This document shows positions 1-64,000 of a stretch of 64,000 nucleotides of DNA, one piece after another. This DNA is from a bacterium. GTDB lineage: Bacteria > Zhuqueibacterota > Zhuqueibacteria > Residuimicrobiales > Krinioviventaceae. Within the stretch, counting starts at the first letter, position 1, and each line of letters opens with the position of its first letter. The position numbers and the translations under genes were made by a program. The stretch spans positions 2,240,001 through 2,304,000 of the forward strand of contig CAXXMD010000003.1 in the NCBI GenBank assembly GCA_963675755.2, given 5' to 3'. The notes below the pieces were generated by a model. That model saw only the letters and a program-made list of their open reading frames with translations. It ran no database searches and was not told the DNA's origin.

Positions 1-298
1 TACCGAGGCCAATGTCAGTTACATCAGCAGTCAATATCCTGATTCCCCATATCTCGAACGGTTCGATACGGTGGCCAGAGTATTAACTGGCAATGTAAAC
101 GCTACTGCACAAGATGCTGTAGTATGGGTGCAGCAGGTATGTGATGAATTGAACGTGGCACATTTGTCTGATTTTGGTATGACAGAACAGGATATTCCCC
201 TTGTTGTTGATAAAGCTAGCAAAGCCAGTAGTATGAAGGGAAATCCTGTTGTGCTGCCGGATGAAATTTTGACGGATATTCTAAAACAAGCGTTATAG
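1..298 (+). CDS. Iron-containing alcohol dehydrogenase, C-terminal part (5' end outside window)
   Basis: Frame is open from base 2 (TEANVSY...) to TAG at 298. The C-terminal [18 protein letters not shown]...SSMKGNP matches the Fe-ADH family tail. Confidence 0.75.
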
Positions 299-2401
299 TG
301 CTCGAAATGCTTCGAGTTGTTTTCTCAGGGATTCTGTTTCATTAACCGGAAGCTGACATTCGCGATTGCGGCAAACATATACTGTTGCTTTATGGCCGAT
401 CATTTTATAATCTTTTAACCAGGGTAAAAACGAGATCAATTGTTTGTCTTTGGGTGAGGGTGGAATTACAATTGTTACCTTGTTGGGGAGGTAATGCTCT
501 TTAATGATGTTGAGCATATTGCGGGTGTCTTTTGAGTCCGGATCTCCGCAGACAATAATCTCGATTGATGCTGACAGTGCATATTCCGAGGCTGACACAA
601 ACCATCCATGCGCAGAGGGGTGACGGTTCACCTGTGCGGAAAAGGCCATTTCCTGCTGATCTGCAATTTCTTCCAGTTTTGTATCTCCAGTGAGTTTTGC
701 CAATGTTAGCAGATTCATAAACATAACCGAATTACCAGAGGGGGTAGCTCCGTCATACACATCTCTGCCGGATAATAACAATTTTTCATTATCGCTTGCT
801 GAATTGTTGAATCCATGTTGTTGATCATCCCAAAACAAGTCAAGAGTGTTGGTAAACAGTTTTTTTGCTTTTATGAGATAGTCCGTATTGAATGTGGCTG
901 AATAGAGTTCTATCAAACCCCATATAAAAAAGGCATAGTCATCCAAAAAAGCAGGGATTGCCGCATCACCCAGACGATAGCGATGTAGTAGCCTGCCATT
1001 CGGTTGTTCCAGATTATTAAAAATAAAATCTGTGGCTTTTTCAGCGGCTTGAATATAGTCATGGTTGCCGAATATGTTGCCGGCTTTGGCGAGAGCCGCA
1101 ATCATCATCCCGTTCCAGTCTGTTAATATTTTGTCATCTTTGAGCGGGTGAACGCGATTTTTGCGAATAGTGTACAAGGTTTCCCGGATGATATTTAACC
1201 GTTCATTCAATTCCTTTTCAGACAAGCCCAGCTCTTGTGCTGTTTTAGAAACACTTTTTTCCTGATAGAGGATATTGTTCCCGACAAGTTCGCGTGTAGC
1301 TTCATCGTGATAATTGCCTTTTTGATCAATATTGAATAATTTAACGGCAATGTTTAAATCTTTGGGCGTCAGGTTTTGCAGCAGCTCTTTAAAACTCCAG
1401 ACGTAAAATTTACCTTCAACGCCTTCACTATCCGCATCTTCAGCAGAGTAAAATCCACCTTCCGGTGCGGTCATGTCGCGTAAAACATATTCACAAACCT
1501 GTTCAGCTTTGGTTTTAAATTCTATATTACGGGTTGCCTGATAAGTCTCGCTATATGCCATAATCAGCATGGCCTGGTCGTACAACATTTTTTCAAAGTG
1601 GGGCACACGCCAGTTTCGGTCAGTTGAATAACGATGAAAACCGTATCCAATATGGTCATAAATACCACCCCGTCCCATTTCTGTCAATGTTTTGGTTACC
1701 ATGTTTAATGCACCCGGATTTTCATGATAGTAACCATATCGCAAAAGAAACAGCAGATTGTGGGGAGATGGAAATTTGGGTGCATTGCCAAAACCTCCGC
1801 GTTCCCGGTCAAACCGTTCAGAAAATGCCTGGAATGCTGTTTGATGGTTACCCGGAAACGGTAATACAAAATCTTTTTTAGTGTTTTCCAGTTTGTTCAG
1901 TTCTGCAGTAATGTTTTTGGCGGATTGCAATACCGATTCATTTTTATCTTTCCACAACAGGGCAACTTCGGGAAGCAAGTCCAGCATACCTTTTCGTCCG
2001 AAACGGGATGTTTTGGGAATATAAGTGGCTGCAAAAAAGGGCTTTTTATCTGGCGTCAGGAGAATAGATAACGGCCAGCCACCGCTGCCGGTTATCATTT
2101 GGCAGACCGTCATGTAAACATCATCCACATCCGGACGTTCTTCCCGATCGACTTTGATTGGAATGAAATAAGTGTTTAAAAGATCTGCAACTTTGCTGTC
2201 TTGAAAGGATTCATGCTCCATGACATGGCACCAATGGCAGGTAGAATACCCTATTGAGAGAAAGACCGGTTTGTTTTCCTGCTTGGCTTTAGTAAAAGCA
2301 GCCTCTCCCCAGGGAAGCCAATTCACCGGATTATGAGCGTGTTGTAACAGGTATGGGCTTTTTTCGTGAATCAGTGCATTAGTGAATTGATGTTCTGACA
2401 T
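293..2401 (-). CDS. yyaL: Thioredoxin-domain DUF255/YyaL (SPATA20-like) protein
   Basis: N-terminal [66 protein letters not shown]. Confidence 0.95.
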
Positions 2402-2525
2402 AGAGATGTTCCTTTTTCATGGTACAACAGCAATTCAGGGGCAATACATTCCAATTGTATTTTAAGAATTCAAAGTTTTGCCTGATATTTGCTACGATAC
2501 ATGTGGTTAAACAAGTCTGTGGAAT

Positions 2526-4478
2526 ATGTCTAAATTTATTGTAATATTAAAAAAAATACTCGGATTAATCAAAGCATTATTGATTAAAATCAAAGAAGCC
2601 GATACGATTTATACCACTTTTTTTGTGGGATTTATGTCAATTGCTTTTATCTATTTTTACTTTATAGTGAAAACGCCATTGATATTTCAGGCACAAAAAC
2701 CGGTTTTCTTTTTTAATAGCGGTTTGTTTGTGGTATACGCGGCATACCCGGGTGGCCTGGTTGAGTATTTTGCTCTGTTATTGAATCAGTTTTATTATTT
2801 CCCCGTTGCAGGTGCAGTATTACTGGCATTTATTTCCTGGGCTGTTGTATTGTTTAATTATTTGTTTTTGAAATTCCTTACCCCCCAAAAGCCTGAATTT
2901 ATTCTCAAAATAATTCCAGGTTTTCTCATGCTTGCATTTTTAGGCAGATATCATTTTCCGCTTTCTTTGGTTTTGGGACTGCTTTTATCTTTGGCAGCGT
3001 TTTATTTCGGATTAAAAGGTCTGGTTCAGAAAAGCAGACTTCAATATGTTACCAGTATTCTAATGGGAATTTTGCTTTACTATCTTGCCGGTGGTTTTTT
3101 GCTGTTATATATCATTGGTATCATTTTATTCCATGCTTTGATCAGTAAAGAGTTGCGTGGGCGGATAATTGTGCCCATTGCACTCTTGATAATTCCTGTA
3201 TTAACGGCAATTTTTATTCTGGATTTTGATTTTAACACTGCTTTTTTAAAAAATGTGTTTGTTCATGATCCTGTTAAAAAGGGTATAACGCCTATTGTTT
3301 TGTATGTGTATTACCTGTTATTGGTTGTCTATATTGGTATTTTTAAGCGCTATGAAAAAGATGAAACTGAAAAAATTATAAATATTCCTATTCAATGGCT
3401 GTCAATTACAGTGAATGCTTTATTGGTTGTTGGGGTTATGGTTTATCTGGTATTTGCAATGCCCGGATCTGAAAAAAAAGATTTGTCCTTTGAATACTAT
3501 ACCGAGCATGGAATGTGGAAGGAACTGTTAGATCTTCAGTATGAAATGCGCTATACTAGTTTAATCCATGTGTTTGCTACCAATCGGGCTTTATATCATA
3601 CTGGCGAATTGCTGCATGACATGCTTGCGTATCCGCAGGTACGCGGTAATGCCGGACTGTTTATGGTGGGGGCTTCATCTGAAATTGATATTTTAAACAA
3701 AAGCGATTATTATTTTGAGCTGGGCATGCTGGACGAAGCATTAGACCTTTGTAAAAAAGCACTTGTAAGAAATGGCGACACACCCTGGATATTGAAAAGA
3801 ATAGCGCTTATTAATATTGCATTGAATGATTCCGTGCAAACAGTAAAAGTATTAAATAGTTGTAAAAAAAGTATTATCCTGAATGGTTGGGCCAGACGTT
3901 ATGCTCATATTGCCGCAAGTGATTCATTGCGGAAAATTGATCCTGTATTGAGAGGTGTTCATTATGTGCCTATGAGCCCGGAATTGCCAGAGTTTGATTT
4001 GGATCCCCAGACGAACCTTGAATTTATACTGGCTCAGGATTCAGATCAAAAGATGGCGTTGGAATATTTGTTGGCGCATTATCTAAGTTCGTGGAATTTT
4101 GAAAAGTTTTTGGAATATTTGCCGTTTTTAAAAACAAGGGTAAGATTCAGATACCCCCGGCACATCCAGGAAGCATTAATTCTGATCAACGAACAGAAAC
4201 CTTTTACAGCCGAACAGTATGAGAAATTTCAAATCAATATGCGAATGGACGCGCGTTATGCTACATTCAGAAAGCGAATTGCCATATTTGGAGTTAAGCA
4301 TTTAGATGCCGCACAAATGCTCAAGAACTCTTTTGGAGATACGTATTGGTATTATGCACTGTATCCGCCAATTCAGGTTGTAGAGTATGATAAACTCAAG
4401 CCTCAAGTAAACAAGGCCATTCGGGATAAGGAAAAGTTGTTGAAAACTCTGGTAAAAGAGTACGAATCAAGCAGATAA
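2526..4478 (+). CDS. Polytopic membrane protein, DUF6057-like
   Basis: Multiple hydrophobic helices in the N-terminal half; PGGLVEY...QFYYFP, NRALYHTGEL, MALEYLLAHYL, PRHIQEAL and GDTYWYY motifs resemble DUF6057. Confidence 0.7.
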   Translation: MSKFIVILKKILGLIKALLIKIKEADTIYTTFFVGFMSIAFIYFYFIVKTPLIFQAQKPVFFFNSGLFVVYAAYPGGLVEYFALLLNQFYYFPVAGAVLLAFISWAVVLFNYLFLKFLTPQKPEFILKIIPGFLMLAFLGRYHFPLSLVLGLLLSLAAFYFGLKGLVQKSRLQYVTSILMGILLYYLAGGFLLLYIIGIILFHALISKELRGRIIVPIALLIIPVLTAIFILDFDFNTAFLKNVFVHDPVKKGITPIVLYVYYLLLVVYIGIFKRYEKDETEKIINIPIQWLSITVNALLVVGVMVYLVFAMPGSEKKDLSFEYYTEHGMWKELLDLQYEMRYTSLIHVFATNRALYHTGELLHDMLAYPQVRGNAGLFMVGASSEIDILNKSDYYFELGMLDEALDLCKKALVRNGDTPWILKRIALINIALNDSVQTVKVLNSCKKSIILNGWARRYAHIAASDSLRKIDPVLRGVHYVPMSPELPEFDLDPQTNLEFILAQDSDQKMALEYLLAHYLSSWNFEKFLEYLPFLKTRVRFRYPRHIQEALILINEQKPFTAEQYEKFQINMRMDARYATFRKRIAIFGVKHLDAAQMLKNSFGDTYWYYALYPPIQVVEYDKLKPQVNKAIRDKEKLLKTLVKEYESSR

Positions 4479-4497
4479 AAATTTTATTATTATAAAG

Positions 4498-5235
4498 TCA
4501 GGGGCGTTTTGCAATTAATACCAGGTTGGTAGATGTTGTAGGATCAAACGCTGAAAACTCTAAATTGCCGAATATTTCAATATTTGTAAATCCGGTTTGA
4601 TCCAGGTTTTTTATCAGTGTATTGTGGGTAAAAGGTTGCAATTGTGTACTGTTTAATGTGTGTGTTAAATTGTTTCCTGTTTTTTCGATCAAAAGAATGT
4701 TGAATTGCAGATGTGATTCCATAAAATCATAAAAACGGATAAAGGTCTTGTTATCTGTTTCATGTACTGCGATGATGCGTTCCTGCTTTTCCAATATTTT
4801 GCTATAATTCAGAATTTGTAAAACAAGCCAGCCCCCGGAACGGATAGAATCTTTCGCCCTTTTTAATACGTTTTTTAATGCTGATTCATTTTGTAGATGG
4901 GGGATAGAATTTCCCAGGCATAATAATGCGTCTGCTGGTTGAGAAACATTTAATTCTTCCATGGATTGAGAGATAAAATCAGCATGTATGCCGTATTGGG
5001 AAGCATTTTTACGTGCCAGTTCCAGCATTTCACTGGAAATATCAATGCCTGTTGTTGTAACACCAAGCTTATTCAGAACGATTGTATGTAATCCTGAACC
5101 GCAGGCAAGATCAATTGCTGTTTTAATGGGGTAACGTTGTAAAAAAGAGGCGAATAGGAATTTTTCTTTGTTAATGCGAGAATCAAACCGGGTCATTTGA
5201 TCGTAAAATCCGGCTATATCATTATAAAATTCCAT
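4498..5235 (-). CDS. Class I SAM-dependent methyltransferase
   Basis: Motif I IDLACGSG, GIDIS, CLGNSIPHL. Confidence 0.9.
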   Translation of the reverse strand: MEFYNDIAGFYDQMTRFDSRINKEKFLFASFLQRYPIKTAIDLACGSGLHTIVLNKLGVTTTGIDISSEMLELARKNASQYGIHADFISQSMEELNVSQPADALLCLGNSIPHLQNESALKNVLKRAKDSIRSGGWLVLQILNYSKILEKQERIIAVHETDNKTFIRFYDFMESHLQFNILLIEKTGNNLTHTLNSTQLQPFTHNTLIKNLDQTGFTNIEIFGNLEFSAFDPTTSTNLVLIAKRP

Positions 5236-5254
5236 CAGATTCTTTATGTTATAT

Positions 5255-5302
5255 AAAAAAAGACCGGACCTGCCAGGCTAGGCCTGGTATGGATCCGGTC
5301 TT
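5255..5302 (-). terminator. Intrinsic terminator after the superoxide reductase gene
   Basis: AAGACCGGA (5260-68)/TCCGGTCTT (5294-302) stem with a nested CCAGGC/GCCTGG stem; the A-run at 5255-61 reads as a U-tail on the minus strand. Confidence 0.7.
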
Positions 5303-5324
5303 GATCGTCTACAATTTTAAGGGA

Positions 5325-5714
5325 TTACACATTAACTTCAAGTTCGCTTTCCCACAAGCCATGAATGTTGCAGTAGGATGAAGCCAGAACCTTGCCCGAT
5401 TTTTCCGTTTTAAATTTAACGGTTACATCGGGATCTGTAAAAATTGTGCTGGTGTTTGGGCCTTGTGCTGATGCGCCATGGGCATCAAAATCAAATTTAC
5501 CCAGCTCAACGGCAAATTTTTCGCCTTCAGGTAAAAAGAATAACTGAATCCAGGAAATATGATGTTCGGTCGTGTTGGGATGAGCAATTTCTTTGCCAAC
5601 GCTTGCATTCACGGTGATGGTTTCACCTTTGGCAATGCTGCCAACAATTTCTACAACGGGACTGTGTTTTTCTGTTTTCCAGTCAGCAGACTGAAATACT
5701 TTATCAAACCCCAT
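5325..5714 (-). CDS. 1Fe superoxide reductase (neelaredoxin, class II SORL)
   Basis: EKH, HPNTTEHHISWI and YCNIHGLWE iron-site motifs; no N-terminal desulforedoxin domain. Confidence 0.92.
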   Translation of the reverse strand: MGFDKVFQSADWKTEKHSPVVEIVGSIAKGETITVNASVGKEIAHPNTTEHHISWIQLFFLPEGEKFAVELGKFDFDAHGASAQGPNTSTIFTDPDVTVKFKTEKSGKVLASSYCNIHGLWESELEVNV

Positions 5715-5771
5715 TTTGAACTCCTTTTGTTAAATGCCAGTTTGGTTGATATTACAAAAATATGTAAAAAA

Positions 5772-6383
5772 TTAATTTCTGCTGGAATCGCTGCGGATGT
5801 ACCCTTCGCGTTTTGCGTATTTATCAAGAATTTTCTGCAGCATACGTCTTCCGCGGAACAATCTTGACATAACTGTACCGTTTGGCCGATCTATAATCTC
5901 TGCAATTTCTTTATAAGAAAAGCCTTCAATATCTGCCAACAGTACAACAATTCTAAATTCTTCAGATAATTGTGATAAAGCGCTTTTTATATCATCATCA
6001 AAGAGCTCTTCATAGCGCTCTTCGTCAAATCCGGACCATTCGATCTGTTCTACTTTTTCTTCTTTTTCATCTTCATTTTCCAGGCCAAATGCAACTTTGT
6101 CAAGCTGAACCTGTTGAGGGGTTCTTACCTTTTTACGGTATTTATTTATAAAGGTATTGGTCATAATTTTAAAGATCCAGGCTTTAAAGTTGGTACCTTC
6201 CTGGAATTTATCAAAAAAACGGAACGCCCGTAAATATGTGTCTTGTACCAGGTCTTCAGCTTCTTCTGTATTACGTGTCAGTCGCAGTGCCGTGCTGTAC
6301 AAAGAATCCATAAAATCGAAAGCTATTTCTTCGAATTTCTCTTTTTTCTCTGGAGTAATTACTATATCTTTATTTTCTGGCAC
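5772..6383 (-). CDS. ECF sigma-70 factor, SigH/SigR-like
   Basis: LYSTALRLTRN.EEAEDLVQDTYLRA, FQEGTNFKAW, TNTFINKYRK, GFSYKEIAEI, GTVMSRLFRGR; GTG start. Confidence 0.92.
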   Translation of the reverse strand: MPENKDIVITPEKKEKFEEIAFDFMDSLYSTALRLTRNTEEAEDLVQDTYLRAFRFFDKFQEGTNFKAWIFKIMTNTFINKYRKKVRTPQQVQLDKVAFGLENEDEKEEKVEQIEWSGFDEERYEELFDDDIKSALSQLSEEFRIVVLLADIEGFSYKEIAEIIDRPNGTVMSRLFRGRRMLQKILDKYAKREGYIRSDSSRN

Positions 6384-6608
6384 GTCAATCTCAAGTTGTT
6401 AGTTTTACTAGTTTATTAATGTATAAAGGATATACCTTACAATCAAGTATTTTATGTTTGTACTTTTAAAATTTCAAGAGGTTTCAGCAAATTACATATT
6501 TAATAATTTTTTACATTTCATTTTTCGTGGTTGCATTTGACAGATAAAATTTTAATATTTATGTGTGTGAATCTGTACCAAAACGTTTAGTCATGAAAGG
6601 GTAATACT

Positions 6609-7589
6609 ATGCCAGCATTGTCTACACAATACATGAACCTATCGCTGAAAAATCCGATTCTGGTATCCAGTAGTGGACTAACAAAGTCGGTTGATAAAAT
6701 TAAAAACGCTGAATCTGCAGGTGCAGGTGCGGTTGTGTTAAAGAGTATGTTTGAAGAGGTACTGGCACAACAGGACCTTGGCTTAAGCGATTCCGCAACC
6801 ATGCATACGGAAGCCATGGATTATTTGAGAGCCGAACTGAATATGCAATATGGACCACGCGACTATTGTGACCTGATTGATCAGGCAAAAAGTACCGTAT
6901 CTATACCGGTTATTGCCAGTATCAACTGTGTGTCAGATAAATGGTGGCCCAACTTTGCAATGCAAATTCAGGAAGCCGGTGCAGATGCCCTTGAGCTGAA
7001 TGTCTTTAAAAGCGCTGTTGATCCTAAGGAGAGCAGCCAGGACATTGAAGAGATGTATTATAATATTGTTAAAATTGTCAAAGAAAAAATAAATATTCCG
7101 GTAGCATTAAAGATAGGCCCCAATTTTTCTGCATTACCCAATTTGGTTTCCAGGTTGGATGCTTTGGGTGCAGATGCGGTTGTATTGTTTAATCGTTTTA
7201 CTGAACCGGATATTGATATTGACAAACTGGAGTTAAAAACTACTTTTGATTTCAGCAGTCAGTATGAAATTCATCGAACACTCAGATGGACAGCGTTGGT
7301 ATCCGGAAATGTGGGATGTGATATTTCTGCGACAGGTGGTGTTAAAACTGCCAAAGATGTTATCAAGTTGCTGCTTGCGGGCGCATCTACGGTTCAACTT
7401 GCGTCTGTGTTGTATGAAAATGGCGTAAATGAGATTGATAAAATGCTCAAAGAAGTACAAGCATGGATGTTGGATAAAGGATTTGAATCCATTAGTGATT
7501 TTAAAGGTAAGCTAAGCTTTGCAAAAACGGAATCTCCTGAACAGTACTTGCGAGCCCAGTTCATGGAAAAAATCAGAGGTGTTGAATAA
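6609..7589 (+). CDS. Dihydroorotate dehydrogenase-like flavoprotein
   Basis: LKNPILVSSS, GAGAVVLKSMFEE, PVIASINC, ALELN, VVLFNRF, ATGGV, LLAGASTVQ. Confidence 0.88.
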   Translation: MPALSTQYMNLSLKNPILVSSSGLTKSVDKIKNAESAGAGAVVLKSMFEEVLAQQDLGLSDSATMHTEAMDYLRAELNMQYGPRDYCDLIDQAKSTVSIPVIASINCVSDKWWPNFAMQIQEAGADALELNVFKSAVDPKESSQDIEEMYYNIVKIVKEKINIPVALKIGPNFSALPNLVSRLDALGADAVVLFNRFTEPDIDIDKLELKTTFDFSSQYEIHRTLRWTALVSGNVGCDISATGGVKTAKDVIKLLLAGASTVQLASVLYENGVNEIDKMLKEVQAWMLDKGFESISDFKGKLSFAKTESPEQYLRAQFMEKIRGVE

Positions 7590-7612
7590 GAACACTGTTC
7601 AAAGATAATTTT

Positions 7613-7655
7613 AAGCCCGACCGTACGCCATCTGGCGGATGGCCGGGCTTTTTTT
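7613..7655 (+). terminator. Intrinsic terminator
   Basis: AAGCCCG/CGGGCTT stem with a nested CGCCA/TGGCG hairpin, followed by a T-run; lies between convergent genes. Confidence 0.75.
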
Positions 7656-8364
7656 ATTTTACAAAATTAATAGCCTGAATAACCAGTTTTCTAAAGTTTG
7701 TGTCTTCATAGGAGTGATGATCATGCCCCGGTTGCAGGTAAACGATTTTTGAATTACCTACTTTGTGAGTCCATGCAATCGTTTCGCTGCTTTCCGGATG
7801 ATTGGTTGTTAACAGGGGTGTTACATCCGCATTAACTCTGAAATTACCATACACTTCATCAAATAGTGTGAAATCGCTCATCCCTTTTGTAACCGGATGA
7901 GCCGGGTCAACCACATGTACAGGTACCTCTACATCGTGTTTGTATGTTGAAAGATCTTTAACAGAATCCGTATTTTTTACATATTTACCACCCATTATAT
8001 TTTCAAATTCGGCCCAGTTTTGAAAATTGGCCAGCGAGTGGTGCATAAAGACAATACCTTTACCCCGGTCAAGCATAGCTAACCATGCTTTTTTCTGATC
8101 GGAAGTAATCTCGTCAAACATGTCATAGAACACCAATGCATCGTACGCGTCCAGCGAATCGGCTGCAATGAGTTCATTGCCGCGTGGCTGCACAACATGC
8201 TTCCAGGTTAAATCCAACTCGTCAAACATTTTGAAAAAAGGTTCCTTTTCAAATCCGTGTCCACCGGTAACAATTAAAATATTGGGTGGCCCCGCGGGTG
8301 TTTCGCAAGACATGGCAAAGATTATTGATGCAAATAAAACAACTAGAAACAATCTGGTTCTCAT
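7654..8364 (-). CDS. ThuA-like domain lipoprotein
   Basis: Lipobox-like FAMSC; ILIVTGGHGF, GIVFMHH, HPVTKGM, DEVY, YLQPGHD. Confidence 0.85.
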   Translation of the reverse strand: MRTRLFLVVLFASIIFAMSCETPAGPPNILIVTGGHGFEKEPFFKMFDELDLTWKHVVQPRGNELIAADSLDAYDALVFYDMFDEITSDQKKAWLAMLDRGKGIVFMHHSLANFQNWAEFENIMGGKYVKNTDSVKDLSTYKHDVEVPVHVVDPAHPVTKGMSDFTLFDEVYGNFRVNADVTPLLTTNHPESSETIAWTHKVGNSKIVYLQPGHDHHSYEDTNFRKLVIQAINFVK

Positions 8365-8374
8365 AAGTATCCTT

Positions 8375-9196
8375 TCAATTTATATTTCCAGTAAACATGA
8401 CATATGTGAAAAATGCATTATAGTCCGGTTTGTTTAATATACAGTCGGGCGACTGGTCTCTGGTGAGTTTGATAAATGTGTTCCAGGCATCTCTTGATAT
8501 ATGTTTTTGAGAATTTCCCCAACGCATATCAAACAAATCCAGCATAGCTGTACGCATTTCTGGTGACAAGGGAGCTGTAATTTGTTGCGTGTATGTATAC
8601 ATTTGAATTGATGTGAATCCGGCTTTTTTCAAGCTGGCCTGGGTGTTCATAAAGTGAGATTCTGGGGGCATGTTGTCTGTAAACGGTGCAATGCCATCCG
8701 GTGTGGCATTCAATTGTGCTTCTAACTGGGGGTAGCCGGGTAACAGGGTTTGAGATGCCCAGAACAATAAGGCGATTTGGGCATGGGGTTTACATATTCT
8801 GGCAATATTTTTATATAACGCTACAGGATCTTTTTCAGAATAGCCCAGGCAGTCCATACTGAATATGCAATCAAAAGAATGTTCTGAAAATTGGAGGTTA
8901 TAGATATCACCCTGTTGAAATGTAATACGGTCCATGTCTTTGGGTACGACATGTTGTTGCGCGTATTGCAGGAATACATCATTGATATCCATTGCCGTTA
9001 CTTTGCCATCTGGAATCGCGTTGGCAAGTGCAACAGCCTGATGCCCAATGCCGCAACCGGCATCCAGAATATGGCTGTCTGATTCAAGATGTAGATCTGT
9101 AATGGCTTTATGTGTTATGTCTTTTTTTAACGGAACACTCGTTTCCAGCAAACGGATGTATTCCTGGTTTTTTAGAATGGAATTTTTATTGTTCAT
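8375..9196 (-). CDS. Class I SAM-dependent methyltransferase
   Basis: ILDAGCGIG, AMDIN, QGDIYNLQFSEHSFDCIFS. Confidence 0.9.
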   Translation of the reverse strand: MNNKNSILKNQEYIRLLETSVPLKKDITHKAITDLHLESDSHILDAGCGIGHQAVALANAIPDGKVTAMDINDVFLQYAQQHVVPKDMDRITFQQGDIYNLQFSEHSFDCIFSMDCLGYSEKDPVALYKNIARICKPHAQIALLFWASQTLLPGYPQLEAQLNATPDGIAPFTDNMPPESHFMNTQASLKKAGFTSIQMYTYTQQITAPLSPEMRTAMLDLFDMRWGNSQKHISRDAWNTFIKLTRDQSPDCILNKPDYNAFFTYVMFTGNIN

Positions 9197-9202
9197 AATT
9201 TT

Positions 9203-9231
9203 AATATATATCAGACGGATTTAAAAGTCAA
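9203..9231 (-). promoter_or_regulatory. Sigma70-type promoter, probably producing a leaderless mRNA
   Basis: TTGACT-N17-TATATT, with the ATG (9196) only 6 nt downstream of the -10 box. Confidence 0.55.
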
Positions 9232-9263
9232 TAAACAAGAATTGTATAAATGAGAGGGGTTGT

Positions 9264-9304
9264 AAAAATAATGGCCGCAGTAAAAAAAGACTACTGCGGC
9301 CATT
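9264..9304 (-). terminator. Intrinsic terminator (13-bp perfect stem)
   Basis: AATGGCCGCAGTA (9270-82)/TACTGCGGCCATT (9292-304), followed by ATTTTT on the minus strand. Confidence 0.75.
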
Positions 9305-9436
9305 GAGGAGAGATTAGTTTTGTGATAACGGTTTTTCGTGTTCCATAACAGAATGGCGATTATCACATGATCATCAGGTTGTTGTCTAACCTCCCTATAT
9401 TGTAAACTGTTGTGTGCTATTTCCTTTGTAACTCTA
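9264..9436 (-). ncRNA. Candidate structured small RNA with sigma54-type promoter and intrinsic terminator
   Basis: Upstream CGGCACAGTCTTTGTA; helix 9386-95/9308-17 pairs fully only on the minus strand (G-U pairs); inner helix 9360-67/9321-28; perfect 13-bp hairpin 9270-9304 plus U-tail; no credible ORF. Confidence 0.55.
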
Positions 9437-9446
9437 CTTGTGTTAA

Positions 9447-9462
9447 TACAAAGACTGTGCCG
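9447..9462 (-). promoter_or_regulatory. Sigma54-type -24/-12 element
   Basis: CGGCACAGTCTTTGTA against consensus TGGCACGNNNNTTGCW; GG-N10-GT spacing. Confidence 0.6.
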
Positions 9463-9618
9463 TAATTTTTAAAACAATTTCATGCGCCTTAAGTATAATA
9501 ATAATAGATGTTTATTTGATTTCTGTGTTTTGTGCCTCCATAAAATGTGGCGCATTGGGGCATCAAATGGATTTTGAGATGTGGCGCGAGTGTCCCATTT
9601 ATGTGTGGATTAACCTGC

Positions 9619-9647
9619 TTGACAAAAAGCCCGAATCTTGTTATATT
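9619..9647 (+). promoter_or_regulatory. Sigma70-type promoter of the sbcD-like gene
   Basis: TTGACA-N17-TATATT with an extended TG. Confidence 0.7.
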
Positions 9648-9673
9648 CTATCATTGATTATTTTGGACATTTC

Positions 9674-10786
9674 ATGTATTTATTGCATTTTTCAGACACC
9701 CATCTCGGCTATTCTGAATATCATAAAATTGATCCTGACACGGGATTAAATCAGCGTGAACAGGATGTATACAATGCCTGGGAGCAGGTGATTGAAAATA
9801 TTTTACAGATCAGACCGGATGTTGTGCTGCACACCGGAGACCTGTTTCATACTCCACGACCCAGTAATCGGGCAATTCGCATTGCATTGGAGGGTATTCA
9901 ACGCATCAGCGATGCTGGCATACCTTTGGTAATCATTTCAGGAAACCATGAAACCCCCAGGATCAAATCAACAGGTTCCATTTTTGAATCTATTGCCTTA
10001 TTCCCCAATGTATATGCCGCGTATATCAGTGAATATAAGCGCTTTCGTATTGGAGACAGTGATTTTCATTGTGTACCCCATTGCTCCCTGTCTGAAGAGT
10101 TGGAAGCAGCATTTGATGCTGTGGAAACGGATGGCGCCAAATACAATGTGTTTTTAAGCCATGGCGCATGGACAGGAAAGCTGGATTACAGTATGGGCGA
10201 GTTTAACGAACAGCGAATTCCTGATGTGGCGCAAGCATTAAATATAGAATTCGATTATGTGGCGCTGGGGCATTATCACAAGCATCTGGATATAAATGAT
10301 ACGGTCAGCTATTGCGGTTCAACTGAACGTACAAGCTTTAATGAAGCGGGAAATACCTGTGGATATCTTTTGGTGCAACTCGAAAAAAAGACGCGTGAAT
10401 ACAAAGAGATTGTATCCCGGGCCATGTTCAAACCCAAGCCGGTGGATTGCCGGGACATGAGTGCGGCAGAGATATATAAATATCTTGAAGGCATGAACTC
10501 AACCGACATGGATGATGCCATGCTTAGCCTTGCGCTTGAAAACATAGATGAGCATACCTTTTTAAAATTGGATAGTAAAGAAATAGACGTCATTTTCAAA
10601 AATACATTTTATCTGCAAAAATCGGTTCAACGTATTACCGCAAATAATGAAAAGCGATTGCAGGATTCTCATATTGATTCTTTACCGGTAGAGTTTTCAC
10701 GCTATTTGGATAATGTGAGTAACGCAGAACTGGATAAAGAAAAATTGCTTGAACTTGGAAATCATTACCTGACACAATATATATAA
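9674..10786 (+). CDS. sbcD: SbcD/Mre11-family DNA repair nuclease
   Basis: HFSDTHLG, GDLFH, SGNHE, SHG, YVALGHYH, YCGSTERTSFNE. Start moved to ATG 9674, downstream of the promoter. Confidence 0.88.
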   Translation: MYLLHFSDTHLGYSEYHKIDPDTGLNQREQDVYNAWEQVIENILQIRPDVVLHTGDLFHTPRPSNRAIRIALEGIQRISDAGIPLVIISGNHETPRIKSTGSIFESIALFPNVYAAYISEYKRFRIGDSDFHCVPHCSLSEELEAAFDAVETDGAKYNVFLSHGAWTGKLDYSMGEFNEQRIPDVAQALNIEFDYVALGHYHKHLDINDTVSYCGSTERTSFNEAGNTCGYLLVQLEKKTREYKEIVSRAMFKPKPVDCRDMSAAEIYKYLEGMNSTDMDDAMLSLALENIDEHTFLKLDSKEIDVIFKNTFYLQKSVQRITANNEKRLQDSHIDSLPVEFSRYLDNVSNAELDKEKLLELGNHYLTQYI

Positions 10787-10806
10787 TTTAATATAAAGGA
10801 GAAGTC

Positions 10807-11502
10807 ATGAAAAAAGCATTAATTGCAATTGCACTTTTGAGTATTGTTGCAATGGTTGCTGCAGGTAACCGTTTAAACGCCGAATGGGAAATGCTGTTCA
10901 ACGGTAAAGACCTTGACGGATGGGTTCAGCTCGGTGGTGAAGCCAAATACGAAGTTAAAGACGGTATGGTTGTGGGTACCAGTGTGATGAATACTGACAA
11001 TAGCTTTTTGTGCACAAAAAATACTTATGGAAATTTTATTCTTGAATATGATTTTATTGTAGATGAAAAATTAAATTCAGGTGTGCAGATACGCAGTTTG
11101 AGCAGCAAAGATTATAGAAACGGACGCGTTCATGGATACCAGGTAGAGATTGATCCATCTGACCGTGCGTGGTCATGTGGTATTTACGATGAAGCTCGTC
11201 GCGGTTGGTTGTATGATTTGCGTTTTAATGAAGCGGGACGCAATGCATTCAAGCATAATGATTGGAACCATGTTCATATTGAAGCCATTGGAAGTTCTAT
11301 CCGTACCTGGTTGAATGGTGTTCCTTGTGCAAACCTGGTTGATGACATGACCCCGAGTGGTTTTATTGCGTTACAAGTACATGGTATTGGTACCAATGAA
11401 GATAAAGAAGGTACACAGGTTAAATGGAAAAATATCAGACTGATTGATCTGGGTCCACTAACCGAATTCCCTGCTGTTGTCAATACAGATATTGATGATT
11501 AA
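10807..11502 (+). CDS. Secreted DUF1080 (3-keto-disaccharide hydrolase family) protein
   Basis: Signal peptide; [38 protein letters not shown]. Confidence 0.9.
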
Positions 11503-11545
11503 GCCCAAAAAGGTTCATTTCTAATGAATTGAGCTAAAGAATGTT

Positions 11546-11591
11546 GCCGGTTGAACATTGTTGTTTTTTAACGATGACAACCGGCTTTTTT
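11546..11591 (+). terminator. Intrinsic terminator between the two DUF1080 genes
   Basis: GCCGGTTG/CAACCGGC stem with inner pairing, followed by TTTTTT. Confidence 0.7.
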
Positions 11592-11606
11592 ATGGAGAGG
11601 ATTGTT

Positions 11607-12656
11607 ATGAAACGATTAAATCTAACTATTCTGGTTTTATTGATTTTGGGGTATAATCTGGCTTTTGCGGGAGAGCATTGGAAAATCCATGATATCTCCC
11701 GACCCAATCCGGCAATTATTACTCCCGGTACATTCAGCAGTCAGGCAAAGCCCGGCAATATTCCTTCAGATGCGGTTGTTCTATTTGACGGTAAAGACCT
11801 TTCTCAGTGGCGGAGCCTGGATGGAAGTCCGGCAAAATGGATCGTCAAAGACGGCAACATGGAATGTGTAAAGGGCAGCGGCTATATTCGTACCCTGCGT
11901 AATTTTGGCGACTGCCAACTGCATGTTGAATTTTCTACACCTACCGCTGCTGAAGGAAAGAGCCAGGCGCGAGGAAACAGTGGTGTTTTTCTGATGGGCA
12001 AATACGAAGTTCAGGTTTTGGACAATTATGAGAATCCCACATACTCTGATGGACAGTGTTCCGCGATTTATGGTGAGTATCCTCCGCAGGTGAATGCATG
12101 TCTGAAACCGGGTGAATGGCAGACCTATGATATCGTGTTTCACGCACCTCAATTCAATTGCGAAAAAGAATTGCTGAAACCGGGTACTGTTACTGTTTTT
12201 CATAACGGCGTATTGACGCAGGACCATGTGGAAATTCTGGGCCCAACCAGCTGGACCGAACGGCTGCCTTACTCGTGGCATCCGGACAAGTTGCCGCTGG
12301 CATTACAGGACCATGGGAATCCTGTGCGATATCGCAATATCTGGGTACGCGAGTTGCCGGCTGCGGCAGCAGGACAGGAATTGCCTCGAGCTGAGATAAC
12401 CGTACCCGTGGATGTTTTGACAAAATATACCGGCGCGTATCGCTGGAGTCCCACCAACACCCTCAAAGTCAAGCTGGAAAATGATGTATTGTGGGTAGCT
12501 GTACGTAACCAGGATTTTCGTCCCGTTTGCGCAGAAAGTGAAACAAAATTCTTTTCAAAATTTGTACAAGTTGAACTCGAGTTTAGTGAATCCGGGGATG
12601 AAGTAACCTTTGCTGTGGGCGGCAAGGTAGAGGGGACCATTAAAAAGGTAAAATAA
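11607..12656 (+). CDS. Secreted DUF1080 protein with C-terminal DUF3471-like domain
   Basis: SD GAGAGG and ATG at 11607; PSDAVVLFDGKDL, RGNSGVFL, YEVQVLD, LQDHGNPVRYRNIWVREL; C-terminal LTKYTGAY...ESETKFF. Confidence 0.88.
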   Translation: MKRLNLTILVLLILGYNLAFAGEHWKIHDISRPNPAIITPGTFSSQAKPGNIPSDAVVLFDGKDLSQWRSLDGSPAKWIVKDGNMECVKGSGYIRTLRNFGDCQLHVEFSTPTAAEGKSQARGNSGVFLMGKYEVQVLDNYENPTYSDGQCSAIYGEYPPQVNACLKPGEWQTYDIVFHAPQFNCEKELLKPGTVTVFHNGVLTQDHVEILGPTSWTERLPYSWHPDKLPLALQDHGNPVRYRNIWVRELPAAAAGQELPRAEITVPVDVLTKYTGAYRWSPTNTLKVKLENDVLWVAVRNQDFRPVCAESETKFFSKFVQVELEFSESGDEVTFAVGGKVEGTIKKVK

Positions 12657-12706
12657 GTTTACTACACATGATTACTGTCAAGTAAACCGTGGATAAATGC
12701 AAAGAG

Positions 12707-12745
12707 ATTTGATGGTGACGGAGATTATCTCTGTCACCATCAAAT
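12707..12745. repeat. 18-bp inverted repeat (hairpin, possible terminator)
   Basis: ATTTGATGGTGACGGAGA-tta-TCTCTGTCACCATCAAAT, with one G-T pair. Confidence 0.8.
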
Positions 12746-12775
12746 TTACACTGTCAGAAACGGATCTATTATATA

Positions 12776-12927
12776 TCCCGTTAGGGATGAAATATTTGTA
12801 GAATTTTCTTGTCCATTTTTTTAGCGTCCCATCGGGACGCAATATGCATATGATTCTATCTATCCCGTCCCGATGGGACGGAAATTATTTGTTTAGTGTG
12901 GCTACAAATATCTTGTCCCTAGCGGGA
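12776..12927. mobile_element. REPIN/MITE-like foldback element (non-autonomous, IS200/605- or RAYT-type palindromes)
   Basis: Terminal arms TCCCGTTAGGGATGAAATATTTGTAG and CTACAAATATCTTGTCCCTAGCGGGA are 22/26 complementary; inner arms 12825-39 and 12866-80 are perfectly complementary; each arm is itself a short palindrome. Confidence 0.6.
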
Positions 12928-13009
12928 CAAATATTAACTCGAGCTATAAGCATTGATATATGGGAAAAATTTTTAAACAACAATGGGAAAATGGCACGAC
13001 TAATTGTTT

Positions 13010-13440
13010 TCCTCTGTGTACCCAGTGTCTCCCTGGTTAAAAAGTTGATACACAGAGAGGTTTTTGTTTAGCCACTGATCGACACATATTTTCACGGATA
13101 AAATTGCAAAAATCACTTTGGCAATATCTGTCACCATAAGGTCATCATCACTGACGGGATAATTTTTTTTTCGTGCTTTTCGTTGTTTGTTTTTAGGTGT
13201 TATCTTGATTTGCAATTGATAATTATTGACCACGAAGGAAAGAAGTGCACGAAGGATTGTTTTGTTGTTCCTTCGTGCGCTTTGGTTTAAATTAAAAAAA
13301 GATAGTAATAGGCACTACTCTTATAAAAGTCCGTCTGTGACGGACAAACGAAATAAATTTCGTTCTGCATTGCGTTTAGCGTCGGCCTTCGATACACTCG
13401 CTCATCCGCTTTCCAGCGGATTCGCTCGTACTCTGGTACC
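13010..13440. repeat. Mosaic of short intergenic repeats and palindromes
   Basis: Modules shared with 21700-21900 and 31780-32200, including a 39-nt double hairpin at 13328-13366. Confidence 0.7.
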
Positions 13441-13449
13441 GGACAATTG

Positions 13450-16400
13450 TTATTCCCTAAACAATATCAACGCCGGGACGATCTGTTTTTCGATTCCAGG
13501 GCCCTCATAACTCACATCCAAAGCTTTTGCGCCGCCTTTTTGAAAATAGGTTGTACGGATTTTGTGTCTGCCGGCCTCGAGATGGACGTTACCGCTTTTT
13601 TCAATATAGATGTGCCCGGTGCCATTGTCCACCACCATCTTTTCGTCAATATAAACAATACTGCCGTCATTAGAACCGCTGTAAAAGGTATAATCGCCAG
13701 TCTTCTCAATATCGATAAATCCATTATACTGGACTGCAAACATGTTGGTTGTGAGCGGCAGGTCTTTAAGATCAATATTGTAAACATATCCCTGGACATC
13801 CGGTTGCAATTTGTTGAAATTGGGCATATCCTGAAAATCACCATTATAGATCTGGTATTGAACTCCATTTTTTTCAGGATCAATACAGGTATACAGCTTG
13901 AATGCAATCTGGCTGGGTTTACAACCCGCTTTAAAAGATCTGGCCCGTACCTGGGTACTGCTGTCGATACTAAAGGGCTTTTTGTACAATGTGGATTCTT
14001 GCGTTGGCTCTGAACCATCCAGAGTATAATATATCTTGGCATCCTGAGAACCGCATTTTAGTTCAATAGCCAGATTATCGGGTTTGAAAAAGTATTGCAG
14101 GTTGGGGGTAATCTCGGGACTGGTAACCGCCGGCTTGTCGATTACGGTTTTAATATCGCCAACTGAAAATGAATAATTGCCAGAGCCAACCTCAAATACC
14201 GCAAGGTTTCCATCCATTTTTACAAATTGTACACCCTCTGCGTCTGATACAGGTTTTTTACTTTCTTTTACAGATTCTTTATCTTTGGCAGGCAGGTAGA
14301 CTGTTGCCGTGGTGTTTACGGGTATGGTTATATTTAATTGATAATCTGTTTCAGTACATGTCCAATTGGATTTGACAATGCCATACAAGGTGTTAACCGT
14401 TGCATCTACATAGCCTGTTTCTGCCTGAATATAGGGTTTTATGATAATGTGTTTAAAGCCGGGCTGGGTTTCGTCTGTTTGAATACCTGCCAGGAACTTG
14501 TAATACCATGAGCTGATACTACCAAACATAACATGGTTATTAGAGCCGCTCTGGTCCCAATGTTCGGACAAGGTGGTACGGGTTTTCACCAGATCATACC
14601 AACCGGGATAATCGGGTTGGGTTGCAAGCAGGTAAGCGATTTCGTTTGCGCCTGCGTATGACAAGGTTTCCATCATGTATTTTGTGCCCAAAATACCGGT
14701 CAGGATATGACCCTTGTCGCGTTTGATGATATCCTGAAATAGCGATTGCAGTACATCCTGCCGGGAAGCATCCGGAGTAATACCCAGGAACAGAGGTGCC
14801 GAGTTGGAGTACTGTCCGCCATTTTCATAAATGTTTTGTTTGGCGTCGAAATACTTTTTATTGTAGGCATCTTGTATTTTATTTGAAAGCTCGTTGTATT
14901 TTTGCTGATCATCCCGCAGATTCAGAATGCCAGCGATTTTACTCAGCAAGATGCTGTTGTAATAATAGTAAAATGTGCCCACAGATTCGGGTTTTCCCCG
15001 TGACCAGTCAGGTTCAATACTGTACCAGTCCCCGTATTTGTCATGTGGGAGGATATATCCCTCAGCAGTGGAAGATAAATGGTCCAAATAGGCCTTTAGA
15101 TTTTCATAATGGTCCGCAAGGATCTGTTTGTCTCCATAGAACTGGTAATGGTACCACAAGATCAAAATATAGGCAGAGCTCCATGCCGGGGTGCCACCTT
15201 CCGTTGAAGGACGGGGAATAATGTAGGGGATATCGCCACTCTGTTTATCCTGACCGAGTTGTATACTGTTCAGCCAGTATTTGTAAAACAGGGGAGTGTG
15301 AAAGTTATACATGGCTTCTTCAGCAGTAATATGGGCGTCTCCCAGCCAGCCGAGTCGTTCATCGCGTTGGGGACAATCCATGGGGTATCCCACCATATTG
15401 CTGCGTTGTGACCACAGTGTTGCCTGCTGTACTTTGTTGAGTAAGATGTTTCCAGTCTCGAATGAACCGGTAATGTCACAAGATGAATGTACCACACAAC
15501 CGGTAACGGATTCAATTTCGGGCAGAGCAGGTTCAGCGGTAATTTGAACATATCGAAATCCGTGATAAGTAAAATGAGGTTCATAGGTTTCTGATTCATT
15601 ACCATTCAATATATATGTATCTTTTGCTGCTACCAGATTATTTGTGTTCTTGTCCACGAGACCGTTTTGTAGCAGGTTTTCCGCGTATTGTACGGTCATA
15701 ATTGTGTTTGCGGTTCCGTTTAATTTGATTTTTGCCCAGCCGGCAAAATTTTGTCCCATATCATAGACATAAACTCCCTTTTGCGGCTCAGTAGCCGAAA
15801 CGGGCTCTATTGTTTGGGTGATTTTAATGGGTTCCATGGTTTGGGCAACCAGCTTTCCTCCGGGAGCCGTCATGGTTTTGACCGGTTCCCATTGAGAATC
15901 ATTATACTCTTTTGCGTTCCACCCTTGTTTTTCAATTCTGGCATCGTAATATTCACCATCATAAACGCAGCTTGAGAGAATTGCACCATCAGCAGCTTTC
16001 CATGACTCATCGGTTATGACCTGTTCCGTACTGCCATCTTTATATTCGATCAGCATTTGCAGAATGGCCCGTTTGGGGCCAAACCACTGCATGCGCCAGC
16101 TCCACCATTTTTTTAAAGGGTTGAACCAGCCGTTACCCAGCTCTATGCCGACTGCATTTTGTCCGGATTGTAACATGTTGGTTACATCATAAACATCGTA
16201 ATAGACTTTATTGCGATAATTGGTTTTAACGGGATTCAGGATTTTATCTCCAACTTTACTGCCGTTCAGGTAAAGCTCGTAAAATCCCAGACCGGTCACG
16301 TTTACAACGGCGCGTTTGATTGCACCCGATGTGTTAAATTCTTTGCGGAGAAGAGTTGATCGCTCGTTCACATTGACTGTATCATTGGGTTTAGCAGCGG

Positions 16401-16890
16401 GACTGTCATAGTATTTGGCATCGATGACGGGGAGGAAATCCGGATCCTTGCCGATCCATTCTGCCTGCCATTTGTCAAACATACCTGTTGTAAAATAGGA
16501 TTGTTCACTCCATTTAGAAGCGTTACCTGCTTTGTCCCAGACTTTGACCTGCCAATAGCAGGTTTGGTTGCTTTTCAAAGCTTCACCCTGATATTGTATG
16601 TGCAGGTTTTGATCGGATTCAATTCTGCCGCTGTCCCATAGATCGCCCAGTTCCTGTTCAAGATTGTTGGGTCTGCTGGCTACCAGAATACGATAAGCGG
16701 TTTGTGTTTGGCCCCGTTGGTTTGAAGTCAATTGCCAGCTGAACCGTGGTGCAGGTGTGTCGATCCCTGTTGGATTGGTCAGATATTCACAAACAGGATT
16801 TTGGATGGTGACAGGTGGAGTAAAATTGCTGCAATTTGAAATGAGAATTAACGAAAAAAGCAAAACGGTAGAGCGAATAATACTTTTCAT
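13450..16890 (-). CDS. GH78 alpha-L-rhamnosidase-family lipoprotein with C-terminal chitobiase/FN3-associated and PA14 domains
   Basis: CEYLTNPTGIDTPAPRFSW, GLGFYELYLNG, DMGQNFAGW, FTYHGFRYV, DCPQRDERLGWLGD, TTLSEHW, SNNHVMFG; IYYTLDGSEP; SNDGS...VDNG. Confidence 0.92.
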   Translation of the reverse strand: MKSIIRSTVLLFSLILISNCSNFTPPVTIQNPVCEYLTNPTGIDTPAPRFSWQLTSNQRGQTQTAYRILVASRPNNLEQELGDLWDSGRIESDQNLHIQYQGEALKSNQTCYWQVKVWDKAGNASKWSEQSYFTTGMFDKWQAEWIGKDPDFLPVIDAKYYDSPAAKPNDTVNVNERSTLLRKEFNTSGAIKRAVVNVTGLGFYELYLNGSKVGDKILNPVKTNYRNKVYYDVYDVTNMLQSGQNAVGIELGNGWFNPLKKWWSWRMQWFGPKRAILQMLIEYKDGSTEQVITDESWKAADGAILSSCVYDGEYYDARIEKQGWNAKEYNDSQWEPVKTMTAPGGKLVAQTMEPIKITQTIEPVSATEPQKGVYVYDMGQNFAGWAKIKLNGTANTIMTVQYAENLLQNGLVDKNTNNLVAAKDTYILNGNESETYEPHFTYHGFRYVQITAEPALPEIESVTGCVVHSSCDITGSFETGNILLNKVQQATLWSQRSNMVGYPMDCPQRDERLGWLGDAHITAEEAMYNFHTPLFYKYWLNSIQLGQDKQSGDIPYIIPRPSTEGGTPAWSSAYILILWYHYQFYGDKQILADHYENLKAYLDHLSSTAEGYILPHDKYGDWYSIEPDWSRGKPESVGTFYYYYNSILLSKIAGILNLRDDQQKYNELSNKIQDAYNKKYFDAKQNIYENGGQYSNSAPLFLGITPDASRQDVLQSLFQDIIKRDKGHILTGILGTKYMMETLSYAGANEIAYLLATQPDYPGWYDLVKTRTTLSEHWDQSGSNNHVMFGSISSWYYKFLAGIQTDETQPGFKHIIIKPYIQAETGYVDATVNTLYGIVKSNWTCTETDYQLNITIPVNTTATVYLPAKDKESVKESKKPVSDAEGVQFVKMDGNLAVFEVGSGNYSFSVGDIKTVIDKPAVTSPEITPNLQYFFKPDNLAIELKCGSQDAKIYYTLDGSEPTQESTLYKKPFSIDSSTQVRARSFKAGCKPSQIAFKLYTCIDPEKNGVQYQIYNGDFQDMPNFNKLQPDVQGYVYNIDLKDLPLTTNMFAVQYNGFIDIEKTGDYTFYSGSNDGSIVYIDEKMVVDNGTGHIYIEKSGNVHLEAGRHKIRTTYFQKGGAKALDVSYEGPGIEKQIVPALILFRE

Positions 16891-17042
16891 TTTGTTCCTC
16901 TAGAGTTTAATCAGCCAGCTGGTACCCAATACTTTGCCCCTATGATTTATAAAATAGTCAAAATCTTAAGAAAAGCAATGATTTTTTCTGTGTGATGTTG
17001 GAAATAAATGCGGCAGTAATCCGGTTTAATTGTAAATAAATC

Positions 17043-17093
17043 TTGACAATATATTTTTTTGTCTTAAATTATGACTATTACTATAGTATTTAT
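17043..17093 (+). promoter_or_regulatory. Sigma70 promoter with overlapping Rrf2/CymR-like operator
   Basis: TTGACA-N16-TAAATT, overlapped by AAATTATGACTATTACTATAGTATTTAT, an AT-rich imperfect palindrome resembling CymR/IscR boxes. Confidence 0.5.
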
Positions 17094-17109
17094 CGTATTT
17101 GGAGATATA

Positions 17110-17553
17110 ATGAAAATCACATTCAAGAGTGAATATGCCATCAAGGCTCTGCTGGATCTGTCTTTTCGCTATACCGGCAGTGAGATTGTTCCCTTGACGG
17201 ATATTTCCAAGCGGCAAAGTATACCGTTGAAATATCTGGAGCAAATCATGCTGATTTTAAAAAAAGCGGGGTATGTGGAAAGCAGACGCGGCATTGGCGG
17301 TGGGTTTATGCTGGGCCGTTCACCGGAATCCATTGTTCTTGGTGATGTAGTGCGGACCATTGAGGGACCGCTTGATACCAGCAGCGATATGAAGGGCAAT
17401 GGAGATGCGCATACGAACCAGGCGTTAAAGGAGATTTGGCAAGATGTGAACAATGCCACGGCAGCAATTGTGGATACGATCACTTTTGCCGCTATCATGC
17501 GCAGGGTGAACGAGTTGAAACAGCAAAATCAGGAATTTATTTATTATATATAA
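17110..17553 (+). CDS. cymR: Rrf2-family regulator, CymR-like
   Basis: SD GGAG; KSEYAIKALLDL, IPLKYLEQIM, SRRGIGGGF, VVRTIEGP; no Cys ligands; C-terminal FIYYI; first gene of a Cys/Met operon. Confidence 0.8.
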   Translation: MKITFKSEYAIKALLDLSFRYTGSEIVPLTDISKRQSIPLKYLEQIMLILKKAGYVESRRGIGGGFMLGRSPESIVLGDVVRTIEGPLDTSSDMKGNGDAHTNQALKEIWQDVNNATAAIVDTITFAAIMRRVNELKQQNQEFIYYI

Positions 17554-17578
17554 CCATTGAAAGTAAAGGAGCACCACT

Positions 17579-18868
17579 ATGTCAGATAAAAAATTAGCAT
17601 TCGAGACCCTGGCCCTGCATGGCGGGCAGATCCCCGATTCTACGACATTGTCCCGCGGGGTTCCGGTATATAGAACCAGTTCATATGTATTTAAAAATAC
17701 CGAACACGCAGCCAATCTTTTTGCATTAAAGGAAATGGGTAATATTTATACCCGACTTGGAAATCCTACTCAGGATATTCTTGAACAGCGCGTTGCACAG
17801 CTTGAAGGCGGCGGGGCAGCGCTTGCGCTGGCTTCCGGTACTTCGGCAATTCATTATACTGTACTCAATATTTGCCAGGCTGGTGACGAGATTGTATCCG
17901 CAAACAACCTGTACGGCGGCACCTATACCATGTTTGATAATATTCTGCCGCAACAGGGCATCAAGGTGCATTTGGTAGATCCTTCGAATCCTGAAAATTT
18001 TGAAAAAGCCATCAATGAAAAAACCAAAATGCTGTATGTGGAAACCATTGGTAATCCTAAATTGCAGGTTACCGATATGGAAGCCGTTGCCAAAATCGCG
18101 CAAAAGCACCATTTGCCATTGGTCGTGGATTCCACATTTACTACTCCGTACCTGATGCGACCGCTTGAATACGGTGCAAATATTGTGATACATTCATTGA
18201 CCAAATGGATGGGTGGTCACGGAGCCGGTATTGGCGGTATTGTTGTTGACGGTGCCAACTTTGACTGGACAGACAAGAAATTCAATTTTTACAACGAACC
18301 GGATGACAGCTATCACGGTATCCGTTACGCGCACGATCTGGGTGATCTTAATCCTGTTGCGTTTATAATGAGATTGCGTCTGGTACCTCTGCGCAACCTG
18401 GGTGCTTGTATTTCTCCGGACAATGCCTGGATGTTTTTGCAGGGAATTGAGACCTTGCCCTTGCGTATGCAGCGACATTGTGAAAATGCGTTAAAGGTAG
18501 CCGAGTATTTAAAGTCAAACCCGAAAATCTCATGGGTAAGCTATCCCGGTTTGGCTGATGATCCTGAACATGCAACAGCGAAAAAATATTTAAAGAATGG
18601 TTACGGCAGTGTTATTGCGTTTGGTGTAAACAATAAACGCGATGACGCGGAAAAATTCATCAACAATCTTGAATTGATCTCGCATCTGGCCAATGTGGGC
18701 GATGCCAAGAGCCTGGCACTGCATCCGGCCAGCACAACCCATTCCCAGTTGTCTGAACAACAGTTGACAGACCTGGGTATTACTCCGGACTTTGTTAGAA
18801 TGTCTGTTGGAATTGAAAATGTAAATGATATCATCAATGACATCCAGCAATCGCTGGATCGAATATAA
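17579..18868 (+). CDS. metY: O-acetylhomoserine aminocarboxypropyltransferase (sulfhydrylase)
   Basis: [32 protein letters not shown] (PLP Lys), [21 protein letters not shown]. Confidence 0.95.
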
Positions 18869-18885
18869 TCCAATGGAGGTGGACC

Positions 18886-19860
18886 ATGGCAAAGATATTT
18901 TCCGATAATAGCTATGCAATAGGCGGAACCCCGCTGGTCCGATTGAATAGAATAACGGATGGTGGCAAAGCCACCATCCTTGCAAAAATAGAGGGTAGGA
19001 ACCCTGCATACTCGGTCAAATGTCGTATTGGCGCCAATATGATCTGGGATGCGGAGAAAAAGGGCCTGTTAAAACCCGGTAGTGTCATTGTTGAACCCAC
19101 TAGTGGCAATACCGGTATTGCCCTTGCGTATGTGGGAGCAGCCCGCGGTTACAAAGTTATATTGACCATGCCGGACAGTATGAGCATTGAACGACGTAAA
19201 TTGTTAAAAGCTCTGGGTGCGGAACTGGTTTTGACCGAAGGAGCAAAAGGTATGAAGGGCGCTGTTGAAAAAGCTGAAGAGATTCAAAGCAGTGATCCCG
19301 CTAAATATGTACTGCTCCAGCAGTTTAAAAATCCCGCGAATCCCGAGGTGCACGAAAAGACCACCGGTCCCGAAATATGGGACGACACGGATGGAAATAT
19401 CGATGCTCTGGTCTCGGGTGTGGGTACAGGCGGTACCATTACCGGATTGTCCCGTTATTTCAAGAAAACACAAGGTAAAGCCATTACTTCGGTTGCGGTA
19501 GAGCCTGCGGACAGTCCCGTGATTACCCAGACACTGAACAAACAGGAACTCGCTCCCGGACCGCACAAGATCCAGGGCATTGGCGCGGGATTCATTCCCG
19601 ATATTCTGGACATTTCACTGATAGACCGGGTAGAGCTGGTGAGCAATGACGATGCAATCCAATACGCGCGCAGGCTGGCAAAGGAAGAAGGTATACTTGC
19701 CGGAATATCCTGCGGAGCGGCTGTTGCAGCAGCAGTGCGATTGGGCAAACTGGATGAATTTGCCGGTAAAACCATTGTTGCTATTCTTCCGGATAGCGGT
19801 GAACGGTACCTTTCAAGCATTCTGTATGAAGGTATATTCAATACCGAAACCGGAATGTAA
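18886..19860 (+). CDS. cysK: Cysteine synthase A
   Basis: [54 protein letters not shown]. Confidence 0.97.
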
Positions 19861-19889
19861 AACTATTTGTCATTTTGCTTAAATTGTGT

Positions 19890-19921
19890 ATATTGAAGCG
19901 GTGCAAAAACCGCTTCAATAT
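19890..19921. promoter_or_regulatory. 13-bp perfect inverted repeat between cysK and metX
   Basis: ATATTGAAGCGGT-gcaaaa-ACCGCTTCAATAT, overlapping a TTGTCA-N16-TATATT promoter-like element. Confidence 0.45.
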
Positions 19922-19938
19922 CATATTTTGGAAAACGT

Positions 19939-21072
19939 ATGGATCCTAAATCAATCGGACTTGTAGAAACCCAATATTATACCTTTGCGGAACCACCCAA
20001 CAAGATGAAGCTGGACAGTGGTGAGACCCTGGGTCCCATTACTATTGCGTACGAGACCTATGGTACGTTGAATGACCAGGGAACCAATGCTATACTTCTT
20101 ACCCATGCTTTATCCGGTGATTCTCATGTTGCGGGTTACCATTCAGAGGATGACCGCAAGCCGGGCTGGTGGGATTTTATGGTTGGCCCCGGACGTCCAT
20201 TTGACACGGAAAAGTATTTCATGATCTGTTCAAATGTCATTGGCGGGTGCAAGGGTTCAACAGGCCCTACATCAATTAACCCTGAAACCGGCAAACCGTA
20301 TAATCTCAATTTTCCGGTAGTGACCATTGGCGATATGGTGCGGGCGCAGCGTGAGCTGATTCGGCATCTTGGCGTCTCTAAGCTTTTAGCGGTTATTGGC
20401 GGATCTATGGGCGGTATGCAGGTGCTGGAATGGGCCATTAAATATCCGGATATGGTTTCGGCGGCCATTCCCATAGCAACCACAAGTCGGTTGAACGCGC
20501 AGGGTATTGCTTTTGATGAAGTGGGCAGACAGGCCATTTATGCTGATGCCAACTGGAAAAAAGGCGATTATTCTGAACATGATCTCATTCCCGCTGAAGG
20601 ATTGGGCGTAGCGCGCATGTTGGCACACATAACCTATCTCAGCGAAGAATCCATGCACGAGAAATTCGGTCGTCGCTTGCGTGAAAAAGAGCGCTATGGT
20701 TATGACTTTACAACAGATTTTGAGGTAGAAAGCTATTTGCGTTACCAGGGCGAGTCCTTTATCCGACGGTTTGATGCAAATACCTATCTCTATATTACCA
20801 AAGCCATCGATTATTACGACCTGAACCAGGAATTCGGGAGTCTGGAGAATGCGTTCAAGGGCGTAACGGCAAAATTTCTGGTCTTGTCTTTTTCATCGGA
20901 CTGGTTGTTCACTACCAAACAGGCCAAAGATATTGTACGCGCGCTCAAAGTGAACCAAAAACATGTATCTTTTTGTGAGATCCCGTCCCCCTATGGACAT
21001 GATGCTTTTTTGCTACCGAACCCGTTTATGGAAAAAATGATCTCCAGCTTTCTAAGTTATGCCAATGATTAA
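19939..21072 (+). CDS. metX: Homoserine O-acetyltransferase
   Basis: [24 protein letters not shown] (catalytic Ser), [20 protein letters not shown]. Confidence 0.96.
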
Positions 21073-21083
21073 GAGGGATTGAT

Positions 21084-21698
21084 TTGCCGAAACGATTGAT
21101 ACATATTCGTCCTGATTTACATCTGATCACCGAACTGGTCGATAACAACAGCCGGGTGCTTGATCTGGGCTGTGGAACCGGTGATTTGCTGCATCAACTG
21201 GTAACCGAAAGAAACGTGCTGGGGCACGGACTTGAGATTGATGTGGAAAATGTTACTGCCTGTGTGGAAAAGGGTGTACCGGTATTGCAGGGCGATCTGG
21301 ATGAAGGATTGGGCGAATATCTGGACCATTCGTTCGATTATGTGATCCTGTCGCAGACGATCCAGGCGGTCAAACGACCTAACGACATCCTCAGGGAAAT
21401 GCTGCGTGTAGGACAAACGGGTATTGTCAGCCTCATCAATTTTGCGTATTTCAAAGTGCGTTGGCAGTTGTTTTGGCAAGGTACAATGCCGAAAACCAAA
21501 ACATTACCGTACGAGTGGTACGACACTCCCAATATTCACCTCACCACCATCAAGGATTTCAAGGCTTTGTGCGAGAAGAATGATCTCAAGATTGTCAAAC
21601 AAATCAATCTGGGTCGTTCGCGCAAAGGTGGAGTGTTCTCTAATCTCTTTCCCAATTTATTTTCAGACCTTTCGATTTTTGTAATTCAGCATAAATAA
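21084..21698 (+). CDS. metW: Methionine biosynthesis protein MetW
   Basis: RVLDLGCGTG, SFDYVILSQTIQ, LPYEWYDTPNIH; directly follows metX; TTG start. Confidence 0.95.
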   Translation: MPKRLIHIRPDLHLITELVDNNSRVLDLGCGTGDLLHQLVTERNVLGHGLEIDVENVTACVEKGVPVLQGDLDEGLGEYLDHSFDYVILSQTIQAVKRPNDILREMLRVGQTGIVSLINFAYFKVRWQLFWQGTMPKTKTLPYEWYDTPNIHLTTIKDFKALCEKNDLKIVKQINLGRSRKGGVFSNLFPNLFSDLSIFVIQHK

Positions 21699-21700
21699 AA

Positions 21701-21900
21701 AAAGTTGTCAGTTATCAGTATTCAGTAGTCAGTTAGATGGCAAACGGCAGTCGTGAGTAGAACGAAATTCTTTTCGTTTGCCTGGCGTAGACGGATTTTT
21801 TTGTTATCCGAGATAATCCGTGTTGATTCGTGGTTAAATTTAATACCATAGCTTGAAAAGATTTTGATGAACCACTGAGACACAGGGCACACAGAGGGAA
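21701..21900. repeat. Mosaic of short intergenic repeats (7-mer tandem, GTAG-led palindrome, 9-mer-period motifs)
   Basis: TCAGTTA TCAGTAT TCAGTAG TCAGTTA (21708-35); reverse-complement copy of the 39-nt module at 21759-97; module 21870-99 matches 13010-38. Confidence 0.7.
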
Positions 21901-22018
21901 ACAAGACTTTGTAGTTGAATTCATTAAAATCTTGCTCAAGTCCCTTGCTTTAAAGTTAAAATGCAAAACATTTTACCGACTCTCACACCCAATAACACTG
22001 AGTGGGAGGAAACTCTCG

Positions 22019-24172
22019 TTATTCCTGAATCAACCCATGCGCCAATCCCACATAATACGCAAATAAATAGTGTATACCCTCTTGCAGGGATTTACCGTCG
22101 CCATCGCCGGTGAGCTTGTAAGGATCGTATCCCCAGCGAATGACATGTCTTTCGTCAATGGGAAAGACATAGCCGTCAACGCGATAGCCGGCGGTACCGG
22201 GATCGTGTCCCAGATGCGGTTTTAGCGGCACCATGTCGATGCGGTGGGCATTGGACATGGGCCAGTTGAGCAGATCGAGGGGATAGCGTTTTAGCGTATC
22301 GATTGCATCCAGCAAGCTCGATTCCGGTGGGGTGAGATCTGTGGTGCGCCACTGGTCCGTACGTTCTTTACCCATACAACATGCGGCATAGATAAAATTA
22401 GCCCAGGGAGATTTTTCATACTGTTCAACCTCCCAATGGCGGTGAATGGCCCACTGGTACATGTTGAGGAGTTTGGGATCGGTTTCATACCGCAGCAGGT
22501 GATAGTAATTCATAAACGCCATCTTGTCGTCATGCGATCCTTCCGTGCCCGCACCCACAATATCTCGGGGTTGGGTCATGCCGTTCATGGCATACCCTTC
22601 GTCCAGTGCGAGTTTGAGGTATTCCTTGCGGTACTTTTCATCACCGGTAATATGCCAGGTGACCAGCAAATAGTTTAACACACTGTTGCAGCGCAATCCG
22701 CGTTCAACCACCCATGAGGAATTCCGGTTCATATCATCGGGAGAAAAACGTCCCCATCGGGTTGGGGTACCGTCATAATCCACAAGATTATAACCATTAT
22801 TCAAAATATGGTCGGAGGTACGTCTGACTGCTTTTCGCACGGCATCTTTTTCCGCCTCGGTTTCACAGACATGATCGTAATATGCGCCATAACCCAGGAA
22901 ATGGCCATCCAGTTCATCAGCGCTGCTGTCATTTTTCCAATACCATTCCCCGGTTTTGTCGATGGGCCAGCGCGGCTGGATGATTTTCCACAAGGTATCT
23001 GCCTTGTGACGACGGATATCATAATTCAGATCAAAATCAGGATTCGGGTCTGGTCCCGATGTGGGCATGATCACCCTTGAAAAAAATCCTTCCGGGGGTT
23101 GGTGGCTGCCGCCCTGTGTAACCTCACTGAGGAAGGTAAGGGCCTTGAAGGCTTTGTGAGCGTGTTCTTTGTACTGCGGATCGTTCGTAACCGCATATGC
23201 CAGACTCACAGCTGCCAGATACGTGCCAATCCAGTGGCCGTCATTGTCCGTATATTTTGGGGTAGCCGTGCTCTTGTCCCCAGCGACCTCTAACCTGGCA
23301 GGATTAATATATCCAAACCGAGTACGTCGATGATATTTTTCCAGCTCGTTTTCAAAAAAAGCAGCCTTTTTTGCCAAACTCATGGGAGTGCTTGCAATGC
23401 ACGATACGCCTTTTGATGTTGCGATCCATGCATTACCGTTGGTATCAATGGTTATATCCAGTACATGATTATCCAGCAGCCAGCGTCGGCCCTGTCTGAA
23501 TGACCATTCTCCGTTTTGGTAACGGATTGCGCCATTGGTGGTTCCCATCCACACACTATTGGATCCAGCAGCCATACAGGTAAAATCGTTATAGGGCAGT
23601 CCCTCCTGACCAGTGAATAGTAGCCATTCGTCTTTTGAAATTCGATGTCCCACACCCTGGTGGGCGGCAAACCAGAGCTCGCCGTTTGCGTCATAGACAA
23701 CCGCACGTACATCCACCGGCGCCCAGCGGATATCGTTCTGACGAGGCATAGCCAGCTCCCAGCTATTGCTATTACCGATATAGAGACCAGCATCTGTTGC
23801 AACTGCAAATTCATTTTTATTTTGGGCAACATCCAGGATTTGTAATGCAACATCTGCCTGTTTTTGCAAGGCATCTGTCTGTTTGGGACTTAATTGGGCT
23901 TGGCTGGGGAGGTGTACATCCTCCTCTGACAGTGATTGCCAACGGTCCTCATTAAATACAGACCAACCCGCTTTTGTTTTTGCAAGTATTCGTCCCTGCC
24001 GATCTATAGAAATTTGCATAACGTGATTGCTTGGCAGTCCCTGTTTTGTTGTGTAGGGCTTTTGTATTTGCTGCTGGAATTCACCAACTTTTATGGGCAG
24101 CTCATAATCCGGTCCCTGGGCCGGAGCAATTGTTGCAAATAATAAAAAAAAGATCAATACTGTTGAACGCAT
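22019..24172 (-). CDS. Secreted protein: beta-propeller (Reg_prop-like) repeats plus C-terminal alpha-helical domain of unknown function
   Basis: Signal peptide; GLPSNHV, GLPYNDFT, VWMGTTNG, AWIATSKGVS repeats; C-terminal DNDGHWIGTYLAA and SSADELDGH. Confidence 0.75.
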   Translation of the reverse strand: MRSTVLIFFLLFATIAPAQGPDYELPIKVGEFQQQIQKPYTTKQGLPSNHVMQISIDRQGRILAKTKAGWSVFNEDRWQSLSEEDVHLPSQAQLSPKQTDALQKQADVALQILDVAQNKNEFAVATDAGLYIGNSNSWELAMPRQNDIRWAPVDVRAVVYDANGELWFAAHQGVGHRISKDEWLLFTGQEGLPYNDFTCMAAGSNSVWMGTTNGAIRYQNGEWSFRQGRRWLLDNHVLDITIDTNGNAWIATSKGVSCIASTPMSLAKKAAFFENELEKYHRRTRFGYINPARLEVAGDKSTATPKYTDNDGHWIGTYLAAVSLAYAVTNDPQYKEHAHKAFKALTFLSEVTQGGSHQPPEGFFSRVIMPTSGPDPNPDFDLNYDIRRHKADTLWKIIQPRWPIDKTGEWYWKNDSSADELDGHFLGYGAYYDHVCETEAEKDAVRKAVRRTSDHILNNGYNLVDYDGTPTRWGRFSPDDMNRNSSWVVERGLRCNSVLNYLLVTWHITGDEKYRKEYLKLALDEGYAMNGMTQPRDIVGAGTEGSHDDKMAFMNYYHLLRYETDPKLLNMYQWAIHRHWEVEQYEKSPWANFIYAACCMGKERTDQWRTTDLTPPESSLLDAIDTLKRYPLDLLNWPMSNAHRIDMVPLKPHLGHDPGTAGYRVDGYVFPIDERHVIRWGYDPYKLTGDGDGKSLQEGIHYLFAYYVGLAHGLIQE

Positions 24173-24366
24173 ATAGAGTCCCTTTCAGATGCAGTGAGCA
24201 TGAGAACATACTAATTAAAATAGACAAGATTTTCAAAAATGCCAAGGGTTTACAAATACAATTCAAAATTTTATGCGGAATACGCAGGATTGTTGATTGA
24301 ATTTGTTTATGAATGGATTTTATTTTTGACTTTTTCTCAATTCAAGCGTATCATATATAGATAGAA

Positions 24367-24936
24367 ATGAATACTAAAACCGGATTGAATTTGGACGAGT
24401 GCAGTCAATACATCCTTTTGGCCCGCAAGGGAGATATGCAGGCTTTTGCAAAACTGGTAAATATGCACCAGGAATTTGCGATGCATACTGCTATTCGTTA
24501 TGTGATGGACCACGAGTCCGCTCAGGATGTTGTGCAGGAAGCATTCATTCGTGTGTGGAAGCACTTGCACCGATTCAGGCTGGAAATGAAATTCAGCACC
24601 TGGCTCTATCGCATTGTGATTAATCTTTGCTATGATCGTTTGCGCAGGCAGCAGGTGAATATAACTATTGATGATTCTTTAAATGAGATATCGAATGATG
24701 ATCTGGAAAAAGACGTGGAAAATAGGGACAAGCTTCGGTTCATCAAACACATTGTGCAGACACTACCGGCAAAGCAGCGAATGGTTTTCCTCATGCGTGA
24801 TTTTGATGATCTTGAGATTGCTGAAATTGCAAAACTATTAAATATGCGTAATGGCACGGTAAAAAGTAATTTATATTATGCCCGTAAAAACATTCGGGAG
24901 CGTTTAACCGCAATAGGTATACATGATGAAGCATAA
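24367..24936 (+). CDS. ECF sigma-70 factor
   Basis: GDMQAFAKLV, AQDVVQEAFIRVW, FSTWLYRIVINLCYD, EIAKLLN, GTVKSNLYYARK. Confidence 0.93.
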   Translation: MNTKTGLNLDECSQYILLARKGDMQAFAKLVNMHQEFAMHTAIRYVMDHESAQDVVQEAFIRVWKHLHRFRLEMKFSTWLYRIVINLCYDRLRRQQVNITIDDSLNEISNDDLEKDVENRDKLRFIKHIVQTLPAKQRMVFLMRDFDDLEIAEIAKLLNMRNGTVKSNLYYARKNIRERLTAIGIHDEA

Positions 24937-25654
24937 TTGTAAAAAATATGAAAAATGGCTCTATCTCTACCGGGAAGGGGAATTAAAACATTCACAGGCG
25001 CAACAATTGGCCGAACACTTGAAATCTTGTGCTAAATGTGCACAAATTTCCCGGCAACTTGGAAACATGCAAAAAGACATGCTGAGTTGGAAAGAAACGT
25101 CGGATACAGATTCAATAAATACGGATATAACCGCTAATGTGATTGGCAGTATACGAATGACGGAAAAGGATTCGGGTTATCTCTCTGTCACCTATTGGGA
25201 CCGTGTATTAAATGTATTTGCAAAACCAGGTATACAGGCGGTATCTCTGGCGGTAATGATACTTTTTTGTTTGACGCTTGTGTTTCAGGAAACCTCGGTT
25301 ATGCTGCAAATATCTAATCTTGAAAAAAGAATGGCCTTGAATACTGCGGTTCGGAATCGTCCTGTAGATAGCCAGTCGCTTGATTTTTTAGTGAATAAAC
25401 CGGAACTGCTGACCGCATTTGGACAGCAGACCAACACAAATGAACAATATATTGTTATCGATAAAAGCACAATGGAGGTATGGATGCATAACTATATGCA
25501 AACCCGTCTCCAAAATGAAATACTGCTGCAGTTTTTGGAAAAGCAATATCCGGACCTCTATGCTTTGATGGCAAAAGACAGCCTGTCATTGTCCGAGTTG
25601 GACCAGGTATTGCGAAAGCACAAGGATATCCTTGCACGATTAAAACAATTGTAA
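24923..25654 (+). CDS. Zinc-finger (zf-HC2) membrane anti-sigma factor
   Basis: Overlaps the ECF gene; C..Y...LYLY..GEL and HLKSCAKC (HxxxCxxC); one TM helix. Confidence 0.85.
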   Translation: MMKHNCKKYEKWLYLYREGELKHSQAQQLAEHLKSCAKCAQISRQLGNMQKDMLSWKETSDTDSINTDITANVIGSIRMTEKDSGYLSVTYWDRVLNVFAKPGIQAVSLAVMILFCLTLVFQETSVMLQISNLEKRMALNTAVRNRPVDSQSLDFLVNKPELLTAFGQQTNTNEQYIVIDKSTMEVWMHNYMQTRLQNEILLQFLEKQYPDLYALMAKDSLSLSELDQVLRKHKDILARLKQL

Positions 25655-25669
25655 GGACAGGAGACCATT

Positions 25670-26698
25670 ATGAAGAAATTGGCGAGATTCATATTTATAA
25701 TTCTGATAGGAGTAATGTTGTTCACCGGCTGCGATGAAGTAGAGACCACCACAACAGTCCACAAAGACGGCTCGTGCACACGTTCGGTTGCGCTGGATTC
25801 ATCGGATGTTGAGGAAAGCCCGTATCCGTTACCGGTATCAGCAGGATGGGATATACAGTATACCCATAGTGAAAATAATCATATAATCTATAATGCAAAC
25901 CGTCATTTTAAATCGGTTGAGGAGCTGGCCCATGATCTTGAGAAATCAGCAGGAAACGGCAGCAGAATCTCTATAATCCCAAAGCTGGAAAAACGGTTTC
26001 GCTGGTTTTATACCTATTACCGATATTCTGAGGGTTATAACAACATTTCGTCCCGTTTTTCAATAGCAAAGGAAGAATATTTTACTCCGGAAGAGATTAA
26101 GCTATTGAGCATTTCATCTGATAGTGCAAAAACAGACAAGAAACTGGATGATAAATTTGAAGAATGGATCACCCGCAACTTTTTCGAGTCCTTTTATCAG
26201 CAGCTCAGGCAAGTGGTTGAGGGCTTGGGTGATCCAGACTTTTCGCCGGGATTACTGGAAAGCAAAAAAGAAGCGCTCTATCAGGTGTTTTATAAAGATG
26301 AACTGATCTCTCTGGATGACGAGCAAACTACACTTACAGATAAGGATATAGTAATCCTGAGTGAAACATTGGGTACAAGAGTTGTTTATCAAATCAGGAA
26401 TGAACTGGACCATATTATTGCCGGATTGATGAGAGAACTGGAATGGCTGGCTGCAGTACAGTTGACAGAGTTTAAACAGATCGTGTTGATGCCGGGTCTG
26501 ATTATCGATACCAATGCCAAAACCATAGAGGGCAGCAAGTTGACCTGGGATGTGGATAATGATGTGTTATTTTTCAAGGATTATGAAATGTGGGTAGAGT
26601 CACGTGTGGTGAACAGAGGAGTAATTGTGGCAACGCTTTTATTTATTCTAATTCTGGGTACTCTGTTAATTGTTTCTGTTAAAAGACAACGCATATAA
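25670..26698 (+). CDS. Lipoprotein of unknown function with C-terminal TM helix
   Basis: SD CAGGAG; lipobox LFTGC; TTTVHKDGSCTR, MPGLIIDTNA; C-terminal hydrophobic helix and basic tail. Confidence 0.8.
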   Translation: MKKLARFIFIILIGVMLFTGCDEVETTTTVHKDGSCTRSVALDSSDVEESPYPLPVSAGWDIQYTHSENNHIIYNANRHFKSVEELAHDLEKSAGNGSRISIIPKLEKRFRWFYTYYRYSEGYNNISSRFSIAKEEYFTPEEIKLLSISSDSAKTDKKLDDKFEEWITRNFFESFYQQLRQVVEGLGDPDFSPGLLESKKEALYQVFYKDELISLDDEQTTLTDKDIVILSETLGTRVVYQIRNELDHIIAGLMRELEWLAAVQLTEFKQIVLMPGLIIDTNAKTIEGSKLTWDVDNDVLFFKDYEMWVESRVVNRGVIVATLLFILILGTLLIVSVKRQRI

Positions 26699-26722
26699 AA
26701 AAAGCCGGTTTAGACCGGCTTT
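26697..26722. terminator. Hairpin terminator at a convergent gene junction
   Basis: AAAGCCGGT/ACCGGCTTT stem preceded by an A-run. Confidence 0.6.
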
Positions 26723-27045
26723 GTAATTTTTATATAGTAAACATCTTTATGGATATAAGCTTCTTTGTTATACTTGTCATCTTTGGAAGATTTTAATTTA
26801 GCCTTGTGAAGTCTGGCCGTCAAGCCTTTTTTTAAAGCATATTCAATCAAATCATCCGTATTGGTCATGGCCGCACAGGCAACGCCATTAGTTGAAGTGA
26901 GTGTTACAGATTTGGCACTATCCACATAACCTGCCTGTTTTAAAAACCAGTCTTTAATAATGGGGGTAGCCGCAACGGGTAAAATGATCTCTTCACCCTG
27001 ATCAAGTAATCGTTTTGCGTCTTTGGCCATGTACACGGTTTGCAT
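26710..27045 (-). CDS. Hypothetical protein (111 aa)
   Basis: SD TGGAG before the ATG; fills the gap between two genes; no recognised motif. Confidence 0.65.
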   Translation of the reverse strand: MQTVYMAKDAKRLLDQGEEIILPVAATPIIKDWFLKQAGYVDSAKSVTLTSTNGVACAAMTNTDDLIEYALKKGLTARLHKAKLKSSKDDKYNKEAYIHKDVYYIKITKPV

Positions 27046-27328
27046 AATGTATACTCCAAATTTTCATTACTATCTAGCTGAAAACTGTGATAAAAATATT
27101 GATCAAGTTTTTGCACGTTTCAGGTTTCAATTGTTCAATGGAATTTATATTCGAATAACGAATAATAGAAACAATTATACAAAAATAATATAATTAAATC
27201 AATAGAATTGTTATTTTTTGTGAATCTTCTGTTAGTGTATTTTATTTCTTTGTTTTGAACACTGTAAAAAAGATTTGACTAATAATGGCAAAACTCTTAT
27301 CTTTATTGAATTTGATAAAGAAAAGAGA

Positions 27329-28294
27329 ATGGAACTGGTTTTGAGTAGAGCGACCCCAATTTTATATTTACTGCGCAGGTTTGCACCATTTATGAGCCTG
27401 ATTGTGATGGCGGGAATACTTGCTATTGCCTCCCCTTATTTTTTAACTGTCGACAATTTATTTGCTATAGGTTTACAAATGGCTGTAATAGCCATTATGG
27501 CAATTGGTCAAATGTTGGTAATCATTTCTGCGGGAATTGATCTTTCCGTTGGTTCCATCCTTGCGCTTGCCGGTGTTGGCGCAACTATGTTACTGGCTGC
27601 CGGAATGCCTATCTGGCTGGCTGTAATATTGGGATTGCTGATTGGTGCGGCATGCGGTGCATTATCAGGAGCTTTGATAGCCTGGGGCCATATTCCACCA
27701 TTCATTGCAACGCTGGGTATGATGGGTATTGCGCGTGGCGCGGCATTGTTAATTACCGGTGGTGTAGCGGTTTTTGGAATACCTGAAGCTTTTGGCGTGT
27801 TTGGCAGCGGACGAGTTCTAGACGTCATTCCCGTACCGGTTATCTTTGTAGTGATTCTTGCTGTTATTTTTCATGTTATCCTAACCCGTACAGTTTTCGG
27901 ACGACATATTTTTGCTATTGGTGCCAATGCCGAAGCCGCACGTTTGTCCGGAGTGGGTGTGGGATTCAAACTGTTTGCTTTATATGTTATCAATGGTGTG
28001 CTTTGTGGTATTGCGGGAATTGTAATGGCATCCCGTTTGAATACCGGACAACCAACAGCCGCAACCGGATACGAGTTGGATGTGATTGCAGCCTGTGTGA
28101 TTGGCGGAGCAAGCTTGAGCGGTGGTGAGGGTACCATTATGGGCGCTATTATAGGCGCACTGATTATTGGAACGTTAAGAAATGGTTGTAACCTGTTAGA
28201 TATTTCTGCTTTTTGGCAGCAGATTGCTATTGGTACAATTATAATCATTGCCGTATTTAATGATCAAATTCGTAAACACAGACAGCTTGCCTAA
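27329..28294 (+). CDS. Monosaccharide ABC transporter permease (RbsC family)
   Basis: GIDLSVGS, IPPFIATLGM, GRHIFAIGAN.EAARLSG, GYELDVIAACVIGGASLSGG. Start position uncertain. Confidence 0.92.
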   Translation: MELVLSRATPILYLLRRFAPFMSLIVMAGILAIASPYFLTVDNLFAIGLQMAVIAIMAIGQMLVIISAGIDLSVGSILALAGVGATMLLAAGMPIWLAVILGLLIGAACGALSGALIAWGHIPPFIATLGMMGIARGAALLITGGVAVFGIPEAFGVFGSGRVLDVIPVPVIFVVILAVIFHVILTRTVFGRHIFAIGANAEAARLSGVGVGFKLFALYVINGVLCGIAGIVMASRLNTGQPTAATGYELDVIAACVIGGASLSGGEGTIMGAIIGALIIGTLRNGCNLLDISAFWQQIAIGTIIIIAVFNDQIRKHRQLA

Positions 28295-28336
28295 GTTGTC
28301 TATATTATATAGAATGTATGATCTAGAGGATGTAAT

Positions 28337-29284
28337 ATGAAAAAAGCGCTTATTGCAATTTTATTGCCCCTTTTATTTTTTACCTTTTGTGCTCCCAGAG
28401 AGCAATCTAATAAACCCAAGATTTTGGTGTCTCCTAAAGGTTTGGTGTTGTCATTTTGGACTTCTGTGCGTGAAGGCGCTATGCAGGCGGGTAAAGATTT
28501 TGATGTGGATATTGTATGGAAAGGCCCGTCTTTGGAAATCAACATTGCAGAACAAATCAGCATTGTTGAAGACAATATCAACAAACGTGTAGATGCAATA
28601 GTACTGGCCGCTTGTGATGCCACCGCTTTGGTACCTGTAGTTGAACGTGCCGATGCCGCAGGTATTCCGGTGGTTACCATTGATTCTGACCTCAATTCTG
28701 ATGTCAGAAAATCTTTTATTGCAACGGACAATGTGGCCGCATCTGAAAAAGCAGCAGATGTTTTGTACGAACTGATTGGCGGCAAGGGCGAAGTTGCTAT
28801 TCTTCCCATTATTCCCGGTTCATCAACAACGATTATGCGTGAAAAAGGATTTGATCAAGGCCTGGTAAAATATCCGGAAATGAAACTGGTAGCCAAGCAA
28901 TATTCTCATGCCGAAGTTGACCGCGCCATGGCTATAACCGAAGATATTGTAACCGCACATCAGAACCTGGCTGGTATTTTTGCCGCAAACGAATCTGCTA
29001 CTATTGGTTCTGCGCAGGCATTAAAGAGCCGCGGATTGGCCGGAAAGATCAAAATCGTTGGTTTTGATGCTGCTCCGAATGAAGTCCAGGTGCTGGAAGA
29101 GGGTGTTGTAGACGCATTGATCGTTCAGGATCCTTATAAAATGGGTTATATGGGTGTGAAAACTGCACTGGATCTTATAAACGGCAAAGAGGTTGAAAAA
29201 CGCATCGATACCGGTGTGTATGTGGTAACACGGGAGAACCTGCATTCGCCGGAGATACAAAAGCTGATCAATCCTACAAATTAA
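28337..29284 (+). CDS. Monosaccharide ABC transporter substrate-binding lipoprotein (RbsB family)
   Basis: Lipobox FTFC; GIPVVTIDS, FIATDN, GIFAANE, IVGFD, IVQDPYKMGY, IDTG. Confidence 0.93.
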   Translation: MKKALIAILLPLLFFTFCAPREQSNKPKILVSPKGLVLSFWTSVREGAMQAGKDFDVDIVWKGPSLEINIAEQISIVEDNINKRVDAIVLAACDATALVPVVERADAAGIPVVTIDSDLNSDVRKSFIATDNVAASEKAADVLYELIGGKGEVAILPIIPGSSTTIMREKGFDQGLVKYPEMKLVAKQYSHAEVDRAMAITEDIVTAHQNLAGIFAANESATIGSAQALKSRGLAGKIKIVGFDAAPNEVQVLEEGVVDALIVQDPYKMGYMGVKTALDLINGKEVEKRIDTGVYVVTRENLHSPEIQKLINPTN

Positions 29285-29289
29285 ATTTT

Positions 29290-29321
29290 AATGTCCCGAT
29301 ATTTCGGGACATTTTTGTTTT
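29290..29321 (+). terminator. Intrinsic terminator
   Basis: AATGTCCCGA/TCGGGACATT stem followed by TTTGTTTT. Confidence 0.7.
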
Positions 29322-29390
29322 AAACCTATGCATTCATACTGGATCGTTGTATATTCATAATATTGTACAATATTATAATGGGAGTGAATC

Positions 29391-31766
29391 ATGGATTTGA
29401 GAAAAACATCCCCACATTTGATTATTTTTTTTCTTTTATTAAATTCTATAGAGATTTTTGGTTTACCCGCAAGACGCCAGGTCATTAATTTTGATTTTGA
29501 CTGGAAGTTTAACCTGGGTGATATTACCGGTGCGTCAAAAGAAAAATTCAAAGATGCAGAATGGCGCCAGCTTGATTTACCCCACGATTGGAGTATTGAG
29601 CAGGAATTTGATGAGAACTTGCAAAACGGGCGGCGAAATGCCTGGCTGTCTGGTGGTGTTGGCTGGTATCGGAAACATTTCGAGTTAAAGGATATTCAGG
29701 ACAAGCAGGTGTACATCCAGTTTGATGGTGTGTATCATCAAAGCGATGTTTATATTAATGGAAAACGATTGGGTTTCCGTCCTTATGGATATGTCAGCTT
29801 TTTGTACGATCTTACACCACATCTCAAAAAAGGTGAAAATGTAATCGCCGTTCGTGTAGACCATTCGAATGCACCCTCTTCCCGGTGGTATTCCGGTTCA
29901 GGTATTTACCGGCATGTAAAGTTGATAATCACTTCTCCTATGCATGTAGAGCCCTGGGGCACCTATGTTACAACGGACAAGATTTCTAAAGAATCCGCAC
30001 ATGTGGATATCCATACCACTGTGATTAACAAGAATATTACCGCGCGTGACTGTCATTTGGAAACCGTCATCAAAGACAGTCAGGGCAAAGTTGCCGCAAA
30101 AGTCTCGAATGTTTTCAATATTGTTTCCGGCGGTACACACACATTTGATCAACAACTGACTATTCAAAATCCCCGTTTATGGTCCATAGATTCTCCCGAG
30201 TTGTATACCGCAGAGAGCAATGTGTACAAGGATCAGGATCTTGTAGATACGTATATTACAACCTTTGGTGTACGAGATATCCGTTTTGACGCACAAAAGG
30301 GGTTCTTTATAAATGACAAAAATGTATTGTTGAAAGGTATGAACCTGCATCAAGATGCCGGGTGTGTAGGTACTGCTGTACCTGACCGGGTTTGGGAGCG
30401 TCGACTCGAAAAGGTCAAATCCCTGGGCTGTAACGCTATCCGCATGAGTCATAATCCCCCTGCGCCAGAGATTTTGGACATGTGCGACCGCATGGGATTT
30501 ATCGTGATCGATGAAGCATTCGACAAGTGGAAATCCATGTATTATGAATCATACTTTGATGACTGGTGGCAGGCGGATGTGGAAGCCATGCTGAAACGCG
30601 ACCGGAACCATCCCTCTATTGTGCTATGGAGTGTAGGCAATGAGGTGAGCGAGGCCTCAAAACCGGAAGGTGTCAAAAGATTGAAAATGTTGGTGGATTT
30701 TGTGCACAAATACGAACCTTCCCGTCTGGTGACTTGTGTAGTACAACCCAGTCGTGCTGATGATATGAATCCCAGTGGATTTGCAGAGGCCATGGATGTG
30801 GTGGGCTATAATTATATGGAGCCCTGGTACAAAAAGCACAAGGCCGAGTATCCCAAACGGATTATGTTTGGAGCAGAGTGCTATCCTTTTTATCGCGGCA
30901 GAGAATACCAGTACAAGGCGTTTGTGCCTGATAATCCCTGGTACGATGCTGTGGAAAATGAATTTGTGTTTGGGTATTTCATGTGGGCGGGCATCGATTA
31001 TTTGGGTGAAAGCAGCGGATGGCCCAGCAAAGGATGGCCTACAGGCATCATCAATACCTGTGGTTATATAAAACCCAATGCCTGGTTCTTTAAAAGCCAA
31101 TGGAAGCCAGAAGAACCGCTGGTACGTATAACCGTCCAGTATGACGGATTGGATATGGACCACGGCAAGGCGCACTGGAGCTGGCCCAAGCTTGCAGAGC
31201 ATTGGACTTTTCCCGAACTTACCGGACAGGTGCTGCGCGTTGAAACTCCCACCAATTGTGAGACGGTTGAACTGCTTTTGAACGGATTCTCGTATGGTGA
31301 GAAAAAGACCTCGGATTATACAAATTCGACGGTGGTCTGGTATGTGCCCTATGCAAGTGGTACCTTGCAGGCTATTGGTCGTAATAAAGGTGAAATATCT
31401 GCTTCGCATGTGCTGGAATCCGCGGGTGATGTACAGCGTATACTTGTAAGCATTGACCGTAAAGAGTTAAAGGCGAACGGACAGGATGTAGCACATTTGA
31501 ATATTTCACTGGTGGATGCGGAAGGGCGTCTGGTTCCCAATGCGGACAGGCTGCTTACGCTCAAGATCAATGGCCCGGGACGCTTAATTGGCTTTGATAA
31601 TGGCGATCTGCGCAGTAATGAATCATACAAAGCGAATACACGCACCAGCTATTGGGGAAGGGCTTTGGCTATTGTACAGTCCCACAGGTCTCCGGGAAGA
31701 ATATCGGTTAACATCTCTGCAGAGGGTGTTGAGGATAAATCGGTTGTGATCCGGACAGAGGAGTAA
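29391..31766 (+). CDS. GH2 glycoside hydrolase (beta-galactosidase-like)
   Basis: LPHDWSIE, GWYRKHF, FDGVY, SRWYSGSGIYR, CNAIRMSHNP, RDRNHPSIVLWSVGNE, WAGIDYLGE. Confidence 0.95.
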   Translation: MDLRKTSPHLIIFFLLLNSIEIFGLPARRQVINFDFDWKFNLGDITGASKEKFKDAEWRQLDLPHDWSIEQEFDENLQNGRRNAWLSGGVGWYRKHFELKDIQDKQVYIQFDGVYHQSDVYINGKRLGFRPYGYVSFLYDLTPHLKKGENVIAVRVDHSNAPSSRWYSGSGIYRHVKLIITSPMHVEPWGTYVTTDKISKESAHVDIHTTVINKNITARDCHLETVIKDSQGKVAAKVSNVFNIVSGGTHTFDQQLTIQNPRLWSIDSPELYTAESNVYKDQDLVDTYITTFGVRDIRFDAQKGFFINDKNVLLKGMNLHQDAGCVGTAVPDRVWERRLEKVKSLGCNAIRMSHNPPAPEILDMCDRMGFIVIDEAFDKWKSMYYESYFDDWWQADVEAMLKRDRNHPSIVLWSVGNEVSEASKPEGVKRLKMLVDFVHKYEPSRLVTCVVQPSRADDMNPSGFAEAMDVVGYNYMEPWYKKHKAEYPKRIMFGAECYPFYRGREYQYKAFVPDNPWYDAVENEFVFGYFMWAGIDYLGESSGWPSKGWPTGIINTCGYIKPNAWFFKSQWKPEEPLVRITVQYDGLDMDHGKAHWSWPKLAEHWTFPELTGQVLRVETPTNCETVELLLNGFSYGEKKTSDYTNSTVVWYVPYASGTLQAIGRNKGEISASHVLESAGDVQRILVSIDRKELKANGQDVAHLNISLVDAEGRLVPNADRLLTLKINGPGRLIGFDNGDLRSNESYKANTRTSYWGRALAIVQSHRSPGRISVNISAEGVEDKSVVIRTEE

Positions 31767-31777
31767 GATTTTTGCAG

Positions 31778-32200
31778 GTAGTTATAAGTAATCAGTTGTC
31801 AGTATTCAGTTATCAGAAATGATTATCTCAGGAATTAACAAATGATCGTGAAAGATATTGTCTCTATCACGATCATTTTATTTATAAATGAACCACCCGC
31901 TTCGCTCGATGAACACAGATAAACGCAGATGATTCAAAAAGCGTCATTCTGTATTATATAAATTAATTTACACTCGTTCCAGGGCTCCGGCCTGGCCTTG
32001 GAACGATATAATGTGATATATTGAACCACGAAGAAAAGAAGAACACGAAGGGGGCACGAGTCCGTCTGCGACGGACAAAGGGCATAAATTTCGTTCTACA
32101 ATTACAATCATAGCACCGCGCCGGCCTTTCAATACGTCTGCCTTTGCAGACACGGTTCCTGAGCTTGTACTGAGTTTATCAAAGGGCTTGTCGAAGGGCA
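31778..32200. repeat. Mosaic of short intergenic repeats and palindromes
   Basis: About six 7-mer units at 31778-819 (core TCAGTTG TCAGTAT TCAGTTA TCAGAAA); 39-nt module at 32059-97; CCTGAGCTTGT...CTTGTCGAAGG at about 32158-98. Confidence 0.7.
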
Positions 32201-32256
32201 GGGATCGACTTTATTCTTTGCGGTACATTGATTTCTATATTAGTATTTTTACGCAT

Positions 32257-32868
32257 CTATGGTATTCTGACCATGACCCAAACCTGCTGTTTTTGTTTGG
32301 GGATTACTTTATCACTCACAATGTTGAAACCATATTTTTCATAAAATAATGTGTTTTTACTATTATGTGTTTCCAGATAACAGCATGTTTGGTTTTCACT
32401 GGCTTTATCGAGTACAGGTTTCAAGAGTTTACCACCGATTCCTTTGCCCTGACATGCAGGATCAACACCAATTGCCCATAAATACCAATGTTTCTCTTTA
32501 ACCGCATGCTTGTGGTTGCTTTCAATATATCGCATGTTTTCAAAAAAACGCTTTAATTCTGAAAAATTGAGAATTGTGAAAATTTCGTACATTCTTGTTT
32601 TAAACATCCGCCCAAAAGTCATCGATTCGTGGCCGGGAGGCAGCCAACAGGCGACCCCTTCCAAATTGGGTGTTGTATAGATCATTCCATATAAAAAACT
32701 ATAATTTACTACAGTTTTCATACTCCAGTATACAAAATCATATCTTTTATTTTCATTTGGTACGACAAATGACATCATGGGATCATTAAGAAAGGCTTCG
32801 GTAAGTAAATGGACTGCCGCTTGTTTATGATCAATTGAAAGGGAAACCGTTTGGGACAAGGTTGACAC
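32257..32868 (-). CDS. GNAT-family N-acetyltransferase
   Basis: AFLNDPMM, WLPPG, HWYLWAIGVDPACQGKGIGGKLL, YLET, NTLFYEKYGF; GTG start. Confidence 0.92.
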   Translation of the reverse strand: MSTLSQTVSLSIDHKQAAVHLLTEAFLNDPMMSFVVPNENKRYDFVYWSMKTVVNYSFLYGMIYTTPNLEGVACWLPPGHESMTFGRMFKTRMYEIFTILNFSELKRFFENMRYIESNHKHAVKEKHWYLWAIGVDPACQGKGIGGKLLKPVLDKASENQTCCYLETHNSKNTLFYEKYGFNIVSDKVIPKQKQQVWVMVRIP

Positions 32869-32892
32869 GTGAGCCCCTAAATTTAAACCAAG

Positions 32893-33495
32893 TTATATTG
32901 AGCGTAAACACGCCCGTACCGCATAGAATCCCCGTAACAGGCAGAGGATAACGGTAAAGTAGAGCAGGCTGTTAAAAGATACCATAAGCCAGTTGAATTG
33001 TGCGAGGTGAAAACTCCATATGCCAATGCCTACAGTGAATAATATGGCCTTGGCAACCGCATAGGTTGTGCGACTAAGAGGAGAGGCCACAAACCACCAT
33101 CCGGTTTTGGAATCCATCATGGAAAAGGTTGAATGACCTTTTGAAATGGCGGCACTGCGGAACGCATCCGTAATAAATCCACGCACCAGAATAACAATGG
33201 GAATCCATAAAGGGATAACGTTCAAATAAGCCAGTAATACCCACAACACGTTTTCAACAATGCGATCCCCGGCAATGTCCAGAATGCCGCCCACCTTTGT
33301 GGCGCAATTCAACTTGCGCGCCAGCATTCCGTCAAGGCTGTCCATGTAAAAGATCACCGGTATCAATGCAAAGGCCGCTATCCGTATCCATTGTTCATTG
33401 AACTGGAGCGCAAATACCAACGCAATGAGCATTATGATTCGGGTAAAGGTGACCAGATTGGCCGGTGTGGATAGAGTTTTAAGTGTTTCGCGCAT
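32893..33495 (-). CDS. CDP-alcohol phosphatidyltransferase family protein
   Basis: PANLVTFTR; signature DSLDGMLARK...GGILDIAGDR. Confidence 0.93.
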   Translation of the reverse strand: MRETLKTLSTPANLVTFTRIIMLIALVFALQFNEQWIRIAAFALIPVIFYMDSLDGMLARKLNCATKVGGILDIAGDRIVENVLWVLLAYLNVIPLWIPIVILVRGFITDAFRSAAISKGHSTFSMMDSKTGWWFVASPLSRTTYAVAKAILFTVGIGIWSFHLAQFNWLMVSFNSLLYFTVILCLLRGFYAVRACLRSI

Positions 33496-34154
33496 TATAC
33501 CGCAATCCCGAGTCTGCCAAAGCCGGAAATAACGGAAAACAAAGCGCTGGAAGGATGACCGCTTGCAACAGTTTCCCGATTAAGTATGGCTTTTTTCAGA
33601 TCTTCAGTGGTTTTGCCCATGAATTCGGTATAAACGTTTCCCACTTCAAAGGGGGTATGTGCATCGCTGCCTGCTGTGATGGGTGTGTTCAAGCGTTCCG
33701 CGAGTCCGGCAGCCATTTCATTTTCACGCAGTTTATAGGTCCGTCCATTACGGGTTTCGATAGCCAAATTCTCCCAGGAATCGATCTCAGTGTAGGCCAG
33801 AAATTCGTGACGTCTTTCGGAAAACGGATGTGCAATAGAAGCAATACCGTTTTGTTGGCGTATCTCCTGCAAAACGCCCGCAACATCATGACTCTTTACG
33901 GGTTGTTCCAAAAACAGTCCCAGAATTTCACCCATACAGCGTTTATTGTAATATATTTTAATTTCCTGTCCGTAAACGAGTTGAACAGGGAATTTGTGTG
34001 CAAGGTCTTTGAACGCCTGCCATCCGGCAGTGGTGTCGTGATCGGTAATAGCCAGGACACTGATTCCACGATCGGCAGCGGCAGCAAGAATGGATTCCGG
34101 TCTTGCAATGGAATCATGAGAATAAATGGAATGTGTATGTAAATCTGCTTTCAA
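33495..34154 (-). CDS. PHP-domain phosphoesterase
   Basis: DLHTHS, AITDHD, GQE, AHPF, GSDAH; TTG start with SD GGAG; stop overlaps the next start (TAATG). Confidence 0.92.
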   Translation of the reverse strand: MKADLHTHSIYSHDSIARPESILAAAADRGISVLAITDHDTTAGWQAFKDLAHKFPVQLVYGQEIKIYYNKRCMGEILGLFLEQPVKSHDVAGVLQEIRQQNGIASIAHPFSERRHEFLAYTEIDSWENLAIETRNGRTYKLRENEMAAGLAERLNTPITAGSDAHTPFEVGNVYTEFMGKTTEDLKKAILNRETVASGHPSSALFSVISGFGRLGIAV

Positions 34155-34191
34155 TTTTCAGCTCCTGTATTATAAGTTCTGCTATTGTTAA

Positions 34192-34207
34192 TACAAAAGC
34201 TGTACCA
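34192..34207 (-). promoter_or_regulatory. Sigma54-type -24/-12 element of the PHP operon
   Basis: TGGTACAGCTTTTGTA, GG-N10-GT spacing. Confidence 0.6.
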
Positions 34208-34301
34208 AAGATTAAGATGATGTTGTGAGTGCGGTAAGGTTCTGTTAATATGTGCTTTAAGCTGTGTTGTGGTGGTAAGGTGGAAAAGAGGGATATCAAA
34301 C

Positions 34302-34347
34302 AAACTGCCCCTGAATACTTGCACTTGCATGCAATCAGGGGCAGTTT
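34302..34347 (-). terminator. Probable terminator hairpin after the GWxTD gene
   Basis: 13-bp AAACTGCCCCTGA/TCAGGGGCAGTTT stem immediately after the stop; weak U-tail. Confidence 0.55.
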
Positions 34348-34351
34348 ACTA

Positions 34352-35638
34352 TTATTCTATTTTAATCAAGCGGTACGTACCGTTATTATCGCGATCTGTA
34401 AAAACATAGCTGCGGTCTATGGTAGCATAGTACCAAATCTCTACTCCCGGAGTATTGATAGAGGCTTGCTGACGTTCAACCTGTGTTGGGGGGCCGTATT
34501 TGATATATACACGTCCACGGTCTGTACTCCAACCGCCTTTACCGGGATAGCTTTCAATAAAATTCTGGTTGCAAAAGTTGACCCTTGCAAGAAATTCTTC
34601 TTTCAACTCGTTTTCCGGAGTTTCAGGGGTAGGGTCACGTTCATCCCAGAATCTGTCAAACATTTCTTGTTTTTTGTTTTCATCTGCTTCATTCAGCTTT
34701 TCTATAGTCTTGCGGTTTGCAACTATTTTAAGCTGTTCAATAGCAAGATCAACATTGTTTTCCTGCATGGGAACTTTGCCCCATTGCACGGTAAAGTGTT
34801 TTTGGGTTTTAAACTTTTGCTCACCGGAACTGGCCTGCAATTCAATTTCATAAAGATCTGGTTTGGTTATCATGTCTTTGAAATTGATAACATAAGGAAT
34901 CATGTCCTCCTGTGCTACCAGAGTGGTATCAAGACTTTTGATTTTGTAACCATTGTCATTGTGGATCTGGTATGACAACTGAATCGCTTCTTTGTTAGCG
35001 TTGGGATAAATATAAAAGAACGCTGAAAAGACAGAATTCAATTCAGAAAAAGCCAGGTTGATGTTTGGTTCAAATGCATACGGAAGAGAACCGGTTTCGA
35101 GTTTATCTGCAAATACAATATCACTGGCATGCAGGCGTCCGTCTGTAAATGTACGCAGTTGGATTCGGGTTTCGGGCACCAACAGTGAGGGAACATCGTT
35201 TTCAATAACAGTGACTTTGTAATAATACTCTCCCGGAGGCAGAGATACCTGCAAATTTCCCATGATGGGATTTCTACGCGAGTTGGTATCTGCAAAATAG
35301 GGAACAATTACTTCATCACTTGCAGACTGTTCTGTTACTGCCCTTTTATCTGAATCATATATCACCAGATTGAGCTCATAACGGGCTTTATATTGATCAT
35401 CATCCGTTTTAATAAATGTCAGTAAATCATTGACAAAAGAATAATGAAAATCCAGCAAACTGTTTTCACCATCTTTGAAATTATAAATCGCATGCTGGAA
35501 CAACAAACTACCGAACTGATTGCGCATACCAAACCGACCCTGTCCGCCTCCAAATCCCTGCGGCAACAATGGTGTTGTGAAACAGAATAGCATAAAAACG
35601 GTCAGAGTTGTTTTCAAATTTCTGTTCATTTTTTTCAT
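34352..35638 (-). CDS. GWxTD domain-containing exported protein
   Basis: Signal peptide; FWDERDPTP.T.ENEL.EEF..RV, GWSTDRGRVYIKYGPP, EIWYY. Confidence 0.93.
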   Translation of the reverse strand: MKKMNRNLKTTLTVFMLFCFTTPLLPQGFGGGQGRFGMRNQFGSLLFQHAIYNFKDGENSLLDFHYSFVNDLLTFIKTDDDQYKARYELNLVIYDSDKRAVTEQSASDEVIVPYFADTNSRRNPIMGNLQVSLPPGEYYYKVTVIENDVPSLLVPETRIQLRTFTDGRLHASDIVFADKLETGSLPYAFEPNINLAFSELNSVFSAFFYIYPNANKEAIQLSYQIHNDNGYKIKSLDTTLVAQEDMIPYVINFKDMITKPDLYEIELQASSGEQKFKTQKHFTVQWGKVPMQENNVDLAIEQLKIVANRKTIEKLNEADENKKQEMFDRFWDERDPTPETPENELKEEFLARVNFCNQNFIESYPGKGGWSTDRGRVYIKYGPPTQVERQQASINTPGVEIWYYATIDRSYVFTDRDNNGTYRLIKIE

Positions 35639-35689
35639 AGGTTTTGCCTGATTAATTCTAGAGTCAAATTATTATATTACTATATATAA

Positions 35690-35716
35690 TACAATTTATT
35701 GCTAAACAAGGTTCCC
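35690..35716 (-). promoter_or_regulatory. ECF-type promoter candidate upstream of the GWxTD gene
   Basis: GGGAAC-N18-GTA. Confidence 0.45.
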
Positions 35717-35724
35717 AATGATGT

Positions 35725-37572
35725 TTATTTCAAAACCTCGAGAACGTTAATTGCGGTAGCATATTTATCTTTTGTAAATGGTGGCATTAAATAAATACCA
35801 TGAATTCGGTCCATCTCTTTAACTTTAAGGATGGCCTGTTGTGCAATTTCAATACCCAGTACCTTGGCTTCTTCCTGATCTTTGGCCTTTGCCATAATGT
35901 TTGCAATGCTGTCAGGTACAAACACACCGGGAACTTCATTGTTAAGGAACTCTATGGTTCTATATGTAATAAGCGGCATTATACCAGCCATTATTGGCAG
36001 CTTGATCGATTCAGTTCGTTTTAAGAACGTTTCCAGCTTTTTAATGTCAAATACTGGTTGGGTAAGAATATACTCGGCGCCGCTTTCAACTTTTTGATGC
36101 AGTCTTTCAATTTCATGGTCAAGATCAATGGCTCCGGGGTCTGCACCAACACCAACATGCCAACCGGTTGGAGCACCAATTGCATTACCGGCAATGTCAA
36201 CGCCCTGGTTCAATCCTTTTACCACACGGGTTAATCCAATAGAATCCACATCAAAAACTGCTGTAGCATCGGGATAGTCACCCAGCTTGGGTGGATCACC
36301 GGTAATTACGAGAACATTACGGAGCCCCATTGCGTATGCTCCCAAAAGATCAGACTGCATACCCAGCAGGTTGCGATCACGACAGCAATAATGAAGTATT
36401 GTATCTACTTCCAGCTCTCTTTCAATGATTACTGCCATTGCCAGGGGAGACATGCGTGCAGAAGCACGGGGGCCATCCGGAATATTGATAGCGTCTACAC
36501 CAAAGTCTACCAGTTTTTTTACACCTTTTAATACACCCTCTGTACTAACACCTCTGGGAGATAAAACTTCAACTGAAACGCTGAATTTCTCCTGCATATT
36601 TTTAGCCAGGGTAGATTTCTCTTTGGTAGGAATTTCTACAACAGTTACTTCTTTTTTTACACTGGTTACCATAGATGAAACATTTTTTTGCGGTTGTAAC
36701 GCTCTTACGGCATTGGCAATAGCTTTAATGTGTTCCGGGGTTGTACCGCAACAACCACCGACAATGTTGGCTCCGGATTCTATAAAGCGTTTGGCAAATT
36801 CAGCATGATATTCCGGTGTAGACATGTAGAGGAATCTGCCTTCATGCATTCTGGGATTTCCCGCGTTGGGCATGGCGGAAATATATTTTGCTCCGGCTGC
36901 TTGAAACTGATCAATGACGCGCTGCATGGGTTGTGGCCCAACAGAACAGTTGGCGCCTACAACATCCGCGCCTTCTTCTTTTGCAATTTTAACCAGAACA
37001 TCAGGGGATGCACCCAGTGGGGTACGACTGTGTTCATCAAAGGTTGCCTGCGCAATGATTGGCAAATCACTTAATGCTTTTACTGCGCGAAGCGCAATGG
37101 TCAACTCTTCCAGGTCCTGAAAGGTTTCCAGTATAAAAAGATCAACACCGCCTGCCAACAGGCCTTCAACCTGTCTCTTGAATGCATTCAGTGCCTGTTC
37201 TTTGTTTGCTTTACCCAACGGTTTAAGGGGAATGCCCAGGGTACCAAGTGAACCTGCAACATAGAGTTTGTCATCTGCTGCTTCCCGGGCCAGTTCTGCG
37301 CCTTTTTTGTTGATTTCATATACCTGACCTTCAAATCCATGTGGGCGCAGTTTGAATTCGTTGGCACCAAAAGTATTGGTTTCTAAAATATCCGCATGTG
37401 CGTTAACATATTGACGGTGTATCTCTGATATAATATCCGGTGCTGACAAATTGAGTTCGTCAAAACATCGGTTGATAAAAATGCCATGGGAATAGATCAT
37501 GGTCCCCATGGCACCGTCGCCTATTAATATAGAGTTTTCAAGTTTTGTTAAAAATGGTGTCTTGTTCGACAA
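35725..37572 (-). CDS. yitJ: Bifunctional homocysteine S-methyltransferase / 5,10-methylenetetrahydrofolate reductase
   Basis: DGAMGT, ETNTFGAN, GANCSVGP, GGCCGTTPEHI; then NIPDGPRASARM, CRDRN, ITGDPP, TQPVFD. TTG start at 37572 with SD AAGGAG. Confidence 0.93.
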   Translation of the reverse strand: MSNKTPFLTKLENSILIGDGAMGTMIYSHGIFINRCFDELNLSAPDIISEIHRQYVNAHADILETNTFGANEFKLRPHGFEGQVYEINKKGAELAREAADDKLYVAGSLGTLGIPLKPLGKANKEQALNAFKRQVEGLLAGGVDLFILETFQDLEELTIALRAVKALSDLPIIAQATFDEHSRTPLGASPDVLVKIAKEEGADVVGANCSVGPQPMQRVIDQFQAAGAKYISAMPNAGNPRMHEGRFLYMSTPEYHAEFAKRFIESGANIVGGCCGTTPEHIKAIANAVRALQPQKNVSSMVTSVKKEVTVVEIPTKEKSTLAKNMQEKFSVSVEVLSPRGVSTEGVLKGVKKLVDFGVDAINIPDGPRASARMSPLAMAVIIERELEVDTILHYCCRDRNLLGMQSDLLGAYAMGLRNVLVITGDPPKLGDYPDATAVFDVDSIGLTRVVKGLNQGVDIAGNAIGAPTGWHVGVGADPGAIDLDHEIERLHQKVESGAEYILTQPVFDIKKLETFLKRTESIKLPIMAGIMPLITYRTIEFLNNEVPGVFVPDSIANIMAKAKDQEEAKVLGIEIAQQAILKVKEMDRIHGIYLMPPFTKDKYATAINVLEVLK

Positions 37573-37589
37573 TCGTGCTCCTTTCTTTT

Positions 37590-40500
37590 CTACAAATCCG
37601 CACCAAGTGACCATAATACAAAGGCACTATCTTCGGTGCGATAGAAATCGGTGGGCCAGGCAAGATCCATCCTTAGCAAAAAGATACCAAGGTTGAGGCG
37701 AACGCCAAAACCAAAGCTTGCAAAAGCATCTTTGGTCATTACCAGACCATTAGGAGCTTTAACAAAAGGTTTCAATCCATCAGGATTTCCCTTGTCCCAG
37801 GCGTAACCAATATCGGTAAACAATGCGCCGCCCACATTGCTGAAATAGATGGGTAGAGGAAAGCCCATAAGAATTTGACGGATTAGCGGGAAACGGAATT
37901 CAAAGTTAGTTAAGAAATAGCGGTTACCCACCAGTTCATAATATTGTGCGCCGCGTAGCGGCATTTCAAATGATGCAAAATAAATGTCTTCAACATGTTC
38001 AATACGCAGGCCGCCCTGGTAATCATAATTGATCCAGTTGGGCAGGCCGCCTAGAAAGAATTTTTGTGGATGCATACCCATACTCATACCACCGGATCCA
38101 CGTATGGCAAATATATAATCTCTTTTTACTCGAAAGTATTTTCTAAAATCGGTTCTCAATGTTGTAAAGCCAATTCCATCCTCTCCAAGTTTCGGGCTAT
38201 AAGTAACACCCGCAGAGTAACGAGTACCGTTTGATGGGCCGGTATATCCCCATACTGTAGTATCTTTTGTATAAGAAAGATTATTCAATACAAAGTAACG
38301 GTTCCTGGGTGATAAATATCCTAAACGGATAAGCTCATCTGCATATTCATCCGGCCAATCCAGATATTCACGATTAATGCCACTCAGTGACATTCCAAAG
38401 GTAATACGTCTGTATCTGTCAAAAGGATTGCTGAGAAAAAGACTCAAACCATAATAGCGGTCTCTGATCCAACCTGTGCCAGATGACCAGAAAAAGTAGG
38501 CATTATGATACGCGCTTGCACCAACATCCAGCCGGTTTGGCAGATAAAGATAAGTAAACTGATAATCCGCGTTGCGAAAATCGCCAAACAGATTGGCAGC
38601 TATATTTAGGCGATGGTCGCCCATAACATCAGAGAACATCATGGTGGTGTAACCCTGTGTTCCAAAAAACTGGTTATATCCTACGGAGCCATAAACCAGA
38701 TCTGGTGAAAATTCAATCTCATAAGGATTGACTTTGAAATCACCATCGGGTTCTGCGTATTCGACAGAATCCAGAAATACTTTTTCTTCTTCAATCTGTG
38801 AAACAAAACCATCTGCAAAATCTTCATCGAAAATAAAATTGCGATATTCCTGAGTCTGTGCGGTTTTTTCTTCCAGTTCTTCACCGGTATCTATATCGGT
38901 AATCAGGTCTTCTGGTGATTCTGTTTCTTTTTCTTCATGTAATTCTTTAACATACTGGGTTTCCTGAACAACAACATCGCCCGGTTTGATATCAAGCGGG
39001 TTTTTCATGATATAAATATCATACCCGGCATTGTAAAAAGAAGCAAAGGCTAACCGATTGGCCTCTCCACCCCAAGTGGGTGAGAAAACACCGGTAATGG
39101 CATTGGTAATGGGCCATTCTTCACCGGTTTCAAGGTCCATAACATAAATATTGTTGACGCCAGATTTGTCACTGGTAAACGCAATGTGTTTTCCGTCTGG
39201 TGCGTAAATAGGAACGCGTTCAATAAACGGACTTGATGCAACCAGTTGGATTTCAGAACCATCAGCATTCATTTCATAAATATTGTAATCTTTGATGTCA
39301 AAATCATGCGGTGTCAGATCTTCCGGATACTCATTCAGATATTCTCCTCTGTCACTGGCAAACAAGAGTTTGCTGCCATCTGGAGACCAGCTGGGTTCAA
39401 CGTTGCTGAAAAGATCATTTGTAATCTGACGGGTCTTTTTATCCTTGATGTTATATGCATAGATATCGCTTTGCCCTTTTTTAACACCCATAAAGGCAAT
39501 TTCATCACCTTTAGGGCTCCAGGAAGGATTGTAAATTCCATCAAACCCGAGTTCCAAAGATTTAACGATATCACCGGATCTAACATCTACAATATGCAAT
39601 GCATCCTGCGCACCGGATTTGGCAGAGAAAGCAATTTGTCTGTCATCGGGGCTCCATGAAAACGCCGGTCCTTTGAGCCAGTGTAATTCTTCCAGATTAC
39701 CAGCCCGTTGCCCGTGTACCAGTTTTTTCTCACGGTTTTCATCAATTGTGCTTGCCAGAAAAATGTCAAAATAATCATCTCTGTCAGACATGTAAACAAC
39801 CTTGTCACCACGATTGCTGATTGCGGGACTGGTATTGATAAAATTGCGTGCTTTTTGGTGATCGGTCCATTCTTTGGCAAACTCTTCGGGTTCCTGGCGA
39901 TCTGCAATATCGGGCCAGTATTTGCGTTTCAGGTACAAGTGCCAGCGTTCGGACAACTCTTCCTGATCAATACCAATAGCTTCTTTTAAACCGCCTTGCA
40001 TACTTTTGGTCAATTTAATTTTTCCCAAAAGCTCACCAATCTTTTCATCTCCATAACGATCAGCAATATATTTCAGTACTGACTGGCCGCCTTTATAAGC
40101 CATAAAGGCATACAGGTATTCTACCGGGGGAACATAACCGTTAACAGTGGCATCGCGCATAAACATATCGCTTTCAATATCCCAACCACGGCTCTCATAT
40201 TCTGCAAGTCCTTCAATGAACCACAGGGGCATTTGCATTTGTGTAAGTCCGGTGATAATAGACTGGGCCCCAGCGCCATATACCATTTGCAGCATTATAG
40301 CGTGGGTCAATTCGTGATGAATAACATGGCGAAATTTTTCCCATTCACCTTCATAGGGAATAACGACACGGTTTTTAAAAAATTCTGTAAAACCTCCAAC
40401 CGATTCTTCAGAGGGGCTAAGGTCAACATTAGTTTGTCCAAAATCATTATGGCTGTTATATACAATTATTTTAATACGGTCAACGAGATCATAACGGAAA

Positions 40501-40721
40501 TCCTTACGTAGCATTTGGTAGCTTTTTTCAGCCGTTTGCGCTACATAAGAGGCTACACCGTTACCCCCTTCAGTAAAATAAACATCAAAATGTTCAGATT
40601 GTATATAAAACCATTCAAAATCTTTATATTGGACTTTATTTTTACCAAAATACTGGGCATGCAATGGAATTTGAGACAAAAGCATAATGCCCAATAGTAA
40701 ATATAAAAATTTGATCCTCAT
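37590..40721 (-). CDS. Peptidase-MA-like / PD40 beta-propeller / Omp85 (BamA-like) fusion outer-membrane protein
   Basis: SD AAGGAG and ATG at 40721; QYFGKNKVQY, HELTH...WFIEGLAEY, WSPDG repeats, FFLGG, PLRG, NFEFRFP, GFGVR. Confidence 0.88.
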   Translation of the reverse strand: MRIKFLYLLLGIMLLSQIPLHAQYFGKNKVQYKDFEWFYIQSEHFDVYFTEGGNGVASYVAQTAEKSYQMLRKDFRYDLVDRIKIIVYNSHNDFGQTNVDLSPSEESVGGFTEFFKNRVVIPYEGEWEKFRHVIHHELTHAIMLQMVYGAGAQSIITGLTQMQMPLWFIEGLAEYESRGWDIESDMFMRDATVNGYVPPVEYLYAFMAYKGGQSVLKYIADRYGDEKIGELLGKIKLTKSMQGGLKEAIGIDQEELSERWHLYLKRKYWPDIADRQEPEEFAKEWTDHQKARNFINTSPAISNRGDKVVYMSDRDDYFDIFLASTIDENREKKLVHGQRAGNLEELHWLKGPAFSWSPDDRQIAFSAKSGAQDALHIVDVRSGDIVKSLELGFDGIYNPSWSPKGDEIAFMGVKKGQSDIYAYNIKDKKTRQITNDLFSNVEPSWSPDGSKLLFASDRGEYLNEYPEDLTPHDFDIKDYNIYEMNADGSEIQLVASSPFIERVPIYAPDGKHIAFTSDKSGVNNIYVMDLETGEEWPITNAITGVFSPTWGGEANRLAFASFYNAGYDIYIMKNPLDIKPGDVVVQETQYVKELHEEKETESPEDLITDIDTGEELEEKTAQTQEYRNFIFDEDFADGFVSQIEEEKVFLDSVEYAEPDGDFKVNPYEIEFSPDLVYGSVGYNQFFGTQGYTTMMFSDVMGDHRLNIAANLFGDFRNADYQFTYLYLPNRLDVGASAYHNAYFFWSSGTGWIRDRYYGLSLFLSNPFDRYRRITFGMSLSGINREYLDWPDEYADELIRLGYLSPRNRYFVLNNLSYTKDTTVWGYTGPSNGTRYSAGVTYSPKLGEDGIGFTTLRTDFRKYFRVKRDYIFAIRGSGGMSMGMHPQKFFLGGLPNWINYDYQGGLRIEHVEDIYFASFEMPLRGAQYYELVGNRYFLTNFEFRFPLIRQILMGFPLPIYFSNVGGALFTDIGYAWDKGNPDGLKPFVKAPNGLVMTKDAFASFGFGVRLNLGIFLLRMDLAWPTDFYRTEDSAFVLWSLGADL

Positions 40722-40857
40722 GATTTTCTCCTTTAACTCACCCAAAATCGTCTCCATGAAAACATTGAGCACAATTTATGTAAACAATTATTTTACTAAA
40801 ATATAGCCTGAAAATCAAGGTAAAACTCTGTAAATACCTGACTTGGTCCTTTAGTAT

Positions 40858-40885
40858 CAACGAATAAAAGTTTTTCAATGTTCCC
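40858..40885 (-). promoter_or_regulatory. ECF (SigR/SigH-like) promoter candidate
   Basis: GGGAAC-N18-GTTG. Confidence 0.5.
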
Positions 40886-41222
40886 ACATTCTTTTAAAAA
40901 TTATACAATTGCTCCATTATATTAGATGCATTAACCTTGAATATTGTTTACAAATAATCAAGTTGGAGAAAAATAAATATAACTTGAATTCTGCTTTGGT
41001 AATGCTTTGAGTACTTTATTGTAATACATTCCCCCGGAAATATTCAGTAAACTGGAATGCCAAAGAATCTGTATCCGTTTAATCTAGAGTGAAGATTCTG
41101 CTTAAATTAATAAATTGCGTTAATTGTTGTAAATACATATGATTAAGGGATTTGAATTTATGTTTTTTTGCCTGTATAGAAACAGACTCTGAATTATGAT
41201 TATTTCTAGATAAAAATGCTTA

Positions 41223-41238
41223 CGGCTGGATTTTTGCA
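41223..41238 (+). promoter_or_regulatory. Sigma54-type -24/-12 element
   Basis: CGGCTGGATTTTTGCA, GG-N10-GC, about 95 nt before the start codon. Confidence 0.5.
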
Positions 41239-41332
41239 ACAAGTTTGGGCGCACTAGTATGTGGACCGATAAATATGGAACAGAAAATAATGTTGGGTGT
41301 TAAGCACCCGTTGAATATCCGGGAGGTATAAA

Positions 41333-43789
41333 TTGAATTCTACACGAAGACATTTTATCAAGAATGTAGTTGTGGGTTTGGGCGCGCTTGCTTTGGCATG
41401 CGAAACGGATCCGGTTTCTACTAAAAAGGTTGTCATTGTGCAGAGTGTGGTAACCGGTTCAAACTCTACTACAGGAGTTAAACCGGTGGGTGAAACGGCA
41501 ACAATTAAGTTTAGTGGTTCTGTGAGTAATGTTAGCACAGATACCGTATATATTGAAGATACTGGGGGTACAGTTATAACGGGCCATGAGGTCAAAATAG
41601 ACAGCGAAACCCAGTGTACTGTAACTTTTCCCACATTAACACCAGCCAGCGAATATCGTCTGGTTGTTGATGGTGTAACTACTGTTGAAGGAGACCTGAT
41701 AGACGGTGACAATGACGGAAGATCCGGCGGTAAATACAAAATCAATATTACCGTTGTGCCTGCAACATCAGTTACGCATGTTTATAATCTGGTAGACAAT
41801 GTCATTGAAAATGTATACATCCATCTGCAGGTCAGTAATGCATTGGATGTTTCTACCATTACACTGGCAAATGTTCGTTTGGTTGAAAAAGCGAACAACA
41901 GTAATGTTACCATTTCGGTAGTTTACGATGAAACCAAAAAAGAGATCCAGTTGTACGCTGCATCTTTAGCCTATGGTAAAGAATACCAGATCAAAATTTC
42001 TGAAAATGTTAAAGATGAATGGGGATTTTCGCTGGATGGCGATAATGATAATTTGCCAGGTGGTGAATTTGTTTACGAATTTATTACCACAGCGAATCCT
42101 GATAATGATCCACCTATTCTGACAGATTTGAATCCCATAGACGGTTCTTTGGGTGTGGATATTAATACTACAATCTTTGCAGTATTTAATGAAAAGCTGA
42201 ACAGTACAGGGATTGCTGAAAAGATATTTTTAACTGATTCTACGGGAACCCGTGTACAGGGTGGAGTTAGTTATGATTCCGGTTTAAGCACTCTGCAATT
42301 TATCCCTGAGAGTGTTTTGGATCCCAGTACGATTTACACGGTTCATTTAACCGGTTTACAGGACCTTGCCGGGAATGATTTTAATGATGGGCAGGAATAT
42401 ACCTGGAGTTTTACTACTGAAGTGGATGCCGGTTCACAAATACCAGATGCGGTTAGCGAGCTAAACGCTGTTACTGGAACAAATCCTGGAGAGGTTATTC
42501 TAAGCTGGACGGTTCCTGCGGATAAAACCAGTGATGGTAAATCTGCAGTAGGCACTGAACTGCGTTTTGATATTTTTAGAGACCTTGAACCCATTTCGAA
42601 TGAAGGCAGCATTACCAAAGCAGAGTTGATTGAAGCTGATTATCAACCGGGTGTTGCAACCGGCGGTCTGGTGCAATTGGTTGTTGACAATCCGGAAAGC
42701 GCTCAAACGTATTACTATGCCATTAGGGTAATTGATGTGGATGATAACGAGTCCCAGTTTACTTCAAGCCCGGCTGTTCAGAGCAAAGGTTATCCCATGC
42801 AGTTAAAGCTGGTGGATGGTGTTTTATATGAACGGAACGGTGCAAGTGCAAATCTGCAAGTTTGGGATGGTGTTAAAATCCTTCAAAATTCGAGACAAAT
42901 TGGCATGAGTGATGAAAACGGTCTTGCGCAATTTGAAGCCGCAAGTGATACAGGCAGTATCACGATTGGTGATGAAAACAGCGCCATTGTACCGGTATTT
43001 TTGCCCTATACTTTACAATCGGGTGAAATGAATTCAGCGTTTGTTGTACCACTCTATGATAAAGAAACGATTCTTTTGGAAGAATTGATAAAGGTAATGA
43101 ATCCCAATGTTCAGGACCCAGTTGGCGAGTCTAGCTTTGCCTATTTGATGAAATGGGCCAACAGTGTAACCCAGGCGGGAAATGGTCAAGAGCGAATTGT
43201 GCCCTTGAGTATTTTGGGAATGGCAAGTGAAAATCAACAAACAACAAGTGATTTGATTGATAATGTCAATACCTGGATTGCACTTGCTACGCGAAATAAA
43301 CTCCGTGTGCAAACCCTGACTGAAGCAACGCAAATAGACAGAACTATTACAGTTGAAGAAGATGAAACCGGTTACGAGTATCTATTTTTAAATAATGATG
43401 CCGAAACAGGTCTGTTGTGGACCCAATCTAAAGCAGCGTTTAACCGACCAGATTCTGCCGAGACAGATGGTAATCCTCATACTTCTGCCGGACCGCATGA
43501 GGTTTCAAAGGGGTTGGTTGTAACTCAAGATACCTTGGACAGTAAACGGGTTTTTACCCAGTTTTGGCGTGCGTTGATGAATATGTTTGGACAATTGGAT
43601 GAAAGCCAGTGGGACCAAACTGTATTAAACGACGAGTATGATACTAGCGAGTTTATGAACAAGATCACGTATCGCGGCATTTCTAACCAATATTACCTCG
43701 AAGAGATCGTTGCCTCTGTATATGAATTGCCGGTAGGGGCAAAGGTTTCTAAATCTATAATCAATCTTCCTTTACAATTATTTTCATAA
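41333..43789 (+). CDS. Tat-signal lipoprotein with three SbsA/Big_5-like Ig domains, an FN3-like domain and an unrecognised C-terminal region
   Basis: SD GGGAGG and TTG; STRRHFIK plus LALAC; LTPASEYRL, DGDNDG twice, FNEKLN, LQDLAGN...YTWSFTT; VILSWTVP...TYYYAIRV.D. Confidence 0.85.
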   Translation: MNSTRRHFIKNVVVGLGALALACETDPVSTKKVVIVQSVVTGSNSTTGVKPVGETATIKFSGSVSNVSTDTVYIEDTGGTVITGHEVKIDSETQCTVTFPTLTPASEYRLVVDGVTTVEGDLIDGDNDGRSGGKYKINITVVPATSVTHVYNLVDNVIENVYIHLQVSNALDVSTITLANVRLVEKANNSNVTISVVYDETKKEIQLYAASLAYGKEYQIKISENVKDEWGFSLDGDNDNLPGGEFVYEFITTANPDNDPPILTDLNPIDGSLGVDINTTIFAVFNEKLNSTGIAEKIFLTDSTGTRVQGGVSYDSGLSTLQFIPESVLDPSTIYTVHLTGLQDLAGNDFNDGQEYTWSFTTEVDAGSQIPDAVSELNAVTGTNPGEVILSWTVPADKTSDGKSAVGTELRFDIFRDLEPISNEGSITKAELIEADYQPGVATGGLVQLVVDNPESAQTYYYAIRVIDVDDNESQFTSSPAVQSKGYPMQLKLVDGVLYERNGASANLQVWDGVKILQNSRQIGMSDENGLAQFEAASDTGSITIGDENSAIVPVFLPYTLQSGEMNSAFVVPLYDKETILLEELIKVMNPNVQDPVGESSFAYLMKWANSVTQAGNGQERIVPLSILGMASENQQTTSDLIDNVNTWIALATRNKLRVQTLTEATQIDRTITVEEDETGYEYLFLNNDAETGLLWTQSKAAFNRPDSAETDGNPHTSAGPHEVSKGLVVTQDTLDSKRVFTQFWRALMNMFGQLDESQWDQTVLNDEYDTSEFMNKITYRGISNQYYLEEIVASVYELPVGAKVSKSIINLPLQLFS

Positions 43790-43801
43790 AAACGAACCTT
43801 T

Positions 43802-43834
43802 AGGGACCTGGTGCTATTTACAGGTCCCTTTTTT
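43802..43834 (+). terminator. Intrinsic terminator
   Basis: AGGGACCTG/CAGGTCCCT stem followed by a T-run. Confidence 0.8.
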
Positions 43835-43839
43835 ATTTT

Positions 43840-43855
43840 TGGCATGAATTTGGCT
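43840..43855 (+). promoter_or_regulatory. Sigma54-type -24/-12 element
   Basis: TGGCATGAATTTGGCT, GG-N10-GC. Confidence 0.5.
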
Positions 43856-44023
43856 TGATATAGCATGCCAGGACGAAATAATGAAAACTGCAACTCCGAA
43901 AGCTGATGTAAGTTTTTGTTTGTATTGAATTTGTGCGTTTCTGCCTGGTGCTTAAAATAAAGGTCAAGATATTTTTTACCTGTTAATTGAAATAATTTAA
44001 TGTGACATCAAAGGAACAGTTGA

Positions 44024-47000
44024 ATGATTAGGCTTGGAAAGTATATCAATATAATATTCGTTCTATTAATTGCAGTAACTGCGGGGTTTGGTGCTGACCG
44101 GATCACAGATATTCAATATCCGTTAATGGGTCGTCCAACTATAGTCAAAGCCGGAGATTCATTTATTATAACCAGTAAGGGTAGCAGTAGTTCTTCTAAC
44201 TGGTCGGTACGTATTTACACACCCTATAATTCAGTAAATTTAAATAATAATGCCAGCTGGAACGAAACTAAACGTCGTTGGACCATAACCGCCACAGTTC
44301 CTGCAAATACTCCTTTTGAATTATATGATCTTCAGGTAACGGCATCGGATGTTAATGATGTTACTGTACATGCTGTAAAAGTTATCTCTGAATATAAAGA
44401 TTCTTATTATTTTGTTCATTTACCTGATCTTCATTTACCTTCAGTTAGCTGGATTGGTTATTATGATGATAGCAATACCATTCCAGAGTTTTTAAAGATC
44501 ATGAATGAAATTTCTATCATTAATCCGGAATTTGTTTTGCAGACTGGCGATCTGGTAGACAATGGGCAGGTAGAAGATCAGTATGAACTGGCCCAGGAAT
44601 TGGTTTCCGCAAGTCAGGCTCCTGTATTTTTTACTGGTGGTAACCACGATCTCTGGTATGACGGACACCGATACTGGAAGCGTTACATTAGCCCAACTAT
44701 GGACTATAGCTTTAATTATGGAAGCCATCACTATGCCGGTTTAGAAATGTATGACATACCCACTGTAACGTTTACTGCGGACCAGATGGAATGGCTGCAG
44801 GACGATTTGCAGGAATCAATTGATGATGGTGATGCACTTCGAACCTTGTTTTACCATTATGACGAATCCCGACAGATTGATGATGATTTCGTAGATGATT
44901 TTATGGTTGATATGATTTTATATGGACATACACATATCAACGGTGAAAATACCCTGGGTTCACGCGCGGCATTGAACCTGAATACTTCATTTACCATGAA
45001 TAATAATGGACAATATCGTCTTGTCAAGGTTTCCGGTGACGAGGTGCAGTCATGGCCTTTACTGAAATTTAAAAATTTAAATGTTGATTATTCTCCTGCA
45101 AACGATGGCACAAACTGGCAGGTAACTGCATCAATACAAAATGACAACAATGTTGCGTTTGAAGATGCAATGATAAAATTTTATGTAGCGCATGATAATG
45201 CCGGTTATCAGGTAACAGGCGGTGATGTAGCACAGGTTATCACTTCATCACAGACTGATGTGTATTATGTAAATGTTTCTATTCCTGCCAATTCAGAGCA
45301 GCAGGTTGAAATTATTAGCAATTCCCCACCAGCCAACCGGCCGCCGTCAATAACAGCGGTTACACCCGGTTCAACAGATACATTGATTATTGCAGGTATT
45401 GACGCGGCATTCAGTGTAAGGGCATCAGACCCGGATAATAATTCACTTACCTATAGATGGTATGTTGATGGAAACCAGGTAAATGGTTCCGCAGCCAATT
45501 ATAATTACAAAGCCGATAAAAATTTTGTAGGTCATGTGGAACTTACTGTACGTGTTAGTGACGGATCGTATTATGATGATTATACCTGGCTGGTAGAGGT
45601 GGATGAATACACTGACCGTCCCCGTGTTACATCATCAACTTTGAATTTCTTTTTGCAAAATGAAGAAATGGTACTTGAATGGGTAGAACCTCAGCCCATA
45701 AATGCGCGTTTTGAATTTGGTTTACAACCCGGTTTTTATACCGGCTCGGTTGAAGAAAATGGCAATAACAGTGTTATTTTTACTCCTGAACTTGCAGGTA
45801 TGGGATTAGGTGTACATTACTGCCGTATTACGGATGGTGATGTTTCCAGTGATCCGTTTACGGTTATTATCGAGAGCCCCATAGCACCGCAAATGTTGAC
45901 TCCCATTGGTAATATTGAAGATTTGGCACCCATGTTTACATGGGACCGGGTTCCGGGTGTACCCTATTACATTGTTATCTGTTCGGATGAAGAGATTATA
46001 ATAGAAGAAGATCCTGAATCACGAGAGTTTACAGTAGAAGGCGCGAATCCCATCTGGTCTGTATTAACATCAGATAATAGTGTGCCATATGGTATGGCTG
46101 ATCCCAGCGGAACCTACACCAGTGTTCCCGCACCTTTGATCCCCGGAAGCAGCTACTGGTGGGTTGTATTGAATTGCTATGGTAATGCTGCCGAGTTGAC
46201 GTCTCCGGTCCAGTCTGGTATTTCCAAATTTACTATTGATTTACCTCCTCCAGACATTGATAAGCCTGTCTTAAAGAGTCCGGCAAACAATGTGGTACTT
46301 GATCAGGATATCATTACGTTTACCTGGGAAGCGGTCAGTGGTGCAAAAGCGTATCATTTTTATCCCTTCAAGATTGAAGAAGAATTTGGTATTGAAACCG
46401 CGCGCGCGGTTTGGCAATCTACAATCACTACTACAGAAACCCAGTATGATTACCCTGCCGGTGAGCAATTTATGAAAGGCAGGTATCGCTGGAAAGTGGC
46501 CGCGGTTGCAGAAAATGGATTAGAAGTTTTAAGTGATGGTCGTGATTTTGAATATGATGCACCGTCGGCGAAATTGTCGATTCATACATATGATAGTAAA
46601 AATACAGCTACAACATCGGATGATGTTGTGTTACCACGCGTAACGATTGTGTATGATGCCATAAATGGTATCCATAACGATATGCCCTTGTCTACGGATT
46701 TATACGGAAGTCGCCTGGATTACAACATTTCTCCAGGAGTTTACCAGTTTAAAATTACCAAAGAAGGATATGACACACGTTACGATACATTAACATTTGT
46801 TGCAGATCAATCCTATTCTGTTAACTATCGGTTAGCACCCAGTTTAAGTGCGGTTTCGGGCAGAGTTGTTGATGGTAACGGTTCGGCAATTAATGATGTT
46901 TCTGTAACTGCTCAACATGGTTTACATAGTGATATCAAGAAAATCACGTCTACTGATGCACAAGGATATTTTAGAGTTGCTGTTGCTCCCGGTCCTTATC

Positions 47001-50000
47001 TTATATATGCTAAAAAAACCGGATATCAATTGTCTGATACATTGAGTGTATCTGTTACAACCGGGCAGCAAAAAGAATTGAGCCAGAATCTTGTAATGGC
47101 CAAAAACGCAAACAAGGTTACCGGCAAAGTAGTAAACACCAGTCAGCAGCCAATTTATGGTGCACGTGTAGTCTTGAAAAATGGTGAAACATTTGAAACC
47201 ACAACAGATGCAAACGGGCAATTCAGTTTTTCAGTCCCGGATGCAACCTGGACATTAAATGCGGAAAAGCAAGGTTTTGTTTCTCCGGAACCTCGAACAC
47301 TCTCTACCAGTGGCGGTCAGACGATAACAGTCACCCCATCTCTTGTACTTGAATCGAATGCAGGCATTCTGCAGGGGCGCGCTACCGATGGTTCTCGTCA
47401 ATTGGAGAATGTTGTTATTAAAGCGTATCCGGTTTCGGGACAACCCTATCAGACAACGACAGACGCGTATGGTCAGTTTACCTTGAATGTTGTACAAGGC
47501 ACTTATTCCTTATCCGCTGAAAAAGAAGGCTATATTTCACCCGAGGCTATTCAGGCAACAGTATCCAGTGGACAGACAAAAAGTGGTATTGAATTTATTC
47601 TAAACCAAGCCACAAGCACAGTCAAGGGTAAGGTTACCATTGACGGTTATACACCACTTGCAGGAGCTTTGGTCTCCAATTCCGGCAAAAGCACAACAAC
47701 ATCCGATGGTGGTTATTTTGAATTGGGTATTTTGCCGGGTTCGCATATAATCAAAGCTGCCAAAGAAGGATATCTCAGTTCATCACCCGATACCATTTCT
47801 GTGGTTGCAGGTCAGGTATTGGATAATGTGAATTTTGTCTTGTCACCCAATGCGAGTGTGATTAAAGGAAAAATCACTTCGGGAGACGGGCTTGTTTATG
47901 ATGCTTTGGTTCAGGCTGTAAATTCTCATACCATTGAAACCAAAAGTGATCAGGATGGAAATTTTGTATTAAATCTGCAGGCAGGAACCTGGGATATAGT
48001 TGTTTCCAAATCCGGATTTGTAACACAGGAAAAGACATCTCAAATTGTAGGTACAAGCCAAACTCTGAATGATGTAGATTTTGATTTGCAACCCAACATT
48101 GCAACTATACAGGGTAGTGTAATTAATGCTCTGAATGGTGCTGCTATCAGTAATGCTGAAATTTCTATTCCAAGTGCAGGCTTGAATACCCGTTCAGCAA
48201 CCGATGGTTCATTTACGTTATCCATTGAACCCGGCAGCTATACAGTCTATACCGGCAAAACGGGATATCGTACTGTTGAGAAAACAACCGGCAGTATTGC
48301 GCTAAACGCTGTAAAAACGATGGAATTTCAACTTGAACAGTTGTCAAGCAGTTTCACAGGTAGTATTGTCGATGCACAAAGCAATCCTGTTGAAAATGCT
48401 ATAGTGTATGCTTCAAATTCTATAGATACATTTACCACTGTGAGTAAAACAGATGGTACCTATCGTCTGGATGTTAAGCCCGCAATGTATAATGTTTCTG
48501 CTGAAAAAAACGGATATAAACCGGTAACCGTTCAAAACCAGGCTTCTGTAGCAGAGAATGAAACAAAATCTTTGAATAATGCAACATTATTATCAGATAT
48601 GGGTAACATAACCGGAACAGTTTCAAGAGTGACTATTGATGCACCGGTAATTGCGGCACGTGTGACAGCAAAATCGCAAGATGGTTTTTTAATGCAGACT
48701 GAATCTGACAATAATGGTTATTTCTCTTTTCTGGACGAAAATGGTCAGCCTGCGTTGATCTCGGGAACTTATAATGTTCGTATTTCTAAAAATGGATTTA
48801 CACCGGATACATTATTCGATATTCATGTTGCTGGTGAACAAACCGTGGCAGTTGAAGCATATATATTAAAAAATGAAGGTGTGATTTCAGGCCAAGTTAA
48901 ATCTGATAAAGAATCTCTTGCGGATGTTACGGTTACTGCTCAAAAAGTGGGTACCGAGACTTTTTTTACAACCCTTAGTCAGGATGATGGCAGTTTTATC
49001 ATCAAGAACATTCCGTTAGGAACTTATAACGTTACAACTGCAAAGGCAGGTTTCTCAAGCCCTGCGGCAATTACAGTGGAGACCGGAACCACTCAAGATA
49101 TTATATTGACTGAAAACAAGGGTAGGCTCTCTGGTAAAGTAATAGATTCAGAGACCCACCAGGCTATTGCCGGCGTTCAGATTTCTGCAACGGATGGTCA
49201 TGGCAATTATGCCAGTGGCGTAACAGACGCGTCAGGTGCTTATGATTTTCAGAAACTGGCCCAGACTTTTGAATATACAATCAAATACAGTTACAACGGT
49301 TATTCTCAAAAAAGCCAGGCTGCTGTCAAGCTTTCCGAAGCTACGGTACTGGATGTAGAAATTGAAAAAATATATGGCAATATTACCGGTACCATAATGG
49401 ATGCCGCCGGCGCCAAATTACAGAGTGTGACCATTACTGCTCAAACAGCGGATAGTATTTATACTACGCTTTCGGATGATAATGGTGTATACAGCTTTAT
49501 TCATTTGCCTGCAGCACAATATACATTGTCTGCTTTCAAAGTGGGGTATGCAAGCGATCCTGTTCAACAGATTATAAGTTTGTGGCAGGGTGGAACCATA
49601 TCCTCTGTTGATTTTAAAATGACTGAAGCCATTGCGGCAGATTTAAAAATCATTGGTCCCGACCAGCTTAGTAACACGGTTATAGAGACTTATACTTTTT
49701 CAGCCAAAACTAATGATCAGCGTGAAGCCAGTATTGATCCGCAATGGTCTGTGGATTTTGCCGGTGGTCTTGATCAACTCGGCGATGATGGTTTGGTTGA
49801 TCCTTCTAATGATTTTGTAGGATCTTTGGTATTGACACTGACAGATGCTTTTACAGGCAAAGTTGCCACCAAAGCGATTTCCGTAACTCAATCGCTGGTG
49901 CCGGGCAATTCTGATCTGTCTGTCAGTAATAAAAAAGGTGTACAGTTGTTTATTGCTGACAGTTGTGTAACCCAAAACGCGGTTCTGCAGCTTCGCAAAC

Positions 50001-50590
50001 CTTCGCTGGCATCTTCAATGAAGACAACCAAAACCTATCAGATTGTTGGAGATGTTTACCAACTTTCTCCCGCAGGATTTACTTTTAATAAACCCGCTAC
50101 GATGGTGTTACCGGTACCAGACAACAAGTCAGCAGAAGGCCTGACCGTTGGGCGCTGGAATACAAAATGGCTGGAATGGGAAATTGTTGAGGATGTTACT
50201 CCGTCAGCAGGACAACTTGCTATTGATATTACAACCCTGGGTAGATTTGCCATTATGGAATCTGCCGAACCTTTGGGTATTCACAATATTCGCTTTAATC
50301 CGAATCCATTTTCTCCCAATGTTGCGCCTTTGGAGATACTATTTGATTTAACATCAGATAAAACTATAGCTCCCAAGGTCACAGTCAAGATCTATAATAT
50401 GATTGGAGATCTTGTTAAAACGCTTGCAGATGGAAAATTTATGGAAAAGGGTGTAGACAGAGTATTGTACTGGGATGGTATTACGGATTACGGCAAAATG
50501 GCAATGAACGGACGTTACCTTATCCATTTTCAGGTTAAAGACAGTTCAGGTGATAAGGAAGAATTAAAGACTTTTGTACTGATTAAATAA
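44024..50590 (+). CDS. Giant secreted protein: calcineurin-like metallophosphoesterase, Ig-like domains, 11-12 carboxypeptidase-regulatory-like repeats, FlgD-Ig-type C-terminal domain
   Basis: Signal peptide; DLH, GDLVD, GNHD, GHTH; repeats of the form G.V......I..A.V...TD..G.F.....G.Y...A.K.GY; C-terminal NPNPFSPN...VKIYNMIGDLVKTL...WDG..D.G....NGRY. Confidence 0.88.
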   Translation: MIRLGKYINIIFVLLIAVTAGFGADRITDIQYPLMGRPTIVKAGDSFIITSKGSSSSSNWSVRIYTPYNSVNLNNNASWNETKRRWTITATVPANTPFELYDLQVTASDVNDVTVHAVKVISEYKDSYYFVHLPDLHLPSVSWIGYYDDSNTIPEFLKIMNEISIINPEFVLQTGDLVDNGQVEDQYELAQELVSASQAPVFFTGGNHDLWYDGHRYWKRYISPTMDYSFNYGSHHYAGLEMYDIPTVTFTADQMEWLQDDLQESIDDGDALRTLFYHYDESRQIDDDFVDDFMVDMILYGHTHINGENTLGSRAALNLNTSFTMNNNGQYRLVKVSGDEVQSWPLLKFKNLNVDYSPANDGTNWQVTASIQNDNNVAFEDAMIKFYVAHDNAGYQVTGGDVAQVITSSQTDVYYVNVSIPANSEQQVEIISNSPPANRPPSITAVTPGSTDTLIIAGIDAAFSVRASDPDNNSLTYRWYVDGNQVNGSAANYNYKADKNFVGHVELTVRVSDGSYYDDYTWLVEVDEYTDRPRVTSSTLNFFLQNEEMVLEWVEPQPINARFEFGLQPGFYTGSVEENGNNSVIFTPELAGMGLGVHYCRITDGDVSSDPFTVIIESPIAPQMLTPIGNIEDLAPMFTWDRVPGVPYYIVICSDEEIIIEEDPESREFTVEGANPIWSVLTSDNSVPYGMADPSGTYTSVPAPLIPGSSYWWVVLNCYGNAAELTSPVQSGISKFTIDLPPPDIDKPVLKSPANNVVLDQDIITFTWEAVSGAKAYHFYPFKIEEEFGIETARAVWQSTITTTETQYDYPAGEQFMKGRYRWKVAAVAENGLEVLSDGRDFEYDAPSAKLSIHTYDSKNTATTSDDVVLPRVTIVYDAINGIHNDMPLSTDLYGSRLDYNISPGVYQFKITKEGYDTRYDTLTFVADQSYSVNYRLAPSLSAVSGRVVDGNGSAINDVSVTAQHGLHSDIKKITSTDAQGYFRVAVAPGPYLIYAKKTGYQLSDTLSVSVTTGQQKELSQNLVMAKNANKVTGKVVNTSQQPIYGARVVLKNGETFETTTDANGQFSFSVPDATWTLNAEKQGFVSPEPRTLSTSGGQTITVTPSLVLESNAGILQGRATDGSRQLENVVIKAYPVSGQPYQTTTDAYGQFTLNVVQGTYSLSAEKEGYISPEAIQATVSSGQTKSGIEFILNQATSTVKGKVTIDGYTPLAGALVSNSGKSTTTSDGGYFELGILPGSHIIKAAKEGYLSSSPDTISVVAGQVLDNVNFVLSPNASVIKGKITSGDGLVYDALVQAVNSHTIETKSDQDGNFVLNLQAGTWDIVVSKSGFVTQEKTSQIVGTSQTLNDVDFDLQPNIATIQGSVINALNGAAISNAEISIPSAGLNTRSATDGSFTLSIEPGSYTVYTGKTGYRTVEKTTGSIALNAVKTMEFQLEQLSSSFTGSIVDAQSNPVENAIVYASNSIDTFTTVSKTDGTYRLDVKPAMYNVSAEKNGYKPVTVQNQASVAENETKSLNNATLLSDMGNITGTVSRVTIDAPVIAARVTAKSQDGFLMQTESDNNGYFSFLDENGQPALISGTYNVRISKNGFTPDTLFDIHVAGEQTVAVEAYILKNEGVISGQVKSDKESLADVTVTAQKVGTETFFTTLSQDDGSFIIKNIPLGTYNVTTAKAGFSSPAAITVETGTTQDIILTENKGRLSGKVIDSETHQAIAGVQISATDGHGNYASGVTDASGAYDFQKLAQTFEYTIKYSYNGYSQKSQAAVKLSEATVLDVEIEKIYGNITGTIMDAAGAKLQSVTITAQTADSIYTTLSDDNGVYSFIHLPAAQYTLSAFKVGYASDPVQQIISLWQGGTISSVDFKMTEAIAADLKIIGPDQLSNTVIETYTFSAKTNDQREASIDPQWSVDFAGGLDQLGDDGLVDPSNDFVGSLVLTLTDAFTGKVATKAISVTQSLVPGNSDLSVSNKKGVQLFIADSCVTQNAVLQLRKPSLASSMKTTKTYQIVGDVYQLSPAGFTFNKPATMVLPVPDNKSAEGLTVGRWNTKWLEWEIVEDVTPSAGQLAIDITTLGRFAIMESAEPLGIHNIRFNPNPFSPNVAPLEILFDLTSDKTIAPKVTVKIYNMIGDLVKTLADGKFMEKGVDRVLYWDGITDYGKMAMNGRYLIHFQVKDSSGDKEELKTFVLIK

Positions 50591-50608
50591 AATAAACGAG
50601 ATAACGGT

Positions 50609-51526
50609 ATGAGAAATATGAATAAATTTTTGATCATTTTTATCTGTATAGTTGGTATCAGTAGTCTGGTGCTGGCAGATATTCCCGCAGCCTTTGTAGA
50701 TATAGGCTATGGTGCAAGACCGATGGGTATGGGCGGGGCGTATACAGCAATGAGCGATGATGTGAACTCGGTTTTCTGGAATCCTGCTGGTTTGACTCTG
50801 ATGCGGGATAACCAACTGACCGTTATGTATACCAAACAGTATGGTTTAATACCCTATGGTTTGGGCGCGTATTCTCACCGCTTTGGTTTTCACAATGTTG
50901 CGGCAGGTTTTATTACCTCCGGTAATGATGTTTTACGAGAAACAACATTTATCACTAGTTATGCCGCAGTATACAAACTTCCGTTACTAGGTAATACCGG
51001 CGTCGGTATGAATGTACGTTATCGTCATTCCAGCTTTGGTAATAATGAAGACGGTGGAGAAAACCGGATCCAGGGCAGCGCAGATGGTGCCGGCATGGAT
51101 TTGGGTTTCATGTGGCAAATTCACAAACGTACCCGAATTGGTATTTTTGCCAGAGATATTTTGAATTCAATGACATATAACAATAATACGTTGGGCACAA
51201 GTTATTCTGAAAGTGTTCCGGCGGGTTTAATAATGGGCATAGCACACCGTATCAACACCCAGTCTACGGTTTCCATTGACTGGGAAAAAGCATTGTATGA
51301 CGATGTAAATGATAAGCTACATTTGGGTACTGAAGTGACTTTATTCAAAGTTATCATGTGCAGAGGCGGAATGTGGCAGAATATGGATGCGGTTGAAAAC
51401 CGGAATTACAGTTTAGGTATGGGATTAAATGTTGCAACTCGTACCATGGGCATACAGTTTGATTTTGCTTATCTCTTTAATGATTTTGCACATACACCCA
51501 GAATATCATTATCTTTGACACATTAA
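50609..51526 (+). CDS. PorV/PorQ (UPF0164, FadL-like) outer-membrane beta-barrel
   Basis: Signal peptide; GARPMGMGGAYTAMSDDVNSVFWNPAGL; amphipathic strands; FDFAY...RISLSL. Confidence 0.88.
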   Translation: MRNMNKFLIIFICIVGISSLVLADIPAAFVDIGYGARPMGMGGAYTAMSDDVNSVFWNPAGLTLMRDNQLTVMYTKQYGLIPYGLGAYSHRFGFHNVAAGFITSGNDVLRETTFITSYAAVYKLPLLGNTGVGMNVRYRHSSFGNNEDGGENRIQGSADGAGMDLGFMWQIHKRTRIGIFARDILNSMTYNNNTLGTSYSESVPAGLIMGIAHRINTQSTVSIDWEKALYDDVNDKLHLGTEVTLFKVIMCRGGMWQNMDAVENRNYSLGMGLNVATRTMGIQFDFAYLFNDFAHTPRISLSLTH

Positions 51527-51542
51527 TAACAAGGTCTTGAGC

Positions 51543-53018
51543 ATGAAAAGGTTTTTTATATATAGTATAATATTGTTATCCACAGTTGCCTGTTTTGCAC
51601 AGGAAGAACCGGAAAATCAGATAGCGTTTTTACGCGGAGGCAATACAGAGGTCCGGTTTTCATATTTTTCACAAATGATCTCGGGACATGGACTGGGTAT
51701 GGGATACAAATCTCCCCAGGTTTGGGATGTTTGGTCAAACCCCGCTAGTATGGCTACATTCAAGCAAACCTATGTAAGTATGAATTTAATGCCGCCATTG
51801 TGGATCGATCCTTCAAGTTATGAAGATATCAATAAGACCATTGCGGATGAACTTGACGAAGCGATTGTAGATTACAGGACCGAAGATACCGTGTTGGATT
51901 ACCCTACTTTGGGTGCAAAAATTAACCACAAAGGTGGATTGTATGGTGCTCAATTTGTACTGCCTGTAAAACATCATAATAGTATAACCGTTTTCAGTTT
52001 CGATATAGGTCAGCCTTTTTATATGAATCTAACAGCGGATAATGATGGATTTGAAACCCTGATTGAAACCCATAAAGATGTGGGCGATCAGAAAAAGATC
52101 ATCAAAATCCGGATGAACGCGTTAATTCAATCTGAACTGGAAGTCCGTGCGACAAAGTATCAATTTGGTTTGGCGCAAACTGTACATCCATCCGTTTCTT
52201 TGGGACTCAAGATCGGGCAGACACGAATGCGGTCTTATTCTACCAACGAAGTAAAAATGGATGGTATTATGGAAACCGCAGGTACCGAATATGTTTTTAA
52301 TGATCCCTATGATCCCCGTATTGATTTTGAAGCGGGAGAGACCAACAAATTGGGACAGAGTATGTTTGCGGATTTTCACGGATCTGCCATGAATGCCCAG
52401 TTTGGTGCATTGCTTAAAGCTGGCAATTCATTTGTTTTTGGATTGGATTATGACTGGCAGTCGGATGTAGAGATGACCGGAAATATGGAAATTGAACAGT
52501 ACAAGATCCCCGGTTTGAACGTGGATGCTCTGATTGGTGATGATGAAGACGGTGCTGAGGAAGAGGACCTGGTTGACGCAACACAACTTGATCTGGCAAA
52601 ACTTACTTTGACTAAACCCATTGATAATGAAACTACTGATCATTTTATGATGACTTTTCCATCATCCCTGGGCATGCAAGCGTCATTTCAGGGACGATCG
52701 GTGGAAACAACTCTCGAGTTCCGTAAATATTTTAATACATTTGGGTACGAGTTTCTGGACGAGACCTATTTTGCTTATATGAATTATGGTTTGAATTTTA
52801 TTTTTTCTGCGGGTATTTTTGAACTTGCACTCAGCGGACTGAATGCCGATCTGGTGCAGGAAAAAGCAGGAGAGGAAACCAGTAGAGATAATTACTGGAT
52901 CCCTGCTGCGAGTATGAAATTTGCCTTTTTTGTTGCCAAACAATACCAGGTTAGCAGCATGTTTTTTCTGGCACCAACACCGGGAATTGGTATAAAACTG
53001 GGTTATTTTATCCGTTAA
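51543..53018 (+). CDS. Probable outer-membrane beta-barrel, divergent FadL/PorV-like
   Basis: Signal peptide; GLGMG...VWSNPASM; beta-strand pattern; C-terminal GIKLGYF. Confidence 0.6.
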   Translation: MKRFFIYSIILLSTVACFAQEEPENQIAFLRGGNTEVRFSYFSQMISGHGLGMGYKSPQVWDVWSNPASMATFKQTYVSMNLMPPLWIDPSSYEDINKTIADELDEAIVDYRTEDTVLDYPTLGAKINHKGGLYGAQFVLPVKHHNSITVFSFDIGQPFYMNLTADNDGFETLIETHKDVGDQKKIIKIRMNALIQSELEVRATKYQFGLAQTVHPSVSLGLKIGQTRMRSYSTNEVKMDGIMETAGTEYVFNDPYDPRIDFEAGETNKLGQSMFADFHGSAMNAQFGALLKAGNSFVFGLDYDWQSDVEMTGNMEIEQYKIPGLNVDALIGDDEDGAEEEDLVDATQLDLAKLTLTKPIDNETTDHFMMTFPSSLGMQASFQGRSVETTLEFRKYFNTFGYEFLDETYFAYMNYGLNFIFSAGIFELALSGLNADLVQEKAGEETSRDNYWIPAASMKFAFFVAKQYQVSSMFFLAPTPGIGIKLGYFIR

Positions 53019-54160
53019 TCATTGAATACGCGGGATAAAAAGCGCGCTGCGAGTATGGAAAAAATAGTACCATAAGCAGTAATACCAAGAATAAACGGCC
53101 AGATCTCTTTGATCCCGTTTCCGAATGATACCAGTTCGTGTAGAGCTTTTAAGGTAATTCCAGGGGGGAGAAACATAGCCAAATGCTGCATCCAGGAGGG
53201 GGTAATTTCAATTGGCCACCAGCATCCGCTTATGGCTGACAGCGAAATTGCCAGGATGACAGAAATAGACGTTACCTTTTCTTCATCTTTGACCATAAAT
53301 CCTAAACACAATCCAAATGATCCAACCGTTACCGCAAACCCGATCAATAACAGAATCAGCGCAGGAATATCATTGCCAAAATAGACCCCAAACACAATTC
53401 TGCCAATAGCCAACAGTAAAATAATTTGCAGCATTGCAATGCTGGTTACACCCAGGAGTTTACCAAGATACAACTGGTTAAATGAAATTGGTGCAATTTT
53501 TACTTTTTTGAGAATACCGTTACGTCGTTCTTCGACCAGTGTGCCGGATGCGTAAATAAATCCTATCAGCATGGTAATCATTACAATGTTGGCGGGTACC
53601 TGCTGGTTAAAACCCGTGGGGATGGTTACATGTTTACCCGCTAAAGATGACTCTAGGTTAACCAGTGGTTTTCGGTTCTCGAGTAACGAAATGTTTTCTG
53701 AGGTAATTGCTTTATCATCCTTTGCCAGTTCACTCATGTTTGCCAGTAATCGTAAATATGATTTTTGCACGGCAATCTCTGCGGCTGCTTTGGCCTCTAT
53801 ATTGGCATCCTGCTTGTTTTTAAAAGCGAGTTTGACTTTAGCTTTGTTCAACAGACTGTCTGTAAAATTTGGTGGTATAACCAGGTATCTGGATGGGGGC
53901 TCTGCCGGTTCAGATTGCAGCATGGTGATTTTTAAATTCTCTGATTCGAGGGATTGCAACAGATGTTGTGAGAGAAATCCGGTATCCTGATTATAAATGT
54001 CCAACGATGCTTTGTATCCGGACCGGTCAGAATCCATGTTAAAAGCGCTGCCAAACACCAGAATATAAACACAGGGAACAATCAGCATCCAGATGAGAGC
54101 CAGTTTGTCTTTTAACAGCAACATTACATGTTGTTTTGCGATATTGAATATAATGCTCAT
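53015..54160 (-). CDS. ABC-2 type exporter permease
   Basis: N-terminal TM plus extracytoplasmic loop; VEERRNGIL, ISGCWWPIE..PSWMQ.LA..LP. Confidence 0.9.
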   Translation of the reverse strand: MSIIFNIAKQHVMLLLKDKLALIWMLIVPCVYILVFGSAFNMDSDRSGYKASLDIYNQDTGFLSQHLLQSLESENLKITMLQSEPAEPPSRYLVIPPNFTDSLLNKAKVKLAFKNKQDANIEAKAAAEIAVQKSYLRLLANMSELAKDDKAITSENISLLENRKPLVNLESSLAGKHVTIPTGFNQQVPANIVMITMLIGFIYASGTLVEERRNGILKKVKIAPISFNQLYLGKLLGVTSIAMLQIILLLAIGRIVFGVYFGNDIPALILLLIGFAVTVGSFGLCLGFMVKDEEKVTSISVILAISLSAISGCWWPIEITPSWMQHLAMFLPPGITLKALHELVSFGNGIKEIWPFILGITAYGTIFSILAARFLSRVFND

Positions 54161-54162
54161 AA

Positions 54163-55410
54163 TCAGATCTTTTTATTAAAGCCAATGAATGCGATTGAAT
54201 TAAAAAGTATTGTTAAACCCAGCAATACCCAGATATTGAGTTGAAAATGACTGAATGATTGATGGTCGAGAATGATTTTTTGTAGCCCTTCTACTCCCCA
54301 ATAAACCGGTGAAATTACAGCAATCTTTTGAATAAAGTCGGGTAATGCGCGCAAGGGGACCATTCCTCCACCCAGCATGCTGAAAAAGATAATAACCGCC
54401 GGGTTGATTTGTGAGCCGGCAGCACGGGATTTTGCTATTGAAAATAAAAATGCAACAACTCCTGATAAAGATGCTAACAAGAGTATGGATATAATAATAA
54501 ATCCAGGCAGGTCTGATAATAATATGCGGATCCCAAACAAGAGCACACCTATGGACCATACAATGAAATAAGCAATACATCCGGCAATGAACAGGAATAA
54601 AAGTTTGGAAAGCAGATAACGGTGCATACCCACAGGGCTTGATGCGATTCTGAACAGCGTGTATTGTTCCCGTTCACGAAAGAAATCCCGTCCCAATGCT
54701 TCCAGAACAAAGAATATACCCATAACCGCAATACCTGTTAATATATAGGCAAATATAGTATTCCCCGTTTCTTTTTCTTCGGTATCATGGGCTTTTACAG
54801 TTTCCTTGTCCAGTTCAATCAATAATGGGAAAAGGTAATCATCAACTTTTTCTATAGTATCTTTGAATTTCAGGTAAAGATCAGACAATTCGGATAATTC
54901 CGGCCAATGATCCGTATCCAGCATGGATTGGATGGCGTTGAATTCCGGACCAGCAAAGCGAAAGAGCTTGTCTGTACCTTCGCAGAGAATGCTGGTGGTT
55001 TCATAGGCAATTTTGGGTAAAAACGCCTGAGATGGATTTTTTATCAGTTCAACAGTACAGCTTTTATTGTTGGATAGCGAATCCTGAAATCCCTCCGGTA
55101 TGATAATGAGGGCGGATGCTTTGCCCGCATCCATTAATATTTTACCGGAATCCTGACCGATAAATTTGGGTGCAAACATGTTTGCCAGTTCACCATGTTG
55201 AAACGAACCGGTAAATAATTGAGAAAGAAAACTATCGTCATGGTCTTCAATCAGCAGGTCAATTTTGGGCAGGGTAGCCGTTTCATCCGAAGGTGAGAAC
55301 ACAGCACCCATAATAAATGTAAATACCAGCGGAATAGCCATTAGCAAAAGGAATCCTATTGGATTACCAAGTTTGCGTTTCAAATCCTTGATGATTAATG
55401 CGCTAATCAA
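54163..55410 (-). CDS. ABC-2 type exporter permease
   Basis: IIKDLKR, LIIIPEGF, EREQYTLFRI.SSP, LGGGMVP, SPVYW. Confidence 0.9.
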   Translation of the reverse strand: MISALIIKDLKRKLGNPIGFLLLMAIPLVFTFIMGAVFSPSDETATLPKIDLLIEDHDDSFLSQLFTGSFQHGELANMFAPKFIGQDSGKILMDAGKASALIIIPEGFQDSLSNNKSCTVELIKNPSQAFLPKIAYETTSILCEGTDKLFRFAGPEFNAIQSMLDTDHWPELSELSDLYLKFKDTIEKVDDYLFPLLIELDKETVKAHDTEEKETGNTIFAYILTGIAVMGIFFVLEALGRDFFREREQYTLFRIASSPVGMHRYLLSKLLFLFIAGCIAYFIVWSIGVLLFGIRILLSDLPGFIIISILLLASLSGVVAFLFSIAKSRAAGSQINPAVIIFFSMLGGGMVPLRALPDFIQKIAVISPVYWGVEGLQKIILDHQSFSHFQLNIWVLLGLTILFNSIAFIGFNKKI

Positions 55411-56330
55411 TCTCTCAACTCCCTGCCGGTTAATTTGATAAATACAGAATCCAGGCTTGGTTCTTTGATAGAGAGGTTTTCTATTTGAATCCCCGTGCTT
55501 GTAAGCATTTCAATAAATTGTCCGGTTCCGTATTTGGAGGGCAGACTGTAAAGCACCTGGTTGTCTGTGACTGATATAATTGACAAGGCTTCAACCTTGT
55601 CAGTTAATGACTTTGCAATTTCTGCTGAAAAGGTGCCATTTATTTTTAATAATCGGTTTTCACCAACTATTTTTACAATATCTTCAAGCGTACCGGTGGT
55701 TAGCATTTTACCATGATCGATAATTGCGAGACTGTCACAGAGTTTTTCTGCTTCGTCGAGATAGTGTGTTGTATAGATAATAGTTGTTCCGGACTCGGCA
55801 ATGCTTTTTACTGCTTCCAGTATATGCTTTCTGGCCTGTGGATCGATACCCACGGTGGGTTCGTCAAGCAGCAGCAATTCCGGGCGATGGATAATACCAG
55901 CCGCCAGATTGAGTCTGCGTTTCATTCCTCCGGAAAAGTTTTTAATCTTTTCTTTTGATCGTTCAGCAAGTTCGAAAAAATCCAGCAGTTCCTGTATTCT
56001 TGCATTCAGTGAGATACCTTTCATGCCGTACAGTTTACCCCAAAATGCAAGATTATCTCTGGCAGAGAGGTCTTCATAAAGGGCAATGTCTTGCGGTACT
56101 ACACCCATTTTTGCGCGGGCTTGATTGCTATTGTACAAATCATGTCCGTCCAAAAGGATGGTACCCTGATCGGGTTTGAGTAATGAGCAGATCATGTTAA
56201 TAGTTGTTGTTTTGCCTGCGCCATTGGGACCCAGAAATCCGAAAATTTCACCCCGATTGACATGAAAAGACACATGATCAACAGCGGTTTTGCCATTGAA
56301 TTTTTTTACAAGGTCATTTACCTGTAACAT
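55407..56330 (-). CDS. ABC exporter ATP-binding protein
   Basis: Walker A GPNGAGKTT, FSGGMKRR, LLLDEPT, H-loop TTHY, EPSLDSVF. Confidence 0.96.
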   Translation of the reverse strand: MLQVNDLVKKFNGKTAVDHVSFHVNRGEIFGFLGPNGAGKTTTINMICSLLKPDQGTILLDGHDLYNSNQARAKMGVVPQDIALYEDLSARDNLAFWGKLYGMKGISLNARIQELLDFFELAERSKEKIKNFSGGMKRRLNLAAGIIHRPELLLLDEPTVGIDPQARKHILEAVKSIAESGTTIIYTTHYLDEAEKLCDSLAIIDHGKMLTTGTLEDIVKIVGENRLLKINGTFSAEIAKSLTDKVEALSIISVTDNQVLYSLPSKYGTGQFIEMLTSTGIQIENLSIKEPSLDSVFIKLTGRELRD

Positions 56331-57419
56331 TTAAAGGTCCATTCCTCTTAGTTTGGATTCAAATGAACGAATGTCATTATTGGATTCCAGTACCCCGATT
56401 TCCATATGGGTAATAATTTTGCCGCCGGGCAAAAGATTAATCAGATCACCCCGTTTACGGGCGGTTTTACGGCCCTCGGGAAGACAGGTTCCCGGTTCCA
56501 TACCCACTACATAATTGCCTTGTCCCATCATTTTCCATTGTGTATAACGCGGCAGTTCTGCCTTGGGGTAGGCAAGATAGACACCAAGTCCCTGGTTATT
56601 GTTAAACTGACGGTTAACAATTGCAACGTTTACAATGCCATTTTCATCAACATCCTGTTCAATGCTAAAGCATTGTTCGCTAATTCCTGCAGTAGGTTCT
56701 TCATAAACGTCAAAAGTGTCTATGCCGTTTTGGGCGTTTTTATCAAAAGGCTCAAGATCTTCTATTACTGCCAAAAGTTCGGAACCTGTATCTACAATGG
56801 GGAAACCCATATTGTAATGATATACCAGCATGAGTTCAGATTCTTCATAACCCTGGTTTTCAATCTCGTCCTGAATCCATATTTTGGATTGTCCCAGTTT
56901 CGCGTGAATGCTGCGTTTGAGTACAAGATTGGGGCCAAAAAGTCGTGACTCGCGAACCGTTCCCGCGGCCCAAAGTATATATTCATTTTGTTCCCAGTCA
57001 GCTCCCCAGGACACGGATTTTGCGGGTGTGTTTGCAATTCTGCCGTGCAATCCGTAATGCTGGTTATCTTCGTCAGCGGGATCTCCGGCATTTTGTAAAC
57101 CACAGGTGGTCAATAACCCACCGGCAAATGACCACAACCAGTTCTTTTCGCGGGGATCATAATATTCCGGTCCGGTTGGGCCTGCTGAAGAGTGCCAGCA
57201 TATAGATGCGCCATTAAAAGAGGCGTCAAAAATATCCATTGCTCGGTCAATCAATACTGTAAACTGAAAACCACTGCCAGTATAAAATCGCAATGCGCGT
57301 ATACCGCGTTCTTTACCTTCGGTAAATTCTACAGGATGTACCCCTGCAATTTGAGACATGTCTCCTACACGGTGAAGGAGCTCATGTTTGGAAAAGGCTC
57401 TGTTAAACAGATTAGCCAT
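56331..57419 (-). CDS. Aldose 1-epimerase family (DUF4432) protein
   Basis: RVGDMSQIAG, DRAMDI, GLLTTCGL, LHGRI, YHYNMGFP, YVVGMEPGT. Confidence 0.88.
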   Translation of the reverse strand: MANLFNRAFSKHELLHRVGDMSQIAGVHPVEFTEGKERGIRALRFYTGSGFQFTVLIDRAMDIFDASFNGASICWHSSAGPTGPEYYDPREKNWLWSFAGGLLTTCGLQNAGDPADEDNQHYGLHGRIANTPAKSVSWGADWEQNEYILWAAGTVRESRLFGPNLVLKRSIHAKLGQSKIWIQDEIENQGYEESELMLVYHYNMGFPIVDTGSELLAVIEDLEPFDKNAQNGIDTFDVYEEPTAGISEQCFSIEQDVDENGIVNVAIVNRQFNNNQGLGVYLAYPKAELPRYTQWKMMGQGNYVVGMEPGTCLPEGRKTARKRGDLINLLPGGKIITHMEIGVLESNNDIRSFESKLRGMDL

Positions 57420-57438
57420 CGTTACCTCTTTTTGTTGG

Positions 57439-58356
57439 TTAACGACTTTTTTGTTTGGGTCTTGTTTGTGTGTTTTGTTTGTCCTGAAATGTTACCAGAG
57501 AATTGGGCGCAACGGGTGCTGTGATCCAGGTATTGGCGCCTATGGTAGAATCATGGCCGATTACTGTTTCACCACCAAGTATGGTTGCTCCTGAATAGAT
57601 AGTCACCCGGTCTTCAATGGTGGGGTGACGTTTACCGCCCTTGACTGCGGTACCATCCTGATTTTTTTTAATGCTTAACGCACCCAGGGTTACCCCCTGA
57701 TAGATTTTAACGTCATCGCCAATTTTTGTCGTTTCGCCAATAACCACACCTGTTCCATGATCGATAAAAAAACGGTTACCGATTGACGCACCCGGGTGAA
57801 TATCAATACTAGTTCTACGGTGTGCCCATTCAGACATCATTCTGGGGATGAGTGGGACCGCCATTTTGTACAATTCATGCGCAATACGATGGGTAGCTAT
57901 TGCGTATACAAAGGGATAGCATAAAATAACCTCTTCGGTAGACTGTGCTGCAGGATCGCCATCAAGACCGGCCCGAATGTCCATCTTTAAGCGTGTACGG
58001 ATTTCCGGGATCCTTTTAATCAGATCAAGTGCTGCCTGCTCTGAACAGTCTTTGCAAAAGGGGCTCATTTGTTCTTTTTTTCGGGCGAATTCGCAAGCCC
58101 GGCAGATCTCATCGGTGCAACGCAGATATAATGTATCTATCGCACTTTGTACAAAAAAGGAAATGTTTGCACGTGCCGGCATTCGGTTGCCAAAAAAACC
58201 GGGAAACAGGATCTGCATAAAATCATCCAGAATTTCCACAACATGCTGCAAAGTCGGCAAGTTGGCGCCATCCAGTTTATTGATGCCTCCGTATTTGTCA
58301 TAAGTTGCAACGATTTCATCTGCTACATGTATAAGATCTTGAGTGATTAGGGACAT
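57439..58356 (-). CDS. cysE: Serine O-acetyltransferase (long form)
   Basis: [50 protein letters not shown]. Confidence 0.93.
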
Positions 58357-58371
58357 GGGTTCGCCTTGTTG

Positions 58372-59106
58372 TCATTGGTTTTTTAAATATTTTCCGGCTT
58401 CTTTATCCAGGAGCCAGGTCAATACCCCTTCAACAGGGGAGACTTGAGCCGCGGGGTAATCTTTAGAATTGTTAAAAATGTCCCGCACTATTTCAGCCTT
58501 GTTTGCACCGGATACTAGAAAAATAACATTTTTTGCTGAATTTATCAATGGAAAGGTAAAGGTAATACGCCATTTTTCAAATTTAGGTACCCAATTGGCG
58601 GAAATCAGTTTGCTGTTTTCATGCAATGCTTCAGTTTCGGGAAACAGAGATGCTGTGTGGCCATCATCACCCATTCCCAGCAGGATGAGATCGAATCGCG
58701 GAACAGGTTGAAGCGGCGGATGAATGCTTAAAATGAGTCTTTCATAAGCTTCTGCTGCTTCTTCTGAAGGCGATAGCGAGGTGTCTACAGGATAGATGTT
58801 GAGGTCCTCTTGTTCCAGGGGATCAAAGAGCTCTGTGAATGCCATGCCCGCATTACTTTCAGGGTCATCAAGTGGGACATATCTCTCATCGCTCCAAAAG
58901 AAATTGATCTTGTTCCAATCCAAAGTGTTTTTGTAATATTTAATGAGGTTGTGAAATAGCAGTTTGGGTGTTGAACCCCCTGATAATGCAACATTAAAGG
59001 TTTCGTACTGGATGATATAGCGGGTAGCCAGTTCTGCAAACAGTCTTGCGGCTTCATAACCCAGTTCGTCTTTATCGTTATAGACTTTGGTTTTAATAGA
59101 TTTCAT
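58372..59106 (-). CDS. pgl: 6-phosphogluconolactonase
   Basis: ALSGGSTP, DERYVP, DLILLGMGDDGHTASLFP, RITFTFP. Confidence 0.96.
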   Translation of the reverse strand: MKSIKTKVYNDKDELGYEAARLFAELATRYIIQYETFNVALSGGSTPKLLFHNLIKYYKNTLDWNKINFFWSDERYVPLDDPESNAGMAFTELFDPLEQEDLNIYPVDTSLSPSEEAAEAYERLILSIHPPLQPVPRFDLILLGMGDDGHTASLFPETEALHENSKLISANWVPKFEKWRITFTFPLINSAKNVIFLVSGANKAEIVRDIFNNSKDYPAAQVSPVEGVLTWLLDKEAGKYLKNQ

Positions 59107-60193
59107 GTTTGTTCCTTTGTTCCGTATCCAATAGTTTTAACAGTATTTTCACTGCATCCAGATATATATCATCCGCGCGTACAAAATCCAGTTCATTGCC
59201 TATAAGCCAGGAGGTTGATGGGCTTTCCATTATCCATTTTTCTTTGTTGATAGAGACATTGTTTTGTAATTGTTCTACCTGTATTCCATTTTTTAGCGAT
59301 TCGATTATCCATTTTTCAGTGTCTGTTTCAATCTCGACAGATATAATATCACCTGCTGGCATTTCAGAATTTTGGTTATTTAATAAAAGTTCAATATTTT
59401 TATCTTTGGTGCTAAACACTAAACCTGTTTGGTTTTTTTCCTGCAACTGCCAGCCGAGTCGTGATGACAGCCAACCTGCTAAAAAGTAAGCCGTGCTGGA
59501 CATATCTTTGCCTGAATAGAGAATTTTGACCTTGCTGATTTCAGATAAATTTGAGGCACTCTGGCCGTCAAACAGCCTTGCAATGGTTTCTCGCCAGTTT
59601 GTTAGACGGGCCCATTGCAGATCGCTGATTTTACTAACATCTGCTGCAAACAACGTATGCCGCAGGAATAGTGTAAAATCTTTGACAGATGCAAACGTAG
59701 CCGGACTGTCAAGAATTGTCCGTTCTATATTTTTTTGAAAAGGTCCAAGATTTGGGTGATTCAGCACCCTATTGTCTGCGCTCCATAAATACACGGGCAG
59801 ATCTGGCAATAGTAACGGTAAAAGTGTGCCGGGAAGATGTTTTTCTCCCTCGGGACTTGTTTCCAGCGAGATCAGTTCACAGCAAATTTGAATACCATCT
59901 TCACGTGGTGGATGACAGAATGCAGAAATCGATGACTTTATCGTTTCGTCCTGGCGTTCTGTATCAATAAATACAGTTATGATCCTTCCGGGGTGGTGCT
60001 CGGTGATGTCCGGAATAGTATCCATTATATTTTCAAAATTACTACGATTGTGACAGGTAATGATCAGGTTCAGGCTGCTTGCTTTGACGGTTGGCCCGTT
60101 GCTGTCATCTGTCAGCGTTTGTTCCCAAATCTGCTTGAAATTTGATTCTATTTTATCCAGTTCTGTTTCAATTCCAATATTCTTTACGTTCAT
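59093..60193 (-). CDS. opcA: Glucose-6-phosphate dehydrogenase assembly/effector protein OpcA
   Basis: HPGRII, ICCELI, LLLPDLPVYLW, DLQWARLTNWRE; located between zwf and pgl. Confidence 0.9.
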   Translation of the reverse strand: MNVKNIGIETELDKIESNFKQIWEQTLTDDSNGPTVKASSLNLIITCHNRSNFENIMDTIPDITEHHPGRIITVFIDTERQDETIKSSISAFCHPPREDGIQICCELISLETSPEGEKHLPGTLLPLLLPDLPVYLWSADNRVLNHPNLGPFQKNIERTILDSPATFASVKDFTLFLRHTLFAADVSKISDLQWARLTNWRETIARLFDGQSASNLSEISKVKILYSGKDMSSTAYFLAGWLSSRLGWQLQEKNQTGLVFSTKDKNIELLLNNQNSEMPAGDIISVEIETDTEKWIIESLKNGIQVEQLQNNVSINKEKWIMESPSTSWLIGNELDFVRADDIYLDAVKILLKLLDTEQRNKHEIY

Positions 60194-61725
60194 AACCGTC
60201 TCCAGTTCCTTTTATCCTGACTCAAGAGGTTATCTGCTTCCTGGGGTCCCCAGGTTCCGGCAGTATATTGCGGAACAAGTGTGTTGCTGTTTTGCCAGTA
60301 TTCGAGAATGGGCGTTACCAGTTCCCATGCTTTTTTATTTTCGTCTGAGCGGGTGAATAATGTCGAATCACCAATCATGGCGTCAAGCAGTAATCGTTCA
60401 TAAGCATCGGGAGGAGCATCTCCAAAACTGGTGCCATAGCGAAAATCCATGGTTACCGGTCTAATGGTTTCACCGGGACCCGGTATTTTAGAATCGAATT
60501 TGAGGGTAATGCCTTCATCCGGCTGAATTTTAAGCGTCAGTACATTGGGAGGAATCTCTCCCTCGGGTCGCTCACCAAACAGCTGCAACGGTGCTTCTTT
60601 AAAATAGATTGCAATTTCGGTTACACGTTTGGGCATGCGTTTTCCTGCACGAAGATAGAACGGTACGTTTGCCCAGCGCCAGTTATCAATAAAAAGTTTC
60701 ATTGCAACATAAGTCTCGGTTTTAGAAGTGTCGGGAACGCCATCTTCTTCAAGGTAGCCGGGAACGGTTTCACCCAACATCGATCCGGATGCGTATTGAC
60801 CTCTTACTACATTTTGTTTGATCGAGTTTAAAGAGAGCTCTTTGACAGCTTTGAGTACTTTGACTTTTTCATCTCGAACCGCATTAGCATCGAAAGCAGA
60901 AGGGGGCTCCATAGCAAACAGACTGAACAATTGCAGCATATGGTTTTGTACAATATCCCTCATAATGCCTGTTTCTTCAAAGAAACGTCCCCGCCCTTCA
61001 ACGCCAATACTTTCAGCAACAGTAATCTGTACATGATCAATGTAGCGACGGTTCCAAATGGGTTCAAAAATACCATTGGCAAAACGAAAAACCAGAATAT
61101 TCTGTACGGTTTCTTTGCCCAGATAATGGTCAATACGGTAAATCTGGTCTTCTGTAAATACCTTGCTGATAACCTGGTCCAGCTCCAGAGCACTGTTGAG
61201 GTCCTGGCCAAAGGGTTTTTCAATAATAATACGGGTCCAGCCTTTATCATTTTGCGCCAGATTTGTTTTACCTATCTGCTCAATAATGGCTTCGTACTGA
61301 GAGGGCGGAGTAGCCAGGTAAAACAGGCGGTTGGGGACCAGATTGTTTTCTTGTTCATGGTCCTGAAGAACGGTTTTTAATGCAGAATACGGCTCTGTTT
61401 GTGTAAAATCTCCCATATGATACTGGATCAAGGAAAGAAATTTGGAAACATTTTTGTTTTTTTCTATATTGACCTTGGCGTATTTTATCAATCCCTCTTC
61501 CATATCCTTAACAAAATCCTGGGTGGTTTTGGGGCGACGGGCAAATGCAATTATTTTGAAATTTGAGGGTAAAAGTCCTTGTTCATATAAATTAAACAAA
61601 GAAGGAACAAGTTTTCTGCGGGTCAGATCACCGGTGGCCCCCAGAATGATCAAGGTGTTGGGGCCGGGCATTCTTTTTAATCTCATGCCTTTGCGCAGCG
61701 GGTTTTCAGAGCTTTGTGCTTGCAT
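60190..61725 (-). CDS. zwf: Glucose-6-phosphate 1-dehydrogenase
   Basis: GATGDL, EKPFG, RIDHYLGKETVQN, RDIVQNH, WRWANVPFYLR.GK, AYERLL. Start is 61725 or 61761. Confidence 0.97.
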   Translation of the reverse strand: MQAQSSENPLRKGMRLKRMPGPNTLIILGATGDLTRRKLVPSLFNLYEQGLLPSNFKIIAFARRPKTTQDFVKDMEEGLIKYAKVNIEKNKNVSKFLSLIQYHMGDFTQTEPYSALKTVLQDHEQENNLVPNRLFYLATPPSQYEAIIEQIGKTNLAQNDKGWTRIIIEKPFGQDLNSALELDQVISKVFTEDQIYRIDHYLGKETVQNILVFRFANGIFEPIWNRRYIDHVQITVAESIGVEGRGRFFEETGIMRDIVQNHMLQLFSLFAMEPPSAFDANAVRDEKVKVLKAVKELSLNSIKQNVVRGQYASGSMLGETVPGYLEEDGVPDTSKTETYVAMKLFIDNWRWANVPFYLRAGKRMPKRVTEIAIYFKEAPLQLFGERPEGEIPPNVLTLKIQPDEGITLKFDSKIPGPGETIRPVTMDFRYGTSFGDAPPDAYERLLLDAMIGDSTLFTRSDENKKAWELVTPILEYWQNSNTLVPQYTAGTWGPQEADNLLSQDKRNWRRL

Positions 61726-61842
61726 ATTACGACCTTTGCATTGGGTTAATGTTTTGTTCAATTAACACCATGTAAATTGTCAAAATTCCGGTTATTGTTT
61801 TCAACTCGTCTGGTGTTTTAGAAACTGTCTACAGGAGTTTAG

Positions 61843-63312
61843 ATGAAAAAAATATTCAAAGTATTCATTGTTTTAATCATTACAGCTATGCTATTGGTCC
61901 TTTATGCTGTAGAGTTTGAACGCTATAATGTAAAGGTTGAAGAGATAACATTCAAGAGTTCAAAAATACATAATGATATTAAAATGGTCCATCTCTCGGA
62001 CCTTCATATTCTTCATTATACGGATTATGAAGATAAAGTTTTGAAAAAAGTGAATGCCCTGAATCCGGATGTTATTGTGATTACCGGAGATTTTTTCCCC
62101 GGTTCTGACATGCTGGAGATGGGACGACGGGCGGATATACGAAAGAATATAGAATATATTTTAAAATTTGTAACCGGGCTCAAGAGCAAATATGGTATTT
62201 GGGTGAGCCGGGGTAATGATGATTTTAGTAACGATATTGAGATCAGTGACCTGCTGCCTGAAGCGCTGTTGAGCAAAGGTGTGCACGTATTTACCAGCAC
62301 CGGTGGGTTCATGCCGCTGGGTACAGACACGCTGTTTGCAGCAGGTTTGGATTATACCGGTTATAATATCCGGGATGTTGCTGATCTTGTGATTAAAGAA
62401 CTAGAAGGTAACAAGATCTTTGAATCTCACTGGTCACGTAAAAATGCCTATTCTCACCTGGCGGATTTGAAGGATGAGAGCCAATGGCACGATTATACCT
62501 ATACCGGAAGATTCAGACAGACCCGGAACAAAAAGAGTGGTGTGGGCATTACTTTTTACTCTCAGATGCACAAAGGATTCGACAAGTTTTATCGGCTCCG
62601 TCAAACCGGTGAAGGCAACACGTTTCAGTTCTCGCCGCATGGTACCCGGGTGCAGGGAGATTCTTTGGATACGGGATTTAGCCCGCGTTTTAACAGATGG
62701 GTAAATTTTAAAATTCAATGTCGTACATTTGATGCATATACTGAAACTCGAGCCAAAGTGTGGTATGAAAGCTCAACCGAACCCACTAAATGGATGGCGG
62801 TAGCGCGAGATTCATCAAATAGCCGTTTAAAAGCGGGGAGTATTGGATTGTGGACCGCGGGTATGGGAGATAGGCAATATGATGATCTGTGTGTAACAAC
62901 ACTGGCTGGAGATACTTTATTGTTTGAGGATTTTGAAGCGTATTCTCTGGAAAGTGATCCTCCAGGCTGGCTGGATTTTGGATACCCGGAAGAGGTTATC
63001 CCTTTTTATTTCAAAGACCTGCCTGACCGATATCTGTCATTACTCTTGGCGCATACACCCTCGTATGTATATGAAGCGGATAAATACAATGTGGATTTGA
63101 TGCTAAGCGGACACACACATGGCGGTCAGATACGGATGCCCTTTGTAGGACCTGTATATAACAATACGACTATGAACAAGCGTTATATGAAAGGATTGCA
63201 CAAGTTTGAGCATACAACGTTGTATGTAACCCGCGGTATTGGTACAGTACTGGTACCCGCGCGGACGTTTTGTCCCCCTGAAATTACGCTGATTCATTTA
63301 AAAGCGGAATAA
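61843..63312 (+). CDS. YkuE-like metallophosphoesterase with a large inserted beta-sandwich domain
   Basis: N-terminal TM; HLSDLH, TGDF, GNDD, then an ~200-aa insert, then LAHTP, LSGHTHGGQ, LYVTRGIG, PEIT. Confidence 0.85.
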   Translation: MKKIFKVFIVLIITAMLLVLYAVEFERYNVKVEEITFKSSKIHNDIKMVHLSDLHILHYTDYEDKVLKKVNALNPDVIVITGDFFPGSDMLEMGRRADIRKNIEYILKFVTGLKSKYGIWVSRGNDDFSNDIEISDLLPEALLSKGVHVFTSTGGFMPLGTDTLFAAGLDYTGYNIRDVADLVIKELEGNKIFESHWSRKNAYSHLADLKDESQWHDYTYTGRFRQTRNKKSGVGITFYSQMHKGFDKFYRLRQTGEGNTFQFSPHGTRVQGDSLDTGFSPRFNRWVNFKIQCRTFDAYTETRAKVWYESSTEPTKWMAVARDSSNSRLKAGSIGLWTAGMGDRQYDDLCVTTLAGDTLLFEDFEAYSLESDPPGWLDFGYPEEVIPFYFKDLPDRYLSLLLAHTPSYVYEADKYNVDLMLSGHTHGGQIRMPFVGPVYNNTTMNKRYMKGLHKFEHTTLYVTRGIGTVLVPARTFCPPEITLIHLKAE

Positions 63313-63314
63313 TA

Positions 63315-64000
63315 TCAATAGGTGTTACGCAGACGTTTGATGATAACCAGGGTTGCATCATCATCCCATGCGACCCGGTTGCCAAATTCATAAACCGTAT
63401 CGAATACCAGATCAACAAGTTCTCTGGCTGACAGGTTTTTGTTCTTCTGCACCAGTTTTTTTAACCGTCCGAGTTCGAATTGTTCGTGTTTGTCATTTTC
63501 ACGTTCGACAATTCCATCACTAAAGATGACAAGTACCGAGTCTTCGGGGAGCTGTGCATATGAACGGTGGAGTTCAATATCTTTCATAAAACCCAGTGTA
63601 ATACCGGTTGCCGGCAATTCTTTGATCTTTTTGTCTTTAACAATAAAAGGTGCCGGGTGGCCCGCGTTTGCGTAAAACAAATGCCCATCCGGTTCAATCT
63701 CTCCCACAAACAGGGATACGAAATTGGTTGAATACGTACTGCGCTGTATCACTTCATTCAGCTTTCTAATGGTATGAACCAATCGTAGCTCTTTAGCGAG
63801 TCCCATTCTCAATCCAATAACAACATCTCGTACAAGCAGTGCTGCAGGTAAACCATGACCGCTGGCATCGCCAAAGCTTACGCCAAAAATACCTTCATCC
63901 AGATCAAAGTAATCATAAAAGTCGCCACCTACATATTCTGCAGGATTAGAGCGGCCCGCAATGTCATATCCTTTGTATTCCGGTGGTTTTTTGGGCAGCA
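63315..64000 (-). CDS. PP2C-type (SpoIIE/RsbU-like) protein phosphatase, C-terminal part (5' end outside window)
   Basis: Frame is open to the window edge: LP...VGGDFYD, GDASGHGLPAAL, YANAGH, FSDGIVE, DDATL. Confidence 0.92.
   Translation of the reverse strand, partial: LPKKPPEYKGYDIAGRSNPAEYVGGDFYDYFDLDEGIFGVSFGDASGHGLPAALLVRDVVIGLRMGLAKELRLVHTIRKLNEVIQRSTYSTNFVSLFVGEIEPDGHLFYANAGHPAPFIVKDKKIKELPATGITLGFMKDIELHRSYAQLPEDSVLVIFSDGIVERENDKHEQFELGRLKKLVQKNKNLSARELVDLVFDTVYEFGNRVAWDDDATLVIIKRLRNTY

Follow-up and report, generated by a model that had tools for sequence, protein, structure and literature searches.

The 477-nt gap between a SAM methyltransferase gene (CDS 9196-8375, minus strand) and an sbcD/Mre11-like gene (CDS 9674-10786, plus strand; SbcD/Metallophos) is predicted to hold a discrete minus-strand unit of ~174 nt, in which a promoter of the sigma-54 type is followed by a non-coding body and an intrinsic terminator. 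The features of the locus support such a unit, its transcript being predicted. We call the whole 64,000-nt stretch of DNA that was analysed the window. The unit (9467-9264, minus strand) is very probably the collapsed transcription unit of an sbcD-adjacent sigma-54 activator (EBP) gene, because the EBP gene of relatives shares its position, promoter, CU-rich box and terminator, and the EBP gene itself is gone from the genome that contains the window (G000) and from its congener (G001). The full reading, in which the collapsed unit has also been kept as a genus-specific small RNA, has in our judgement about an even chance of being right.

The predicted transcription unit

The initial annotation had proposed a sigma-54-dependent small RNA in this gap, starting from a -24/-12-like box at 9462-9447 on the minus strand (CGGCACAGTCTTTGTA), and the box is present. 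A sigma-54 promoter is recognised by a GG at -24 and a GC at -12 with fixed spacing (TGGCAC-N5-TTGCW). The window reads CGGCAC-N5-TTGTA (promoter 9443..9467, minus strand; GGCAC at 9461-9457 and TTGT at 9451-9448; predicted start near 9437), so that the GG and the spacing fit this pattern, while the -12 element is GT and not the canonical GC. We scored the site with a matrix derived from intergenic TGGCA-N6-TTGC sites of the same genome, iterated and with the candidate site left out, on which the 25-mer at 9467-9443 reaches 18.1 bits. Genome-wide, 73 intergenic and 10 coding sites score at least as high, compared with 2 intergenic and 7 coding sites in a reversed-sequence null, or ~3% false discovery. 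On a crude map of ORFs, all but one of the 73 intergenic sites (72/73) are no more than 400 nt from an ORF start on their own strand, and -12 boxes with TTGT recur among the high-scoring intergenic sites (11 of the 42 GGCAC-N5-TTGT matches are intergenic). On the strength of these counts, the assignment of the box as a sigma-54 promoter is well supported in statistical terms, and its firing is predicted. A hairpin with a U-run stands ahead of the ORF at 4 of the 73 sites, with stems of at least 12 bp at three of them, including the site at 9462-9447.

The genome, which is 6.48 Mb long with 39-40% G+C, encodes rpoN (PF04552, 206 bits), as the initial annotation presupposed, and its activator genes give 34 matches to PF00158, of which 28 have E ≤ 1.6e-39. 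A candidate upstream activator sequence lies at 9545..9597 on the minus strand, ~110-160 nt upstream of the predicted start, where binding is putative. Its elements are TGGGACA-N5-GCCACA (9597-9580) and, at 9553-9545, a second GCGCCACAT; together they form a 9-nt direct repeat with 34-nt spacing. The genome has 25 copies of GCGCCACAT, and the two in the candidate activator region are the sole intergenic ones. Relatives have palindromes of the TGTGGCA-N4-TGCCACA type at the equivalent position. In two scans, one of which covered the plus strand only, neither GCGCCACAT nor palindromes of the TGTGGC...GCCACA type turned up ahead of the other 159 sigma-54 boxes in G000. Further upstream, the sigma-70-like promoter of sbcD (9619..9647, plus strand; TTGACA-17-TATATT, 11/12) forms the conserved left border of an intergenic architecture that is shared with relatives.

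The predicted RNA begins with an A/C-rich 5′ tail (9397..9437, minus strand) that has low pair probabilities, is predicted to be single-stranded and differs from G001 at 3 of 40 nt. The tail is followed by the 5′ strand of helix P1 (9386..9396, minus strand), AGGGAGGUUAG, which includes a Shine-Dalgarno-like motif, is identical in G001 and pairs at 9396-9386 with CUAAUCUC-U-CCU at 9317-9306. An asymmetric internal loop of 18 nt, ACAACAACCUGAUGAUCA (9368..9385, minus strand), is unpaired and the same in both species, and is a candidate interaction site. Helix P2 (9321..9367, minus strand) pairs UGUGAUAAU (9367-9359) with GUUAUCACA (9329-9321), includes an 8-nt perfect inverted repeat and encloses an unstable apical hairpin, P3 (9353-9335). 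The 3′ strand of P1 shares the segment 9304..9317 (minus strand) with the CU-rich box AUCUCUCCUCA (9314-9304), which is thus sequestered within P1 in the predicted fold, and the intrinsic terminator completes the unit (9264..9304, minus strand; stem 9304-9270). Both the 10-bp helix (P1) and the nested helix (P2) that had been picked out from the letters occur in the MFE and the centroid fold, with pair probabilities of ~0.9. The perfect 13-bp terminator with a U-tail was likewise borne out: there are 14 pairs in all (7 of them G-C), 13 of which form a perfect run, with a 7-nt loop and a U-rich tail. A small CCAU/AUGG hairpin claimed at the apex stood for the congener, where it is the preferred fold, and did not stand for the window, which prefers UUCUGUU/AACA-GAA.

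Folding of the whole 177 nt is markedly better than chance (z = -4.6, with none of 200 shuffles as good), and the plus strand of the same region reaches z = -4.66. Since the plus strand folds equally well, the strand assignment rests on the promoter and the U-tail and not on folding energy. With the terminator removed, the 94-nt body folds just modestly better than shuffled sequence: 3 of 200 shuffles do as well in the window (z = -2.5), and 7 of 200 in G001 (z = -2.0). There is no minus-strand gene upstream at the locus that the terminator could serve.

The initial annotation also saw no credible ORF here, and comparison with the congener agrees, as no frame in the unit is conserved between the two. 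A 51-codon GTG frame extends across the terminator, in whose loop a 1-nt indel puts G001 out of frame, a 133-codon frame of G001 is interrupted by two stops in the window, and in a 10-codon AUG frame at 9346 all 4 of the 4 base differences from G001 alter the residue. Pfam searches with the frames that cross the unit returned nothing significant (best E-value 0.05). A small protein gene was considered and is ruled out by the unconserved frames and the lack of a significant Pfam match.

Probable loss of an activator gene beside sbcD

The RNA had been described as belonging to no recognised family, and Rfam agrees to the extent that no model matches at its gathering score in the whole 64-kb window, with 6S, CsrB/Rsm, Qrr, CrcZ, GlmY and riboswitches among the families tested. 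When the threshold was relaxed to E ≤ 10 over 8800-10000, the best match was a plant snoRNA with an E-value of 1.8. BLAST of the RNA against 61 genomes finds it in G000 and, with 96% identity, in G001, both of the same genus, together with a 28-nt chance match in G030. A covariance model run over 121 genomes gives matches with E ≤ 1 in six, of which G000 and G001 alone carry the full element, and no further full-length homologue was found in these 121 genomes. The four matches outside the genus are in G026 (the terminator only, on both strands), G071 (weak and full-length, with many non-standard pairs), G046 and G017. The last of these consists of GGAG...CUCUCCUC and a terminator; it sits 1.7 kb from the sbcD gene of G017, in the same divergent orientation, and proved to be the 3′ end of an EBP gene.

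The family set comprises 19 genomes, namely G000, its congener G001 and 17 from other genera, and sbcD orthologues occur in all 19. The protein encoded next to sbcD in G017 has 472 residues with REC, Sigma54_activat and HTH_8 domains. Of the 17 genomes from other genera, 12 encode a homologue of this NtrC-type EBP in divergent orientation next to sbcD, with 38-63% identity to the G017 protein; among the remaining 5 loci, two run into the edge of a contig and three lack an EBP within 1.5 kb. The initial annotation had suggested collecting homologues of the RNA next to sbcD in relatives. G001 has the full element, and in the other genera these 12 genomes carry the EBP gene instead. The G017 protein has a best match of 37% identity in G000 and likewise in G001. 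As this is the level of the paralogue background in G014 and G005 (36%), where the true orthologues reach 58-60%, the orthologue is absent from the genus of the window. The closest paralogues in G000 lie at C3:2955238-2956626 and C2:1164445-1165761.

Both ends of the unit have counterparts in the EBP genes of relatives. At the sbcD-proximal end, an alignment of eight genomes from six genera shows the -24/-12 core GGCA.A.T.TTTG to be invariant in 8/8, as is the sbcD promoter block AATATA...TCAAG. A TG-containing block is also visible, at the place where the relatives have their palindromes and the window its TGGGACA-N5-GCCACA and second GCGCCACAT. The orthologous -24/-12 boxes of the relatives read TTGC, TTGT or TTGA and stand 50-100 nt ahead of the EBP start; the EBP promoter of G012 reads GGCACAGTCTTTG, with 13 nt identical to the window box. 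At the other end, the 11-nt CU-rich box AUCUCUCCUCA is invariant in five of five sequences, those of the window, G001 and the EBP 3′UTRs of G017, G014 and G005 (genus g5). It directly precedes the terminator in all five, and the stem core GGCCG...CGGCC of the unit's terminator recurs in the EBP terminators of G017, G014 and G005. CU-rich tracts are also found ahead of the EBP terminators of G007 and G011. The 10-mer of the CU box occurs five times in G000, and the copy at 9314-9304 is the only one followed by a GGCCG hairpin. Three other copies are intergenic, at least two of which look like a ribosome-binding site with its start codon, read in reverse complement.

These comparisons change how the RNA is to be seen in two respects. 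The stand-alone RNA of unrecognised family has both of its ends orthologous to the ends of the EBP gene of relatives, and the anti-Shine-Dalgarno-like box that had been taken for an element of the small RNA's own is an inherited element of the EBP 3′UTR. The unit has the position and orientation of the EBP gene relative to sbcD, an orthologous promoter and an orthologous terminator, while the ORF is absent. The g5 genus has the sbcD closest to that of G000 (62-67% identical) and carries the EBP gene, as do more distant genera (52-61%). EBP loss in the genus of the window is therefore the parsimonious reading, drawn from this distribution and not from a rooted species tree.

The interior of the unit gave a less definite result. 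MAFFT places it on the first codons of the EBPs, which raised the candidate of a coding remnant of the EBP N-terminus; this was rejected, as the controls were not significant. A tblastn search of the gap with four EBP N-termini gave a best score of 13.5 bits, compared with a mean of 14.8 bits over 200 shuffles, and p ranged from 0.27 to 1.0 when 9446-9326 was aligned locally, as DNA, with the 5′ and the 3′ parts of four EBP genes. No recognisable EBP coding fragment was found in the unit by either method. The ~120 nt between the promoter and the CU box match no part of the EBP genes significantly. It was also seen that at the mRNA end of G017, UGAGGAG pairs with CUCCUCA and encloses a hairpin with the stop codon inside it, a layout similar to that of the unit. 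From this one sequence there is a hint that a helix of the P1 type might be ancient.

The sequence of events that we propose would start from a family ancestor with an NtrC-type EBP gene divergent next to sbcD. In the genus of the window, the ~1.4-kb ORF would have been lost, with the activator region, the -24/-12 promoter and the 3′UTR module of CU box and terminator kept, and by comparison with relatives the promoter and the 3′UTR module now stand ~130 nt apart. If an activator still fires the promoter, sigma-54 RNA polymerase would initiate close to 9437 and be released at the terminator. The product would be a non-coding RNA of ~174 nt, folded into a rod (P1, the 18-nt loop, P2 and the apical hairpin) followed by the terminator hairpin. 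More speculatively, this RNA would most likely act by base pairing, either with Shine-Dalgarno regions of mRNAs through the CU box, which is held in P1 in the predicted fold, or through the invariant 18-nt loop.

Conservation and possible roles

The alignment of the window with G001 covers 97% of its length at 90.5% identity, which provides a yardstick for the RNA. Identity is 78.6% at the third codon positions of 45 ORFs (n = 19,372) and 87.2% in intergenic DNA (n = 4,066). The RNA (9264-9436) is 95.4% identical, with 8 differences in 173 nt, where ~37 would be expected at the third-position rate (binomial P = 4.6e-10) and ~22 at the intergenic mean (P = 2.7e-4). The conserved block extends from the promoter, with 1 difference in 25 nt, to the terminator, and the spacers that flank it on either side (9468-9535 and 9237-9269) are ~76% identical, the value for 9237-9269 being 75.8%. 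Five of the changes fall in the structured part. Three of these are in loops and two in helices, U-G to U-A in P2 and G-C to G-U in P3, and both helix changes still pair; there is no double change, and the comparison consists of two sequences only.

Divergence of the block is four to five times slower than that of silent sites, and for this reason we favour a retained small RNA over inert debris. The slow divergence suggests that the unit was probably, though not demonstrably, kept as a genus-specific small RNA. An alternative holds that it consists of inert leftovers of the EBP gene, with a promoter that is silent or a transcript that is pointless, and that the high identity reflects local rate variation or chance. 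All the evidence for origin from the EBP gene applies equally to such a relic. The RNA ranks third among the 11 long intergenic segments of the window by conservation, so that other intergenic blocks are as well or better conserved, and the candidate activator region, at 89% identity to G001, is no better conserved than average intergenic DNA. The GT at -12, the weak fold of the body, the lack of a target signal (see below) and the lack of a homologue outside the genus point in the same direction. Set against these are the deficit of differences relative to both expectations, the bounding of the conserved block by the promoter and the terminator with far more divergent DNA on both sides, the recurrence of TTGT at the -12 position of high-scoring intergenic sites, and the maintenance of pairing by both helix substitutions. 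In our estimate, an inert relic is less probable than a retained small RNA. The reading of a retained small RNA has a difficulty of its own in the activator. It may be that the lost EBP activated its own promoter; the promoter would then be silent today and the conservation would be left unexplained.

The position of the methyltransferase gene suggests another role for the unit, as its cis-acting leader, in which the sigma-54 promoter drives the methyltransferase and the terminator is a conditional attenuator under the control of a protein or ligand. The two lie on the same strand, the terminator ends 73 nt ahead of the ATG at 9196, and the methyltransferase gene has no Shine-Dalgarno sequence. 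It occurs in 2 of the 19 family genomes and is confined to the genus of G000 and G001, as is the RNA, and other sigma-54 sites lie up to ~370 nt from their ORF. A search for synteny through the methyltransferase returned one locus in a genome collection, that of the congener, and one in a metagenome collection, which is a paralogue with 29% identity. No antiterminator was found in the predicted folds, in which nothing competes with the terminator: P1-P3 are unchanged when its 3′ half is removed, and its 5′ half gains only about -3.5 kcal/mol. There is no match to a riboswitch family either. Between the terminator and the ATG lies a sigma-70-like promoter (9203..9231, minus strand; TTGACT-17-TATATT, 10/12), and the DNA around it (9197-9236) is perfectly conserved, with 40 of 40 nt identical to G001. 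The methyltransferase gene thus probably forms a separate unit, because its own conserved sigma-70-like promoter lies past a strong terminator. The terminator and CU box were moreover inherited from the EBP gene and not built for the methyltransferase, and a leader role for the RNA is unlikely.

A small RNA that acts in trans would be expected to have identifiable complementary targets. GGAGG-type ribosome-binding sites are strong in this genome and would be partners for the CU box. The target search that had been suggested for the CU-rich segment was run with RNAduplex, in which four segments of the RNA were paired with 4,900 translation-start regions taken from a rough gene prediction. Their best duplex energies were -29.4, -22.7, -23.4 and -21.3 kcal/mol, all within the range of shuffled segments (10 shuffles per segment, run on a quarter of the set), so this search gave no target signal.

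The RNA could also act on a protein, its GGA or CA-rich motifs capturing CsrA or some other RNA-binding protein in the manner of a sponge or decoy. CsrA is encoded in the genome, the RNA has GGA motifs in AAAGGAAAU, AGGGAGG and AUGGAAC, and sigma-54-driven sponges such as CrcZ are known (from an excerpt of PMC8871633). These three GGA motifs are few for such a role, and the first is lost in G001 (AAGGCAAAU) while the second lies within the P1 helix. No Hfq was found in this genome, which is 98% complete, and the Rfam searches gave no match to CsrB/Rsm. We consider a protein sponge very improbable.

To return to the retained small RNA, a more elaborate scenario can be offered tentatively, and we would not expect it to hold in every part. 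A regulatory RNA gene may have been born by the collapse of a protein gene, in which the CU-rich (anti-Shine-Dalgarno) module in the 3′UTR of the ancestral EBP mRNA was already functional. Selection would then have kept the promoter, its upstream sites and this module, the promoter would now be driven by another activator, and a new 5′ half (the P1 5′ strand and P2) would have evolved to pair with the CU box and gate it.

Comparison with known small RNAs

CpxQ, SdhX and GlnZ are small RNAs derived from 3′UTRs, in which the usual seed layout is a box directly upstream of the terminator. The EBP genes of relatives resemble this layout, having a short conserved box directly before the terminator of a coding gene. 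The unit in G000 differs from CpxQ, SdhX and GlnZ in that the parental ORF is absent and transcription of the box would start at the promoter of the former gene itself.

The second group of comparable systems comprises sigma-54-dependent small RNAs, among them the Qrr RNAs. The CrcZ and CrcY promoters are described as sigma-N-dependent and activated by CbrB (PMC8871633). GlmY, with GlrR, and Qrr1-5, with LuxO, also belong to the sigma-54-dependent small RNAs; GlmY was treated by Reichenbach et al. (2009, cited in PMC4211561), and Qrr and LuxO are the subject of PMC11407668. The unit described here is like CrcZ/CrcY, GlmY and Qrr1-5 in having a -24/-12 promoter, an upstream activator region (here a candidate), a non-coding body and an intrinsic terminator, all of which are predicted in this case from sequence. 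It is unlike them in having no Rfam match and in a genome in which Hfq was not found. The CrcZ, GlmY and Qrr systems still have their activator gene, which for CrcZ is the neighbouring one, whereas the adjacent one has been lost in G000.

A parallel for the origin of the unit may be found in small RNA genes that are made or broken by genome rearrangement, as one study describes (Raghavan et al., 2015, PMC4350180). As in the case described there, a lineage-specific intergenic region that arose by rearrangement or deletion may here carry a new small transcription unit. The two differ in that a new sigma-70 promoter arose by point mutation in the published case (PMC4350180), whereas in G000 the promoter and terminator were both inherited from one gene whose coding part vanished. 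The unit also resembles a gene relic, with its orthologous position, its flanking signals and its absent ORF, and departs from one in diverging far more slowly than silent sites and in lacking any recognisable coding fragment. An origin in which promoter and terminator both come from a single gene that has lost its ORF was not met in the literature searched; that search was not designed to exclude earlier cases, and we do not claim novelty.

Should the RNA prove to be made and used, the locus would illustrate clearly how a small RNA gene can arise in nature, here through deletion of a regulator's ORF, which fused a promoter to its own 3′UTR and terminator. This route, if true, would complement duplication, horizontal transfer, the birth of promoters by point mutation and processing from 3′UTRs. 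If the RNA is not made, the locus would serve as a warning, in that a perfect-looking unit of promoter, structure and terminator can be just the two ends of a lost gene. The conservation across genera of a CU-rich box before the EBP terminator makes the idea of a 3′UTR-borne regulator in relatives directly testable. Among public sequencing runs, one RNA library yielded two 151-nt contigs of a relative, which lie over 9536-9831 and so outside 9264-9437. Three other public runs, possibly those from which the window came, contained DNA that is near-identical to it.

Other candidate sigma-54-driven units in the genome

Many sigma-54 boxes in the genome carrying the candidate small RNA (G000) have a spacer that is often complementary to the bases right after the −12 element (e.g., ACCCCTTGCATAAGCAGGGGT), as in the boxes at C2:315793 and C3:199089, which gives them the potential to form a hairpin spanning the start region. 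Scored on a matrix built from this genome's own −24/−12 sites, a second sigma-54 box (18.1 bits) lies outside the window on the minus strand at C3:2819625, and is followed by a unit of ∼85 nt that holds no ORF; the unit starts G-rich and includes two hairpins as well as a terminator. Upstream are TTGCA-type repeats, and a sigma-54 activator (EBP) gene is located ∼3 kb away. A third box, also outside the window and on the minus strand, at C3:1454113, scores 21.7 bits and has a 14-bp terminator ∼175–207 nt downstream, ahead of the next ORF, making this locus a candidate for a further sigma-54-driven non-coding unit.

Repeats and shared motifs

An imperfect 17-nt inverted repeat (14/17 matching; window 9259–9275 and 9459–9475) frames the RNA unit, with the −24 box at one end and the terminator tail at the other. 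Because its sequence is AT-rich and occurs just once in the genome, this repeat is probably due to chance. Elsewhere, the palindrome TGTGGAG-TTT-CTCCACA (C2:1164425–1164441) precedes a sigma-54 box scoring 18.7 bits by ∼100 nt. It adjoins a gene that ranks among the closest paralogues of the EBP that lies divergent to sbcD in relatives and was most likely lost here; its half-site is related, not identical, to the half-site upstream of the RNA.

The CU-rich box, which directly precedes the terminator of the RNA and of EBP 3′UTRs in genus g5, occurs as the 10-mer TCTCTCCTCA twice in the g5 relative G005, once immediately upstream of the EBP −24 box (L020, ∼2845) and once in the EBP 3′UTR (L038). 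Judging from the placement of these two copies, the box might act at the DNA level or through 5′-3′ pairing.

Conserved intergenic blocks and the methyltransferase start

Three intergenic blocks in the window exceed the RNA in conservation between G000 and its congener G001: 6384–6608 (98.8%), 16891–17070 (97.7%), which precedes genes for an Rrf2 regulator and cysteine/methionine functions, and 19861–19938 (98.7%). None of the three matched an Rfam family at gathering score. The methyltransferase gene next to the RNA (window 9196–9231 region) has no Shine-Dalgarno sequence, and since its promoter-like TTGACT-17-TATATT stops 6 nt ahead of the ATG, the sequence suggests that the mRNA may be leaderless.
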